Source: Torpedo marmorata (lineage: Eukaryota). From it: a stretch of DNA of 64,000 nt. The stretch lies in contig OZ360237.1 of assembly GCA_977017645.1 (NCBI GenBank), positions 19,158,001-19,222,000 of the forward strand, written 5' to 3'. Shown here in pieces: positions 1 through 64,000 of this stretch (within the stretch, counting starts at the first letter, position 1; each line of letters begins with the position of its first letter). A program made the translations under genes and the position numbers. A model generated the notes under the pieces. The model was not told the DNA's origin. It was given only the letters and a program-made list of their open reading frames with translations, and did no database searches.

Positions 1-545
1 GCGCAGTTTTGGTTGCCGAATTACAGGAAGGATATAAACAGAATAGAGAGAGTGCAGAGGAGATTTACAAGAATGTTGCCTGGGCTTCTGGGTTTGAGTT
101 ATAGGGAAAGGTTGAACAGGCTGGGACTTTATTCCCTGGAGCATAGAAGGTTGAGGGGTGATTTGATAGAGGTATTTAAAATTATGAAGGGGAAAGATAG
201 AGTCAATGTGGACAGGCTTTTTCCATTGAGAGAGGGGAAGATTCAAACAAGAGGGCATGGATTGAGATTGAAGGGGGAAAAGTTTAGAGGAAATATGAGG
301 GGGAATTTCTTCGCTCAGAGGGTGGTGGGAGGGTGGAACGAGCTTCCGGCCAAAGTGGTAGATGCAGGTTCAATTTTAATGTTTAAGGAAAAGTTGGATA
401 GGTATATGGACGAGAGAGGTGTGGAGGGTTATGGGCCGGGTGCGGGTCAGTGGGACTAGGTGGGAGAATGTGTTCGGCATGGACTCGAAGGGCCGAACTG
501 GCCTGTTTCTGTGCTGTAAATGTTATATGGTTATATGGTTATATT
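1..545 (+). mobile_element. CR1 (HER1-like) LINE, 3' end
   Basis: ORF 13-459 has CR1 ORF2 C-terminal motifs (ERVQRRFTRM, LYSLEHRRLRGDLIEVFKI, TRGHGLRL, FFAQRVV..WN.LP). It is followed by a 3' UTR and a (GTTATATG)n tail. Confidence 0.92.
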
Positions 546-1325
546 TATTCTTTTTCCTTTTCTTCTCCATTATATCATGAGAACATTTGTTGAATTGTAA
601 GCTCCTGCACCTTTGATTGTAAAATGACTGACTTTTGCTGCCATTGATGCTTGAATGTAAATTACATATTTAATAGCTTTCCGTTTTATAACCATGAACC
701 AGTGGGCCTTCCATGATCCAAAGCCCATTAAATGGTGAAGATAGCCAATATGTAGTACCCACACTGTTGATGACACTCTTCAGCACAATAAAAATGATCT
801 GACCACAGGAGACACGCAGCATTGGTCTTTGCTTGAATGTCGTACCCATGAGGCCACTTTTTATAATATACAATGAGCTGTAAAATATCCTCTATTGTCG
901 TACAATGAGTGTTTTCTCTTCGAATTTTGACCTTTAAGAATCGTTGAGTCTAAATTTTGAATGCATCATGTCCATTGCATTTGCTTCTTTGGTGAACATT
1001 AATTATTTTTAATTACATTTTATGTGTATCACTACAGATTTCAAAGTCTTAAAATTACTCATGTGGTAAATGTAGATCTATTACTGCTGTTAAGGAAATC
1101 CCCACATTTCAGAAATGTCGGCAGCTGTCAGTAATTCCGACTGCTCTGCAGAGCTGGTGTCTGTATTGTAATGATAATCCTGAATATCTAAATTGACGCC
1201 AGTTTCTTCTGCCTTTTATATTAACTGAGGATCACCCCTTTCAAAGGTCTCATGGCATTATTTTGAAGAACAGGAAAGTTCTCCCTCTCCAATATTTATT
1301 GCTCTACCAACATGACAACAACAAA

Positions 1326-1515
1326 GATCAGAATCAGAATTTATTGTCATGAATGTGTCACAAAATTTGTTGTTTTGAGGCAGCATTACTGGTGCAAAAT
1401 TGCTGTAAATTACATGTTTAAATAAATAAATTAGTGCAAAAGAAGAGAAAGTGAGGTAGTGTCTGTGGTTCATTATTCATTCAGAAATCTGATGGCAGAG
1501 GGGAAGAAGCTGTTT
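1326..1515 (-). mobile_element. Rex1/Babar LINE 3' tail fragment
   Basis: Same tail (TGACAATAAATTCTGATTCTGA on -) as the copies at 9075 and 59941. Confidence 0.7.
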
Positions 1516-1769
1516 CTGAAGGGCTCAAGCCCGAAACGTTGGTTATGTATCTTTATCTTTGCTACCTAAAGTACACTGTTTGACCTGCTGAGTTTCTCCA
1601 GCATTATGTTTTTACTTATCATAATTTTGTTGTTGCAGTATCATATTGTATGTAACTTGGCTGCTGAATTTCCTACTTTACAAAAGTTTAATTCTACTTT
1701 ATTTGCTACAAAATATTTTGGAATGCCTTGACGTTGTGAAATAATGCAAGTATTTCTTTCTGCAGAGAT

Positions 1770-4130
1770 AGGAGAGTGCAGATGCTGGAATCTAGAGTAA
1801 AAAACAAACTGCTGGAGGGGTTCAGCAGGAATTGTTAACATTTCAGGATGAGCCCCTGTATCAGGACTTAGAGTGCAGAAGGAAGGTAGACAGTATATAG
1901 AGGAGAGTGGAAGAGGAGGGACTATAGGTAATAGGTGGACTGAGGAGGGGTGGTTTGATTGACAGGCAGAGGCAGGTGGGGGAGGGGAAGGTGGGAAGAC
2001 AAGAGTCAGGTGTGATAGGTGGAAGCAGGCAAAGAGGAAAATCAAGGAAATGTGAAGCCCAGTGGGGGAGAGGAGGGACAAGTGGAGATGGCTCCTGGAG
2101 AGTGAGAAGCAGGAACACAAAGGCTACCAGTGTTGGAAAAATAAGTGAGGTGATAATGGGAACCATTAGGGGAGAGGGGAAGGACAAATGGAACCAGATG
2201 GGAAGGAGTCTGATGGGTGAAATGTGTAGACAATACATGGATGAAATCAGGAGGGGGAAGGAGATGAAAATGGTGGAGCAAAAGGGGGGATGTAAAAGGA
2301 GACAATTAAAAAAAAAAATTAGACATACAGCACTGTAACTGGCCAATTCGGCCCTACGAGTCCGTGCCGCCCAATTTACACCCCATTAACCTACACCCCG
2401 GTACGTTTTTGAAGGGTGGAAGGAAACCGGAGCCCCCGGGGAAAACCCACGCAGACACGGGGAGAACATACAAACTCCTTACAGACAGCGCGGTCCGGTC
2501 CGGTCCCGATCGCTGGCGCTGTAAAGGCGTTGCGCTAATCGCTACGCCAACCACGCTGCCCTCTAACCAATATGGGAGGACTGGAGAGAAGAGAGAGAAA
2601 AAGAGCAACACAGGAGGAAAGAGTTATCTTCAATTGGAAAAGTGAGTGTTCATACTCTTGGGCTGTAGATTACTCAGGTGGAATACAAGGTGTTGTTCTC
2701 TAGTTTGCATTGGACCTTACTTTGACAGTGGAGAAGGCTGTGGGAATGGGAAGGCGACTTGAAATTGCATGTGACCAGAAGCTTGGAATGGCTATTGTGA
2801 ACAGTGCACAGATCTTCTGCAGATCAGTCACCAAGGTCTTGGTCTTGCTGATGTAGAGGAGGGTGTATCAGGAGGGCCAAATGCAGTAGGGAAAGTCAGA
2901 GAAGGTACTTATGAACCCTTGTCTTGGCTGGAAAGGCTGTTTAGGTTCCTGGAGGGTGGTGAGGGAGGAGGTGTAAGAACGAGTGTTGCATCTCCTGCAA
3001 ATGGAATATTGCCAGGGGTCAGAGATGGGTGGGTGGAGAGGGACGAATAGACTACGGATTCACAGAGGGTAGGGAGGGCTAGGTAGACCAGGGAGTTGCA
3101 GAAGCCATAGTCTCTGCAGAAGGCAGAGAAAAGGGTGGTAAAGGGAAGATATGGCTCGTGGTGGGATCCTGCTGCAGCTGACAGAAATAACAAAGAATGA
3201 TGTGCTGGATGTGGACGCTAGAAAGGTGTAAGGTGAGGGCTGGGGAACTCTTGTATCTGCTCTGTTTGAAGGGAGAGCGAGTGAAAGCAAAAGTCCGAGA
3301 ACTGGAGAGAGCGCTAACCAACACAGAAGAAGGGCATCTTTCCTGAAACAGGACGACCTTTCAGATGCCCAGGATGAGAGGGATCAACATGCAAGCAGAT
3401 GCAGCAGAGATGAGGAAAATGGGAGAAAGGGGTGGCTTCCTTACAAGAAACAGGGTGGGAAGCAGTAACTGTGGGAGTCAGTGGGTTTATAGTAAATGTC
3501 AGTGCATAGTTTGTCTCCTGAAATGGAGGCAGAGTGATCCAGAAAAGGAAGATAACGATTAGTAATTGAATTTGAGGGCAGAATAGACGTTAGTTGCAAA
3601 GGTGATGAAGTTGATGAGTTCCACACACGTGCAGGAAGCAGTACCGATGCAATTATTGATGTAACAATGAAAGAGTTGGGGAATGGTACCAGTTTGGAAC
3701 AAGGAATGGTTTATGTAAGTAATGAAAAGACAGGCATAGCTAGAACTCAAGAGAAGATCCATGGTTGCAGCTCTGATTAGTCTGGAGTGAAAAGACCAAA
3801 AAGGAAGCTTTTCAGGGCAAGAACAAGTTCTGCCAAGTGGATGAGATTATTGGTGGAGGGGAACGGATTTGATCTTTGTTGCAGAAAGCAGCAGTGTACT
3901 TAAATATATTCCTGATGGTGGGTTGAGGTTTTTAAAGGATGGACATCCATAATGAAGATGAGGTGGTGGGGGCCAGGGATTTGAAAGTTGTGAAAACTGT
4001 GAAGGACATGTGAGGTTTCCCAGATGTAGGTGGGAAGGAACTGGACAATGGAAAACAGGATTGAGCTAAGGCATGAGAAGACGATTTTCCTGAGGCACAG
4101 GAGACTGTGGATGTTAGAATTCTGATCGTA
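1770..4130 (-). mobile_element. Degenerate Penelope-like retroelement (RT + GIY-YIG endonuclease + pseudo-LTR)
   Basis: Minus-strand remnants: LPFLDHSASISGDKLCTDIYYKPTDSHSY (PLE RT C-terminal region, ~3470-3560) and YCIW..LLYISKTK (decayed GIY-YIG, ~2830-2890). A pLTR with a degenerate hammerhead core lies at ~1835-1865. A V-SINE interrupts the element. Confidence 0.8.
2319..2561 (-). mobile_element. tRNA-derived V-SINE (HE1-like)
   Basis: tRNA-like head, V-domain TTCTCCCCGTGTCTGCGTGGGTTT.CCCGGG.GCTCCGGTTTCC, and a CR1-like tail. Confidence 0.88.
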
Positions 4131-5118
4131 AAACATTTGATCAGAGAGGTAGATATTGAGGGTTGTTATTTATAGAACAAGACACATTCAGGAATCCATT
4201 GCAAAGGCCAAAACCTTCTCTAATAGTCTCCAGGTGGATGGATTATGTGGTGACAGAAATCTATGCTGGAGCAGTGATATGAGCAATAGAATTGTTTTTA
4301 CTCCACACAAGCAAGGGAACATTAATCAAAACTGGTGCAGAATCACTCATTTGTTTAGGATTTCGGATTGAACAACATCAATTTACATTTATATTGTAAC
4401 TTTAATACAGAAAGATCTCCCAAGGTACTTAACAATGGAGTTTGGGTCTTGGGTCTTGGTCAAAGTAATTGGTTTAAATGAAGGCCTTAATGATAGTGTG
4501 CAGCCCTGTATTGAACAATGAAGGGAACCAACTTACAACAGTATCCTGAATAGGAGTAGTTCTTCTTCGATACCTTTAGTAAATTGACCTGTTACATTAC
4601 ATGTATGAGGATTGGAAAAACAATTTTAGTGTTGCATGCTGAAGCATTGACGACTTTCCATTTTTGTTGATTACTACTGCTTTGGAATATAGCTCCCTGG
4701 AATGTGATTTGCAGCTTTTGATGGAAAATTAAGGCTATAATGGCAGTCAGTAAACAAGATAAAGGTTGTTAACTGAAAAATAATATATCCTGTTTTAGAG
4801 TTTAACGTAATGAGAGTGCCACGTGAATTATGGGGTTGCACCTCAATTAGATTCTGATGGTATCACACAAATGGTTATCTATTTAGGGTATAATATATAG
4901 TTTGTTTTGTTTTGGATTTTTGTGAGGAGAGTCTTACTATGAATGTTGGTGAGCCTTCAATAGATTATAGAACCCAGGATCTGAATATATAACTTAGATA
5001 TGACTGTTTTTCCAATGTAACGTTTGCTTCCAACAGTGATGGATTCTCTTAAAAACACAAATGCTGGAGAAACTCAGCAGGTCAAACAGTGTCTTTTATG
5101 TAGCAAAGGTAGAAATAA

Positions 5119-5157
5119 ATAACCGACGTTTCGGGCTTGAGCCCTTCATCAAAGTAT
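5119..5157 (-). ncRNA. Minimal type-I hammerhead ribozyme motif (PLE pLTR)
   Basis: On -: ATACT-TTGATGA-A-GGGC TCAA GCCC-GAAACGTC-GGTTAT. Core UGAUGA/GAAA, 4-bp stem II, palindromic ACGT helix III, GUC site; C3 is replaced by U. Confidence 0.7.
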
Positions 5158-5560
5158 GATGAGAAAATGCCGGCAGGCGTCCGAACAAAAGAGTGAGGGG
5201 GGGAAGGGGGAGGTGGCAAAGGCAGGAGATGATAGGTGGAGAAAGGAGGGAGGGGACAGCAGCAAAGAGGGGGAGGAGGGATGGCTGGGTGGGTGGAAAA
5301 AAAACTGGGAGGACAGGGAAGGGGGGAGGGGAAGGAAAAGGCAAGCAGGTTTAGTGGAAAGCAGAAAAGTCAATGTTAATGCCATCTGGCTAGAGAATGC
5401 CCAGACGGAAAAACACAGTATTTTTTCCACCCACCCAGCCATCCCTCCTCCCGCTCTTTGCTGCTGTCCCCTCCCTCCTTTCTCCACCTATCATCTCCTG
5501 CCTTTGCCACCCCCCTTCCCCCCCTCACTCTTTTGTTTGGACGCCTGCCGGCATTTTCTC

Positions 5561-5599
5561 ATACTTTGATGAAGGGTTCAAGCCCGAAACGTCGGTTAT
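5561..5599 (+). ncRNA. Minimal type-I hammerhead ribozyme motif (PLE pLTR)
   Basis: ATACT-TTGATGA-A-GGGT TCAA GCCC-GAAACGTC-GGTTAT, the same architecture as 5119-5157. Confidence 0.7.
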
Positions 5600-5998
5600 G
5601 TATTTCTATCTTTGCTACATAAAAGACACTGTTTGACCAGCTGAGTTTCTCCAGCATTTGTGTTTTTAACTTCAACCACGGTGTCCACAGATTTTCGTGA
5701 TTTACTAGTGATGGATTCTCTGCAGTGTGCACAGCAAAACCCATATTTTTCTCTCCAGCTGGTGTGCCCCCACCTTTTGCTGAGGTCCACATGTAAAAGG
5801 TGCCAAATAGAGTCCAAGAGCTATTAAGTCATACATCATGAAAACATGTTGAACAAGGTGCCTAACTAAGCTTGTCCCATTTGACTGCTTTTGGCACATA
5901 TCCTTCTAAACCTTTCCTATACATGTACCTGTCCACCTATCTATTAAATATTGTAACTGTACCTACCCCGATAGGTCCCTCTGGCTGCTTTTTTAAAA

Positions 5999-6248
5999 AT
6001 TTAGACATACAGCACTGTAACAGGCCAATTCGGCCCTACGAGTCCGTGCCACCCACTTTACACCCCATTAACCTACACCCTGGTACGTTTTTGAAGGGTG
6101 AGAGGAAACTGGAGCCCCCGGAGAAAACCCACGCAGACACGGGGAGAACGTACAAACTCCTTACAGACAGCGCGGGATTCGAACCCAGGTCCGGTCCCGA
6201 TCGCTGGCGCTGTAAAGGCGTTGCGCTAACCGCTACGCCAACCGTGCT
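5999..6248 (-). mobile_element. V-SINE (HE1-like)
   Basis: Box B GGTTCGAATCC on -, V-domain and CR1-like tail; near-identical to the other copies. Confidence 0.9.
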
Positions 6249-6474
6249 TGTTCTATATATTCACCACGCTCTGTGTGAAAAGTTGCCCCTGTATTCTCTC
6301 CTTAGTTCTCATTTTCCCTTAATGTACTTGTAGAATCTCAAGGACTCTCCTTGACCTCATCTGCCAAAATTATCTCATGTCTCCTTTTTTGCCCTCCTGC
6401 TTTCCCTCTTGAGTGTAATCATCCTTATACGCCTTAAGGCATACATTTCACCCCAGCTGCCTTTACACACATTG

Positions 6475-8289
6475 CACCCGACAGCTGTGGCCATAACCAT
6501 AACCTGCTACAAAACCAAATCCGGTGAAGTAGCAGACGGCTAAGGTTTGCTCCCAGAGGAACTCAATGCCTTCTACGCCCGATTTGACGACAGTAACAGT
6601 GAAGAACCACCTCTCCGTACCCCCACGTCCCTTGATGATCCCATCCTGTCCGTATCTGAGTATGATGTGCGTGCTGTCTTCAGGAGAGTGAATCCGAGGA
6701 AAGCATCCGGCCCAGACGGAGTACCTGGCTGACTATTAAAAATCTGTGCTGACCAACTTACCAATGTATTCACGGATATCTTCAATATCTCACTCCAGCA
6801 GGACGTGGTACCCACATGTTTTAAACAGGCGTCAATCATACTGGTGCCCAAGAAGAGTGTAGTAACCTGCCTTAATGACTATCGGCCAATAGCACTTACA
6901 TTAACAGTGATGAAGTGTTTTGAAAGGCTGGTGTTGAAGCACATCCGATCCTGTCTGAGCGGCGACATGGATATGTTCTAGTTCGCTTATCGTAGCAACA
7001 GGTCTACGGCGGATGCCATCTCACTGGCTCTACACAAAGCCCTGGAACACCTGGACAGTAACGATGCATTCATCAGGATGCTCTTTATCGACTACATTTC
7101 AACATTTAACACCATCATCCCCTCAAACCTGATCAGTAAACTCCAAGACCTGGGTCTCAACACCCCACTGTGTAATTGGATCATGGATTCCCTCACCTCC
7201 AGACCACAATCAGTGAGGATTGGCAGGAACTTCTCCTCCACAATCTCCATCAGTACCGGAGCACCACTGGGCTGTGTTCTTAGCCCACTGCTCTACTCAC
7301 TTTACACCTACGACTGTGTGGCTCGGTACGACAATAAAACAATCTACAAATTTGCCAACGATACCACTGTAGTGGGTTGTATAAATAAAGGTGATGAATC
7401 AGCATACAGGAGGGAGATTGAAAACTTGGCTGAATGGTGCACCAACAACAACCTTGCACTCAATGTCACCAAAACTAAGGAGCTGATTGTTGACTTCAGG
7501 AAGGGAAAGCCAGAGGTATAAAATCCAGTGATCATTGGGGGATCATAGGTGGAGAGGGTGAGCAAATTTAAGTTCTTGGGAGTCACTATCTCGGAGGATC
7601 TTTCCTGGACCCAACGCACTAATGGCATCGTGAAGAAAGTACGTCAATGCCTCTACTTCCTCAGGAGTTTGCGGAGGTTTGGTATGACACCAGAAACCCT
7701 GGCAAATTTCTACAGAGGTGTGGTGGAAAGTGTGCTGACTGGCTGCATCACAGACTGGTATGGGGACACCAATATCCCTGAGCGTAAAGCCCTCCAATAG
7801 GTAGTGGACACAGCCCAGGACAACACAGGCAAAGCCCTCCCCACTATCGAGAACATCTACAGGGAACTCTGCTGTTGGAGAGCAGTAGCCATCATCAAGG
7901 ATCCACACCACCCAGCACACACTCTGTTCTTGCTGCTGCCATCAGGAAAGAGGTACTGTATAGGTGCCATAAGACTTGAACAGGAACAGCTGCTACCCCT
8001 CCACCATCAGACTCCTCAACAACAAACTCAATCAGGGACTCACTTATGGACTCTTACTTGTGCAGTATATTGTTTATTTTTATTCTCTCTGTATTGCACG
8101 GTCAGTTTGTTTACATTTGTTATCTGTTTACAGTTCTTTATTTGTTTTTTTTGTATACACTGTGTACAGTTTTTTTTGCACTACCAATAAGTGGTAATTC
8201 TGCCTCGCCCGCAGAAAAAGAATCTGAGTTGTATGTGATGTCATGTATGCACTCTGACAATAAATCTGACATCTGAAAATCTGAAATCT
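6475..8289 (+). mobile_element. Rex1/Babar LINE, 5'-truncated and degenerate
   Basis: RT motifs [53 protein letters not shown] and FKFLGVTISEDLSW, with stops; (ATCTGA)n tail. Confidence 0.9.
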
Positions 8290-8619
8290 CTACCTCACAT
8301 ATGCCTCATTTTTCTTGATCAGTGCCGCAATATCTCTTGTCTTACAGGGTTCCCTGCCAGCCTTGCCCTTCACATGCTGTCCCTGAACTCTTGCTATCTC
8401 ACATAAAAAGTCTCCCACTTGCCAGATGCTTTTTCACCTGTAAACAGCCTCTCCCAATCAGCCGCTGCAAGTTCCTGTGTAATACCATTAATGTTGGCCT
8501 TGCCCCATTCAGGACTTCAACTCGTGGACCAGTCCAATTTTTTTCCACAACTATTTAAAAATGACTGGAGTTATGGCTACTGGTTCTAAAGTGCTCCTGA
8601 CTGATACTTTAGTCACTTG

Positions 8620-9072
8620 CCAGCCTTTTGTCCCCAAGAAGAGGTCGAGTGTTGCCCCGCTCTCTATTCAGGCCAAATACATAATGCTTCAGAAAACTTT
8701 TCTGAGCACACTTAGCAAATTCTACTCCATCCAAAGCCCTTAGCGCTATGTCACTCCCAGTTGATATTTGGGAAGTTAAAATTCCCTAATATTATAACCC
8801 TATTATTCTTGCTGCTATTTGTAATCCCTCCTCTTGTTCCTGCTGACTATTGGGGGGCCTATAATACAATCCCAACGATGTGATCACCCTCTTCTTATTC
8901 CTCATTTCCACCCTTGTAGCCTTACTGGACGATCCCCCAGGAATATTCTTTCGAAGTACTGCTCTGTTGTATTTCCTAATTAAAAATTTAACTTTTCCTG
9001 CTCTCATACCACCACCACTATTACGTCTGTAGCATCGATACCCTGGTGGATTGAGCTGCCAGTCATGACCCT
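8620..9072 (-). mobile_element. CR1 LINE endonuclease fragment
   Basis: EGHDWQLNPPGYRCYRR…LGLYYRPPNSQ is typical of the CR1 APE domain. Confidence 0.7.
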
Positions 9073-9074
9073 CC

Positions 9075-10051
9075 GAATCAGAATTTATTGTCATGAACAA
9101 GTCATGAAATTCGGTGTTTTGCGGCAGCATCATAGTGCAATTAACATTCATATTAACCATCTAACGACATTACTATAAAAAATATATATATATAAATAAT
9201 AGTGCACGAAAAGTAAGGCAGTGTCTTTGGTTCATTGATTATTCAGGAATCTGATGGCAGCGGGGAAGAAGCTGTCCTTGTGCCTTCGAGTGCTCGTCTT
9301 TAGGCTCCTGTACCTTTTCCCCGATGGTAGCAGAGTGAAGAGGGCATGGTCTGGGTGGTGGGGGTCTTTGAGGATAGAGGCTGCTTTTTTAAGACACTGC
9401 CTCATGTAGATGTCCTCGATGGAGTGAAGTCTGGTGCCTGTGATGTCACAGGCCGAGTTAACAACCCTCTGGAGTTTATTCTTGTCCTGAGAGTTGGCGC
9501 CTCCATACCAGACAGTGGTGCAACCAGCCAGAATGCTCTCCACGGTACACCTGTAGAAGTTTACGAGAGTCTTCGGTGACATACCGAATCTGCTCAGACA
9601 CCTCACAAAGTATAGCCGCTGGCGAGCCTTCTTTGTGATTGCATTAACGTGGAGGCTCCAGGACAGATCCTCGGAGATGTTGTCACCCAGGAATTTGAAG
9701 TTCTTGACCCTGTCCACTACAGAGCCCTCGATGAGGACTGGGTCATGTTCCCCTGACTTCCTCCTGAAGTCCACAATCATCTCCTTGGTTTTGCTGACGT
9801 TGAGCGCAAGGTTGTTTTCGTTACACCATTCAACGAGCTGATCTATCTCCCTCCTGTACGCTTCCTCATTGCCGTTTGTGATTCTGCCAACAACTGTGAT
9901 GTCATCAGCAAATTTGTAGCTAGCATTGGAATTGTGCCTGGGTGTATAACGAGTAGAGCAGTGGGCTAAGCACGGATCCTTGGGGTGCATCTGTGTTGAT
10001 AATCAGTGAGGATGAAATGTTGTTTCCAATTCGTACTGACTGTGGTCCCAC
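9075..10051 (-). mobile_element. Rex1/Babar LINE 3' fragment
   Basis: ORF 9232-9990 (YKFADDITVVG…KKARQRLYF…[13 protein letters not shown]); near-identical to the 59941 copy. Confidence 0.92.
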
Positions 10052-10211
10052 CATGTTTCTGCAATAGTTAATATATACCAGTCTTGTGTACCTGTTCAGA
10101 TCCTGACTCTTATTCCTGAACATGCAGGTATTTATGTGGGTAGGCACCAGTTAACTTCTGGCATTTACATGGAAAGTGACATTTATCACTAGTTGATATT
10201 TATCACCTGGA

Positions 10212-10735
10212 TGCCTCATAGTCTGGTATGGGGACACCAATACCCCTGAGCATAAAGCGCTGTAAAAGGTAGTTGGACACAGCCCAGGATATCACAGGCA
10301 AAACCCTCCCCACCAACGGGAACATCTACAGGGAATGTTGCCATCAGAAAGCAGCAGCAATCATCAAGGATCCACACCACCCAGCATACGCTTGGTTCTC
10401 GCTGCTACCATCAGGAAAGGGGTATAGGTGGCACAATTCGCGCACCATCAGGTTCAGGAACAGCTGCTACCCCTCCACCATCAGACTCCTCAGCAACAAA
10501 CTCAATCAGGGACTCATTTAAGGACTCTTACTTTTGCACTTTATTGATTGTTTTTTTGTGCTCTGTATTGCACAATCAGTTTGTTTACATTTCTTTATTT
10601 GTTTACATATGTATGTTGAGTACTGGTTTTTTTTGCACTATAAATGGTAATTCTGCCTCGCCCGCAGGAAAAAGAATCTCAGGATTGTATGTGATGTCAT
10701 GTACTGCATGTACTCTGGCAATAATTCTGAAATTT
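10212..10735 (+). mobile_element. Rex1/Babar LINE 3' fragment (same subfamily as 6475-8289)
   Basis: IIKDPHHPA..FSLLPSGK…RNSCYPSTIRLL plus a matching 3' UTR. Confidence 0.85.
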
Positions 10736-12104
10736 ATAGGTATGTGCTGGTTAACTGCTGGTATTTACATGGGTATGTGCCAGTTAAATTCTGGCATTTA
10801 TGTGAGTTTGTGCTGCTTAACTCCTGGCATTGACCAGCAAATTCCAGAATATGAATATTATAGAAACCAGAAAAAGGCAGATCTTAATTTGCAGTGATGT
10901 GCAGTTTTCCAGAGCAGCTTCTGTACTCATTTGACAGGACTGGGTTAAACAGAATTTCATCCAACAGTTCAGGAAATGATTTTACCTCCATGTCTCTGGT
11001 TATTCAAGGTGTTATTGACAAATAACCAATTAGACTAACTCATTGCTGAATTAGATGTGATTGCTGTAATTTTTTTACCAATTAGCTCATGTAATCCTCA
11101 TGCCAGTACCCTCTTTTGAGTCTTTTCAGCTCAGCTCTTCAAACCGCTGCCACACCTCTGTATGTGGACTTGTTAGCCACTCGATTTAACATAAAATCAG
11201 GACATACGGTAATACGTAAAAAATAAGAAAAATCCAATTGACCCCTCTTGCCTCCTGTACTATTCAATAAGGTCATGGCTAATATTTTACCTTGGACATT
11301 TCCTCCTTAACTGCATATCCCTGGTTATCTTACTATTGAGAAACCTGTTGATCTCTGTCTTGAATTTATTCAGTGAGTAAATCTACTTTTTTGTGTATAG
11401 AATTCTAAAGATTCACTTCTGGGGTGAAGAAATTTCTCCTTACCTTACCTTGACTGACTCCTTATTTTGACGGTCCTCTTATATTTCAGATCCTGTAAAA
11501 GGTCCATATGTTTCAATAAGATCCCCCTTTGAAATTCAGGAGAGTGTTGGACTCATTTGCTTTTTGGGCTATACCTGTATCCCCATCTCAAGAATTAATC
11601 TTGTGAACCTTTGCTTCACTCCATCTGAAAATGATACCTGTACACAATGTTCCTGGTCTCACAATCAAGTTGTAACAAGATGTCTTTGTTGTTCTCAAAT
11701 CGTCGTGCAATAAAGGCTAACATATTTGCCTTTCTAATTGTTTGCTGAACCAGCATGTTAACTTTCAGTGAATTTTGTAAAGGGACCACTAGGTCTCATC
11801 ATTTAAAAAAAAAAGTTATTCCCAACAACATTCACTTCATGTATGAATCATAAAGTGAACCATAGAAAGTCCATAAAACGTTTGACATGCTATTATTCAG
11901 TAATTAGGCTGTTGGTATTGTATTAAAGTGGTTCTGGGTGACTGATAATATTGCTCGGTTACATTTATTATTATAGTAGAATAACTGGACTATCCCAGTT
12001 TTTTCTGCAGAATACACAGCCACTCTGAACTTGGTGTCATTTGCCAATTTGCTGAACTTGCATTAAGCTGCAGAATCCTAGAAGGGCGCACAGTATTGAT
12101 CAAA

Positions 12105-12586
12105 CTTGTAACACCGTGGAGAGCATTCTGGCTGGTTGCATCACTGCCTGGTATGGAGGCGCCAACTCTCAGGACAAGAGTAAACTCCAGAGGGTTGTTA
12201 ACTCGGCCTGTGACATCACAGGCACCAAATTCACTCCATTGAGGACATCTATATGAGGCGGTGTCTTAAAAAAGCAGCCTCTATCCTCAAAGACCCCCAC
12301 CACCCAGGCCATGCCCTCTTCACTCTGCTTCCATCGGGAAAAAGGTACAGGAGCCTAAAGATGAGCACTCAACGGCACAAGGACAACTTCTTCCCCGCTG
12401 CCATCAGATTCCTGAATAATCAATGAACCAAAGACACTGCCTTACTTTTCGTGCACTATTGTTTATAATTTTTTTATAGTAATGTCGTAAGATGGTTAAT
12501 ATGAATGTTAATTGCACTATGATGCTGCCGCAAAACACCGAATTTCATGACTTGTACATGACAATAAATTCTGATTCTGATTCTGA
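12105..12586 (+). mobile_element. Rex1/Babar LINE 3' fragment
   Basis: Reverse complement of 9075-9545; ends in (ATTCTG)3. Confidence 0.9.
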
Positions 12587-13080
12587 CTTTTCTGTACAAT
12601 TTAATACCCCTGCATTTCTTTTCAGGATTTGTAAATTTCATTGGGAAGTTTTGTTTAAACTCCAATTAATGTGTTTATTCTATGTTTTTATGTCTTCATT
12701 ATGTATTTAGCTTGGTTGGTATTATCTCTTTAAAGGACCTACATACCATTTGGCAAGAGCCAAAGGTACCATGAGGTTTTGTTTTCAGGCCGAGAGGGTT
12801 GAAAATAGTTTTAATTGTATGTTCAGAAAGAGAATATAAAAAAAAACAAAGGAGGAAGTTGCAGGACTTTGAAGAAAGGGGGGTTAACCAAATTTAACAG
12901 CTTTTTCAGAGAGGTGAATAAAAAGTTTGCAGATGTTGGGATCTAGTGCAGTACCCAGATGTTCTGGAGAAGTTTGCAGATGGGATCTAGTGCAGTATGC
13001 AGATGTGCTGGAGAAATTCAGCAGGCCCTGCAGCATCCATAGAAAGCAAAAGGCAGTCTGGCCTCAACCCTTCTTCAGGT

Positions 13081-13310
13081 AAAGGTTCCATTATTATCAC
13101 GTAATACTACATTTAGAATGTAACATACATGAAATTCTTTAATTTTTGTCTACCGTAAGGCAGACAGAGGGTCGCTATTTTGTCCAGCGCCCCTCACAGA
13201 AACCTACAGCACCCGGTGTTCCTTGGCAGTCTCCCCTCCAAGTACTGACCAGTCCTTTGCCTGCTTAGCTTCCGAGATCAGACAATCCCAGTCGTATTTA
13301 GGCTATTGGT
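13081..13310 (-). mobile_element. 5S rRNA-derived SINE (SINE3-type) with LINE-like tail
   Basis: 13201-13310 resembles reverse-complemented 5S rRNA (CCTACAGCACCCGGT.TTCC..GGC.GTCTCCC.TCCAAGTACT.ACCAG…CTGCTTAGCTTCCGAGATCAGAC). A ~120-bp non-5S tail follows on -. Confidence 0.85.
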
Positions 13311-13844
13311 GCTGTGTGCCAAAAATCAGGCACATGCCTCTCAGCTCCATTCTATTTTTTCCCCCTCCCACTTGTATCTACCTATCACCTGTTACCTATC
13401 ACCAGTTAGGGGATGGTTCTCCTCCCTATCCCCTAACTGCCCCCCTACCCACCTTCTTATTCGGGCATCTGACTCATTGTCCTTTTTAAATCTAGTAATC
13501 TTTTTCATTTGTATTTTGCATTTGACTTTTCTCTTTTCCTTTTGTTTTGGTCTCTGCATTGCTTCCCTCTGTATTTCTGCATGAATTTCTGTTTCCCCTA
13601 CCATTCTAATTTAAATGCTCCCCAACAGTACGAGCAAACAATTCCCCAAAGACATTGATCCCTGTCCTGCCTAGGTATAGACTGTCTGGTTTGTATTGGT
13701 CCCACCTCCGCCAGAACCAGTTCCAGTGCCCCAGGAATCTGAAACCCTCCCTGCTGCACCATTGCTCAATTCTGAGATTATTACCTTTTGAGGTCCTACT
13801 TTTTAATTTATTTCCAAGTTCCTTAAATTTGGCTTTCCAATTTC

Positions 13845-14390
13845 AGAGGTTTATTAAACTGTTGCTGGGAATGTGTGTGTTGCTTTATGAGGAGAGGTTG
13901 GACAAGACAGGCTTGTATCCATTGGAATTTACAAGAATAGGAGACTTGATCGAAAGCTGTAAGATTTGGAGGGTCATATTTGGGTCAATGTGGAGAAAAC
14001 ATTTTCTCTTGTGGGAGAATCTAGAACTAGGGATTACTTTTCTTTAAAAAGAAGGGAGTGCCTATTTAATTTAGATGTAATTTAATTTGGAGATACAGCA
14101 TGGTAGCAGGTCCTTCCAGTCCCCGAGCCACACCACCCAAGTACGCCCATGTGACTAATTAACCAACTAACCCCGTACATCTTTGGAATTTGGCACTCAG
14201 AGCAAATGCATGCAGTCATGGGGAGAACGTACAAACTCCTTGTAGACAGCAGTGACTTTGAACCTGGGTCACTGGCCATGTAATGCTAAACTATTTCTCT
14301 CAGAAGATTGTAAGTATTTGGAACTCTCATCCTCAAAGATTGCGGAAGTAGAATTTTTTTAATGGTAGAGGTCAATAGAAATCCATACCA
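13845..14390 (+). mobile_element. Old CR1 3' fragment interrupted by a diverged V-SINE (~14083-14290, -)
   Basis: YEERLDKTGLYPLEFTRIGDLIE motif, with SINE remnants inside. Confidence 0.65.
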
Positions 14391-15129
14391 TCTTCCTTCC
14401 TGTGAAGCTCTCTTTAACTACTCTGAGTGTTATCCATTTCTCTAATGTTTCTGTGAAATTGTATTTTTATTGCAGCCTCTTATGGATGTAGCATCCATGT
14501 TCAGACATCTATAGTCTCCCTTTAGGTCCTGAAATATTTCTCACTAGTTATTTCCTATTGGTTTCTGGTTTATGTATTTTGCAGTTATTGTGTTTGCATC
14601 AGTAAGAGCATCGAGTAACTCCTCTTACTTGCTTTGCAGTCTTTCAGAGCAGCAGGAAACCTCCTTGTAAACATTACGCAGAAAACAAGCACATCCAACC
14701 ATGCTTCATGAGTAGCTAATTGGCATCACTAGGCGAGGCTAATAATCCAGGGGTTTCCTATACTGATGTATAACCTGAACCTGACTTACCTGAGAACAAT
14801 TAGCATCATCAGGAATTATCTGTTGCAGCTATCGATTTTCCTTTGAAGATCTCAACTATCAGTTTAATTTAGTTTAATACCTGTGCATTAGCAAAATATA
14901 CCTTTATTTCTGCATGATAATTGCACAACTGTTCATTACCTGATTAAAATACACTATGTAGAGTACACTAAATAATTGTGTATCTGTTGCAATGATGCTT
15001 GCTATTGTTTTCATCATTTTCCAGTTGACTGTAAGAATGTTCCTTGAAAATTGCAGCAAGCACATCAAAATCAATTTTAATAAATATCACTTGAACTTGA
15101 CTTTTCACAGCACTACCATGTTCTCAGCA

Positions 15130-17510
15130 TATCCTAACATAAACAGTACAGTTGTGAACTGGTGAGTCTCTTTATCGGCTTTCCCTCAGTATGAAGGATG
15201 GCTTGTTTCAACTCTGACTCTGAGCGTACTGAGCTGACAGATGAGACTAAATGGGAACCACAGATTCTTCCACAGATGGAGCAAAAGGTGCCTGATGGGG
15301 TAGTGAGCGGGTAGTTTATGAGGTGGTACATTCCATCTACCAGACACACAATAGGTTCTCAATACCATTCTGAATCCCCCTCGCCTTTAAGACTTGCCAT
15401 GGGGAGATCTTCAAAGTGTTCCACCTAACTAGCATTAACTGCCCCTCTGTCCGTTCACCTTTGTGGGGCGAGGTCTCAGATGTTTGGGCTTTAGGTAAAG
15501 TTGACAGAGGGGAAATATCTGCACATGTCTTGGCAGCCGAGCTGTGGCCAGGAACGTGGTCAGAAGTGCCCTGAGAGGGAAGAGGTGAAACGTGAAGGGG
15601 GAGTTGTAAAGGATGCAAGGATACATTCTGTGTGGACAGGTTGGCTGAGTTCGAAGAGCTGGTGAACAGTTTGAGGGGATACCAAGCTGAAGAAGTTCAG
15701 GAACAGGGATTGTTGGAATACTGGGGGCGTGTGGATCAAGGAGGGGATGGCTAAGGGCTAGATATAAGGAGATGGCAGTGGGCAAGAACACCTGGGCTGA
15801 AGCCCACTTGTTTTTGTCTGTTTGTATGAGTGAGGGCAAGTGAGTGCCAAAGTATTGAGTGGTACCTAGGTATGTGTCCATCAAAGTGTTGGGATTAATG
15901 TACACACAGCATACCCTGGTCTCCAGTCATCTTGGTCTCTGTAGCGACTTCGATCCAATAAATAGTCACTTGGAGGTTAGCTGAGACACTTGTTCGTGAC
16001 GCGTTTCAATTAATTTACAACAAGTCCAATATGTTCAAAATGTTTATTAACACACGATGACTTGTAGCAATCTTCAATAGCTACTTCTTTAATGAAATAT
16101 GAACGATCCGCGATAACGATCCTTGATAACGTTCCTTAATAATGGTCTTTAATAACGTGGCTTAATAACGTTCTTAATAACGATTCTTAATAACGGTCAA
16201 TGAAAACTATGATGATCTCACTCACCCTCCTCTACGTCGCCATGTTTTTTAATACTTCTTTATAGATTCATGCGCATGCACTCCCGCGCATGCTCCAGCC
16301 AACTACCCTCCGCGCATGCTTCAGCCGGCACTCCAATTCACTTATTCACTGCGCATGTGCCCGGTGGCACTCGCGCACGCGCAGAGCAGCCAACAGGCCT
16401 AGCACAGCCCACTAACTCTACGGCGCCACCGACGCCCGCGGGATCATCGGAAGCCGCCATAGAGGTAAGTAACGATCCTATTTTGGCTTCTACAGTCTCC
16501 CTTGCCTCAGTCTGCCAAATCCATGTGGTATTTGGTATATGATGGCTACCCCATATTAAATAAACCATGCATGGACAACTTCCACTCCACCATATGAAGT
16601 GTGGGACAAGGAATGTCAGGAGCTTAATGGACTATTTAAACAGGACTAGACCCAAATGCCACTCTGCTACCACAGCGCAGGACTCAGGCATTTTGATGTT
16701 GACACTGATGCCATGAATGAGACATGACTGTTAAAAGACAACCAACTCAAAGAAGAAGACAGCTTCTTCAATGCTGGCAAATTGGAAGAAAAATAATGTT
16801 TTCGAGGAGTGAGCTTTGCTGTTAAAAATGAGTCTGTCTGATAACTTGGCAAATCCTTCTATGGAACGAGTGAATGCTTTGTGACCCACTGTTTTTTTTT
16901 CAACATGGAGCTGAGGTGCTACAATTATCAGTGCAAATACCCCAACGTGTAAGCTTTGCTTGTGGCCAAAATGACCTTCTCAAAACTTGAGAAAACCCTG
17001 GTCTTCATCCTTTTTGGGTGACAAAGTTTCCAGGATGGGACAAGTCACTGGCAAGGCATGATGCATAAGTGATGCTGACTCCAAGAGACTCCTTCCCCTG
17101 ATGACTTGTTGGAGCTTGGTCTGTTACTAACTAACACCCTGTCTTATCTGCGAGTTAAGCACTAGGCCTCAAGGCAACAGAGGCAGATATTAGATTTTAT
17201 TGTTGTCTGAATAAGGGGCTGCAAAGATGTTTGAATAACTATCATGATAATTGATGATGATAACTGATCACTGCCTAATATTCTCTGATCATCAACCTGG
17301 CCCTAATCATCAATGTCAACAAAACATATTAGAATAAATAACTCTGTTGAAGTTCTCAAGAACCCCATAACGGTAACTCTTCTCAGATAGTGCCTCACAG
17401 ACACCTTTCAGCTTGCAGCCTTTTGGAGCTGCAGTTTCCATAACACGATCTGCTCTGAATTCCACCATGAAAAGACTTTTAGCTTCTCCACCAAGAAGAA
17501 CCAAGCCTGG
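15130..17510. mobile_element. Highly decayed RTE-like LINE remnants (3' part on -, endonuclease-like part on +)
   Basis: Minus-strand FCSICGRICGSH resembles the RTE C-terminal Cys motif; a plus-strand NVRSLMD-like APE start lies near 16610. Heavily mutated. Confidence 0.5.
15940..16494 (-). mobile_element. Solo LTR of a BEL/Pao family related to the 44128-50143 element
   Basis: TGTAG…CTACA termini and 5-bp TSD GTCTC on both sides. The first ~130 bp align with the BEL LTR (GACTTCGATCCA..AATAGTCAC.TGGAGG.TA…AAGTCCAATATGTTCAAAA). Confidence 0.88.
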
Positions 17511-17527
17511 TTTTTAAAATTTTTTAA

Positions 17528-17760
17528 TTTAGACATACAGCACGGTAACAGGTCATTTCGGCCCACGAGTCCATGCCGCCCAATTTACACCACTTTAACC
17601 TACACCCCCAGTACGTTTTGAAGGGTGGGAGGAAATCGGAGCCCCCGGAGAAAACCCACGCTGACACGGGGAGAACGTACAAACTCCTTACAGACAGCGC
17701 GAGATTCGAACCCCGGTCCGGTCCCGATCGCTGGCGCTGTAAAGGCGTTGCGCTAACCGG
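17528..17760 (-). mobile_element. V-SINE (HE1-like)
   Basis: Same family as 5999-6248. Confidence 0.88.
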
Positions 17761-18839
17761 AGCTAATTCACTGCTAGTTCAAGGCATTCCGGGATCAGAA
17801 ACTCCCCCATCCCTGAAGGAAAAGGAACATGCTCTACAAGCAACCGAAGACCACATGAACCAGTTTGCTTAAATACAAGTGATCACAATAGGTAATTTGT
17901 CCACAGTGTTAATAAGCAAGTAACGGCTTCCCATACTTTTATCAGTTTGTGGTGGAGTTGGATGAGCAAATATATTTGTTCACAATAGCTCTTTTCCCTT
18001 CCTCAAGATGTACCTACTTAACTTGACTGACGAATGGACTATTCCATTATTCATTTGAAAGATGGCAGTGTTGCCAATGCAGCATTCTCTCAGTACCACA
18101 CTTAACTGGCAGCCCACGTTATGTGCTCATGTCCTGAAATGGAGTTTTAACCACATTCTTCTGACTCAGAGGCAAATTCTATCACTGACACAAGCTGTTA
18201 CTGTCAGTGGTGAATAATGTGCTTGTAACAAAATTGCTTCCACTTATCAGGAATTCATAGCATTACATGAATTATTTATTATCACTCTCCATTTACTTTA
18301 GAATATATGCCAAGCCATCAACAGAAGAGGAAAATGAATCACTGTGTCTCAGACATTTCCTACTGTTTATTTCTTCCTTGTCTATAGATATTGACAGATT
18401 ATAGATAATCTTAGAGCTGAAAAACAGAAATTGGGTTTACCCACAAAAACAAGTGCTGCAGATTAAATCAGTACTTTAGTAGTGATGGAAAAGGTCAAGG
18501 ACAAATCAAATGTGAAAATAGTCAAGTGGAGAAAGTTTTTTTTAAAAATTAATTCAGTGAGTTAAAAAGGGAGCTGGCCCTGGCAAATAAGAATCAAAGA
18601 TGGGTGGTAAAACAGATTGAGTCTATCCATGAGTAGGAAATGAACAGCGTTGAAAGCTTGGTCACCCTGGATGATGAGAGATATCAAAAATAAAATGGCA
18701 CATTCAGTGGAAACTTATGATGAATTTTAGATTCATGACTGAGTGGAAGATCAAGCTGAATTATAGTGAAAGGAATCAAGGGGAACAAAGAGTACTTTTA
18801 AGCACAGGTCAACAGGTAACAGTAACGGCAACAAAATTA

Positions 18840-19034
18840 TGCGTTATATAGCAAAGATAAAGATACATAACCAACGTTTCAGACTTGAGCCCTTCATCAA
18901 GGAAGGGCCCAAGCCGAAACTTCGGTTATGTATCTTCATCTTTGCTATACAAAGTACACTGTTTGACCTGCTGAGTTTCTCCAGCATTGTGTTTTTACTT
19001 CAACCACAGTGTCTGCAGACTTTAGTGTTTTACT
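18840..19034. mobile_element. Short inverted Penelope pLTR pair with hammerhead remnants
   Basis: TATAGCAAAGAT.AAGATACATAACC… and …GGTTATGTATCTT.ATCTTTGCTATA arms abut at ~18901. Same family as 5050-5706. Confidence 0.75.
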
Positions 19035-21202
19035 TCTTACGGCAAAATTATGGTTCATATTTTCATCACAATTTCCACCCTTGCAAATGGGGACAAGGAT
19101 TCAGTTACTGACATCCTCATCAGTTTTTCAGTTCAATGGCTTGGTGCCACAAGACAGGAAAGTTTCAAGTGTTTTAGCCAAGGTTTAAGAGGGAGAGAGA
19201 AGCCAAGCAATTACCTGTCAACAGCCTATCATTACTGGTGTAGAAACTGAGAGATGTTGCGATAGAAATTCAATTTACGCAGTGTATGTTATTTTGAGGA
19301 CCACAGAGGTCCCTATTTGTGTGGAATGTGTAATGAGTGCATTGCAATTGATGTATTGTGGCATTCCTACCATGATTGAAGCACTAGAGGCATGTGCAAA
19401 GTGTTAGATGTATCTTTGAGAGTTGGAGTAGTGATGGTTGCAAAAGTGTAGTTGCTGTTTTCATTGACCTTGACAACACATTGAGCGTTTTAACCATCAT
19501 TCTGCACTGGGACCTTTTTGTCCCCGTGACACCATTCTTTCCATTGACTTCACTGGCCACCTCCTCCTACTGCCACTTCATGTCAGTCCTGGATTGCTTC
19601 ATGGGTCTCCAAACGTTCAGGGCCTCTATTTTGGCACCCCCCCCTCATTTTACCATAATGCTCAGCTCACTAGAGTGCTGTTAAGAATCAGTGTCCCCTG
19701 ACATTCTTCTCCTTGATGCTTCCCAAGGTGCACACTGAGTTCCAGCAGTGATTTGAGGCAGCAGGCACCTCTCCTTTCAGAGATTTCAAACAATTACAAT
19801 TCTTTTCATCTGGTACAAGACTCCTGAAGTCACTGTCCATTATTATGCATAAATATGAAAAGCAACCAATGCCATTCTTTAGATGTACAAATCATTGCAC
19901 CAGGTGTGTTCTTGGCACCAGAGCAAACTGCCTCAGGTCCCTCAGTAAGACCATTTTATTGCCTGATTTCCAATGCAAACAGATTTTTGGGACAAGATCC
20001 ATCCAGAATTAATTGGCACTCAAAAAAGCATGAATTTACAAAATAAATAGCAGTCTGTATGGATTTGTTAAAACCAAAACATGTTTGATTAACCTGATGG
20101 GAAAAAAAGAAAAAAAAAAGCAGAATGGTTGAATGAAATGCAGTGGAGGAATTTACAAAAGGATTGGTAAAAATTATTAAGAAAGTTAAAAATGGCATTA
20201 ATTGTGTGGGTACTGCATTGGTTAAGGCATAGAAAGAAGAATGACGATTTTTCTGACCATAGAGAAATATACATTGGCATTCTCCAGAGATCAGTAATAG
20301 GACTCTGCTATAATTGATTTATATTTATGAATAAAAGCTGATAAATGAGACAGCGTTCAGAAATCTTGTAAACAATGAAAACCGCCTATAAACAGAACAT
20401 TATCAGATGCAATGGGCAGACACCTGGCGGATAAAATTTAATGCTGAGAGAATATAACATAACACAATTTCATTGAAAGAATAAATAGAATGGTGCATTA
20501 TTTTTATGGGTCATTTGAGGGGTATTAGAAAAGTCATGTGATAAATTATGTGGTAGCATTCTTTGGTTAAGCTTCATCAAGAGTACTATGGTCAATTCCA
20601 GATACCATGGAACATAGAACATTACAGCACAGTACAGACCCTTCGGCCCTTGATGTTGTGCCGACCTATATATACCTACCAAACACAATACTAAACCCTT
20701 CCTACCTCATAACCCTCTATTTTTCTTTCATCCATGTGCCTAAGCGTCTCTTAAATGCCCCTCATGTTTCCGCCTCCACTACCACCAAGGCATTCCAGGT
20801 ACCAACGCTCTGTGTAAAAAAAATTTACCTCTGATGTCTCCCCCAAACTTTCCTCCCTTCATGCTTTACAAAGCTTTACCATGCTTTACAAAATGTGTCA
20901 ATAGTTTAGAGACGGTACAAGGGAAATGTACTAAAGATTAATGTTAAAGAAAAAGGGGATTTTCACCTTGGAGCAGAGAAAAGTTGATTTAATTGAGGCA
21001 TTCTGAATCTTGAGGTATGTTGGTAAATAACGAGAAACTAACAAGTGAATCAATAACCAGTATGGTGAGGTTGAAGGTCATTGGCAAAAGGACCATAAGA
21101 AAATAATTTCCCAAGCAGCAATTTGTGAAAATGAAAGAAGTGGTGGAGAATAATATGAATGATACCTGCTGGTTGCCCAAAGAGATAGGGTGAACATAAT
21201 AG

Positions 21203-21306
21203 TAAAAAACACACCGAAATGCTGGATGAACTGAGCCCGTCTTTCAGCGTCCATAGAAGACAAAGATATATTGCCAACGTTTTGGGCCTGAGCCCTTCAT
21301 CAAGGA
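21203..21306 (-). mobile_element. Penelope pLTR fragment with degenerate hammerhead core
   Basis: On -: CCTTGATGAAGGGCTCAGGCCCAAAACGTTGG. Confidence 0.65.
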
Positions 21307-21710
21307 ATAAGGAATTCAAGGAACATAATAGGGCATTCTGTGCAATATCACTATGACATGAGTGTTATTATTTCATAAAGTAATAATCTGATTTCTGTAT
21401 TGATATTTACTGCCTATTGGATGTTGCAGCTATGTTCTGTTGTTCCTTCAATTATACTGTATTAATATTTTTTCATTGACAAAAAGTTGATGTTACTGTA
21501 CAGTATCGTGCAGTGCCATAATTATGAAGCTGACTCAGACATCTGACATTATTAGATGCAGTATTTGTCTTGGAGTAATGAAACTCATTGGTTCAAACTC
21601 CCAGTCCTGGCTCAACCAGGATTTTTGAAATGGAAAAAGGCACTTTTGGATTTTTTAAAAATATAAGATTTAAAACATCAGGATCTTGGTGTATCACCCA
21701 GCAAAATAGA

Positions 21711-22139
21711 ATACGCGTGTAATAGTCGATCCCATGCAATAGTCAACCATGCCTTTTTTGGCCAAAAAAATCGCGTTTTCCACATGACCTGTGTAAAAGC
21801 CGACCCTGTTATTATTGGCCCCGACATCTGAGCTCCCGATGCCCTAAATGTGAACCCTCGCTTCGGCCGCCAGCCCATCCGAGCTCCTGACGCCTTGGCC
21901 GCCCGTCCATCCGAGCTCCCGACACCACGACCACGGACCCTCGCCCTGGCCGCCCGCCCACCATAGCTCCAGACTCCCCGCCCACAGACTCTCTGCTAGG
22001 TTCCGGCCGCCCGGCCATCCGAGCTCCCAACGCCTTGAACGAAGCAGGTACTTAGCACGGTCAAAAGTATGACCCCCCCCCAAATTTGACCCGTAAAATT
22101 GGTCCAAAAAACTTGACTATTACATGAGTATATACGGTA
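21711..22139. mobile_element. Non-autonomous pogo-type DNA transposon remnant
   Basis: Right end reads TACCGTATATACTCATGTAATAGTCAAG on -; partial left end ATACGCGTGTAATAGTCGA; internal GC-rich repeats (GCCGCCCG.CCATCCGAGCTCC). Confidence 0.6.
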
Positions 22140-22696
22140 AGTGGTTTTGCTTTTCCCATTCTGGACTTCTTCGGGCCGAGAATCACCCCAACTAGGCACC
22201 TACAAACTCAAAGCTGAGCTCTCCAAATACTTGCTTGCTTAGAGCTAAAGATGTGGAATGAAGAGTAATTGAGACTATGGAACATGTATTTCCAGTTGGT
22301 GTTCTAATCAAGAAGTGATTTCCCCATAATAAAGCTCGTGATTCCTCCATGTGCATTTTCATTTAAAAAAAAAAAATTTTATTTAAAATTTTTAAATCAC
22401 ACAGTACATAGTTTAAAATGCAAATTTATCAGATTACATGTGATACATTTTCACCCCCCCTCCCTCCCTCCCTCCCCTCCCTAACCCTCCCGAAAAGAAA
22501 GAAAGAAGAAGAAAAAGATAAAGTAAGGAGAATGTCACTCTAAAAAAGAACAACTATAAACTAATTTTATTGTGGAACACAGGTTCGCCAATCAGATCCG
22601 ATATCCGGAGATCTTCAAATCCTTAAACCATCAGTTTTTATATATGGGCTCCATACTTTCAAAAAGAAATAATATTTACCACGTAAATTATAAGTA

Positions 22697-24564
22697 CCGT
22701 ATATTTCGGCGTATAAGTCGACCGGCAGATAAGTCGACCCCCTTTTTCAGCCTCATTTTAATGGTTTTATGGTATATCCGGCGTATAAGTCGATCCCCAA
22801 AAATCGCGATGCCTGAGATGTTGCGCATTGACCGGCGTATAAGTCGACCCTCAAAAAACGCGATGATTGAGCTGCTGGGCGTTGACCGGCGTATAGGTCG
22901 ACCAACAATGATCGCGCTGATTGAGCTGCTGGGCGTTGGCTGGAGGTGATTGTTATCATGGAGGGTCAATTGAAACGACGAAAGTATGAGGCGAGTTTTA
23001 AATTGAAAGTTATAGAAATGGCCAAGAAAACCAACAACTGTGCTGCTGCAAGAAAATTTGATATATACGAGAAGTTGGTAAGAGATTGGAGGAAGAAAGA
23101 AGATACTTTAAGAAAAATACCAAAAAGGCAATGTTCAATGAGAAGAGGAATCACTCGTTGGCCAGAGTTGGAAAATCACGTCGCAACATGGGTATGTGAA
23201 CAGAGGCAAGATTGCTACATAGTCACCCAAAATAAAATAAGAACATTTCCACTGAAGTGGGCAAAGTCGCACCCAGAACTCAGTAATGATTTTGAAGCTA
23301 CAGTAGGCTGGTGCAACCGTTTCATGAACAGGAAAAATCTGGTATTACGACAAAAAACTAAAATTGCTCAGAAACTACCAAAAGATCTTGATCATAAAGT
23401 TGTAAGTTTTCACCAGTTTATTTTACGTAACCGGCAGAAACACAAGTTTGCATTGGCAAATATTGGAAACATGGACGAAACCCCCATGAATTTTGACATG
23501 ATAGGCAATAGAACAGTGGAATGGAAAGGTGTGAAAACTGTGCAAACGAGGAGTACAGGACATGAAAGGACCAGGTTTACCGTGGTGTTATCGTGCATGG
23601 CCGACGGGACAAAGTTAAGACCCATGGTAATCTTCAAACGCAAACTTAAACCTAAAATAAATTTCCCAGCAGGTATTTTTGTACATTTTCATGAAAAAGG
23701 ATGGTTGGATGAAAATGGTGTAAAACTATGGATAGACAATGTGTGGAACAGGCGGCCAGGCGGTTTATGCAAGGAACGGAGTTTGCTGGTCTGGGATATG
23801 TTTCGTAGCTACTTAACTGAGAAGACTAAAAGTAGATTAGCACAACATAATACTTACATGGCGGTTATCCCGGGTGGTTTGACGTCTATATTGCAACCTC
23901 TTGATGTCTGCTTGAACAAGCCATTCAAAGACCATGTGCGTGAAGAGTGGAATACATGGATGTCGAGTGCAGAAAAATCCTTTACAAAAGGCGGGGCAAT
24001 GCGTGCTGCATCGCTTGATGTGCTGTGTGACTTCATGCTCAAGGCATGGGACAAAGTGAAAGTAGAGACTATAATAAAATCGTTTAAAAAGTGTGGTATC
24101 TCTTGTGCAATTGATGGCACGGAAGATGATTTACTGTGGGACACTGACGACGAAGCTGAAGACGCCTCATCAGATACAGACTGGGACCCGTACGATGACT
24201 GTTTAAACAGTGAGACCCCAGATGTGCTTGCCGAGATCTTTGCCTCAGACGATGATAGCGAAAGTGATTTTGAAGGGTTCTAAATGTCTTGTTGTTTTCA
24301 ATAAAAATGTCAATGAAAATTTGTTGCAGTCGGGTTTTTTTTTTGGTTTTTCAAGGGTCGACTTATACGCCGAATCGTGTTTTCAGGGGTCGACTTATAC
24401 GCCGAATCGTGTTTTCTGGGGTCGACTTATACGCCGAATCGGCGTGAACTCGATTTTGAGCTGATTTTAAGGTCTCAAAAGTATATCCGGCGTATAAGTC
24501 GACCCCCGTTTTTTGAGACATTTTTGAGGGTTTCAAGGGTCGACTTATACGCCGAAATATATGG
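22697..24564 (+). mobile_element. Full-length pogo-superfamily (Passer/POGK-like, DD35D) DNA transposon
   Basis: 27-bp TIRs CCGTATATTTCGGCGTATAAGTCGACC (1 mismatch), TA TSD at 22695-22696 and 24565-24566, intact transposase ORF. Confidence 0.95.
22958..24283 (+). CDS. pogo transposase (Brinker-type DBD, CENP-B HTH, DDE_1 with DD35D, acidic tail), 441 aa
   Basis: RRKYEASFKLKVIE; ATVGWCNRFMNR; NMDETPM…LVWD-35 aa-D(VCLNKPFK); no stops or frameshifts. Confidence 0.93.
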   Translation: MEGQLKRRKYEASFKLKVIEMAKKTNNCAAARKFDIYEKLVRDWRKKEDTLRKIPKRQCSMRRGITRWPELENHVATWVCEQRQDCYIVTQNKIRTFPLKWAKSHPELSNDFEATVGWCNRFMNRKNLVLRQKTKIAQKLPKDLDHKVVSFHQFILRNRQKHKFALANIGNMDETPMNFDMIGNRTVEWKGVKTVQTRSTGHERTRFTVVLSCMADGTKLRPMVIFKRKLKPKINFPAGIFVHFHEKGWLDENGVKLWIDNVWNRRPGGLCKERSLLVWDMFRSYLTEKTKSRLAQHNTYMAVIPGGLTSILQPLDVCLNKPFKDHVREEWNTWMSSAEKSFTKGGAMRAASLDVLCDFMLKAWDKVKVETIIKSFKKCGISCAIDGTEDDLLWDTDDEAEDASSDTDWDPYDDCLNSETPDVLAEIFASDDDSESDFEGF

Positions 24565-26146
24565 TAATTTTTTCGAGTGGTATACATGAACGCAATTCTG
24601 CATGCCATCTTTCCAACCCTAAATCTACATCCGACTTCCATGTAATGGCAATACATTTCTTAGAAACGGCTAAAGCAATACGTAAAAATTCTGTCTGATA
24701 CATATCTACTTTCATTTTAACACTGGTTCCTTCAATATCTCCAAACAAAAATATCATAGGATCCATTCTTAAAGCTCCAGTCTACCTCCTAGAATTATTG
24801 TGTAATTGTTTTGGAAGCAAAAAAAAATCGTATCGATGTGTTTGCATTGTCTGAGATGCAACTGAATCAAATTGTCTGGTGGAATTGTTGGGGGAAGAAT
24901 GGTCGTGAAGGACCTGAGGCTGGCTGATGCTGACGGAAGGAGAAAGGGATGTTCATTGTTGTCAGATTTCTAGACTCCTGAAGAGATACTTATCCATTTT
25001 CCTGACAATGGCAGCGGAACTTGCAGTTTAACTTGCTCCATGTATGCTTCTATAGAAGTTATGTAAGTGAGGAGGGGAAAGGTGACAAGGCTAGTCATCC
25101 CATTCTCCTTCTGAATAATACATTGCTTCAGAGAAACATTCATATTTTATTGTTATATATTCTGAATCAAATACACCTATTCATTATAGTAATTTTGAAT
25201 AAATGTGTTTCCAGAAAATAAATTGACACATAATTAGCCTAAAATCCATTATAAAAAACTATTTAACATTTAATGTGGGCAATAATTCATGGGTAAGTGC
25301 TCATGTTATAAAAAGAACTACAGGTATTTTAAAAATAAATATTTTAACATTAATTTAGAGTTGTATACTCATGTGAGATTAAAGTAAAAAAAATTTAGTT
25401 ATTTGTTACAACTGGTCATGAGCATTATTATAATGGCATTGTGACATTATTAAATATGCTGCAATTTAATATGGTTTTAAAGGCACAGGAATTAATTTTC
25501 TACCATTGCAATATGTTCAACTTTGTTATTAAAAATGCCCTGGGCTTTTCAGATGACAAATCATGACTGGTATATTTCAAGTCTTGTTGGTCTCTTTCTG
25601 ATTCTTCTCCACCTTCTCTCGGAACTAAACATCAAAAAAACAAAGATTAATTCATGAGTTTAACATGTGATGTGTGGCCTTGTACATTCAGGCTACAATC
25701 ATGACACCTTGTGCATGAAATACTTGATTACACCTGTACAGTGGAAGAGTGACATCAGTGAAGTGAAATGTGGCGTAATTAATAATGGATGCCTGGTCGT
25801 ACGTACTGGTGAATTGAAGCTGGACAGATTGACAGGGCAGTTTGAAAAATGGGCTGTCATTTGAGGTTTTCTGCCACCTTCCAATTTTCACCTTCCTGGT
25901 GGAGCACAGACAGTTTTCTGTTTCTCATTAGAGTTTCAGCTACTCTTTGGAACCAAGGTTTACACTTCTGGTTCCTTTTTCTACTTTTGCTCCCCAACTC
26001 AGGTCATTGCAAAGAACTCTTTATTACCACCATAATGTTTAATGGGATAGCTGACTAACATCCTGCACCTGCAAGACAAAATAACCTTCTGACAGTTCAG
26101 TGTTTGAACAGCCAGGACGATATTTTTTCAATATTTCAATATTCAA

Positions 26147-26257
26147 GGGCGGCATAGTTAGCGTAGCGGTTAGCGCAACACTGTTACAGTGCCAGTGACC
26201 GGGGTTCGAATCCAGCGCTGTCTGTAAGGAGTTTGTATGTTCCCGCCGTGTCTGCAT

Positions 26258-26288
<31 letters not shown>

Positions 26289-26387
26289 ACAGTTCAAAAC
26301 ATACTGGGGTTGAAGGTTAATTGGGTGAAATTGGGCGGCATGGGCTCATGGAGCAAGGGCCTGTTACCGCGCTGTATGTCTAAATTT
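26147..26387 (+). mobile_element. V-SINE (HE1-like)
   Basis: Box A TAGCGTAGCGG, box B GGTTCGAATCC, V-domain and tail. Confidence 0.9.
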
Positions 26388-26450
26388 AATTTTTTTTTAA
26401 ATTAAAATTTAAATGTTCTTGTAGGTTACTTATTCACCAGTAATATTCAC

Positions 26451-27926
26451 CAAATATGCTTGATCTTGCTGGTCTATTTGTGGTTCAGCTGAGCCCCTCA
26501 TCATTAAAGGTACCTCAGCCTTGACATCACAACTTTTAAGAACTAGATTTTCCTATTATTTATGCTTGAGAAAGTCAGACCTGGTCTCTGAGAGCATAAA
26601 TGCAGTTCTAATGACACTGGTAATGCAATATCGATTAAGAACTCTAACCCAGAAAGTGTTATCACTAAAAACATTTTAGTAAAATCTTCTGCCCCATCTG
26701 AAGTCCTTTATCCCAAAATGTGACACCAAAATTTGGATGCAATGCTCCATTTGTGACAAGACCCAAGTTTTATAGGTAACTTATTCACTAGTTTAGTACT
26801 AGTGAATTTGCGATTTAGTCAAGCAATTAACCCATTCAAATGTATCTCTGGATGAACCAGTCACTGTCTGAATTGGCCTTTCTTCTAAATAATCTTTACA
26901 TATTACAGTAAAGTTAATTTTAGCTTGAAAGGTATATTAATGGAGTCCACTGTAAATAGCCCATCCATCTTTCTGAACTTCAACCATTCAGGAATTCTGC
27001 TGTTCTGGTCTTTTCATACACTCACTTCTCCATTGTTAAGTCTAAGCTTTGGAAGTTACCTTCCAAAATGTCTCCACTTCTCCACTGAAGTCTGCCTTGC
27101 CTCTTCCTTTGACTTGGTGTAAGTTTTGAATGACTTTGTTGTAGTGAAGCACTTCAGGACAATTTGCAATGTTAAAATTATTTTAAGAATGCAAGCTGTA
27201 TTTGTCTTCTTTCTATTTACTACAGAGCATATTAATATTATTTTAAAATTTGAATCAAGCTATCATTGCTACTCTTGTACTCTCTAGATAGGATGCCTGT
27301 TTGTATTTTGAGTTTTACATCCATACCGCGTTTGTCATTGCATGTGTTTGATACCAAGGTTATTTAATACCTGTACTGATAAAAATATCTTTATAGTGAT
27401 ATTCGATGATGTCGAATATAGTACATTATTATTAGATTGCATTGGTAGCTTGAAACAGCAATTTCAGACAACTTTTATAAATTATTACCATAAACAGTGC
27501 TAGATTGACATTTATTGCCAGCTAAATTGACATTGTCTGATGTGCATGTATAAATATCGTATATCCCCTTCTTGAGATTTGCAAATTATTTTAACAGGCC
27601 AAATCTTGCCAGAAAATATAATGGCATGTTCAAGCCACAAGCTGTTTTTGATGTGCAAATTGGTCAGCAAGTTCTTTCATTTAAAATGTATGTTACAAGC
27701 TGCAAATATGCTTGAACTTGCTGGTCAATTTATGTGGTACAGTTGTGCCCCACATTATTAAAGGCACTTCAGCCTAGGCTTCACAATTTTTAAGAATTAG
27801 ATTTTCCTATTAAATATGCCTGAGAAAGTCAGGCCAGGTATCTGAGAGCATAAATGCAGGTCTAATAACATTGGTTATGCAATATCGATTAAGAACTCTC
27901 ACCCAGAGAGTGTTATCACTAAAAAC
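26451..27926 (+). repeat. ~222-bp imperfect direct repeat (26451-26672 and 27703-27926)
   Basis: Manual alignment gives about 26 substitutions and one 2-bp indel. No TE hallmarks recognised. Confidence 0.85.
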
Positions 27927-29377
27927 TCTCAACAGGTCTGTCAGAATATATGGAATAAGGTGCTTTGTGATCTTCCCTAAAGGAAATATCTCTCATGATT
28001 GACACAGACATGTGCTGTTATGATTCAGTTACTTGACATTTCTGTAATGATTCACCTTCATACTTGGTATTAACTTGTATGTGCGATTGAGCATTGACAT
28101 TGATACCTTACCTGTATATTTTCTAAGACCTTCTATCTTGTGCTGACATCTTGCACAGTAAAATGTGCAGTGGACTCATTAACCAGTCAGAGTTGGAAAA
28201 TAGTATTCTTGCATCTGATTCAGTTTACAGCTCACACAATTGTCACCTTTTCTTGTCCTTAATTTGTGAAGCGAGGTCATAAGTAACTAACTAATCAATC
28301 ACACAATGTACTTTTAATGAGTCACCACCAGTACACTTTACGAAGCAGGGCTATTTATGATTTGTCCACAGGTTTAAAAAATTTGCTAAGCCACAAGAGA
28401 TCTGCAGATATTTGCAGTCATATTTCTATGGGTTTAAAAACAATATTTTAATCTTATTGTAGACTATTATATACATTAAGATAGTATTGTTTCACATTTT
28501 GCTGTTTGAGGGGCTATAAGGCAGTAATTTCCTTAAGGCAGGTGGGGATTATTGATTGACTAACCCAGTGAGTCTCAATCTTTTTCCACCCACAGTCCAT
28601 GGTGTTCCTTTCCTTACCATTGATCACCTATAACAAACCTATGGGCTATCGGTGGGGTCAATGAGCTGGTGAGCTCTAGCCCCTTCCCAGACCACAGGGG
28701 ATATTTGTTTTGGTTTGGTAGGAAAGATTTTGATAGTTTTCTTATTTTTGCCATCAAATTTGCAACCATTTTTATTTTATCAGTGGTATTTGTCTTCACA
28801 TGCTGTCACAGACTATCAAGAACAAACTCGTGGATCACCAATAGTCCATGGATCACAGGCTGTGAAATACTGAACTAACCAGTATTCTAAAGAGCATTTC
28901 ACTCTGTGGATACTAGAAAATACAGTCCTTTGAAATGTTTTTTTTTTAAATCAACTGTATGCTTTATTTTGCGATGTTGGTTCCAAGAATTTTGGCTTTT
29001 TTGCGTTTGGCTAGGCAAATGATAATAAAGGGATGTTGTCAATTGTAATTGATATGGGAGTTGGTTTACTTATGCTTAATATTTAATTAAAATATTATTA
29101 ATTCAGAAACAAAACATATATTAAAATATGTTTCATGGAATATGTTGGAACAGGAAATATTCACACAATACTATTGGCCTGCATCTCCTACTGAAATTCT
29201 GACAGTTCTATGCTCTTTTATCTTAATGAAATTTGGAAATTCAGAATCCCGTGTGCAAATGGTGGTCCCAAATTTACATACAGCTGGTCACCAGTGATAT
29301 CCAATGGGGAGTATGAATAATTGTATATTTCCCAACACGTGTGCTGGTAAATATGCCTGCAGAACCACCACGTGAGA

Positions 29378-29820
29378 AGATTCAAGATTCCTTTGTCATG
29401 TAATAAAACAGAAAATATACTATGACACAAAATTTCCTTTAGTCCGCCGTAAGGCAGTCAAAGAGTCACCATTAGTATTGCCTGGCACCCCTTACAGTAA
29501 GTGAAAGAGAAGCAAAAGAGAGTCCCTTCAGAGACATGAATGACCGTGGATTCACCTCCAGCACTCCCGCAGCCTCTACAGCCGCACAGACCCCTGTTCT
29601 ATCCATTGGCAACCCAAGCTCCAGATCCAAACCTCAGACACAATCAGGAAGCCTTCTGCGCCCAAAGCCCTTTGGGAGCCCTTCTTGCCCTCAGCACCCT
29701 CTCGAATCCCGGTTCCGATACCTGGTTCCCATGAGGCAGTCTCCAACAGCCCGCAGCCTGTGTGGATCCTTTGACCACAAGTCACCAACGGCCCGCAGCC
29801 TGTGTGGATTCTTCAGTACA
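29378..29820 (-). mobile_element. Non-LTR element fragment sharing its 3' tail with the 5S-derived SINE
   Basis: On -: CTGTAAGGGGTGCCAGG…GACTGCCTTACGGCGGAC…ATTACATGACAAAGGAATCTTGAATC, similar to 13081-13200. Confidence 0.6.
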
Positions 29821-30423
29821 ATATGCAGTACAAGTCAAATAAATTGATTAATTTGAATGGAGGAGAATAGCAGTGAGGGGAAAAGGCATTTAGGAATTCA
29901 ATTTTTTCAATGGTGTTGACAGTTTGTGAGCCTAGGTCTGTAATTTATTACAGAGATTAGGAAGACCAAGTGCTGCACTGGACCTTGTTGAACAGCTGGG
30001 TCTGGCTCACGTGCCAAGTAAGAGTAAGTTTAGCCACCTGGAAAATGGTGAATGTGGGTGTTCAACATTCAGTGTACAATCCAATTCATTGTGTCATGAA
30101 ACACCATCAACTGGTTGGACAACTTTTGATAAAATCTGAATAAAAACCATGCCAAACTGCTGCATATCTGATTTTGTCGCAACCTTCTGATGCCAGTAAT
30201 TCCTTTAATTAATTCTGTATAAAATAATTTTAAAATGCATTAGTTTTGTACATGCACTAATTAGGTTGCCTTTAACCAATTGTTGATTTGGTTCTGAAAT
30301 ATATCTACCTTTTGTTATATTTGTGTTATCTTTCACAGACAAAAGGGTTTGGTGCATCATAAAAGAGCAGAAATCGTCACTACTTTAGTTTGTGTTTTTG
30401 ACTTTTCTCTCTTATTTTTTTAG

Positions 30424-30509
30424 GTGGAAAGGGAGATTGCCATCCTGAAGTTAATAGAACATCCACACGTTTTAAAGCTACACGACGTCTATGAAAATAA
30501 AAAATATTT
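30424..30509 (+). CDS. BRSK2: Internal coding exon of a BRSK/SAD serine/threonine kinase (kinase subdomains III-IV)
   Basis: Pyrimidine tract and AG acceptor (…ttatttttttag|GTG), then 86 bp encoding VEREIAILKLIEHPHVLKLHDVYENKKY(L), then a gtaggt donor. The peptide matches vertebrate BRSK1/BRSK2 as recalled; the paralog cannot be resolved from this exon. No neighbouring exons were found in the window. Confidence 0.9.
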
Positions 30510-31136
30510 GTAGGTATATGTTTAGTATATAACTGCATATATATTGTGCTGATTCATTTTTCTTTATTCACAGTGAATTGGTTTGTAATGAATATTGTTG
30601 TTCACCATTTGCAACTTATTGTATATGCAAGCAATCAAAAGAAATTCATTGTAACTAAAATCCTCTCTTTTAAATGGGGTGCATAATGTTGCAGAGCTGG
30701 ATGTAAAGATTTGAGTTTCCCATGTTTTGGTCTGAGGTCAGTGAGTGTGTGTTCTGCTCACAGAAACAGGAATCAATGGAATATGTAAATTATATGAGGA
30801 GTAAACACAGTGGATTATTTTATCATCCTTTGACATCCAAGGGCTGTCTTAAAATGCACCTCAAGTGTTTGAGATGTAAGTAAATGTGCTTAGATGACAT
30901 TTTTTGTGTTATGTTATCTATCCACATTACAAAACTGTTTATAATTTTCCATCACATTAGCTTTCACACATGGAGAGATTCAAAGGATGACTAGCCTGTG
31001 AAAAAGAAACCTATGACAAAATAGAGAGCCTCATCTGATTTCACTTAAAGTGAACTGATGGATTTGGCACTGAGTGTAAAGGTTCCCTCCCTGATGAACC
31101 TGAGAAAGGAAAAAAAAATCTACCCAGTAAATGAAT

Positions 31137-31158
31137 ATGTGTGTGTGTGTGTGTGTGT
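31137..31158 (+). repeat. (GT)n microsatellite
   Basis: About 11 TG units. Confidence 0.9.
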
Positions 31159-31349
31159 TTCTTACTTGATTAAGAAAGCACGAGTTTAGATTAGCTTGGA
31201 AGTGTCTGCAAGCAACTATCAATCCTGGAGAGTTCTTTTGCAGTGGACCCTCTCCATGGTGCTGAATTATAGCGCTCATTCCTAATGGTACTATCGGGAG
31301 TCATTATCTTACAGTATGATGACATCAAACACCCAGTTACATTAACCTC

Positions 31350-32871
31350 TTTTTTTTTAAATATTTTATTTAAAAATTTTAAATCACAAAATACATAAAA
31401 TGGAATATAAAATTATCAAATTATTTGTGATACAATTTCACCCCCCCTCCCTCCCTCCCCTCCCCAACCCTCCCAACCCCACTAATCTAATAAAAATAAA
31501 AATAGAAAAAGAAGAAGTAAAAGAAAGAAAAAGATAGAGTAAGGGGAATGTCAATCTATAAACTAATTCTATTATGGAGGTCAAGTGTGCCAGCAGATCC
31601 GATATCTAGAGATCTTCAAATCCTTAAACCAACAGCTTTCATATATGGGCTCCAAATTTTTAAAAAGAAATAATATTTATTACGTAAATTATAAGTAATT
31701 TTTTCAAGTGGTATACATGAACGAAGTTCTGCATGCCATCTTTCTAATCCTAAATCTAAATCAGATTTCCAAGTAATAGCAATGCACTTCTTTGAAACAG
31801 CTAATGCAATTCGCAAAAATTCTATCTGATACATATTTAATTTCATCCTAATACTAAATTTTCTAATATCTCCAAACAAAAATATCATAGGATCCATTGG
31901 AAATGTAATCTTAAATACTTTATCTAAAAAGATTTTTAACTTTCAACCAAAAATCATAAACTTTTGGACAAAACCATGTACAATGTACAAAAGACCCTTC
32001 CTCTTTATTACATCTAAAACATAAACCTGATAATGTCGGATTAAATTTCTTTAATTTTTTAGGTGTTAAATATAATTGATGAAAAAAATTATATTGTACT
32101 AATCTATATCTAACATTAATAATCTTCGTCATACTTAATTTACATAATTCTTTCCAATGATTTTCATTTATTCTTACATTCAAATCTAATTCCCATTTTA
32201 ATCTTGATTTATGCAAACCTACTTTTGGCATTTTCCTCTGAAACAATTTATACATTTGAGAAATAAATTTATTAACATCTCCATTAGTAACTAATAATTC
32301 TAATTCATTTTGTCTTGGTAAAATCAAAGCATAACCTAATTTCTCAATCAGAAAAGCTCTAATTTGATAATAAGCAAAAAGTGTATTATCTAATATATTA
32401 AATTTATCTTTCATTCTTTGAAACGTAATAAATTTCCCAGCTTCAAAACAATCACTAATTTTCTTAATTCCTTTTTGAAACCAAATTTTAAATAATTGAT
32501 TATTAATAGTAAATGGAATAAGTCCATTTTGATATAAAGGCATCCTTGGAGAAATCAATCCTTTTCCTCCTATTTCCTTATCCGTCTTATTCCATATTTC
32601 TAACAAATGTTTAAAAATAGGCGAATTTTTCTTTCTTGTTGATATTAATTTAGAATCCCATTTATAAATAATTTCTTCTTTAGCGTCATCACCTATATTA
32701 TTTAATTCTATTTTAATCCAAGCAGGAGGTTTAGTTAAGTCAAAAAATTCATTAACAAATTTTAATTGAGCTGCTTTATAATAATTTTGAAAATTAGGAA
32801 GTTGCAAGCCACCCATTTCATAATTCCAAGTTAATTTTTCCATACCTACTCTTGCTAACTTTCCTTTCCAG
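31350..32871 (-). mobile_element. 5'-truncated L1 LINE
   Basis: ORF2 C-terminus (GGLQLPNFQNYYKAAQ, CFRC…HCTWFC zinc knuckle), G-rich 3' UTR, poly(A), and 10-bp TSD CATTAACCTC (31340-31349 and 32872-32881). Confidence 0.93.
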
Positions 32872-33876
32872 CATTAACCTCATTTTATCCTTCTCACGTT
32901 TATTTCACCCCCCACCAGATTCTACCTCTTACTAAAGGCCATTTAAAATGGTTGCCTGATTAACCTATGAACTTGCACATATTTGTGATGTTGGAGGAAA
33001 CAGCAGTGCCTGGAGGAAAAAATAAGAATGTGGAATCTCCATACGGACAGCACCTGACATCAGGATTGACCCTGAGTCACTGGAAAAGTGAGGCAGTGGC
33101 TCCAACAACTGCAGCTTCGTGCTGCCATCAAAGTTTTAGACAGATTTTGATTTTCCAAAATTTGCAAGCTGCTATTGTGATCTACATTGAGAAACGTGTT
33201 ACCGCATTAAAGACATGAGGAGATTTAAAAATGATCTGACACTACCATCTACCTCTCTGTTAAAATTATGTGCTGTCTTTGGGTTCCTGATCTGTGGTGC
33301 ACCTATTGTTTTAGCAACCATTTTTTCCTGTTTCTCAGAACTAAAATCTGTAAAAATGTTTGTAGTGTAGTTTTTGATAATTTGATACAGTCCCTCAATA
33401 AAGCAGTAAGTGACAGATTTGGGACATTGATCCATCATGCAACAATCTCCTGATCTCATTCATGTTGTCATTGGAGCATGTCAAATGGAAAAGCTTTCTC
33501 CTTGCATAATTCACCCTGTCCCCAAGCAGTTTTTGCAGAAGCCTATAGATCATGTACCACATCCCGTGTTGTGTTCCATGTTTGGAGAAGGAAGTACTAT
33601 TGAAAAGAAAAGGATTCTATCCCTCCTAAGAAGATACATTACTTTTGCAACCAGATGGTCCAGTGCATTACAGTCTGTTTTCTGTTTCCTTGTTCAAGGG
33701 AAGAAAACAAAGGGCAAGAAATTATGTGCAAGTTAGTTTAGCATCAATTATTTGCAACGTGTTAGAGTCAATAATTAAATAAGAAATAACTGATCATTTG
33801 GAAATCTTAATCTAATCAAACCAATTCAATATGGTTTTGTATGCAAATCATGTCTGACAACTTTGAGGAACTGCAA

Positions 33877-34122
33877 GGGGGCGGCACAGTTAGCGTAGCA
33901 GTTAGCGCAATGCTCTTACAGCGCCAGCAACTGGGGTTCGAATCCCGCACTGTCTGTTCAGAGTTTGTACGTTCTCCCTGTGTCTGCGTGGATTTCCTCC
34001 GGGTGCTCCGGTTTCCTCCCACCATTCAAAACGTACAGGAGGTTGTAGGTCAATTGGGTGTAATTGGGCGGCACGGGCTCGTGGGCCGGAATGGCCTGTT
34101 ATCGTGCTGTATGTCTAAATTT
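33877..34122 (+). mobile_element. V-SINE (HE1-like)
   Basis: Full tRNA head, V-domain and tail. Confidence 0.9.
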
Positions 34123-35897
34123 AAGAGTAGAAAAGGGAGATGTAGATTTGGTGTATTTGGACTTCTAAAAGGCATTTGACAAGCTGCGACATGAAAGGCC
34201 AATGCATAAGATAAGAGATTGTAATAGATGGAAGTGTACTAGCATGTTTTGAAAATTGATTATCGTAAAGTGTTGGAATAAATGTTTTTTGTCAGGTTAT
34301 GCAGAGTATTACTAGTGTAACCCAGTGATCGGTTTTTGGCCATCAGTTGTTTACTACGTATATTAATTACCTGGAGGAAGGGACAGAATGTAAGATATCC
34401 AAGTTTGCCACCACATGAAAATTGTTGGTAGAGCAAGTTGTGATGGGCAGAGGGGGTATTGTGACTAGGCAATGGATTTCAGATTCCCAGTATCTGCAGT
34501 TGTTTTTTTGTTTTAAATCACACCCTATTTGTGTGAGATTGGTACTGTGCTTTTAAGAACATCTTTTGAACCAATCAAAAAGCAGCATATGAAGTTTTCC
34601 CATACTGTATTCGAGACTGGCAAATCCTTCACCTGAGGCTTTTCACCATGGTATTGAATGTTGACTCTTGTTCAGAATCACACTGGGAGCTTTAAACAAA
34701 ATCTGTTTATATTTGTTTGGATAAAACAAGTACATAGAAATGCATTGATTTCACAACATGAAATTTTATCATCTACCCTACATGGGCTCTTGCTTTCCAT
34801 TTAAAAAAAGTATTTTTATTATATTTACCTAGCTTCCTTCTTTATTCCACTTGGCCTTTTTAGCATTTATAAAATTTTACATTGAATGTTGATGCGTGTT
34901 CTGATTTGGTTACTAATCGTAAAAATGATTTCAATAGTTTTACATCCTTCTGTGCGTCCCTACCTCTGTTCAAAACTATTTTCAATAAATCATGTATGCT
35001 TCGTCTTTGTTCCTAACCCTTTGACAACTGGAAAATCTATTTCTATATGCCGTGTCACATCTTTTTCCATCTTCAAAAGCTTCAATTCTATCGCATTGCA
35101 GTATCTTGTTCAAGCAGAAAAATAGCCAATTACTCATCTTCCTTCATATTTTTATTTCCTTCAGACCGATCTGAACTGAGGCCTTATTAAGGTTTTTTTA
35201 TTAACTTGTCACTGGCTCTTGGCTTTTGTATTCTATGGGTCCTATAGATAAAGCCTATAGTGTTATTAGCTGTTAGAAATCTTATCAACCTTTGATGCCG
35301 TTTTCATTTTGATGCCACATATTCAATGATCCTACATACACAAGCCCCAAAGCACCAGATCTACTTCAACTTAATTGGTAACCATTCACTGATACTGAAT
35401 TTCATCAGTCAATCACCCATCTTTTCCTCATCTCTTTGATGTTTTCATTTATTTTCTAAAAAAATCGTTGCCATTTTATATCTTTTCCTCAGGTAACATT
35501 TGGAAATTTTATTGTGTAAATTAATATATGGACAACAGTGTGAAGTGGCCTTAGAATAGAATCTTGTGGGATATTTCTATTCACTTACAATCACTCTGGG
35601 GAAAAAAAATCATCTTTCACTCCAACTTTGTTTATCCTCTTCTATCTACATTTCTTTATCCAGTTTCGTAACATCTTCTTAAAGCCATATCCTTTAATAT
35701 TTTGTCTGAAGTCCACAATTGGACACAACACTTCCACTTGTATCTTGTTGCTTACTTCTAAGGTTTGTCATGATTAATTGCTTTTGGTCTGTGCTATCTT
35801 TAAATAATAATGCAGTTATTTCATTCTTGTCTCTGTTATGGACATTAAACTGACTGGTTTGTGATTGCGTGTGTTAGATCAACCTCTCATTTTAATA

Positions 35898-36633
35898 CAG
35901 TATAATCCCCGGTATCTGGCACCTACGGGGATCACAGATGCCGGATATGCGAATTTTCCAGTTGACTGAGACACACTCTTACAATGCCTAACTAATACAC
36001 CTGCATTGAGAATAAACAGTTTAAAAGACAGTGTAAAATGTAAAGTAATTTGAAAAAAAATGAGTACTGTAGTCCTTAGTAATGTAAACTTCACTTTAAT
36101 CAGGTAATTCCCATAACTTAGAAAATTTAAATTTAAACTCGAACCCCGGTCACTGGCGCTGTAACAGCGTTGCGCTAACCGCTATTCTAACCGTGCTGCC
36201 GTCATAATTAACTCCCCCTCCCCCAAGTTTACAGATAAAGCCTTACTAATATACTTAATATAGACTCTTACTAGGCAGGGATAGGGAGACACTTTGGGAG
36301 AGTCGTCCCAGTGACGAGCGGCATCAGCCGGCTCTTCATCCTGGGTGACGCCATTTTATTCAAACACAACTTTATTGAAACTTTATTCAAACAGCTGCTG
36401 CGGGCGTGGCACGACCGGGGCGCTTCGCTGACTGAATGTTTGCTCCCATCTTCACCAAGAGTTTGTTGTTGCTTTGGAGAACATTTACTTTTACAATTTT
36501 AAACTTTTATTTAATTTTTTATTTATTCTTAATTAATTTAAATTTATTTGTTTATTTATTTCCTCGATTTTTTTTTTTTGCTGGTTGGTTGAGTTGCCGG
36601 TTGTTTGAATTCCGGATACCGGGGACTTTACTG
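35898..36633. mobile_element. Tigger/Tc1-mariner-type MITE containing a V-SINE fragment (~36139-36200)
   Basis: TIRs CAGTATAATCCCCGGTATCTGG and CAGTAAAGTCCCCGGTATCCGG, flanked by TA. Confidence 0.8.
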
Positions 36634-37267
36634 TACATAGCTTTACTTTGACTAACCACAAGTTTTCCTGTGCATCTTTGCCCTCAATATACCGGTAGTC
36701 TTGTGATATTGTCCCTCGGCAATATACTTTGCTCTTGCAAAATCCTTTATAATCTTGGAATATTTAATTCCTCATACGCTGTCTGGATTGGCTATTGACA
36801 AAATGGTGCTCAGAATTTTAAATGCTTCATATTTCAGGATGGGCATTCCTTACCAAGATGAATGTAAAAATTCATTGGCATGAATAAGTGGCTTTACTTT
36901 GTGGTCTGGGCACTGAAGTCAGAGAAGTTTAGTACCAATGTTATTGTTAAAATAGGAATGTTCATTTGAATTGTAGTTTTTTTTAACATTCAGGGTTATG
37001 CAAAATCTACTTACCGTAACATTTTCAGTATAATTTCAATTCATCTTTGGCAACATGTAACAGAACCTAATATTAAATTTTGCACAATTTCTCATTGAAT
37101 AAAAATATCTGCAGGAGATACCAAAAATTGGATTTTTTTGTTGGTTACTTCTGCATTGTTCTTGCTGTTGAATGAGGAAGCACTTTTGATTTCATATTAA
37201 ATGTTCAGATCCTTAAGCAGTATGAATTCCATCACGTTTTGCTTTCTGAAGCAGCTGAGCTCAGTTG

Positions 37268-37550
37268 CCCCTCCCCCTCCCCGTTTGCTGCTGTGCCCTC
37301 CCTCCCTCATCACCTATTACCTCCTGCCTGTGGGTCTGTGCTCGTCCCCCTGCACCTCCCCCACCCCCACCATTTTGTTCAGGCGCCTGCCTACATTTTG
37401 CTTATACCTTGATGAAGGGTTCAAGCCTGAAATATTGGTTATGTATCTTTTTCTTTGCTATATAATGTACATTGTTTGACCTGCTGAGTTTCTCCAGCAT
37501 TGTTTTTTTTACTTCAATTACTGTGACTGCAGATTTTGGTGTCTTACTAC
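37268..37550 (+). mobile_element. Penelope pLTR copy with degenerate hammerhead (~37403-37442)
   Basis: ATACCTTGATGAAGGGTTCAAGCCTGAAATATTGGTTAT, followed by the family 3' segment. Confidence 0.75.
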
Positions 37551-37591
37551 ATGTACTGATGATGCAGCTTCGTGTTTTGAAGAAGCACGAT

Positions 37592-40500
37592 TGTGGTAAA
37601 CCACTGTATGTGTGTTGTGGGGCTGGGGATAGGTTTGGACATGCCCTGCTGACTGTCCCGGTGACCCCTCTCACAATCCCCTTGAATAAAGGCCATTGTG
37701 CCACAACTCCTCCCCTCAGTCCGGGACAGATCAGCAGCTCGAATGTAGCTCCATTCTATATCTAATAAAAGCCTTTCAGTACAATACTACTTCCAGTCTT
37801 TTGGGAGTCATTGATAGGTGTATCAATTTTATTGGATATATTGTCAAATGGAGAGCGTCCTGAGACTGGACAAGCTGGACATCGATCCGCTGGCTCCAGA
37901 CGCCAGTAACGCTTTCGAACTCTGGTTAACCTGTTTCTAATCGTTTTTAAGGATGATCAAAGTGGAAGACGAGGACAGAAAACGCATGGTCCTCGTCTCT
38001 AGGGTAAGCCCCAGAGTCTACTCGACGATCCGAGATTTTCAGTCTTACGGGGACGCCATGGATGCCTTAAAACGGCTGTACATAATGCCTGTGAACTCAG
38101 TATACGCGAGGCACAGGCTAACGACGCGGCAGCAGCGGCCCGGGGAGCGATCACGGAATTCGTACGGGACATACAGTCGCTCGTACGGGCGTGCGATTGC
38201 AGGGCGCTGACGGCTGAGGAGCATGCAGAGCTGTTGGGGAGAGACACTTTCGTCACGGGGATAAGGTCAGTATATGTGCGCCAGCGGCTGCTGGAGCATG
38301 CTGACCTGACCTTTCGTTCGGCCGTTCAAATGGCCCATACGCTGGAGGCCGCGCTGCGGAACTCAGACGCTATGCAAGCGCGTGACCTCCAGCAGGCGCC
38401 ATGGATGGCCCTGACCCCCCACCCTGCCAGCGATCCGACTACCGCCGCCATCAGCCGCGACCTAACTGCCGCCGCCGCCGCCAGACGTGACCCGACTACC
38501 GCCGCCATCAGCCGCGAGCCCGAGAAATGTTATTTCTGCGGGCTCGAGAAACACCCCCGAAGACGCTGCCCTGCCCGAGACGCGACCTGCTCCAGCTGTG
38601 GCAAGAAAGGCCACTTCGCAAAGGCCTGCCGCTCAATGCCGCGAGCGGGTCCGAGCAGCGCCGCGTGCGAGATTCGGGGGCGACCATCTTACTTTTCGTC
38701 ACTTCCGGCATCCTATCCGCCCGCGGTTGCCAACACGTGCGAAGAATGGGGGTGGCCATCTTGGACCTCGGCATTTCCGGCGCCACCATCTTACTGCTCC
38801 GATGCCAACACGTGCGATCCACGGAGGCGGCCATCTTCTTCAACTCCGACGTCGGATCAAGATTACGAGCCTACACTGGCGTCGGTGACGCTCGATCAGA
38901 GTGCACCCCATCAATTATCGCGATCGATGATGGACATCCTGGTTGGAGGACACAAAACAAACTGCCTGTTCGACACAGGCAGTACAGAGAGTTTCATTCA
39001 CCCCGACACGGTACTGCGATGCCGGTAAGCCAAAGGGTTACCATGGCTTCCGGGTCGCACACAACAGACATCCGGGGGGGTTGTGTAGCGACGATTGTAG
39101 TACAGGGCACGGAATATCGGGACTTCTCGCTACTAGTTATGCCTCGACTGTGTGCGCCTGTACTACTGGGACTCGAGTTCCAGAGTCACTTACAGAGTGT
39201 TACAATGCAGTACGACGGGCCCCTTCCAGCGATTACCGTTGGTAACCACCAGTACCTTAAAAATACATCCCAGACTACCTGCGGCCTCTCCACCCTCAAC
39301 ATCTCTCCCCCATCGCTATTCGCCAACCTGACCACAGACTGTAAACCTGTGGCGACCAAGAGCAGGCGATACAGCGCAGGGGACAGGACATTTATTAATT
39401 CGGAGGTGAGGCGATTTCTTGGGGAAGGGATCATTGAACCAAGCACAAGTCCCTGGAGGGCCCAGGTAGTCGTGGTAAAGAATGGGAGTAAGAATAGGAT
39501 GGTGGTGGACTATACTCAGACGATTAACAGGTTCACGCAGCTGGACGCATACCCCCTTCCACGCATTGCGGATATGGTGAACGAGATAGCGCAATACAAG
39601 CTATTTTCTACCATAGACCTCAAATCGGCCTACCACCGGCTCCCTATTCGCCGGGAAGACCGCGCTTACACTGCCTTCGATGCGGACGGCAGGCTTTATC
39701 ATTTCCTGCGAGTCCCCTTTGGCGTCACTAACGGGGTATCCGTCTTCCAGAGGGAGATGGACAGGATAGTGGACCAGTTCGGTCTCAAAGCCACTTTCCC
39801 GTACCTGGACGACATCACTATCTGTTGTCACGATCGCCAGGACCACGATAACAACCTCCGGAAGTTCCTCCAGGCGGCCAAAGCACTTAACCTCACGTAC
39901 AATAAGGATAAGTGCGTGTTCGGGACCACCCGACTCGCCATCCTGGGGTGTGTCGTGGAGAACGGGGTCATCGGCCCCGACCCCGATCGCATGCGCCCCC
40001 TGTTGGAACTACCGCTTCCCCCACACCCTCAAAGCCCTCAAAAGGTGCTTGGGCTTCTTTTCGTACTACGCCCAGTGGGTCCCCAATTACGCAGATAAGG
40101 CCCGACCCCTAGTCAAGTCCACCACGTTTCCCCTTGCAGCGGAGGCAAGTGAGGCTTTCAGCCTCATAAAAGGGGACATTGCTAGAGCTGCAATGCATGC
40201 GGTGGACGAGTCCACTCCCTTCCAGGTAGAGAGTGACGTGTCTGACTTCGCACTGGCTGCTACCCTCAACCAGGCGGGAAGACCGGTGGCGTTCTTCTCC
40301 CGTACCCTCCAAGGCCCAGAAATTCGGCACTCTGCGGTGGAGAAAGAGGCCAAGGCCATAGTGGAAGCTATTCGGCACTGGAGGCACTATCTCGCCGGCA
40401 AAAGGTTTACTCTGCTGACTGACCAACGCTCAGTAGCGTTCATGTTTAACAATCAGCAGCGGGGTAAAATCAAAAAAGATAAAATCATGAAGTGGAGAAT

Positions 40501-42044
40501 CGAACTCTCCACCTACAACTACAACATACTGTACCGGCCCGGGAAGCTCAATGAGCCCTCCGATGCTCTATCCCGAGGGACGTGCGCTAGCGCACAGATC
40601 GACCGGCTGTACGCCCTCCACTGCCACCTCTGCCACCCCGGAGTTACCAGGCTGTTCCACTTTGTGAAGGCCCGTAACTTACCCTACTCCCTAGAGGAGG
40701 TCAAGACAATGACCAGCAGCTGCCGGGTCTGCGCTGAGTGCAAACCGCAATTCTATCGCCCTGACAAGGCACAGCTGGTCAAGGCCACCTGCCCCTTCGA
40801 GCGACTCAGTGTCGACTTCAAGGGCCCCCTCCCCTCCACCGACCGCAATGTGTACTTTCTCAATGTGATTGATGAGTACTCGCGGTTTCCCCTTTGCTAT
40901 CCCCTGCCCCGATACCTCGGCCATATCCGTCATTAAAGCTCTTCGCAAGATATTTACCCTATTTGGTTTCCCCAGCTATATACATAGCGACCGGAGATCC
41001 ACGTTCATGAGCGAAGAGCTACGACAATATCTGCTGGCCAGGGGTATTGCCACTAGTAGGACCACGGCATACAATCCACGGGGTAACGGACAAGTGGAAA
41101 GGGAGAACACCACTGTCTGGAAGGCCACGCTCTTGGCCCTCAAGTCCAAGGGATTGCCGGTCTCCCGCTGGCAAGAAGTCCTCCCCGAAGCCCTCCACTC
41201 TATTCAGTCCCTGTTGTGTACTTCTACAAACGCAACTCCTCACGAAAGACTCTTTTCCTTCCCTAGGAAGTCGACCACCGGGACCACCCTACCCGCATGG
41301 CTGACGTCCCCAGGACCGGTGCTGCCCCGCAAGCACCTTAGGAGTAATAAATATGCACCGATGGTTGAAAGGGTTCAGTTAGCCCATGCAAACCCCCAGT
41401 ACGCCTACGTGGTCTTCCCTGATGGGCGGGAAGACACCATCTCCATACGGGACCTGGCGCCCGCAGGAGCGCCGGAAACTGCCCTTGAACACCCCCTTAT
41501 TACAATTTCTCACCCCAACACGACACCACACCCTCCAACAATTTCAATGTTACCGGATGTTCCGGTACCGCAAATCAGACAGGAGGCAGCTCTACCGCCT
41601 CCCCCATCACCACAGGTACTATCGCCCACCCCATCACCACAGGTACTATCGTCCACCCCATCACCACAGGTACTGCGCAGATCGCAGCGTCGGACTCGAC
41701 CGCCTGACCGACTTGATCTGTAACTGTATATATCTTTGTACATAGTTCTGTAATGTTTTATTAGTGTTCACTTCACCCCGCTGGACTCTTTTTAAAAAAA
41801 AGGAGGGGTGAATGTGGTAAACCACTGTATGTGTGTTGTGGGGCTGGGGATAGGTTTGGACATGCCCTGCTGACTGTCCCGGTGACCCCTCCCACAATCC
41901 CCTTGAATAAAGGCCATTGTGCCACAACTCCTCCCCTCAGTCCGGGACAGATCAGCAGCTCGAATGTAGCTCCATTCTATATCCAATAAAAGCCTTTGTA
42001 CAATACTACTTCCAGTCTTTTGGGAGTCATTGATAGGTGTATCA
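37592..42044 (+). mobile_element. Full-length Gypsy (Mag-like) LTR retrotransposon, mildly degenerate
   Basis: LTRs at 37592-37825 and 41813-42044 (TG…CA; 2 substitutions and a 2-bp indel seen), TSD ACGAT, purine tract AAAAGGAGGGGTGAA, and gag-PR-RT-RH-IN order. Confidence 0.96.
37848..41723 (+). pseudogene. Gypsy gag-pol with a stop and frameshifts
   Basis: Gag knuckles CYFCGLEKHPRRRC and CSSCGKKGHFAKAC; protease LFDTGS; RT FPYLDD; RNase H ESDVSD…AVEKEA; integrase HCHLCHPG…CRVC, SVDFKGP, HSD, NGQVER. Confidence 0.92.
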
Positions 42045-42199
42045 ACGATATGCCCTATTTTCTGGGAACACGTTTCCCCCCCCCCCCCCCATAACATGGG
42101 AGTTGCCTGCTCTTGCCATTCACGGAATTTTGACAACCAGTATCAGTGTCAAGCAGAAAGGTTATCCCTCCTGCTCAGGCATGCAATTTGATTGGACCA

Positions 42200-42336
42200 T
42201 TCTTACCTTGATGAAGTGCACAAGCCCGAAACATTGGTTATCTTTGCTGTATAAATTCACTGTTTGACCAGCTGAGTTTCTCCAGCATTGTGTTTTCACT
42301 TCAATCACAGTGTCTGCAGACTTTCATGTTTTACTC
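42200..42336 (+). mobile_element. Penelope pLTR 3' part with hammerhead-like core
   Basis: TACCTTGATGAAGTGCACAAGCCCGAAACATTGGTTA, followed by the family 3' end …GTTTTACTC. Confidence 0.7.
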
Positions 42337-43689
42337 CTGAGCTCAGTTGGCTTTCTGCTGAGGTGAAAAGTCATCTCTAACTATGGTTTATGGTAATAGA
42401 AGAGTTTGTTGTATTTTGAAACTTCATGCACATACTATTCAGGTAGAAACTGAAATAATGTCAACAAAAAAGTTAAATAATTATTTTCATGTCTACAATA
42501 TTTCTGAATATTTATTATGGGAATCACAATCCACAGATAAAAAAAATAGTTTTACGTAGTCAAAGAGTATACTAATCTCTGATATGGCTCAGTAAACTTT
42601 TAAGAACTTGATTGTTCGTGTGTTGCAAAGTGTAACTTTTACAGCGAGAATATTTAACAATGAACTGAAGTTCTCATAAATGCATCCTGGAATCTCTGCC
42701 AGCAACTTCAGATTTTTGCCCTGGACTTTGCCTGTTTTTATTATACAATTGCTAGTCAATGCAGTAATGATAAATTTCAACATCAAAATCTAGACCATTG
42801 TGCTCCTGTACACACCAGTGACAATTCATTCCTTCAGAATTAATAACAGAGTTATTCTTTAAAAAGGTGTTCCAATAATTCCTGAAATGTAATCCACTCA
42901 TTCGCATATGTGACCAGTAAATGATTAGGTAATAATCTCACACATGAATAGACTAGTTTGATATGTTACTTACTTTAAATGAAAATCCAATATTGTGAGT
43001 GTAATAAATTGGATTCCTCGCACATACAAGTACTTCAGTGCAATTTATTGTACATTTAAACCCTGCTCTGAATGCTAATTTAATTTGTTTTGTTGGGGCA
43101 AAGAACTCATGTTCCAAAGAATTGCTGAGGTATAGATCCATCATAACATTTAAATATTTGCATTTGTTGATCCTATGGTATTAAACTTGTAGCTTTAATT
43201 CATGTGTTTAATCTGCTGCAGTGCATGTAATTTTTCTTGCATTGCATCATTATTATATATCTGTGCTCCGTTGCAATGTTTGCAAAATATCTGTACTCTC
43301 TTTCAAATTATGACAGCAGATTACTGGATTATTTGCTCAAAGGATGGTTAATTATGTATGCATAATTCACCAGAATCATTAAAAACTTGTTGAAGTAACA
43401 TGTGACAAAAGAAAATTATATTAGAATTAATAAAATTAGAATTTTCTCCAAACTTAGCAGTTTCTTGAACGTGGTGTGGTTTGTGCCAGTTACACTCTAC
43501 ACCCACATTTAGATTTAATCTGGAAACTGTTTTGTGCATCTGAGTTGACTACTTGCAAAACTGTTGATGAGCAAATTAGCATTTAATACAAATGTGCATT
43601 ATTCACAATCCAGCAAATGTACATATGAGTTCTGAACAAAAGTAAACACGGACCACTTCCAGCCGTTCACTAATGTGAGCTGAACCTGT

Positions 43690-44127
43690 TTGCTGTCCTG
43701 GTTGGAGAGTTCCAGAAATTCACCACCATCTGAGTGCAGAACATTTTCCCTATCTCAGCTCTGAACAGCCTTTCTCAACTGTATCCTCTAGTTCTTCTTT
43801 TTCTTAGTTAGGGGTAACATGCATCTAGCCCATCAAACAATTGAAGAATCTTGTAAGTTTTGTTGAGATCACGTCCGACTCTTTAAAACTCTAAATAAAA
43901 TACAGTCATAGACAACTTGATATCTCCTCAGATGGCAGCCCACTATCTCTGTAATCAGGCCTGTGATTCTTTGTTGTACTCTCTCAGTAGCAAGTACATA
44001 ATTTTTAAGGTAAGAAGACCAGAACTGCATACAATACTTCAGATGTGGTCTCATCAAGACACTAAACAACTGAGATAAAACTTCATGATCCTACAATCAA
44101 AACCCCTTATAATAAAAGTTAACATAC
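43690..44127 (-). mobile_element. Old CR1 fragment (continues at ~50149-50800 beyond the BEL insertion)
   Basis: LMRPHLKYCMQFWSSYLK…ERVQQRITGLI; KDLGVLVH on the far side. Confidence 0.7.
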
Positions 44128-44525
44128 TATTACGGTGACTTCGATCCACCAATAGTCACCTGGAGGCTAAGTGTGGTCCTTGTCTTTGACGCGTTTTAAT
44201 CAATTTACTAACAAAGTCCAATATGTTCAAAAACCTTTATTTACACACATGACTTGCAGTAATCTTCAATGACTTTAATATAAACAGTTCTTGTAAACGA
44301 TGTATGATGAGTTCCTTTAAATAGTTCTTTAAACAATTCCAAAACGATATGAAAACACTGTAGAACGATGTAAAAGTTATAAAACGATATAAAACGGTCA
44401 ATAAAGATGTGGAGACCTCACTCACCCTCCAAACATCTTATTCTTTCCTTTTCTCTCTCTCTCTGCTTGAATATTCACGCTTCCTCCGTCACTCCTAATG
44501 GCTCTGCGCACCCTCCACCGCGCAT

Positions 44526-44607
44526 ACTACAATTCCCAGCCTCCCACGCGCACAATGACGTCATTCCATACTGCGCATGCGCCCGTCGGCACTCCAGCGC
44601 ATGCGCA
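44526..44607. promoter_or_regulatory. Cluster of ZNF143/THAP11, CRE and NRF1 motifs in the BEL LTR (repeated at ~49831-49912)
   Basis: ACTACAATTCCCAGC at 44526-44540, TGACGTCA at 44556-44563, TGCGCATGCGC at 44572-44582 and GCGCATGCGCA at ~44597-44607. Confidence 0.65.
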
Positions 44608-44614
44608 GAGCACA

Positions 44615-44775
44615 GAACGGGCCGATGACGGCCCACAGACAACGCGAGCTCTCCGAACGGGCCGAGGACGGCCTACCGACAACGCGAGCGCTCCGAACGG
44701 GCCGAGGATGGTCTACCGACAACGCGAGCGCTCCGAACGGGCCGAGGACGGCCTACAGAACAACGCGAGCGCTCC
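44615..44775. repeat. 40-bp CpG-rich tandem repeat, ~4 units, in the BEL LTR U3 (also ~49920-50080)
   Basis: Unit GAACGGGCCGAGGACGGCCTACCGACAACGCGAGCGCTCC. Confidence 0.9.
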
Positions 44776-45039
44776 AAGGCCCGACGAGACATCGGAGCGC
44801 CGCAACAACTGTAAGTTAACGAGCCTACGGCTCTTACACCGGCCCCTAATTATTATAATTAGACGTAATGTCTTGAATAATAATTACACTATAAATAATA
44901 ATAACCATAACATACAAAACAATACAAATCTTCTTTCTTCCTTCTTCATAAATCTAGAGTTTACCATAACTCTGATTCAACAAAAGTCTGTAACCTGTGA
45001 AATATACAACAACAAATAAAGTCAGTTTATATTTATCAA

Positions 45040-45220
45040 AGTTCCTCCGTCTCCAACAAACGACAGACCTTGTTAATAGGTCTGTTTAGAAAACCAGTCT
45101 TAACTTTAATTCGCACTTGACGCACAAGTCCTCTTTGTCTTGAAAAGTCTCAATAATCTTTTCCAAGTAACCAGGAATTTCTTGAAGTTGAACCATCCAT
45201 AACAATCACAATGTCTCTCC
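45040..45220 (-). pseudogene. Frameshifted BEL integrase C-terminal (DUF5641-like) remnant
   Basis: Manual translation: DIVIVMDGSTSRNSWLLGK/IIETFQD/RGLVRQVRIKVKTGFLNRPINKVCRLLE. Confidence 0.8.
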
Positions 45221-45257
45221 AAAGTTCTTCCATCTCTATAATCTTTGAGTTAAAACG

Positions 45258-47123
45258 TCAACCAGTAAACCTCAAATCCTCCTCAGACAAAATAGATACA
45301 GTTTTTCTTTTGAATTTAACATAAGGCACTTCTTCAGCATGTCGTTTCACTTTATTCCTTTCTTCAGTATTCCACTTCTCATGTGAAGAATTTAAACTCT
45401 TAGAATTAGAATTAGAATATTTATCTGATTCTTTCAATTTTAAACAGGTCTGTTTAACCACTCTGGTTTCTATTGCTCTTTCCTGCAATTCTAAATCCAA
45501 TTTTGCAACTTTCAATTCAGTCTCAGCTCCTTCCGAGAAATTAATTATTTGTTCTGAAGTCAAAATATCATGTGATACATGGATATTTTCATTGTCAATC
45601 CTGTTGCGGCAAACTTGAAATTTTTTAATTTCTTCATCTTGTTTGTTACATTTTTGCAATGCAATATCACAATCTTTCTGTATTGTTAATTGTTTTGTGT
45701 TATTAACCAATAACTTGTTCTCTTTTAAAACATTAATCTCTTCCTCCAACCTTTTACATTGTGATAATGCTGAATCTCTTTCCTCGATAACTGTATTCAT
45801 TTCTTCAGCAGTTATTCTTTTCTTCCGCTTTCTGACTTTGCGAGTTTTACTTACAATTAAATCTTTCTGTTTACTGTTTTCTTGATTATCTAATATTTCC
45901 AATTCCCCTTTCAACATTTTGTTCTTTGAATTCAATTGCATTAAATTATCGTTCATATTATTCTTTATTCCATCAGCACAATTTTCTGTGTTCTCCAGTT
46001 TTACATCACATTGCAATAATTCTTCATTAGCTTTGTCTGTTGTAATCTCTGAACTACAAAATCTACATTCAGATTTGTTTTCAATCACTTGTTTTATTCT
46101 TGTATCTGATTCAATTACACATGAATGATCAATAGTATTATTTGCAACATCTAATACTTCACTTTCATCCATTTCTGACGAAATTAATTCCTTCAATGTT
46201 GTTTTAAATATCATTGATTTATTTTCACATTGATCTGTTTTCTTTTCTTCATAAGTGATTTTCTTATTCACGGTTTTTTGCTCTTCGCTTAACTCTTCAA
46301 CTTTCTCAACCGAAATTCTATTAATATTTATCGCTAACTGTTCCTGAGCAATATCATTATTTCTTTCCAATGGTCCATTGATTGTCCAACCAAACTTGGT
46401 TCTAATAGCGTAAGGTCCATTCCTTTTACTCTCTATTACTTCTTTCGGTTCCAAAACCTTTGGCACATCTGAACCAATCAGCATTTCTATCTTAGAATTA
46501 ATTTCAGGTAAATAAACCTTCCACAGATAAGCTAAATGATGGATATCCCTTCGATGAGGAATATTTCCTTCATTCACAGGCATAGTCTTCTGAGTATATA
46601 CACTTGGAAGATCACAAAATTTTTTGTCATCCAATCCAGCAACCTCTAAGCCTGAAACAATGTTAGTTTCAACAATCTTTTCTTGTCCCATGGTTTTTAA
46701 CATAATTTTTGATCTTCTTCCTTGAATATTAAGTTTATTCATTAGTCCTTCCGTGCAAAAAGATGCAGTGCTGCCTGGGTCTAGAAATGCATATGTTTTT
46801 ACTATTACATCCCCTTTCTTGGCCTTGACTTGTACAGGCACTATTGAAAGTTTGCAGTTATCCACACCGGCCCCAGTAAGACCACTTGTCTGAACCGAGG
46901 TTATAACATTATTTTCTGTTGTTTCCTTTGTTTCTGTTTGCTCTTTTTCCAATTCCTTGTTTCTGTTATGGATATGCAAAATTCTAGGATGTTTCAAATT
47001 GCATATGTTACAATTAATTCGCTTCTCGCAGTTTTTACTGATGTGCCCTTTACACAGACAGCTAAAACATATTCCATTTTCCTTTAAGAAAGCGATCTTT
47101 TCCTTATGTTCCTTCTTTTCCAA
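45258..47123 (-). CDS. BEL/Pao zinc knuckles and aspartic protease fused to a MIPOL1-like coiled-coil region
   Basis: CFSCLCKGHISKNC, CNICNLKHPRILH, AFLDPGSTASF, LIGSD and PYAIRTKFGWTINGP, then ~340 aa of non-pol sequence including RITAEEMNTVIEERDSALSQCKRLEEEI. Confidence 0.8.
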   Translation of the reverse strand: MEKKEHKEKIAFLKENGICFSCLCKGHISKNCEKRINCNICNLKHPRILHIHNRNKELEKEQTETKETTENNVITSVQTSGLTGAGVDNCKLSIVPVQVKAKKGDVIVKTYAFLDPGSTASFCTEGLMNKLNIQGRRSKIMLKTMGQEKIVETNIVSGLEVAGLDDKKFCDLPSVYTQKTMPVNEGNIPHRRDIHHLAYLWKVYLPEINSKIEMLIGSDVPKVLEPKEVIESKRNGPYAIRTKFGWTINGPLERNNDIAQEQLAININRISVEKVEELSEEQKTVNKKITYEEKKTDQCENKSMIFKTTLKELISSEMDESEVLDVANNTIDHSCVIESDTRIKQVIENKSECRFCSSEITTDKANEELLQCDVKLENTENCADGIKNNMNDNLMQLNSKNKMLKGELEILDNQENSKQKDLIVSKTRKVRKRKKRITAEEMNTVIEERDSALSQCKRLEEEINVLKENKLLVNNTKQLTIQKDCDIALQKCNKQDEEIKKFQVCRNRIDNENIHVSHDILTSEQIINFSEGAETELKVAKLDLELQERAIETRVVKQTCLKLKESDKYSNSNSKSLNSSHEKWNTEERNKVKRHAEEVPYVKFKRKTVSILSEEDLRFTG

Positions 47124-49047
47124 TCGTAAAACACATTTCTAAAGTATGTCCACCTTTACAGAACAAACAACTCTTTTCATTAGGCAAACTTTCCTTTTCC
47201 TTATTTATAACTGACACATTAGTAGCATATGTACTCCTTTTCACTTTCAGACTAGACTGTGTGTTAGACTTCCTTACATCTTTGCCCATTGAATTATCTC
47301 TGGCATTTCCATATAGTGGATCTGTTTCAACGTACACCCGTCGTTCAAGAAAATTTACCAAATCCTTTAAGGTAGTTTTTCGACCGTAATCTACTTGTAA
47401 ATCACAAGCCAAATCCCTCCATCTATCCCATACCTTGTAAGGTAATTTTTCTAAAATGATTCGCATATTACTATGCACATCAAGCTCACGAATACTATCG
47501 ATTTCTTCCATAGCATTACAACATCCTCTTAAAAACAAAGTATATTCTTGCAGAGCCTTTACATCATTTTGTTTTATTGATGTCCATTTAAGAGCTTTAT
47601 CCATATAAGCTAAAGCAATTCGATGCTTGTTGCCAAAATATTGTTCCAATAAAGCCTTAGCTTTGTCTAATCCTCTTCCTGAAGACATTTGTTTACAACT
47701 TTTTACCAGTTCTTTTGGATGTCCCTTTGTGAACATTTCCAAATAATAAAGACATTCATCACGATCTTGGCATTTATCTTCAATATTGCGTTTGAAAGAT
47801 CTCATAAATGATTGATATTGAAGTGGATCACCATCAAAAGTTTGTATCTCTTTCTTGGGTAAAGAAGAGAGAGACTGTAACTGAAACAATGATGCAGCAA
47901 TTTCATTTTGTCTTTCCTTGGACGACAATACATTGCTCTGTTCACCGTCTCTTGTTGCATGCAATGTATCTGGAAACCTCACTGGTGTAGTTTCTTCCAT
48001 ATTTCTGATGCTTGACTCATATAACAAAGAATTTACTTCGTTCGACCGGACCCAAGCCGCAGCTTTGCTTTCAGATGTTACTAATGGTACATGTGACTCG
48101 ATACCAATATGCTCTTGAAAGGTTTGTCCTTGTATATGTAAGTTTTGTATCCTTGGTTCTAAAATATCTATCCTTTTGGTTGGTTTCTTTTCCTGTGACT
48201 CCTTTTTTAAATATGACCTTTTATTATCAGACAATTTAGATAATTTACTGCTAGCACCAGATACCATTGAGCCTTCTATTGCTTTCTTTTCTGCTTTGGC
48301 AATAGCAATGTTTGCTTCCAGCTCCTGTTGTTCTTTTTTCTGCCTTAGCTGCTCCTTCTTTTGTCTTAGCTGCTCCATTAGCTGCTCCTCCTTTTGTCTT
48401 AGCTGCTCCTTTAGCTGCTTCTCATTTTGTCTTAGCTGCTCCTCCTCTTCTTCCAAAATATATTTATCCTGAAGCATTTTTTGTTGTGCAAGAAGAGCGG
48501 CCAATTTAACATCAATCTTTGTACGTGATGACGCAGAACTTGAAGTACGAGAAACTCTGGAGCTCGAACCAGAACTTCTTTTGCTTCTCCTGCTTTCTGC
48601 ATTTGAGACACTGTCACTTGCTTGTATTTCGTCCTGCAGTTCATATGCTGTCTTCATACTTACCTCTTTATCCAATTTAAATTGTATATCCTTTGCATCT
48701 TCAACCACTTTAATTTCTTCAACATTTGGTGACACAATTTCAGCCATTTCCAAGTTATCTTCTTGTTCATCTAATGAAGCTGCCTCTTCATCCTTTGCCA
48801 GCTTCAATCTTTCGATAAGAACCTTTTTATTTCCACTTATGTCCTTTTTCAGTCGCTTCAATTCTTCTTTAATATCCGAAACCTTCATGTCTTCAATACG
48901 TTGGTCCTCAACAGCAACATCAGCGGTTGCTGCGTCAGCTGCTGATATATCAGTAGCTGCTGTATCAGTGGCTGCTGCGGCCATTTTACTCGTCTTGTTC
49001 CTCTTTCCTTCAAGCATACACAACACTAGCCAAACAACAGTCTCCAA
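47104..49047 (-). CDS. BEL/Pao Gag with N-terminal SAP-like domain, coiled coil and DUF1759-like capsid region
   Basis: MKVSDIKEELKRLKKDISGNKKVLIERL (SAP-like); LPKKEIQTFDGDPLQYQSF (BEL Gag); CLFCKGGHTLEMC. Likely start is the ATG at 48984. A single-base frameshift in a T run joins it to the next ORF. Confidence 0.85.
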   Translation of the reverse strand: METVVWLVLCMLEGKRNKTSKMAAAATDTAATDISAADAATADVAVEDQRIEDMKVSDIKEELKRLKKDISGNKKVLIERLKLAKDEEAASLDEQEDNLEMAEIVSPNVEEIKVVEDAKDIQFKLDKEVSMKTAYELQDEIQASDSVSNAESRRSKRSSGSSSRVSRTSSSASSRTKIDVKLAALLAQQKMLQDKYILEEEEEQLRQNEKQLKEQLRQKEEQLMEQLRQKKEQLRQKKEQQELEANIAIAKAEKKAIEGSMVSGASSKLSKLSDNKRSYLKKESQEKKPTKRIDILEPRIQNLHIQGQTFQEHIGIESHVPLVTSESKAAAWVRSNEVNSLLYESSIRNMEETTPVRFPDTLHATRDGEQSNVLSSKERQNEIAASLFQLQSLSSLPKKEIQTFDGDPLQYQSFMRSFKRNIEDKCQDRDECLYYLEMFTKGHPKELVKSCKQMSSGRGLDKAKALLEQYFGNKHRIALAYMDKALKWTSIKQNDVKALQEYTLFLRGCCNAMEEIDSIRELDVHSNMRIILEKLPYKVWDRWRDLACDLQVDYGRKTTLKDLVNFLERRVYVETDPLYGNARDNSMGKDVRKSNTQSSLKVKRSTYATNVSVINKEKESLPNEKSCLFCKGGHTLEMCFTIGKEGT

Positions 49048-50875
49048 TGGACCAGCGGCAGCAATTCCAATCTGTGTTCTTACTTGCTAAAGATACACAG
49101 AAGGAGTCCACAGACTTATGCCTACCACTTCAAATGACTGTAATGTGCTGCAATCCACAAACGAGTTTCAACCACAACATCCGTCACTAATATCACTGAT
49201 TTTCCAAAAATAGTTTCTCCAACGTATTTATAGGACACTTTACTATAAGATTTGAAGCTTTAAATCCCTCTCTGGCTGTTATTCATGGCAGATGGAAGTG
49301 GATTACAAACTGCCCCCAACTCGAGGCATCTCCAAGATGGCCACCATTTTATATCAGTCCAAAGCACAGAGAGTTTTTTCTATCTTCTTTCTTACAAACT
49401 TCTGTTCCAAACAGCCAGCCCTTTATTGACAATTTTACGGTGACTTCGATCCACCAATAGTCACCTGGAGGCTAAGTGTGGTCCTTGTCTTTGACGCGTT
49501 TTAATCAATTTACTAACAAAGTCCAATATGTTCAAAAACCTTTATTTACACACATGACTTGCAGTAATCTTCAATGACTTTAATATAAACAGTTCTTGTA
49601 AACGATGTATGATGAGTTCCTTTAAATAGTTCTTTAAACAATTCCAAAACGATATGAAAACACTGTAGAACGATGTAAAAGTTATAAAACGATATAAAAC
49701 GGTCAATAAAGATGTGGAGACCTCACTCACCCTCCAAACATCTTATTCTTTCCTTTTCTCTCTCTCTCTGCTTGAATATTCACGCTTCCTCCGTCACTCC
49801 TAATGGCTCTGCGCACCCTCCACCGCGCATACTACAATTCCCAGCCTCCCACGCGCACAATGACGTCATTCCATACTGCGCATGCGCCCGTCGGCACTCC
49901 AGCGCATGCGCAGAGCACAGAACGGGCCGATGACGGCCCACAGACAACGCGAGCTCTCCGAGCGGGCCGAGGACGGCCTACCGACAACGCGAGCGCTCCG
50001 AACGGGCCGAGGATGGTCTACCGACAACGCGAGCGCTCCGAACGGGCCGAGGACGGCCTACAGAACAACGCGAGCGCTCCAAGGCCCGACGAGACATCGG
50101 AGCGCCGCAACAACTGTAAGTTAACGAGCCTACGGCTCTTACACATACCATTTTCCGTCCTCATTATTTGCTTCACCTGCATGTAGGCTTTAAGTAATTT
50201 GTGCACAAGCACACCTAGGTCTTTGAACATCAACACTACCCAAACACAACATTTAAAAATACTCTGCATTTCTGTTCTATGCACCAAAGAAAATAATGTC
50301 ACATTTTTCCACCTTACTTTCCATGAACCATGTTCATTCTTGTCTCTACTCACGAACCTTTCTACTGTTAGCACCTTTGGAAATATGACATTTCATCTGC
50401 TCAGTCAAATGTAGATTGTGAAAAGCCAAGGTCAAGCACTGATCCTTGTAGTACCCCACAAGTTACAATCTGACAAACTGAAAAGGACCCATTTATTTCA
50501 TCTTATCCTTTACAACACAGTGAGGCCATTCAGCCTCCAGAGTCCGTACAAGTTCCCAGCACATGCCCATCAAATCCCCTTTGACTTTTTTTTTGGAGCA
50601 TTGAAAACGCAGACGAAATGTACAAATTCCAGAAAGACAGCACTCGCTTTTTTCTTCTCGGTCCATGTCAGTACAATACTCGAAATTCCCTTTGCTGTAA
50701 CCTCGTTAAACAGCCTCCATGTTTGACCTTATCGTATGCCTTCTGGACATTTAAATACACCACATCTGATTGTTCCCCATTGTATATTAATTTTGTTAGA
50801 TTGTTAAGAAGCAATAGCATCTTAACAATCAAACAAAATTAATATACAATGGGGAACAAACAAGCAGTAACATAA

Positions 50876-53800
50876 TAATATAAAAATAGTTGGTCTTAAA
50901 GAAGAAGAAGAGGGCAAGATATGATTGCTTTTATTAAAACTTGGATACCTGATGTACTGGGTCCAGATAAGTTTGATCATACAATTGAAATTGAAAGAGC
51001 ACACAGGGCTCTAAGAGCAAAGCCGTCACAAGATCAAAATCCGCATTCAATTTTAATTAAATTCCTGCATTATCAAGATAGGGAGAAAGTTTTACAACTG
51101 GCGATGGAGCAAGCAAGACGTGGCCCTTTGATATATAGAGGCCAGAATTCTTTTTTATCCTGATATAAGTGCTGACTTAATGAAGAGAAGGAAGGAATTC
51201 AACCCAGCTAAAAAGATCCTTTGGGAGAAGGGCTACAGATTTGTACTGCGACATCCTGCGACCTTGAAGCTCTTTCTACCAGACCAACAAAATAAATTCT
51301 TTACAAACTATACTCTGGCAGAGGAATTTGCTAACGAACCTCCGCAGTCTTCGGAGGAACGTTAGAAAAGAAAAAGTTTTACAATTGGTGATGGAACAAC
51401 TTATATCAGTTTGTAAATTTGGTAAAACTGATGATTGACTATTTTGTGTTTGTATTTCTTTTCTTTTAAAATAATACATATATATAAAACATTGTTATAC
51501 CAGGGGGGTTGGGGGGTGGGAGAATGAGGTCCTGACTACTATTGTAATCATGTGTACTTTTGCGACTTTGGTCGTGACCCGTAAAATAGAGGGGGGTAGC
51601 GCTGTATATTTTAAAAGCGCTAGAGGGGATGTAGTTAGCTTGGTTTTTTTACTTTTGTGGAAGGGGGGGGAGTGTATTCTTTAATTTTATATTTTTTCTT
51701 TTCTATTTGTATGGATTGCTGGGGGGGACATATGTTGACGCGATGGAGATTGAAGAATGAAGTAAAAGGGAGAGAGTTAGGGGTCTGGGCTGGAAGAGGT
51801 AACATTAAAAGGAATGAAATATGTAATTTAAAATGAGTAATATAGTAAGATTTTTGAACTTTAATATTAATGGGATAAATGGAAATATTAAGAGGAAAAG
51901 AGTATTAGCGTATATTAAAAAATTGGGTGTTGATATGGCTTTTTTACAAGAGACACATTTAACAGAGAAAGAACATTTGAAATTAAAAAGAGACTGGGTG
52001 GGGTATGTAGCGGCTTCTTCATTTAATTCTAAGGCAAGGGGTGTGGCAATCTTAATAAAAAAGAATCTTCCAATTATAATTCAGAATGTTGTGACGGATC
52101 CTGTAGGGAGATATGTAATGATACATTGTCAAATATATTCAGAATTTTGGACTTTTTTGAATATATATGCTCCCAATATGGATGATGATAAGTTTATTCA
52201 AGAGACTTTTCTTAATATAGCGGAAGCGCTTGAGAATATTATAATAGGGGGAGACTTCAACTTTTGTTTAGATCTGGTCTTAGATAAGTCTACAAGAGGA
52301 GTGAAGAGAACTAAGGCAGTGAAAGCTACGCTGGTATTAATGAAAGATTTAAACTTGATAGATGCTTGGAGAAGAATTCATCCTAGGGATAAAGATTTTT
52401 CATTTTATTCTAGTAGGCATGATTCTTATTCCAGAATTGATTTATTTTTAGCTTCAGCTCAACTGCAAGACAGAATTCTAGAAGCAGAGTATAAAGCAAG
52501 GATTTTGTCTGATCATTCACCTTTATTGATGACAATTGTTCTACCTGATAAAGAAAAATCGATATATAGATGGAGATTGAATCCTTTATTATTAAAAAGA
52601 ACAGATTTTTGTGATTTTATAAGGAGGCAAATTCAGATATTTTGTGAAACAAATCTAAACTCCGTGCCTGATAAATTTGTAATATGGGAAACTTTGAAAG
52701 TATATTTAAGAGGTCAAATCATAAGTTATTCTTCAAAAATTAAAAAGGAATATATGAGAGAAATAGACCAATTAGAAAAAGAAATAACAATTTTAGATAA
52801 AGATTTACAAAAGAGGAGCTCTGTAGATCAACGTAGACAATTAATTAATAAAAGACTTCAATATAACAGACTTATAGAACGGAGAAGATTATTATAAGAA
52901 CTAAGCAAAGATATTATGAGTTAGGTGAACGTTCACATAAAGTACTAGCATGGCAATTAAAAACAGAACAGGCATCAAGAACAATTAATGCAGTTAGAAG
53001 CGAGGCTGATGTTATTAGCTATAAACCTCAAATAATAAATGATTCTTTTAAAAATTTTTATTCTGATTTATATAAATCAGAGTCTTGCAAGATGATAGTA
53101 AAATCGATGGATATTTATCACAGATAAATTTACCAAGATTAAATATGAAAGAGCAACTAGAATTAAGTACCCAGTTTACGCAGAAGGAGGTGAAAGATGC
53201 AATGAGTAAACTACAAAGTAATAAAGCACCGGGAGAGGATGGTTTTCTGCCAGAGTTTTATAAAGAGTTTAAGGATTTATTAATTCCTGTGTTTATGGAT
53301 ATGTTACAGCAAGCGTCTGCGACTCATACACTTCCAGAATCTTTTTCTACAGCAATAATTACTGTAATACTAAAAAAAGACAGGGACCCATTGAAACCTT
53401 CATCATAGACCAATTTCATTACTGAATGAATTAAGATTGTAGCAAAAATCTTGGCCAATAGGATAACAAAATTTTTGCCAAAATTAGTAAATATGGATCA
53501 AACAGGCTTTATAAAAAAAAAGACAAGCAGCTGACAATGTAGCAAGGTTACTTAGTATTGTTCATTTAGCTCAAAAAAGAAAAGTACTAAGTGTTGTGGT
53601 GGCACAAGATGCAGAGAAAGCTTTTGATAGACTGGAGTGGGATTTTTTGTTTAAAGTATTGGAGAAATTTGGATTTGGGAGGATTTATATAGATTGGATT
53701 AAAGCATTATACAATACTCCAAAAGCTAAAGTAGTGACTAACGGACAAATATCAACTTCATTTTGTTTGACAAGATCTAGCCGACAAGGGTGCCCATTGT

Positions 53801-55962
53801 CACCAGCTTTATTTATATTAGCTATAGAACCACTGGCAGAGGCAATTAGAAGTGATTTGGCAATTAAGGGATTTGCAGTTGGTCAAGAGCAACATAAAAT
53901 CAGCTTATTTGCGGACAATGTTTTAATATACTTGACAGAGCCTGAGACCTCTCTGCAAAGATTGCATTTTAAATTGGAGGAATATGGGAAAGTTTCCGGT
54001 TATAAGATAAACTGGGATAAAATTGAAATTATGCCTCTCACAGAGGGAGATTATACTTTATGTAAAAGAAGTACTCAGTTTAAATGGCCACATAATGGGA
54101 TAAAATATCTCGGGATTCGAACAGATAATAATTTTAAAAATCTATATAAATGGAATTATCTACCATTACTTAAAAAGATTAAAGAAGATTTGGAAAAATT
54201 GATTAATTTACCTATTACATTGATAGGAAGAGTTAATTGTATTAAAATGAATATATTTCCGAGGATACAGTATTTGTATCAAACTATACCTATTTTATTA
54301 CCACAGGGTTTTTTCCAGGATTTAAATAAACAAGTGCGAAAATTTCTTTGGAGAGGTAAAATGTCAAGAGTTTCTATGGAACCTTTAACATGGAAATATG
54401 AATTGGGAGGTTTACAACTCCCTAATTTTAAAAATTATTATCGAGCGGCACAAATGAGATTTGTTACTTCTCTTTTTGAAAGTGAAGGAATACCTGCATG
54501 GGTTGGAATAGAGCTTCGAGAAATAGGAGAAAAGGTACCAGAAGAATTTATATATAAATGGAATTCAAAATTATTGACAGGTATTAAAGAAACACCGTTA
54601 CTAAAACATTTGATTAATGCTTGGAATAAGATTAATGATGAGATAGGGATGAAAGGAACTATATCACCTAAAACGTCATTGATACAGAATAATCTTATAC
54701 CTTTTACAAAAGATAATCAATTTTTAAACATATGGTCACAGAAAGGAATAAAGAAGATAGAAGATTGTTATGAAGGGAACCAATTGATGTCGTTTACACA
54801 ATTACAAAACAAATATGGAATACCGAATAATACTCTTTTTTGTTATTTTCAATTAAGAGGTTATTTAAGGGAAAAACTAGGTCCGGATATGTTGTTACAA
54901 GATTGTAGTGAGGTAGAAACCCTTATTAGGAAAGGAAATATTTAAAAATTTACTTCTATAATATATTCTTTGTTACAAATGGGAGCTTTAAAACAAGGAC
55001 TTCATAAATCTAGACAAAGATGGGAGCAAGATCTTAATGTTATAATTGATGGAAAAAGATGGTCGGATTTATGTCAAGATAGTATGACAATACTATTAAC
55101 GTAAGATATAGATTAGTACAGTATAATTTTTTACATCAACTACCGGTATATCTTACACGACAAAAATTGAATAAGATAAAATCTACTTTATCAAATAAGT
55201 GTTTTAGATGTGGTGAAGAGGAGGGAACTTTTTTACATTCAACATGGTTATGCCTTAAAGTAAAATGTTTTTGGATAGAGTTAGGGAATCGGTTAAAACA
55301 AATTACAGGTGTTACATTTCCACAGAATCCTGATTTATTTTTATTAGGGAATGTGGAAGGAACGAGACCAAAGTTGAAGTTATCAACATGTCAATTGAAA
55401 TTTGTAAAAATTGCTTTAGCAGTAGCAAGGAAGTGCATAGCAGTAACTTGGAAATCAGATACAAATTTAGGCATGGATAGATGGAATATAGAGATGCGGA
55501 GTTGTATTCCATTGGAAAAAATAACATATAATATGAGAAATAAATATGGGATATTTTTGCAAATTTGGCGTCCATATATCCAATCATTAGGTATGAATAT
55601 TTAAATGTGTTGCTCTACATCCTAGACCCTGTTGACTCTCTCAAATTTAAAGAATAAATATTGTTGAATACCACGCGTCGAGCCGTGGACCCAGCAGCGA
55701 TCCGTACAGATGTTTTTAATAAATAATACCAATGCCTTCTTTTCTGTTCTTTTTTTTAGTTTTTTTAGTAAGGGGAGGGAATTAAAGGGAGGGGAAGGGT
55801 GGAGGGTGGGGTAGCAGTATTATAGAGGGTGGGTTAAGGGATGGGTTAGATACACTGTAATACAAATTATGTTTTTTATTTACTGGAATTAATGATGTAT
55901 ATTACGTATGTTGTACTACTGTGAGAAAATTCAAAATTTTAAATAAAATATTCAAAAAAAAA
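50876..55962 (+). mobile_element. Near-full-length L1 LINE (5'-truncated within ORF1, disrupted ORF2)
   Basis: ORF1 C-terminus (NNIKIVGL, EIERAHR); ORF2 from 51833 with APE (NINGIN, LQETH, GGDFN, SDHSP), RT (DAEKAFD, RQGCPLSP, LFADN) and CCHC. Poly(A) and 14-bp TSD AAGCAGTAACATAA (50862-50875 and 55964-55977). Confidence 0.95.
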
Positions 55963-56503
55963 GAAGCAGTAACATAACAAATGTAAGTTAACTTGTTTCA
56001 TGGTGAATAGAAGGGAACAATGTATAGATTGTTTAAAAAAAACACATGGGCCCTGAATGTGGGATTGTATTGATATATTGAGGTGTAAAAATTCTAAATT
56101 GTATCTGAGAGTCTGTAAATATTCACAAATGTAATCCTGAGACGAGGTGCTGAAACATACTTTTTTTGTCGATGATTGAGAAGAGTATTACCAGGTGGTC
56201 TTCTTTACAGGTCAGCACATTCTTGACTTCTGGCACATCAAACTCTTGCTCTGCAGCTGGATCTAACACCAAGTCAAGAGGTGGGAGAGCAGATAGGCTT
56301 CATATCAGACCACTTGGTTTTAATTTGGCAAGACTGGCACATCATTTTCATTTGAATGGGATTATTAACCGAGATGGAAAAGATCAATGTTTTTATTTTA
56401 ATTAATACTAATGTTATATCTGCTCAATGTTTTTAAAAAAATAACTGATTTTATTTTTTTTATTTTAAAAATTGATTTCAATGGTTTTTAAATACTCTAA
56501 TTA

Positions 56504-57110
56504 CACTGGACAACGAAGATTTTACTTCCTGAACACTTTTTGGTGTATTTTATGAATTTTGGGCTGCTGATCACGAAAATCACCTTAGAGATTTCCTATC
56601 ATGTACCGTTTTATAGATATAACCTATTTTTGTGATTTACTGTCATATTTTAAGTCTACTTGAAACATACAAAACCATAAAGTGCAACATGTCATTGAAA
56701 ATTCATTTCCTGCATTCTCACTTGGACTTCCCTGCTGATCTTGGTGCAGTCAGTGACGAACATGGTGAAAGGTTTCACCAGGACATTGCGACCATGGAAA
56801 AGCAGTATTAGGGCAACTGGAATCCATCAATGCTGCCGACTATTGTTGGACACTGACATGAGAGGCATCAGATGCTGAGTACAAACGAAAATCAGCGGCA
56901 AAACATTTTTAGGTCAGTTGAACTAGTACAATGTGTCAGCTTCATTATGCGATTAAACATGAGTTCAATAAAAGTTGATTTAATGTTTCTCCAACTTCCT
57001 TCGTGATACAGCAAATCTAAAATTATCTTTGTGTTCAGCTTGAAGTTGCTTATCATAATCCCTATTTTTTTTCAGGAAGTAAACCTATTGAAAAAAATTG
57101 TTGTCCAGTG
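56504..57110 (+). mobile_element. Internally deleted Chapaev3 (CMC) DNA transposon
   Basis: TIRs CACTGGACAAC, 3-bp TSD TTA, and transposase remnant MSLKIHFLHSHLDFPADLGAVSDEHGERFHQDIATMEK at ~56689-56805. Confidence 0.85.
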
Positions 57111-57229
57111 TTATTAGGAGCACAGAAAAACAGTTGAAAAGTCCTTTAACAGCACAAGCTTAATTGTCAGGTGTTGGAAATAATAATTGCACATGATGAG
57201 TAACAAACCCAATTCAGCTGCATTGCCTT

Positions 57230-57550
57230 AACAGAGGACAGGGTGGACAGTCAGCACCTTTTTCCTGGGGCAACAGTAGCAAATACCAGAGGACATCTGC
57301 ATCAGGTAAGGGGAGGATAGTTTAGGGGCGAGGTCGGGGTTAAGTTGTTTTTTTACAGAGAGTAGTGGATGCATTGCCAGGGGTGGTAATGGAGGCTGGG
57401 ACATTTAAAAGACTCTGAGTCAGGCACATGGATGCAAGAAAAATAGAGGGTTGTGGGTGTGAGCTAGGGAAGGTTTAGGATTGTTGAGTAGGTCTATATA
57501 GGTCAGCACAATATCATGGGCCGAAGGGCCTGTGCTGTAGTGTTCTATGT
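57230..57550 (+). mobile_element. CR1 LINE 3' fragment
   Basis: Similar to 190-520, ending GGGCCGAAGGGCCTGTGCTGTAGTGTTCTATGTT. Confidence 0.75.
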
Positions 57551-59099
57551 TTATCCACCCAGTCCAAATCTCAAACTCTCTAATAAAATGCTTCTTTACT
57601 TTTTGAGTTCTGAAGGACTAAGAAAAAGAAAACATTAAATTATTTTTTTCTCTCTGCTATATGTTTCTCGCATTTATTTTACTTTTTTTTTCAGAATTTT
57701 GTGTTTTTCAATTATGGCATGCTGTTGTTAATGTTAAAATGTTTATACATCTCATTTAAAAATGCTGTAATCTATATTAGCCTGTCACTAAGATCTCAAC
57801 AATTGATCATGTGTTGAACAGTTAATAATCAACGTTATTGTGCATGTCACTTCATATTTCAAATTGCAGTGGTTTTTGCAATCAAAATAATCTGGGGCAA
57901 AAGAAAGCCTAAAAAGGCTTCTGAAGACTATTAAAATTCTTTATGAACATTATAGCTTTCTGAGCAATATTAGTTTATTCAATCTTTGGCAATATTTGTT
58001 AGAATTTGTGCCTATTGCTTCTTTATGGCAAAGAGTTTTGGTTTATTGCCCTACGAGGATTTTAAAAAATCATGAATAATATCAGACTGGATATGACTCT
58101 TGAATTATTTATAAATTGCACCAAATACAGCATTTTAATATCTTTTACAGATTGATTGATTGATTAATCAATTCAAAAGTATCTAACAAAACAGCCTTAT
58201 GAGAATTTCAATTTTTGCCTGGTAATGTGATGTACCTTAATTAACCTTTGAACAGATGTATATAATTTGTTGCTTGAAGCTCAGCTCTGTTATGTTAGCA
58301 TACAATGATGAAAGTAATTCACTACAATACAATGAGACATATTCTTTGATCCTACAAGTGAAAAATATCAGTTTTCTACTTTACAGTTTCATTGTGGAAT
58401 GCAAAAGAAAGAAATAGACTATTAATAGAATAAGACTATTGGTTCTTATTGTAATGTCATCAACAAATCAGACCTTTCGACCTCCTAATTTATTTACATA
58501 ATTGTTGACTGCATGAGATCCTTAAATAATAATCTGATTTGCATGCATGTATCTGGGTCAGAGCAAGGTTAGATTTCATCATTATAAAACCATTCACATC
58601 TCTTCTCATTATTTTCTGTGGATTTGTTGGCTTTGTATAGTGTGCAATTTAGTGGCGATCGACATGTAGTTCTACTGTTGCAAATGTATTGTGCTGTTTT
58701 AGTTCCCTCTGAATATTGTATGGGTGTCTAACTGGTAACCTGATTGGATAGCATCCTTCCTTTCAGAAGGAATTCTGAAAATTCCCACCATTGGCCTTAT
58801 TCTCCATGAATTTACAAAAATTCAAAACTACCGGTATTTATTATTTTAAAGAGAAAGTTATTTTGAAAGTTTTGTTTTGAAAATCTAACTGCATTTCCAA
58901 AGGGAGTCTCAGTGTCTGATGTACTTTTCTGGAAGCATAGGGTTCTCCCATTAGTTCATTTCTGGAAGCGTCTTTACCAAATGACTACAAAAGATAGAAT
59001 GGAGTGATGTTGACATTGAGCTAAGTGGCAGAGTGATATGTCTTTGCATACTTTCTTTCAGAACAGAGTGAAGTACAGTATTTAAATTTATTATTTTAA

Positions 59100-59335
59100 A
59101 ATTCAGACATAAATCATGGTAACAGGCCCCTCTGGCCTACGAGCCTGTGCCGCCCAAATTCCCCAATTAACCTACAACCCCCATACGTTTTGAAGGGTGG
59201 GGGGAAACCGGAGCACTCGGAGGAAACCCACGCAGATACGAGGAGAACGTACAAAATCCTTACAGACAGCGCCGGATTCGAACCCAGGTTTCTGGCGCTG
59301 TAAGAGCGGTGCGCTAACCGTTACGCTAACTGTGC
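59100..59335 (-). mobile_element. V-SINE (HE1-like)
   Basis: Same family as the other copies. Confidence 0.88.
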
Positions 59336-59940
59336 AGGCCAAATAAACTGCGAAGAAGGCTGTTTCCATTTTTATGATAGCCACCATGTAATAAGCTTGT
59401 AAAATGCGGACACTATCTTGTAACATAAAAGCAAAGTGACATGTTTCAAATTTTGAAGCCATATATATTGGAGATTTTTATCCAAGATTACGTTCAGTTT
59501 TCCAGTTTATTATGTGAACTAATAATTGAGTTTGATACAGATTATTGCTGAACCTGGCTGTCAATTACACTTGAAAAGATTTGCAGAACACCATTTGTAA
59601 ATTACATTATCTGGAAACAGTATTTCCAGTGCTTTAGTGTAACATCGAGAAAAGGTTCACATGAATATGGATCCAGCAATAGCATTACTGGAACAATTAA
59701 ATCCCAGTATTTGCTATTGTGTGCAAGTTATTTAATTGAGTGTTTAACAAATTCAGATGAGATGGAATACATCAGGTCACCAGTTATATTAACACTCTTC
59801 AATCTGCTTTGCACTCTTTCATAATATGGATTCGCTAGTAGGCTTCCCCTACGGAAGATTTGAATTCTCTAATTCTGCCTAATATAAGCTCCATTTCTGT
59901 GATGATTCTCGATGGTATCACTAATACCACCACTTACATG

Positions 59941-62900
59941 AATCAGAATTTATTGTCATGAACAAGTCATGAAATTCGATGTTTTGCGGCAGCATCATAG
60001 TGCAAACATTCATATTATAACCATCTTACGACATTACTATAAAAAAAAAATATATAAATAATAGTGCACGAAAAGTAAGGCAGTGTCTTTGGTTCATTGA
60101 TTATTCAGGAATCTGATGGCAGCGGGGAAGAAGCTGTCCTTGTGCTGTTTGTTGAGTGCTCGACTTTAGGCTCCTGTACCTTTTTCCCGGTGGTAGCAGA
60201 GTGAAGAGGGCATGGCCTGGGTGGTGGGGGTCTTTGAGGATAGAGGCTGGTTTTTTAAGACACCGCCTCATGGAGATGTCCTCGATGGAGTGAAGTTTGG
60301 TGTCTGTGATGTCACAGGCTGAGTTAACAACCCTCTGGAGTTTACTCTTGTCCTGAGAGTTGGAGCCTCCATACCAGGCAGTGATGCAACCAGCCAGAAT
60401 GCTCTCCACGGTACACCTGTAGAAGTTTACGAGAGTCTTCGGTGACATATCGAATCTCCTCAGACACCTCACAAAGTATAGCCGCTGGTGAGCCTTCTTT
60501 GTGATTGCATCAACGTGGAGACTCCAGGACAGGTCCTCGGAGATGTTGACACCCAGGAATTTGAAGTTCTTGACCCTCTCCACTACTGAGCCCTCGATGA
60601 GGACTGGGTCGTGTTCCCCTGACTTCCTCCTGAAGTCCACAATCTTCTCCTTGGTTTTGCTGACTTTGACCGCAAGGTTGTTGTCATTACACCATTCAAC
60701 GAGCTGATCTATCTCCCTCCTGTATGCTTCCTCATTGCCGTTTGTGATTCTGCCGACAACTGTGGTGTCATCAGCAAACTTGTAGATGGCATTGGAATTG
60801 TGCCTGGCCACACAGTCATGGGTGTATAAACGTGTAGAGCAGCGGGCTAAGCACGCATTCTTGGGGTGCGCCTGTGTTGATAGTGAGGAGGAGACGTTGT
60901 TTCCAATTCGTACTGACTGTGGTCTTCCAAAGTCAAGGATCCAGTTGCAGAGTGGGGTACAGAGGCCTAGAGTTTGTAGCTTCTTGACCAGCACTGAGGG
61001 AATAATGGTATTGAAGGCCGAGCTGTAGTCGATGAAGAGCAGCCGTATGTATGAATTGCTGTTTTCGAGGTGATCCAGAGCTGAGTGGAGAGCCAGCGAT
61101 ATTGCATCTGCTGTGGAGCGATTGTGACGATAGGCGAATTGCAGTGGGTTCAGATCTTTGCTTAGGTATGTGTTAATTCTAGCCATGACCAGCCTCTCAA
61201 AGCATTTAATCACAGTAGAAGTTAGTGCTACTGGGCGGTAGTCGTTGAGGCAGCTCACACTACTCTTCTTGGGTACCGGGATGATTGATGCCCTTTTGAA
61301 GCAGGTTGGAACCTCTGACTGCCGCAAAGAGAGGTTGAAAATGTCCGTGAACACTCCGGCTAGTTGGTTGGCGCAGATTTTCAGTACCCTGCTAGGTACG
61401 TCGTCAGGGCCTGACGCCTTGTGAAGTTTCACCCTCTTGAATGATGTTCTGACGTCGCCCTCAGAGACAGATATCACAGGGTCCTCAGCATTTTAAGGGA
61501 TTCTAGTAGGCACTGTTTGGTGGTTATTCTCAAAGCGGGCATAGAAGGTGTTCAGCTCATCTGGTAGTGAAGCATCACAGCCGTCTATTGTGTTCGCCCT
61601 CGCTTTGTAGGCTGTAATGGCCTGCACTCCCTGCCATAGCTGGCATGTCTCTGTCTTTAGCTTCCTCCGGAATTGCCACTTTGCTTCAGAGATGGCCTTC
61701 CGCAGGTCGTGCCTGGACTTCTTGTAAAGATCCCGATGCCGGCTTAAACGCCCTTGTTCTCGTCCTCAGCAGGTTGCGAATTCTCTGATTCATCCAGGGC
61801 TACTGGTTGGGGAACACCCAGTATTTGCGCGTGGGCACACACTCATCCACGCAGGTCTTGATGAAGTCGGTGACACCTGTTGCATATTCATTCAGGTCTA
61901 TGGATGAGTTCTTGAATATGTTCCAGTCCACTGATTCAAAGCAGTCCTGCAGACGCTCCTCCGCCTCCCTCGACCAAACCTTCGCCATCCTCACCACTGG
62001 TGCTGTGGTCTTCAGTCTCTGCTTGTACGCCGGGAGTTGAAGTACAGCCAGGTGATCAGACTTGCCGAAGTGCGGTCGTAGTATGGCTCGTTATGCGTTC
62101 TTCATGGTGGTGTAGTTGTGTTGGTTCCCCTGGTCTCGCATGTGACGTGTTGGTGGTAGTTTGTAAGAGACTTCTTCAGGTTGGCCTGATTGAAGTCTCC
62201 CACAATGATCGGGAAGGCATCAGGATGTGCTGTCTCATGGCTGTTTATCACAGTGCTCAGTCCCTCCAGTGCCAGCCTAAAGTTAGCCTTGGGCGGAATG
62301 TACACTGCGACCAGGACGATGGCGGTGAACTCCCTCGGCAGGTAGAATGGGCGACACTTGATCGCCAGATGTTCTAGGTTAGGGGAACAGGACTGGGACA
62401 TGACTGTCAAGTCTGTCCACCACGATGAATTGATGATGACTCAAACGCCGCCTCCCCTGGTTGTTCCGTCAGCGCGATGGAAGGTATAGCCCTTGGGCTG
62501 CAGCACCGTGTCCGGAATGTCCGCGTTTAGCCACGTTTCCGTAAAGCACATCGCACGGCACTCCCTGATAACTCTCTGATGTTGAAGTCTGGCTTGGAGT
62601 TCATCAAGTTTGTTCTCCAAGGATTGTACGTTGGCCAGGAGGATGGTAGGGAGCGGAAGCTTCAGGTCCCAGCTTGACCTGTAGCCCCTCTCTGCGTCCA
62701 CGTGGTCGGGTCTTCTTTACTTGGCCCGTGGGTCCGTTGCTGATAGTTCCCGCGGTGTTTAAATGGTCCGTGTGCTGTCCCTTTAAATTCTCCGCGATGT
62801 TTAAGTGTGCTGAGTGCCTACTGTGTGTGACTCCCGTGAAGTTTAAATGGCCCATTCTCTGGCTGTTTAAAACTCCCGCGGTGTTGTTGTTGTACGTGCG

Positions 62901-62990
62901 TGAGTTGTTTAAAGGTCCCGCGGCCCGACGGAGACTGCTGATTCTGCCGATTCCCAGGTCTGCCAGTGAACTTAGTACATCTATGTTGGG
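59941..62990 (-). mobile_element. Near-full-length Rex1/Babar LINE with frameshifts
   Basis: APE (LPTILLANVQSLENKLDEL, CFTETWL, AVYIPP, IVGDFN), RT ORF 60101-61477 ([26 protein letters not shown]) and 3' tail. The 5' boundary is approximate. Confidence 0.92.
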
Positions 62991-63076
62991 TAAGTTTGAT
63001 TTTATGTTTCACGTTTTTTGTTTGATTTTTAGAAGTTCTGAACAGGAATATTTGATTATTCAAATATTATGTTTGA

Positions 63077-63324
63077 CATCGGGAAAAAGGTGCAGGAGAC
63101 TAAAGACGAGCACTCAACGGCACAAGGACAGCTTCTTCCCCGCTGCCATCAGATTCCTGAATAATTAATGAACCAAAGACACTGCCTTACTTTTCGTGCA
63201 CTATTGTTTATAATTTTCATAGTAATGTCGTTAGATGGTTAATATGAATGTTAATTGCACTATGATGCTGCGGCAAAACACAGAATTTCATGACTTGTTC
63301 ATGACAATAAATTCTGATTCTGAT
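63077..63324 (+). mobile_element. Rex1/Babar 3' fragment
   Basis: [28 protein letters not shown] plus 3' UTR and ATTCTG tail. Confidence 0.88.
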
Positions 63325-63379
63325 TGATGTTGACACAGTTTGAGTCACAATATTGAATCATGCATGGGGTAAGACCAAA

Positions 63380-63600
63380 GACGAAGGAGCAGAATAGGGA
63401 CATACAGTCTTTCGAGTCTACTTCGCCATTGGAATCATGGCTGATGTATTTTCCCTCTAAACCCCATTACCTTTGACATCCTTACTAATCAAAAACCTAT
63501 CGACCTCCACATTAAATATACCCAATGACTTGGCCTCCACAGCCTTATATGGCAATGAATTCCACAGATTCAATGCCCTCTGACTGAAAAAACTCTCCTC
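63380..63600 (-). mobile_element. CR1-type LINE 3' fragment
   Basis: On -: TTTCAGTCAGAGGGCATTGAATCTGTGGAATTCATTGCC (FSQR..NLWNSLP). Confidence 0.65.
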
Positions 63601-64000
63601 ACGACTGGCCCTCAATGTTTATCATTAATTGCCCTGAACTAAGAAGGCAGTTTAAAGTTAACCAGATTGGTAATGTTGGAGTTGTATGTTGGGCGGACTA
63701 AGGTAGACCAAATTTCTTCTCTGAATGATATTAATGAACAAGATGGGATTTTGCCACACTCTAGTAATCTCCTGGTTGTTGTGACTGAAACTAACCATTT
63801 AATTGCTTTAAATTAATTTAAATTCTCCAGCTTCTGTGGTGGGATTTGAATTAATTTAATCAAGTCAGTGGTTAAAAACTCTAACCTCATTTTTGCTGTT
63901 GATATTGGTGGTGTGGAGACTGCTGGCAAGCCAACTTTTATTTTTTATTCTTGATAAGATGGTGGTGAATCGTTACAATCGTTCTGGTGAAATTTCTCAG

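Follow-up and report, generated by a model that had tools for sequence, protein, structure and literature searches.

A leader complementary to the LTR at the primer position of a chromodomain-less animal Ty3/Gypsy lineage: likely self-priming, possibly with a second role at the poly(A) signal

Reverse transcription primed by an element's own RNA has been demonstrated only for the yeast element Tf1, and has been assigned to chromoviruses and to one plant Copia lineage, as far as the accessible text of this literature goes. In Tf1, the duplex is 11 nt long and RNase H cuts between bases 11 and 12 (PMC7175516); the mechanism, the "pretzel" structure and the chromodomain are described in the accessible parts of PMC7175516 and bioRxiv 2022.12.06.519325. 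Tj1 (PMC4600332), the start sites of Tf2 (PMC5341516) and Skipper (PMC5006619) are treated elsewhere, a list of self-primers is found in PMC6934838, and PMC13524379 and PMC11042837 complete the references for comparison. From LTR complementarity, self-priming was predicted in the Tcn1 clade of mosses and fungi and in the Copia TAR lineage (Houba, Osr-1), in the part of PMC6317226 that is accessible. In open texts, that is subscription papers, Repbase and GyDB entries and supplements apart, we found no published account of self-priming in a chromodomain-less animal Gypsy lineage.

The window, a stretch of 64,000 nucleotides of Torpedo marmorata DNA, contains an LTR element whose features are collected in Table 1. 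It is of Ty3/Gypsy type, with LTRs, a target-site duplication, a polypurine tract and the domain order PR-RT-RH-IN. The two LTRs differ by 2 substitutions and one 2-nt indel (234 versus 232 nt). The gag-pol region of this copy is disrupted by one stop and several frameshifts, and env is absent; relatives encode a single gag-pol frame of about 1,200-1,340 aa. The closest named protein relatives are those of rays and catsharks (RT identity 72-85%), and no relative of the element was found in the viral contigs searched. The first-pass annotation had described the element as Mag-like. Mag elements use tRNA primers. Two CCHC arrays agree with that description, as does the chromodomain result: neither Chromo nor SH3_Tf2-1 was matched in the window integrase piece or in three full-length relatives, and both were also absent from the precomputed domains among the 120 homologues listed. 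On this basis the element is a candidate member of Mag, and the label would hold for gag only. Two CCHC arrays, the Mag criterion, are common to Micropia/Mdg3 (PMC2577118, accessible text).

Table 1. Features of the element in the window, with the basis of each assignment
Feature	Position	Strand	Basis
LTR element, whole	4,453 nt	+	paired LTRs and target-site duplication
Left target-site duplication ACGAT	37587..37591	+	identical 5-mer at 42045-42049
5' LTR, TG...CA, 234 nt	37592..37825	+	LTR comparison
Upstream AATAAA, not part of the duplex	37685..37690	+	sequence; 3' LTR counterpart 41906
Initiator-like CCATTCT, A at 37753 = candidate transcription start	37751..37757	+	inferred from sequence
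LTR arm = predicted self-primer; AATAAA at 37764-37769	37757..37770	+	pairing, covariation
Second stem, U5 hairpin: GCCT 37771-37774 with AGGT 37816-37819	37771..37819	+	predicted fold
Leader arm = inferred primer-binding site, LTR end +2	37827..37840	+	pairing, covariation, fold-backs
gag-protease-RT-RNase H-integrase region	37848..41723	+	domain matches; protease identified in another copy
Two CCHC zinc knuckles in gag	38528..38629	+	translation
Polypurine tract	41794..41812	+	sequence
3' LTR, 232 nt; perfect leader complement at 41978-41991	41813..42044	+	LTR comparison
Right target-site duplication ACGAT	42045..42049	+	5-mer match

Elsewhere in the window, a very young LTR element lies on the minus strand (44130-50144), with 710-nt repeats that are 99.86% identical. 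One of its frames carries SAP and DUF1759 (BEL/Pao-type gag), another of 625 aa is without Pfam match; no RT match was obtained in either frame, and no TGG directly follows the repeat. At 22925-24283, 51827-54945 and 60101-61492, frames of Tigger/pogo-type transposase and of LINE endonuclease and RT belong to ordinary repeats.

One base after the 5' LTR (an A, 37826) begins the leader TTTTATTGGATATA. The 3' LTR contains its exact reverse complement, TATATCCAATAAAA, a site that ends in AATAAAA, and the 5' LTR copy of this site reads TATATCTAATAAAA, where one C>T leads to a G-U pair with the leader. The 14-nt complementarity noticed in the first-pass annotation was confirmed in both letters and coordinates. 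With the leader held fixed, the anchored complement reached a maximum of 10 nt in 20,000 base shuffles of the LTR, against 14 nt observed. The hexamer AATAAA in the arm of the window is predicted to be unpaired with a probability of 0.02 when the leader is present and of 0.87-0.99 when it is not. The whole region is only moderately stable (z -2.11, 7/200 shuffles equally good). Because this energy is unremarkable, the case presented here is built on position and covariation. In 30 close copies fetched, 29 could be scored (one lacked the anchor), of which 24 pair 14/14, 2 contain G-U and 3 a mismatch; among these copies, the C>T of the window is private to its 5' LTR.

Covariation was followed at three depths, of which the family itself is the shallowest. 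An exact junction pattern in which the variable leader letters were left open gave 313 matches in the genome, and 40 copies were taken among the matches listed, picked to cover the leader variants seen. In the 39 copies with a scorable leader, three leader variants are present in several copies, and each is matched by its own LTR site. The majority leader GGTTATA pairs with the LTR site TATAACC. The window leader GGATATA pairs with TATATCC, and GGTCATA with TATGACC in 4/4 copies, while one more distant copy combines the leader AGCTATA with the LTR site TATAGCT. Gag identity is 94-98% between leader sub-lineages, and 90% for the AGCTATA copy. The difference between GGTTATA and GGATATA amounts to an A-U to U-A swap, for which no G-U intermediate is possible. 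Rare leader variants were found in 8 copies: one is compensated (the AGCTATA copy), another has no scorable site, and six lack compensation, which would be expected of copies decaying after insertion. One copy with the majority leader has two G-U pairs (L308), and a search for a leader variant at one position returned a single copy, uncompensated.

Sister families were retrieved by searching the genome with three gag homologues, which led to 80 loci. A perfect duplex of at least 13 nt is present in 40 of 50 loci, and one of at least 12 nt in 29 of the other 30. Between these families the register is unchanged and the letters are different. Family copies and fold-back loci included, more than ten distinct leaders exist within one genome, each following its own LTR. 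The covariation of leader and LTR to which the first-pass annotation had looked appears in sister families as compensation, not as loss. LTR ends of the own-genome elements fetched were backed by paired LTRs in 8/9, cleanly in 5.

Outside this genome, 88 loci were collected from metagenome and genome contigs, with RT identities mostly of 43-67%; 37 of them were without a usable gag 5' flank. A perfect complement of at least 11 nt was present in 40 of the 51 scorable loci, where shuffles gave means of 6-7.5 nt and single maxima of up to 13. The other 11/51 fall below 11 nt, and about seven of these keep the layout with mismatches, as judged by eye. At one locus with a short flank (L060), the layout was not seen.

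Figures across families come from 37 representatives with distinct duplexes, 28 from outside (one of them from the short-flank set) and 9 from the own genome. They were selected for having the duplex and some are close kin, so that all 37-family figures given here are conditional on this selection. Duplexes of the lineage are 11-19 nt long. At positions -1 to -12, pairing is 99% Watson-Crick in the 37 representatives, versus 22-39% when one arm is slid by 1-3; pairing across families, at positions 6-12, is 51% Watson-Crick. Past 15-16 nt, pairing weakens. The leader arm occupies the primer position in 37/37. A G-C pair stands at arm position -10 in 33/37 families, with the window family as an exception, and may be a recognition point.

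In a quick RT tree, 48 rows formed one group (SH-aLRT 99) versus two distant RTs. Part of the tree are named sequences from Oculina, Actinostola, Xenia, Trichuris and Ischnura, known here from proteins alone. The tree was made without Tf1, sushi, Mag, SURL or Gulliver references, and elements bearing SH3_Tf2-1 gave an RT in 1/7 tried. Some elements of the lineage (L161-L167) lie in metagenome contigs filed as bacterial genomes; a eukaryotic lineage inside such contigs points to host contamination of the bins.

The absence of a tRNA primer-binding site, first noticed in the window copy, extends to the representatives of the lineage. A TGG within the first 5 leader nt was found in 0/37 representative families, and the longest tRNA complement of the 9 own-genome leaders was 5-7 nt, in a search of 46 tRNA sequences covering only 12 anticodons. 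The window leader does contain a TGG, at 37833-37835; it was considered as a shifted tRNA site and rejected, being 8 nt from the LTR end and missing in several sister leaders. Elements of the same genome with SH3_Tf2-1 matches had been meant as a sushi control, a use that was dropped on account of their TGG-type site, and they were kept as a negative control. In this Gypsy group, 16 regions were fetched and 13 had a repeat pair; every resolved LTR end showed a TGG-type site, and self-complements at the repeat ends reached 9 nt at most. One could suppose that a tRNA fragment or another host RNA primes at the leader and that the LTR match is secondary, given that half-tRNA primers are known in some Copia lineages (PMC6317226, accessible text) and that the tRNAs searched represent 12 anticodons. 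However, such a primer would have to fit leaders whose tRNA complements are this short and which, numbering more than ten in a single genome, are each matched to their own LTR. We hold it to be extremely improbable.

A further line of evidence comes from fold-back insertions, in which the sequence runs through the LTR end and the leader and then continues into an inverted copy of the LTR part that precedes the arm. The genome contains 22 such junctions turning at the duplex, and 0 of the reversed pattern; a search restricted to the window's own sub-lineage found 0. These 22 and the 313 family matches come from patterns of unequal breadth, from which no rate is derivable. In the 20 loci examined, five leader variants are represented and two loci share a breakpoint. 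The LTR site was read by script in 12/20, and all 12 pair 14/14. The inverted part reaches the left LTR end in 14/20 loci, and in 6/20 it switches to internal sequence after about 50-100 nt. Matching 5-bp duplications were present at both ends of 5/10 extended loci, plus three LTR-only inserts; since the duplications enclose them, these fold-backs arose before integration. The LTR-only inserts with 5-bp duplications are L356, L341 and L355, and L356 forms a complete palindrome, having a left end on either side. At another locus (L339 / L366), a rearranged insertion with matching 5-bp duplications shows three LTR starts at LTR position 179-184, which is the predicted cut, with a 5-nt microhomology with gag at the junctions. 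Second breakpoints of the fold-backs are scattered over the LTR; four distinct ones are located within 172-192, near the predicted cut at 179/180. Such products would be expected on the side if the self-primer is copied onto the end of plus-strand strong-stop DNA. Ordinary template switching, to which any inverted repeat of 14 nt might be prone, could also give rise to them.

These sequence comparisons suggest that a Ty3/Gypsy lineage primes itself, with the 14 nt that follow the LTR as its likely primer-binding site. Our main reading, which we would place at about three chances in four, is a Tf1-like mechanism: the RNA 5' end pairs with the leader, is cleaved behind the A-run and serves to prime reverse transcription. 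If Tf1 is taken as the model, the transcript would begin shortly before the LTR arm, near 37753, and its 5' end would pair with the leader. Cleavage would fall after 37770, the last base of the arm, beside the GCCT stem, and would probably be the work of the element's RT/RNase H; the freed 3'-OH would prime minus-strand DNA through U5. A copy of the primer would then be made in plus-strand strong-stop DNA. Leader and LTR would thereby stay matched, and this DNA could fold back on its own LTR. The fixed position, the covariation at three depths, the missing TGG site and the fold-back errors together make self-priming well supported as a reading of the sequence.

Other parts of the LTR can be set beside this scheme. 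The four bases 3' of the arm are GCCT or ACCT in 29/37 families, and post-arm bases pair in U5 in 27/37, versus 7.5 +/- 2.3 in shuffles; in the predicted fold, this second stem (GCCT/AGGT in the window) stacks against the duplex just where the cut would fall. An initiator-like motif occurs upstream of the arm in own-genome families. The exact YYANWYY is at the expected place in 10/37 families and 4/28 outside the genome, a weak enrichment, and the core ANTY, a motif chosen after seeing the data, is found at -18 to -16 in 22/37.

The self-primer need not be the capped 5' end. It might be supplied by the 3' LTR site of the same or of a co-packaged RNA, or by a long RNA started upstream: the site is present in both LTRs, and in the 14/20 fold-backs that reach the left end, the whole U3 and the site are joined to inverted U5, which is the geometry of a long primer. 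The same 14 loci are explained, however, by copying of a hairpin intermediate, and the fading of pairing beyond 15-16 nt is expected near an RNA 5' end. Moreover, an RNA cut at the 3' copy would lose the repeat on which the first strand transfer depends; only another RNA could then provide it. We consider this origin of the primer unlikely, and retain priming by the folded 5' end.

Less firmly, the same helix would conceal the 5' LTR poly(A) signal, while that of the 3' LTR would stay open. The arm contains AATAAA in 16/37 families, ATTAAA in 9/37 and neither in 12/37; seven of these 12 have a weak variant and 5 have none of those checked. A hexamer in U5 outside the arm is present in 5/37 families. 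The first-pass annotation had left the choice between self-priming, masking of AATAAA in the 5' LTR, or both. Self-priming emerges well supported at the sequence level, and masking, which folding predicts and which fits 25/37 families, fails as a sole role in 12/37, where the duplex is kept with neither AATAAA nor ATTAAA in the arm. That the helix serves only to hide the 5' signal, priming being ensured by some other, unseen mechanism, would account for the frequency of both hexamers in the arms, for a hexamer predicted to be paired only with the leader present, and for the A-rich arm end being the most conserved part of the arm. It would not account for perfect duplexes in families devoid of either hexamer, five of them even of weak variants, nor for the five families with a U5 hexamer lying outside the arm. 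Masking is also insufficient because the partner strand is always at LTR end +2, where minus-strand synthesis must begin, in 37/37 families that have no other primer site. We judge it very unlikely that masking is all there is, and give about even odds to masking as a second role of a priming duplex.

An upstream AATAAA is present within 150 nt before the arm in 8/9 own-genome families. In the window, the upstream AATAAAGGCC (37685-37695) resembles the arm end AATAAAAGCC, and a site of this kind is located 75-97 nt before the last ten bases of the arm in 8/9 own-genome families, and rarely outside. In the 3' LTR, the upstream AATAAA would, if used, terminate the RNA before the arm. Poly(A)-tailed retrocopies were tried as a marker of the cleavage site and abandoned, the one match being unrelated DNA; none was found for the upstream hexamer.

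The feature is real and conserved, and looks like a known mechanism in variant form, perhaps with two roles. A broader picture, tentative and to our mind a little short of an even bet, is that of a large animal-wide Gypsy lineage separate from Tf1/sushi that invented self-priming independently, in which a poly(A) signal is the primer, the helix first silences the 5' site and is later cleaved next to a stacked stem, and errors are kept as fold-backs. If this were true, tRNA-free priming would be common in animals, the protein relatives being from sharks, rays, corals, a nematode and an insect, and the combination of primer and poly(A) signal in a single helix would solve the two-LTR polyadenylation problem compactly. 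Self-primed elements would escape tools that require a tRNA site, and would lie beyond control by tRNA fragments. The matter bears on hairpin-first versus tRNA-first priming, a question raised in PMC3601003 (accessible text), and natural sequence variants make the self-priming model easy to test. Among the Gypsy clades described from molluscs and an annelid (PMC6238403, PMC8220671; accessible text), the unplaced MolGy and LGF clades are possible homes for the lineage, and the supplements of PMC6238403 may name it.

With Tf1 and Tf2 of Schizosaccharomyces pombe, Tj1, Tosmo1-3 and the Tf1/sushi chromoviruses, the element shares the Ty3/Gypsy domain order, a post-LTR complement and the lack of a tRNA site. 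Unlike Tf1/sushi, its lineage has no chromodomain, possesses two CCHC arrays and lives in animal hosts. Compared with Tf1, the duplex is of 11-19 nt, its end usually holds a poly(A) hexamer, and the stem next to the arm is of another kind. As exact Watson-Crick runs in the 37 families, the two side duplexes of the pretzel did not rise above chance, the mean longest complement being 3.95/3.81 nt versus 4.08/3.85 nt in shuffled sequences. With chromodomain and pretzel missing, we do not file the element in Tf1/sushi, although it would work like Tf1. In Tcn1 and the Copia TAR lineage, self-priming is predicted alike, but these are chromovirus and Copia elements of plants and fungi, not animal Gypsy. 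The lineage resembles Mag (A, B and C clades, SURL) and Micropia/Mdg3 in having no chromodomain, two CCHC arrays, a single gag-pol frame and a wide animal range. In retroviruses, RNA structure can occlude the poly(A) signal of the 5' LTR, as does the HIV-1 polyA hairpin. The helix proposed here would likewise hide AAUAAA near the RNA 5' end; in contrast to the HIV-1 hairpin, its partner strand is outside the LTR, at the primer position, and the helix is therefore possible only at the 5' end.

Follow-up and report, generated by a model that had tools for sequence, protein, structure and literature searches.

The DNA analysed here (hereafter the window) is a stretch of 64,000 nucleotides of Torpedo marmorata. 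A retrotransposon copy occupies positions 44128-50144 on the minus strand of the window (Table 1). Its LTRs show only 2 mismatches per 712 positions, and a 5-bp target-site duplication (GTATG) lies on either side of the element. A target-site duplication was seen in 19 of the 28 elements checked (14/21 elements with the insert described below, hereafter cargo elements, and 5/7 helper elements), the misses including truncated or mis-anchored ends. Gag is of the BEL/Pao type, with a DUF1759 domain and three zinc knuckles, and the gag ORF is 93-99% identical in DNA to that of helper elements. The ORF at 45258-47138 (-) comprises 626 codons, namely the zinc knuckles, the protease motif and then 344 more codons. 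The match of the protease to DUF1758 was weak in the Pfam scan (E 0.019, under the cut-off). No Pfam match to RT, RNase H or integrase was found in the 344 codons 3' of the protease. A Pfam scan of the 344-residue insert gave no matches of any kind, and the same copy of Pfam was blank on MIPOL1 itself too. The first-pass annotation of this DNA, which had described about 340 open codons without these domains, a broken integrase tail and almost identical LTRs, was thus correct on all three points. The order RT, Pao RNase H (PF05380) and integrase is absent from the cargo elements and present in the helper family; the element is therefore a non-autonomous derivative.

Table 1. Features of the retrotransposon copy in the window (positions of the window).
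Feature	Position	Strand	Basis
Target-site duplication GTATG, 5' copy	50145..50149	-	
5' LTR, 712 bp, begins TGTAAG, holds a 40-bp tandem repeat	49433..50144	-	LTR pair comparison
gag ORF: SAP domain, coiled coil and DUF1759 capsid-like domain	47104..49086	-	PF02037 E 7e-8, PF03564 E 7e-6
Frameshift private to the window copy, splitting the single family ORF	47126..47133	-	Comparison with siblings
Zinc knuckles and BEL/Pao aspartic protease, INRISV linker at its end	46283..47138	-	Motif LDPG at 46784-46773
BRCA1 piece, spliced: 149-nt exon joined to start of large central exon	45857..46282	-	Protein and host-exon matches
MIPOL1 exons f (part), g and h, spliced	45604..45863	-	Protein and host-exon matches
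Non-colinear joint of back-splice type: MIPOL1 exon h (end) joined to upstream exon b (start)	45603..45604	-	
MIPOL1 exons b and c, shortened by an in-frame deletion of 81 nt	45450..45603	-	
Elongin A (ELOA) remnant, spliced; contains family ORF stop (45258-45260)	45241..45459	-	
Integrase C-terminal tail, broken by stops, 93-96% identity to helper DNA	45039..45217	-	
Polypurine-tract-like ATTAGGGGCCGG, directly before the 3' LTR, common to helper	44840..44851	-	
3' LTR, last bases TA rather than CA, like the helper family	44128..44839	-	LTR comparison
Target-site duplication GTATG, 3' copy	44123..44127	-	

Three minor features of the window may be mentioned here. Directly after the 5' LTR (49415-49434) there is no tRNA-type primer site starting with TGG, and the siblings read TAGTCAATAAAG. 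At 38000-42150 (+) a GC-rich Gypsy-type element interrupted by frameshifts was recognised by eye from its gag, protease, RT, RNase H and integrase motifs. A 452-codon open frame at 22925-24283 (+) resembles a pogo/Tigger DDE transposase.

Host exons in place of the pol core

The codons that follow the protease consist of sequence from three host genes in spliced form: the first ~140 are derived from BRCA1 and the last ~60 from Elongin A, and the MIPOL1 cargo overall spans 45450-45863 (-). The insert had been annotated as a captured MIPOL1-like coiled coil. The MIPOL1 identity is real; it accounts, however, for only about 40% of the insert, the rest being BRCA1 and Elongin A. When the 344 residues were searched against the database, 55 matches were obtained among proteins of 189-602 aa, all with the MIPOL1 Pfam pair, and every named protein among them was MIPOL1. 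The top match was from sawfish (E 2.3e-17, 49% identity, 25% of the query covered). In a search among longer proteins, insert residues 4-147 matched BRCA1 (58% in Narcine, E 3e-31; 48% in sawfish). The nearest named proteins to the insert were those of Narcine bancroftii. The third piece was recognised via older copies of the family as Elongin A (PF06881, E 1e-15; PDB 8oev_M, E 5.9e-40), and PF06881 was in frame with the ORF in both of the two older ORFs scanned (E 1e-15). It is worth noting that the Narcine BRCA1 model (P0057) has ~180 N-terminal residues that lack a RING domain and look retrotransposon-derived, which is likely to be an annotation error.

The donor genes have one genomic locus each in the 6.22-Gb assembly: MIPOL1 at G000:C40:64.32-64.64 Mb (a locus of 342 kb), BRCA1 at G000:C61:25.49-25.53 Mb and ELOA at G000:C41:38.99-39.02 Mb. 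MIPOL1 and BRCA1 segments outside the captured parts gave a single genome match each, so the assembly is not doubled. Identity between the cargo and the ELOA gene on C41 is 89-99%. Another Elongin A-like gene, likewise split by introns, was seen at G000:C25:175318134-175337048 (-).

The fullest older copies hold about 2 kb of cargo. In these copies BRCA1 is represented by exons X (in part), Y and Z and by 402 nt from its large exon, MIPOL1 by part of exon f, exons g, h, b and c and 18 nt of d, and ELOA by five exons or exon parts. Identity to the host exons is mostly 87-99%, and the introns are removed at 3 splice joints in BRCA1, 4 colinear joints in MIPOL1 and 4 in ELOA. The window copy has shortened pieces with 70-89% identity to the host. 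The cargo maps to host exons and lacks the introns at every exon joint, as expected from the capture of host RNA proposed in the first-pass annotation. It lies in the sense orientation and replaces part of the internal ORF, and each of the three pieces is read in its native frame, continuous with the pol frame. The BRCA1/MIPOL1 joint shows a few shared purines, and 19 nt of other sequence separate MIPOL1 from ELOA. Since the same set of junctions is found across copies, the cargo has a single origin. The 19 nt form an in-frame stretch between the MIPOL1 exon d piece and ELOA in five copies (L065, L068, L071, L075 and L078) and could be the trace of a fourth template.

Several trivial explanations were considered and rejected. 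Chance similarity between coiled coils is ruled out by DNA identity to host exons of up to 98%, and capture of intron-containing genomic DNA by the loss of introns at exon joints. The BRCA1 match does not come from a transposable element inside a gene model, since the matched segments are genuine exons, both in the host gene and in the BRCA1 genes of sawfish and skate. The insert is not a one-off, the family being multi-copy, and an assembly artefact was likewise rejected as the source of the cargo element.

The composition of the cargo could be explained by a hypothesis that host RNAs were packaged in a BEL/Pao particle and copied in by template switches of RT, as in the template-switch capture model described for LTR elements (PMC5131818). 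The product of such a capture would have lost pol and retained an open Gag-protease-cargo frame.

Copy number, helpers and the gag-protease backbone

The cargo family comprises about 25,000 copies. With up to 2 mismatches allowed, a cargo 27-mer had 24,732 genome matches (control, 0) and recovered all 39 retrieved copies within this limit. The genome search for siblings proposed at first pass thus revealed a multi-copy family, and an insert confined to this copy is ruled out. If the matches are mostly near full length, the family would amount to an estimated 146 Mb or so, or 2.3% of the genome. A 27-mer from the helper RT gave 2,306 genome matches. Since this probe misses older helpers (it matched 15 of 33 RNase H loci), they are undercounted, and the ratio of about 11 cargo copies to 1 helper copy is approximate. 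Two local arrangements were also observed. Five cargo matches with a 4,964-bp period at G000:C1:1498294-1518176 represent a tandem array of the element, and four cargo copies lie within introns of the donor MIPOL1 gene (G000:C40:64.34-64.50 Mb of the 342 kb locus).

Seven of the eight RNase H-bearing elements that were fetched have the LTR type of the window copy and 89-95% of its gag-protease. In four of the eight a single intact ORF of 2,054-2,134 aa was found, with RT, Peptidase_A17, rve and DUF5641, and two of these four have LTR pairs that are 99.8 and 100% identical. The presence of a helper family with the same LTRs bears out the earlier suggestion of recent mobilisation in trans, for which the intact helpers would provide RT and integrase. 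The canonical ends of LTRs are TG...CA. The older cargo copies with clear ends have CA, and TG...TA ends are found in the young cargo copies and the helpers. The active BEL/Pao lineage therefore shows an LTR end in TA (window 44128-44132; helpers L127-L129 and L132), and its integrase may have changed its end preference.

The gag-protease of older cargo copies is about 73% identical to that of today's helper, and that of young copies 93-99%. In a tree of the zinc knuckle-protease region (27 rows, midpoint root, with L134 as the sole older autonomous row), the cargo backbones form a ladder whose final group unites 7 cargo copies, all young, with 6 helpers. This group is supported at 100/96, apart from the older cargo copies; the gag-protease backbone of young cargo thus sits among the helpers. 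The backbone dS to the helper is at most 0.015, and the cargo dS to the host is 0.17-0.29. The LTR end of one cargo copy is that of the newest helpers (H4). All cargo copies have their junctions in common and none can supply pol, which requires that cargo and helper have recombined. We infer that the cargo was passed on while gag, protease and LTRs were replaced by newer versions through repeated recombination with helpers. Co-packaging with helper RNA would provide the occasion for this renewal of the backbone.

It was also predicted that the element encodes a Gag-protease-cargo polyprotein. The window copy cannot make it in one piece because of the frameshift near 47130, but siblings can. 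Nine of 23 young cargo copies, 18 of which had been picked as best matches, have a single ORF of 1,216-1,354 aa. No Gag-cargo fusion protein was present among the 87 database matches examined. The element and its cargo are covered by three sequencing contig sets (two organism labels, one guessed to be RNA), which are silent on expression.

There is another possible interpretation of these relationships, in which the two partners form a two-part system. The cargo elements would be the main source of Gag-protease for a single-ORF helper that makes Gag and Pol in equal amounts, and both would gain. The ladder of cargo backbones up to the present helpers, the intact and near-identical gag-protease of both partners and the excess of about 11 to 1 are consistent with this. 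The same data, however, are accounted for by helper recombination together with a selfish benefit in cis, and the division of labour would work equally well with a stop codon immediately behind the protease. We consider this interpretation unlikely.

Reading frame and cargo protein

Selection on the cargo was assessed in 20 young copies, with 323 codons aligned to those of the host genes as the reference. Of these copies, 18 were best matches to the insert of the window and the set is therefore not a random sample. Fixed changes amounted to 141.5 nonsynonymous and 43.5 synonymous, giving an overall dN/dS of 0.98 (BRCA1, 0.77; MIPOL1, 1.32; ELOA, 0.93). Private changes (50 N / 20 S) were no different from fixed ones (p 0.42). 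The number of identical residues was 205, compared with a neutral expectation of 198 +/- 8 under a model that includes the C>T and G>A bias seen in the data. About a quarter of the cargo C and G sites are now T and A, and the cargo at 45258-46292 of the window is 44.6% A, compared with 40.4% in the host pieces.

The cargo has no fixed stop, against 10.5 expected (0/5,000 simulations), and stops make up 3 of 73 private changes. The shared indels within the ORF are 285, 24, 120, 3, 45, 81, 195, 3, 3 and 111 nt long, allowing for private single-base indels in two old reference copies. All ten are multiples of 3, as are the deletions common to old subfamilies (87, 282 and 111). The in-frame retention noticed at first pass is therefore a property of the family. 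For capsid, zinc knuckle and protease, the comparison of old and young copies gave dN/dS of 0.27-0.45, indicating purifying selection (one apparent 'young' RT/RH row proved to be flanking DNA of another element and was left out). Neutral drift of the amino acids, the lack of fixed stops and the in-frame indels together show that the reading frame is under retention, but the MIPOL1 protein sequence is not. The earlier idea that the MIPOL1 coiled coil was kept for its function is thus at odds with amino acids that change at the neutral rate, and purifying selection on the captured protein was not detected, one short window aside. In this 25-codon window of the MIPOL1 core, 22/25 residues are kept (N 3.5 and S 5.5; one of about 15 windows, with an uncorrected p of 0.035), a possible exception that leaves room for a small role of the protein.

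Would the cargo protein nevertheless be useful? The MIPOL1 core helix might form a tail for oligomerisation or host binding, or the BC-box region of Elongin A in older copies might recruit Elongin B/C, and the protease may free the domain. All three pieces are joined in their native frames, the Elongin A domain is in frame in the older ORFs scanned, and the 25-codon window is conserved beyond its neighbours. The native frames, however, are also simply the open ones, and the residue identity of the cargo as a whole does not differ from the neutral expectation. In the young family the Elongin A domain lies past the stop or is lost, and large in-frame deletions (45 and 81 nt) cut the MIPOL1 coiled coil. 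A useful cargo protein seems to us improbable.

We infer instead a benefit in cis, in which translation through the cargo would favour the element's own RNA. Escape from nonsense-mediated decay would favour it likewise. An analogy is offered by the mouse IAP IΔ1 element, in which pol is lost internally and a fused ORF is reported to act in cis, with new insertions exceeding those of its helper (PMC6466679). The ray family is likewise non-autonomous, with internal loss of pol, a fused ORF and a frame held open under selection. IΔ1 is, however, a plain deletion in an ERV, whereas the gap in the ray element is filled with host cDNA.

The non-colinear MIPOL1 joint and related systems

The ETELK segment of the insert aligns to MIPOL1 aa 262-294, and the order of the MIPOL1 segments is therefore permuted, as the first-pass annotation had noticed. 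It had attributed this order to a later rearrangement. This part did not hold: the permuted order is an exon-exact joint of back-splice type between exons h and b, already present in the oldest copies. In the host gene, exon h has the 3' end TACTACAG, followed by GT, and exon b begins with CAGGGCTG, preceded by AG. The end of h and the start of b have the same phase, and exons b to h sum to 780 nt. The last base of h abuts the first base of b in 16/16 older full copies, and in 13/16 the joint is letter-exact over 14 nt. A 20-mer spanning the joint had 230 exact genome matches (control, 0), and the version in the window 1,770.

All captured MIPOL1 sequence falls within exons b to h, no sequence of exons a or i being found in the cargo copies, and in the host gene exons b to h are flanked by introns of 49.6 and 61.8 kb. 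Inverted repeats in these two introns are not in excess (56, versus 60 direct). An exon-exact reversed joint and sequence confined to the circularised exons, the marks of a circRNA retrocopy, are thus both present. Exonic MIPOL1 circles are on record in mouse and human (PMC9888537, PMC8176118, PMC8783515). These facts suggest that the MIPOL1 template was most probably a back-spliced circular RNA of 780 nt. Since 590 of the 780 nt were captured, no repeated lap is available as proof of rolling copying.

The joint could also have come from a linear template, by a backward jump of RT, from a trans-spliced RNA with repeated exons, or from an old genomic duplication of b to h. Three nucleotides (AG|C) are common to the a|b and h|i joints of the linear mRNA, and an RT template jump at this microhomology could therefore make an identical h|b sequence; LTR elements are described as changing templates at short matches (PMC5131818). 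A frog (Discoglossus) MIPOL1 model (P0065) has tandem repeats of the exon-f region, and the report of circRNA-derived pseudogenes cautions that other routes yield such joints (PMC4897178). However, when backward jumps were enumerated on the linear mRNA, only 26 of 699,865 products ran from an exon end to an exon start, and 9 of 15,159 when homology of at least 3 nt was required, so that the chance of an exon-exact joint in a random backward jump is 4e-5 to 7e-4. Moreover, each exon occurs only once in the 342 kb host locus, and exons a and i contributed nothing. Trans-splicing and back-splicing are indistinguishable because the DNA looks alike. Given this and the 3-nt homology, the circle is likely rather than proven, and a linear template appears distinctly unlikely.

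Taken together, the window copy belongs to a very large BEL/Pao family with spliced, in-frame pieces of BRCA1, MIPOL1 (likely from a circular RNA) and Elongin A in place of its RT/RNase H/integrase core. The family is likely to be moved by helper enzymes, and its ORF is likely to be open since translation aids the packaging or stability of its own RNA, and not for the function of a host domain. One of the packaged templates would have been a MIPOL1 circle rather than another non-colinear RNA. A bolder version, which we regard as rather doubtful, is that a circular RNA was packaged, copied by BEL/Pao and fused with BRCA1 and Elongin A, and that the cassette became a standing second genome segment, recombined from helper to helper and supplying Gag-protease in excess, at about 11 to 1 and around 2% of the 6.2-Gb genome.

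Gene capture by LTR elements is known already from Bs1, circRFWD2 and IAP IΔ1; the ray family appears to be a further form of it, on a far larger scale. The maize Bs1 element has pieces of three unlinked host genes (PMC13317346, PMC5131818), joined internally into one ORF as in the ray family. The ray family, however, is a vertebrate BEL/Pao family with about 25,000 copies, the cargo lies behind an intact Gag-protease, one piece is non-colinear, and the family is still mobile with an identified helper. The mouse circRFWD2 pseudogenes, 33 high-confidence copies for which the mechanism was left open (PMC4897178), share with the ray cargo an exon-exact reversed joint in DNA, the absence of poly(A), LTRs at the flanks and the presence in several copies. 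In the ray the joint is in frame within the ORF of a defined element, and the family is about 750 times larger. LTR-mediated retroposition in animals is described as replacing part of an internal ORF by partial spliced mRNA on the sense strand, with several parents possible and further rounds of copying, and one mosquito case is a BEL element (PMC5131818). The ray cargo likewise consists of sense-strand parts of spliced mRNAs within an internal ORF. The cases described there, however, are small sets of young retrocopies, whereas the ray cargo is a long-lived in-frame family and far bigger; the word 'circular' is absent from the main text of that paper. Cattle ERVK C/D, MusD/ETn and KoRV/recKoRV are pairs in which the central segment is exchanged for unrelated sequence and the flanks are common with a competent partner, the partners recombine and the defective type is dominant (PMC10924933). 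The ray pair resembles them in all these respects. The cattle D type has no ORFs and a filler of old retroelement DNA, whereas the filler of the ray consists of host exons with the ORF open. In the mainly open-access literature that was searched, neither this family nor such a combination was described.

It has been proposed for captured genes in maize elements that the host pieces give cover from small-RNA silencing (PMC13317346). In the ray, piRNAs directed at the BRCA1, MIPOL1 or Elongin A pieces would strike the host mRNAs as well, the open frame would be secondary, and the ratio of about 11 to 1 would agree with such cover; this is nevertheless very unlikely, since the most numerous young copies are 11-30% away from the host exons and strongly biased towards C>T and G>A changes, the old form that still nearly matches the host is less common (230 exact joints), and the absence of stops is left unexplained.

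The present family ties a joint of circular-RNA type to a named retrotransposon with a known helper, a point left open by the circRNA-pseudogene paper, and indicates that such a capture can grow into one of the large repeat families of a genome. Its thousands of dated copies provide a natural series that separates selection on an open frame from selection on a protein sequence. Tens of thousands of sequences derived from BRCA1, MIPOL1 and Elongin A are thereby present in a vertebrate germ line, where small-RNA silencing of the family would potentially conflict with these genes. In these rays the cargo copies will also muddle gene annotation and read mapping.
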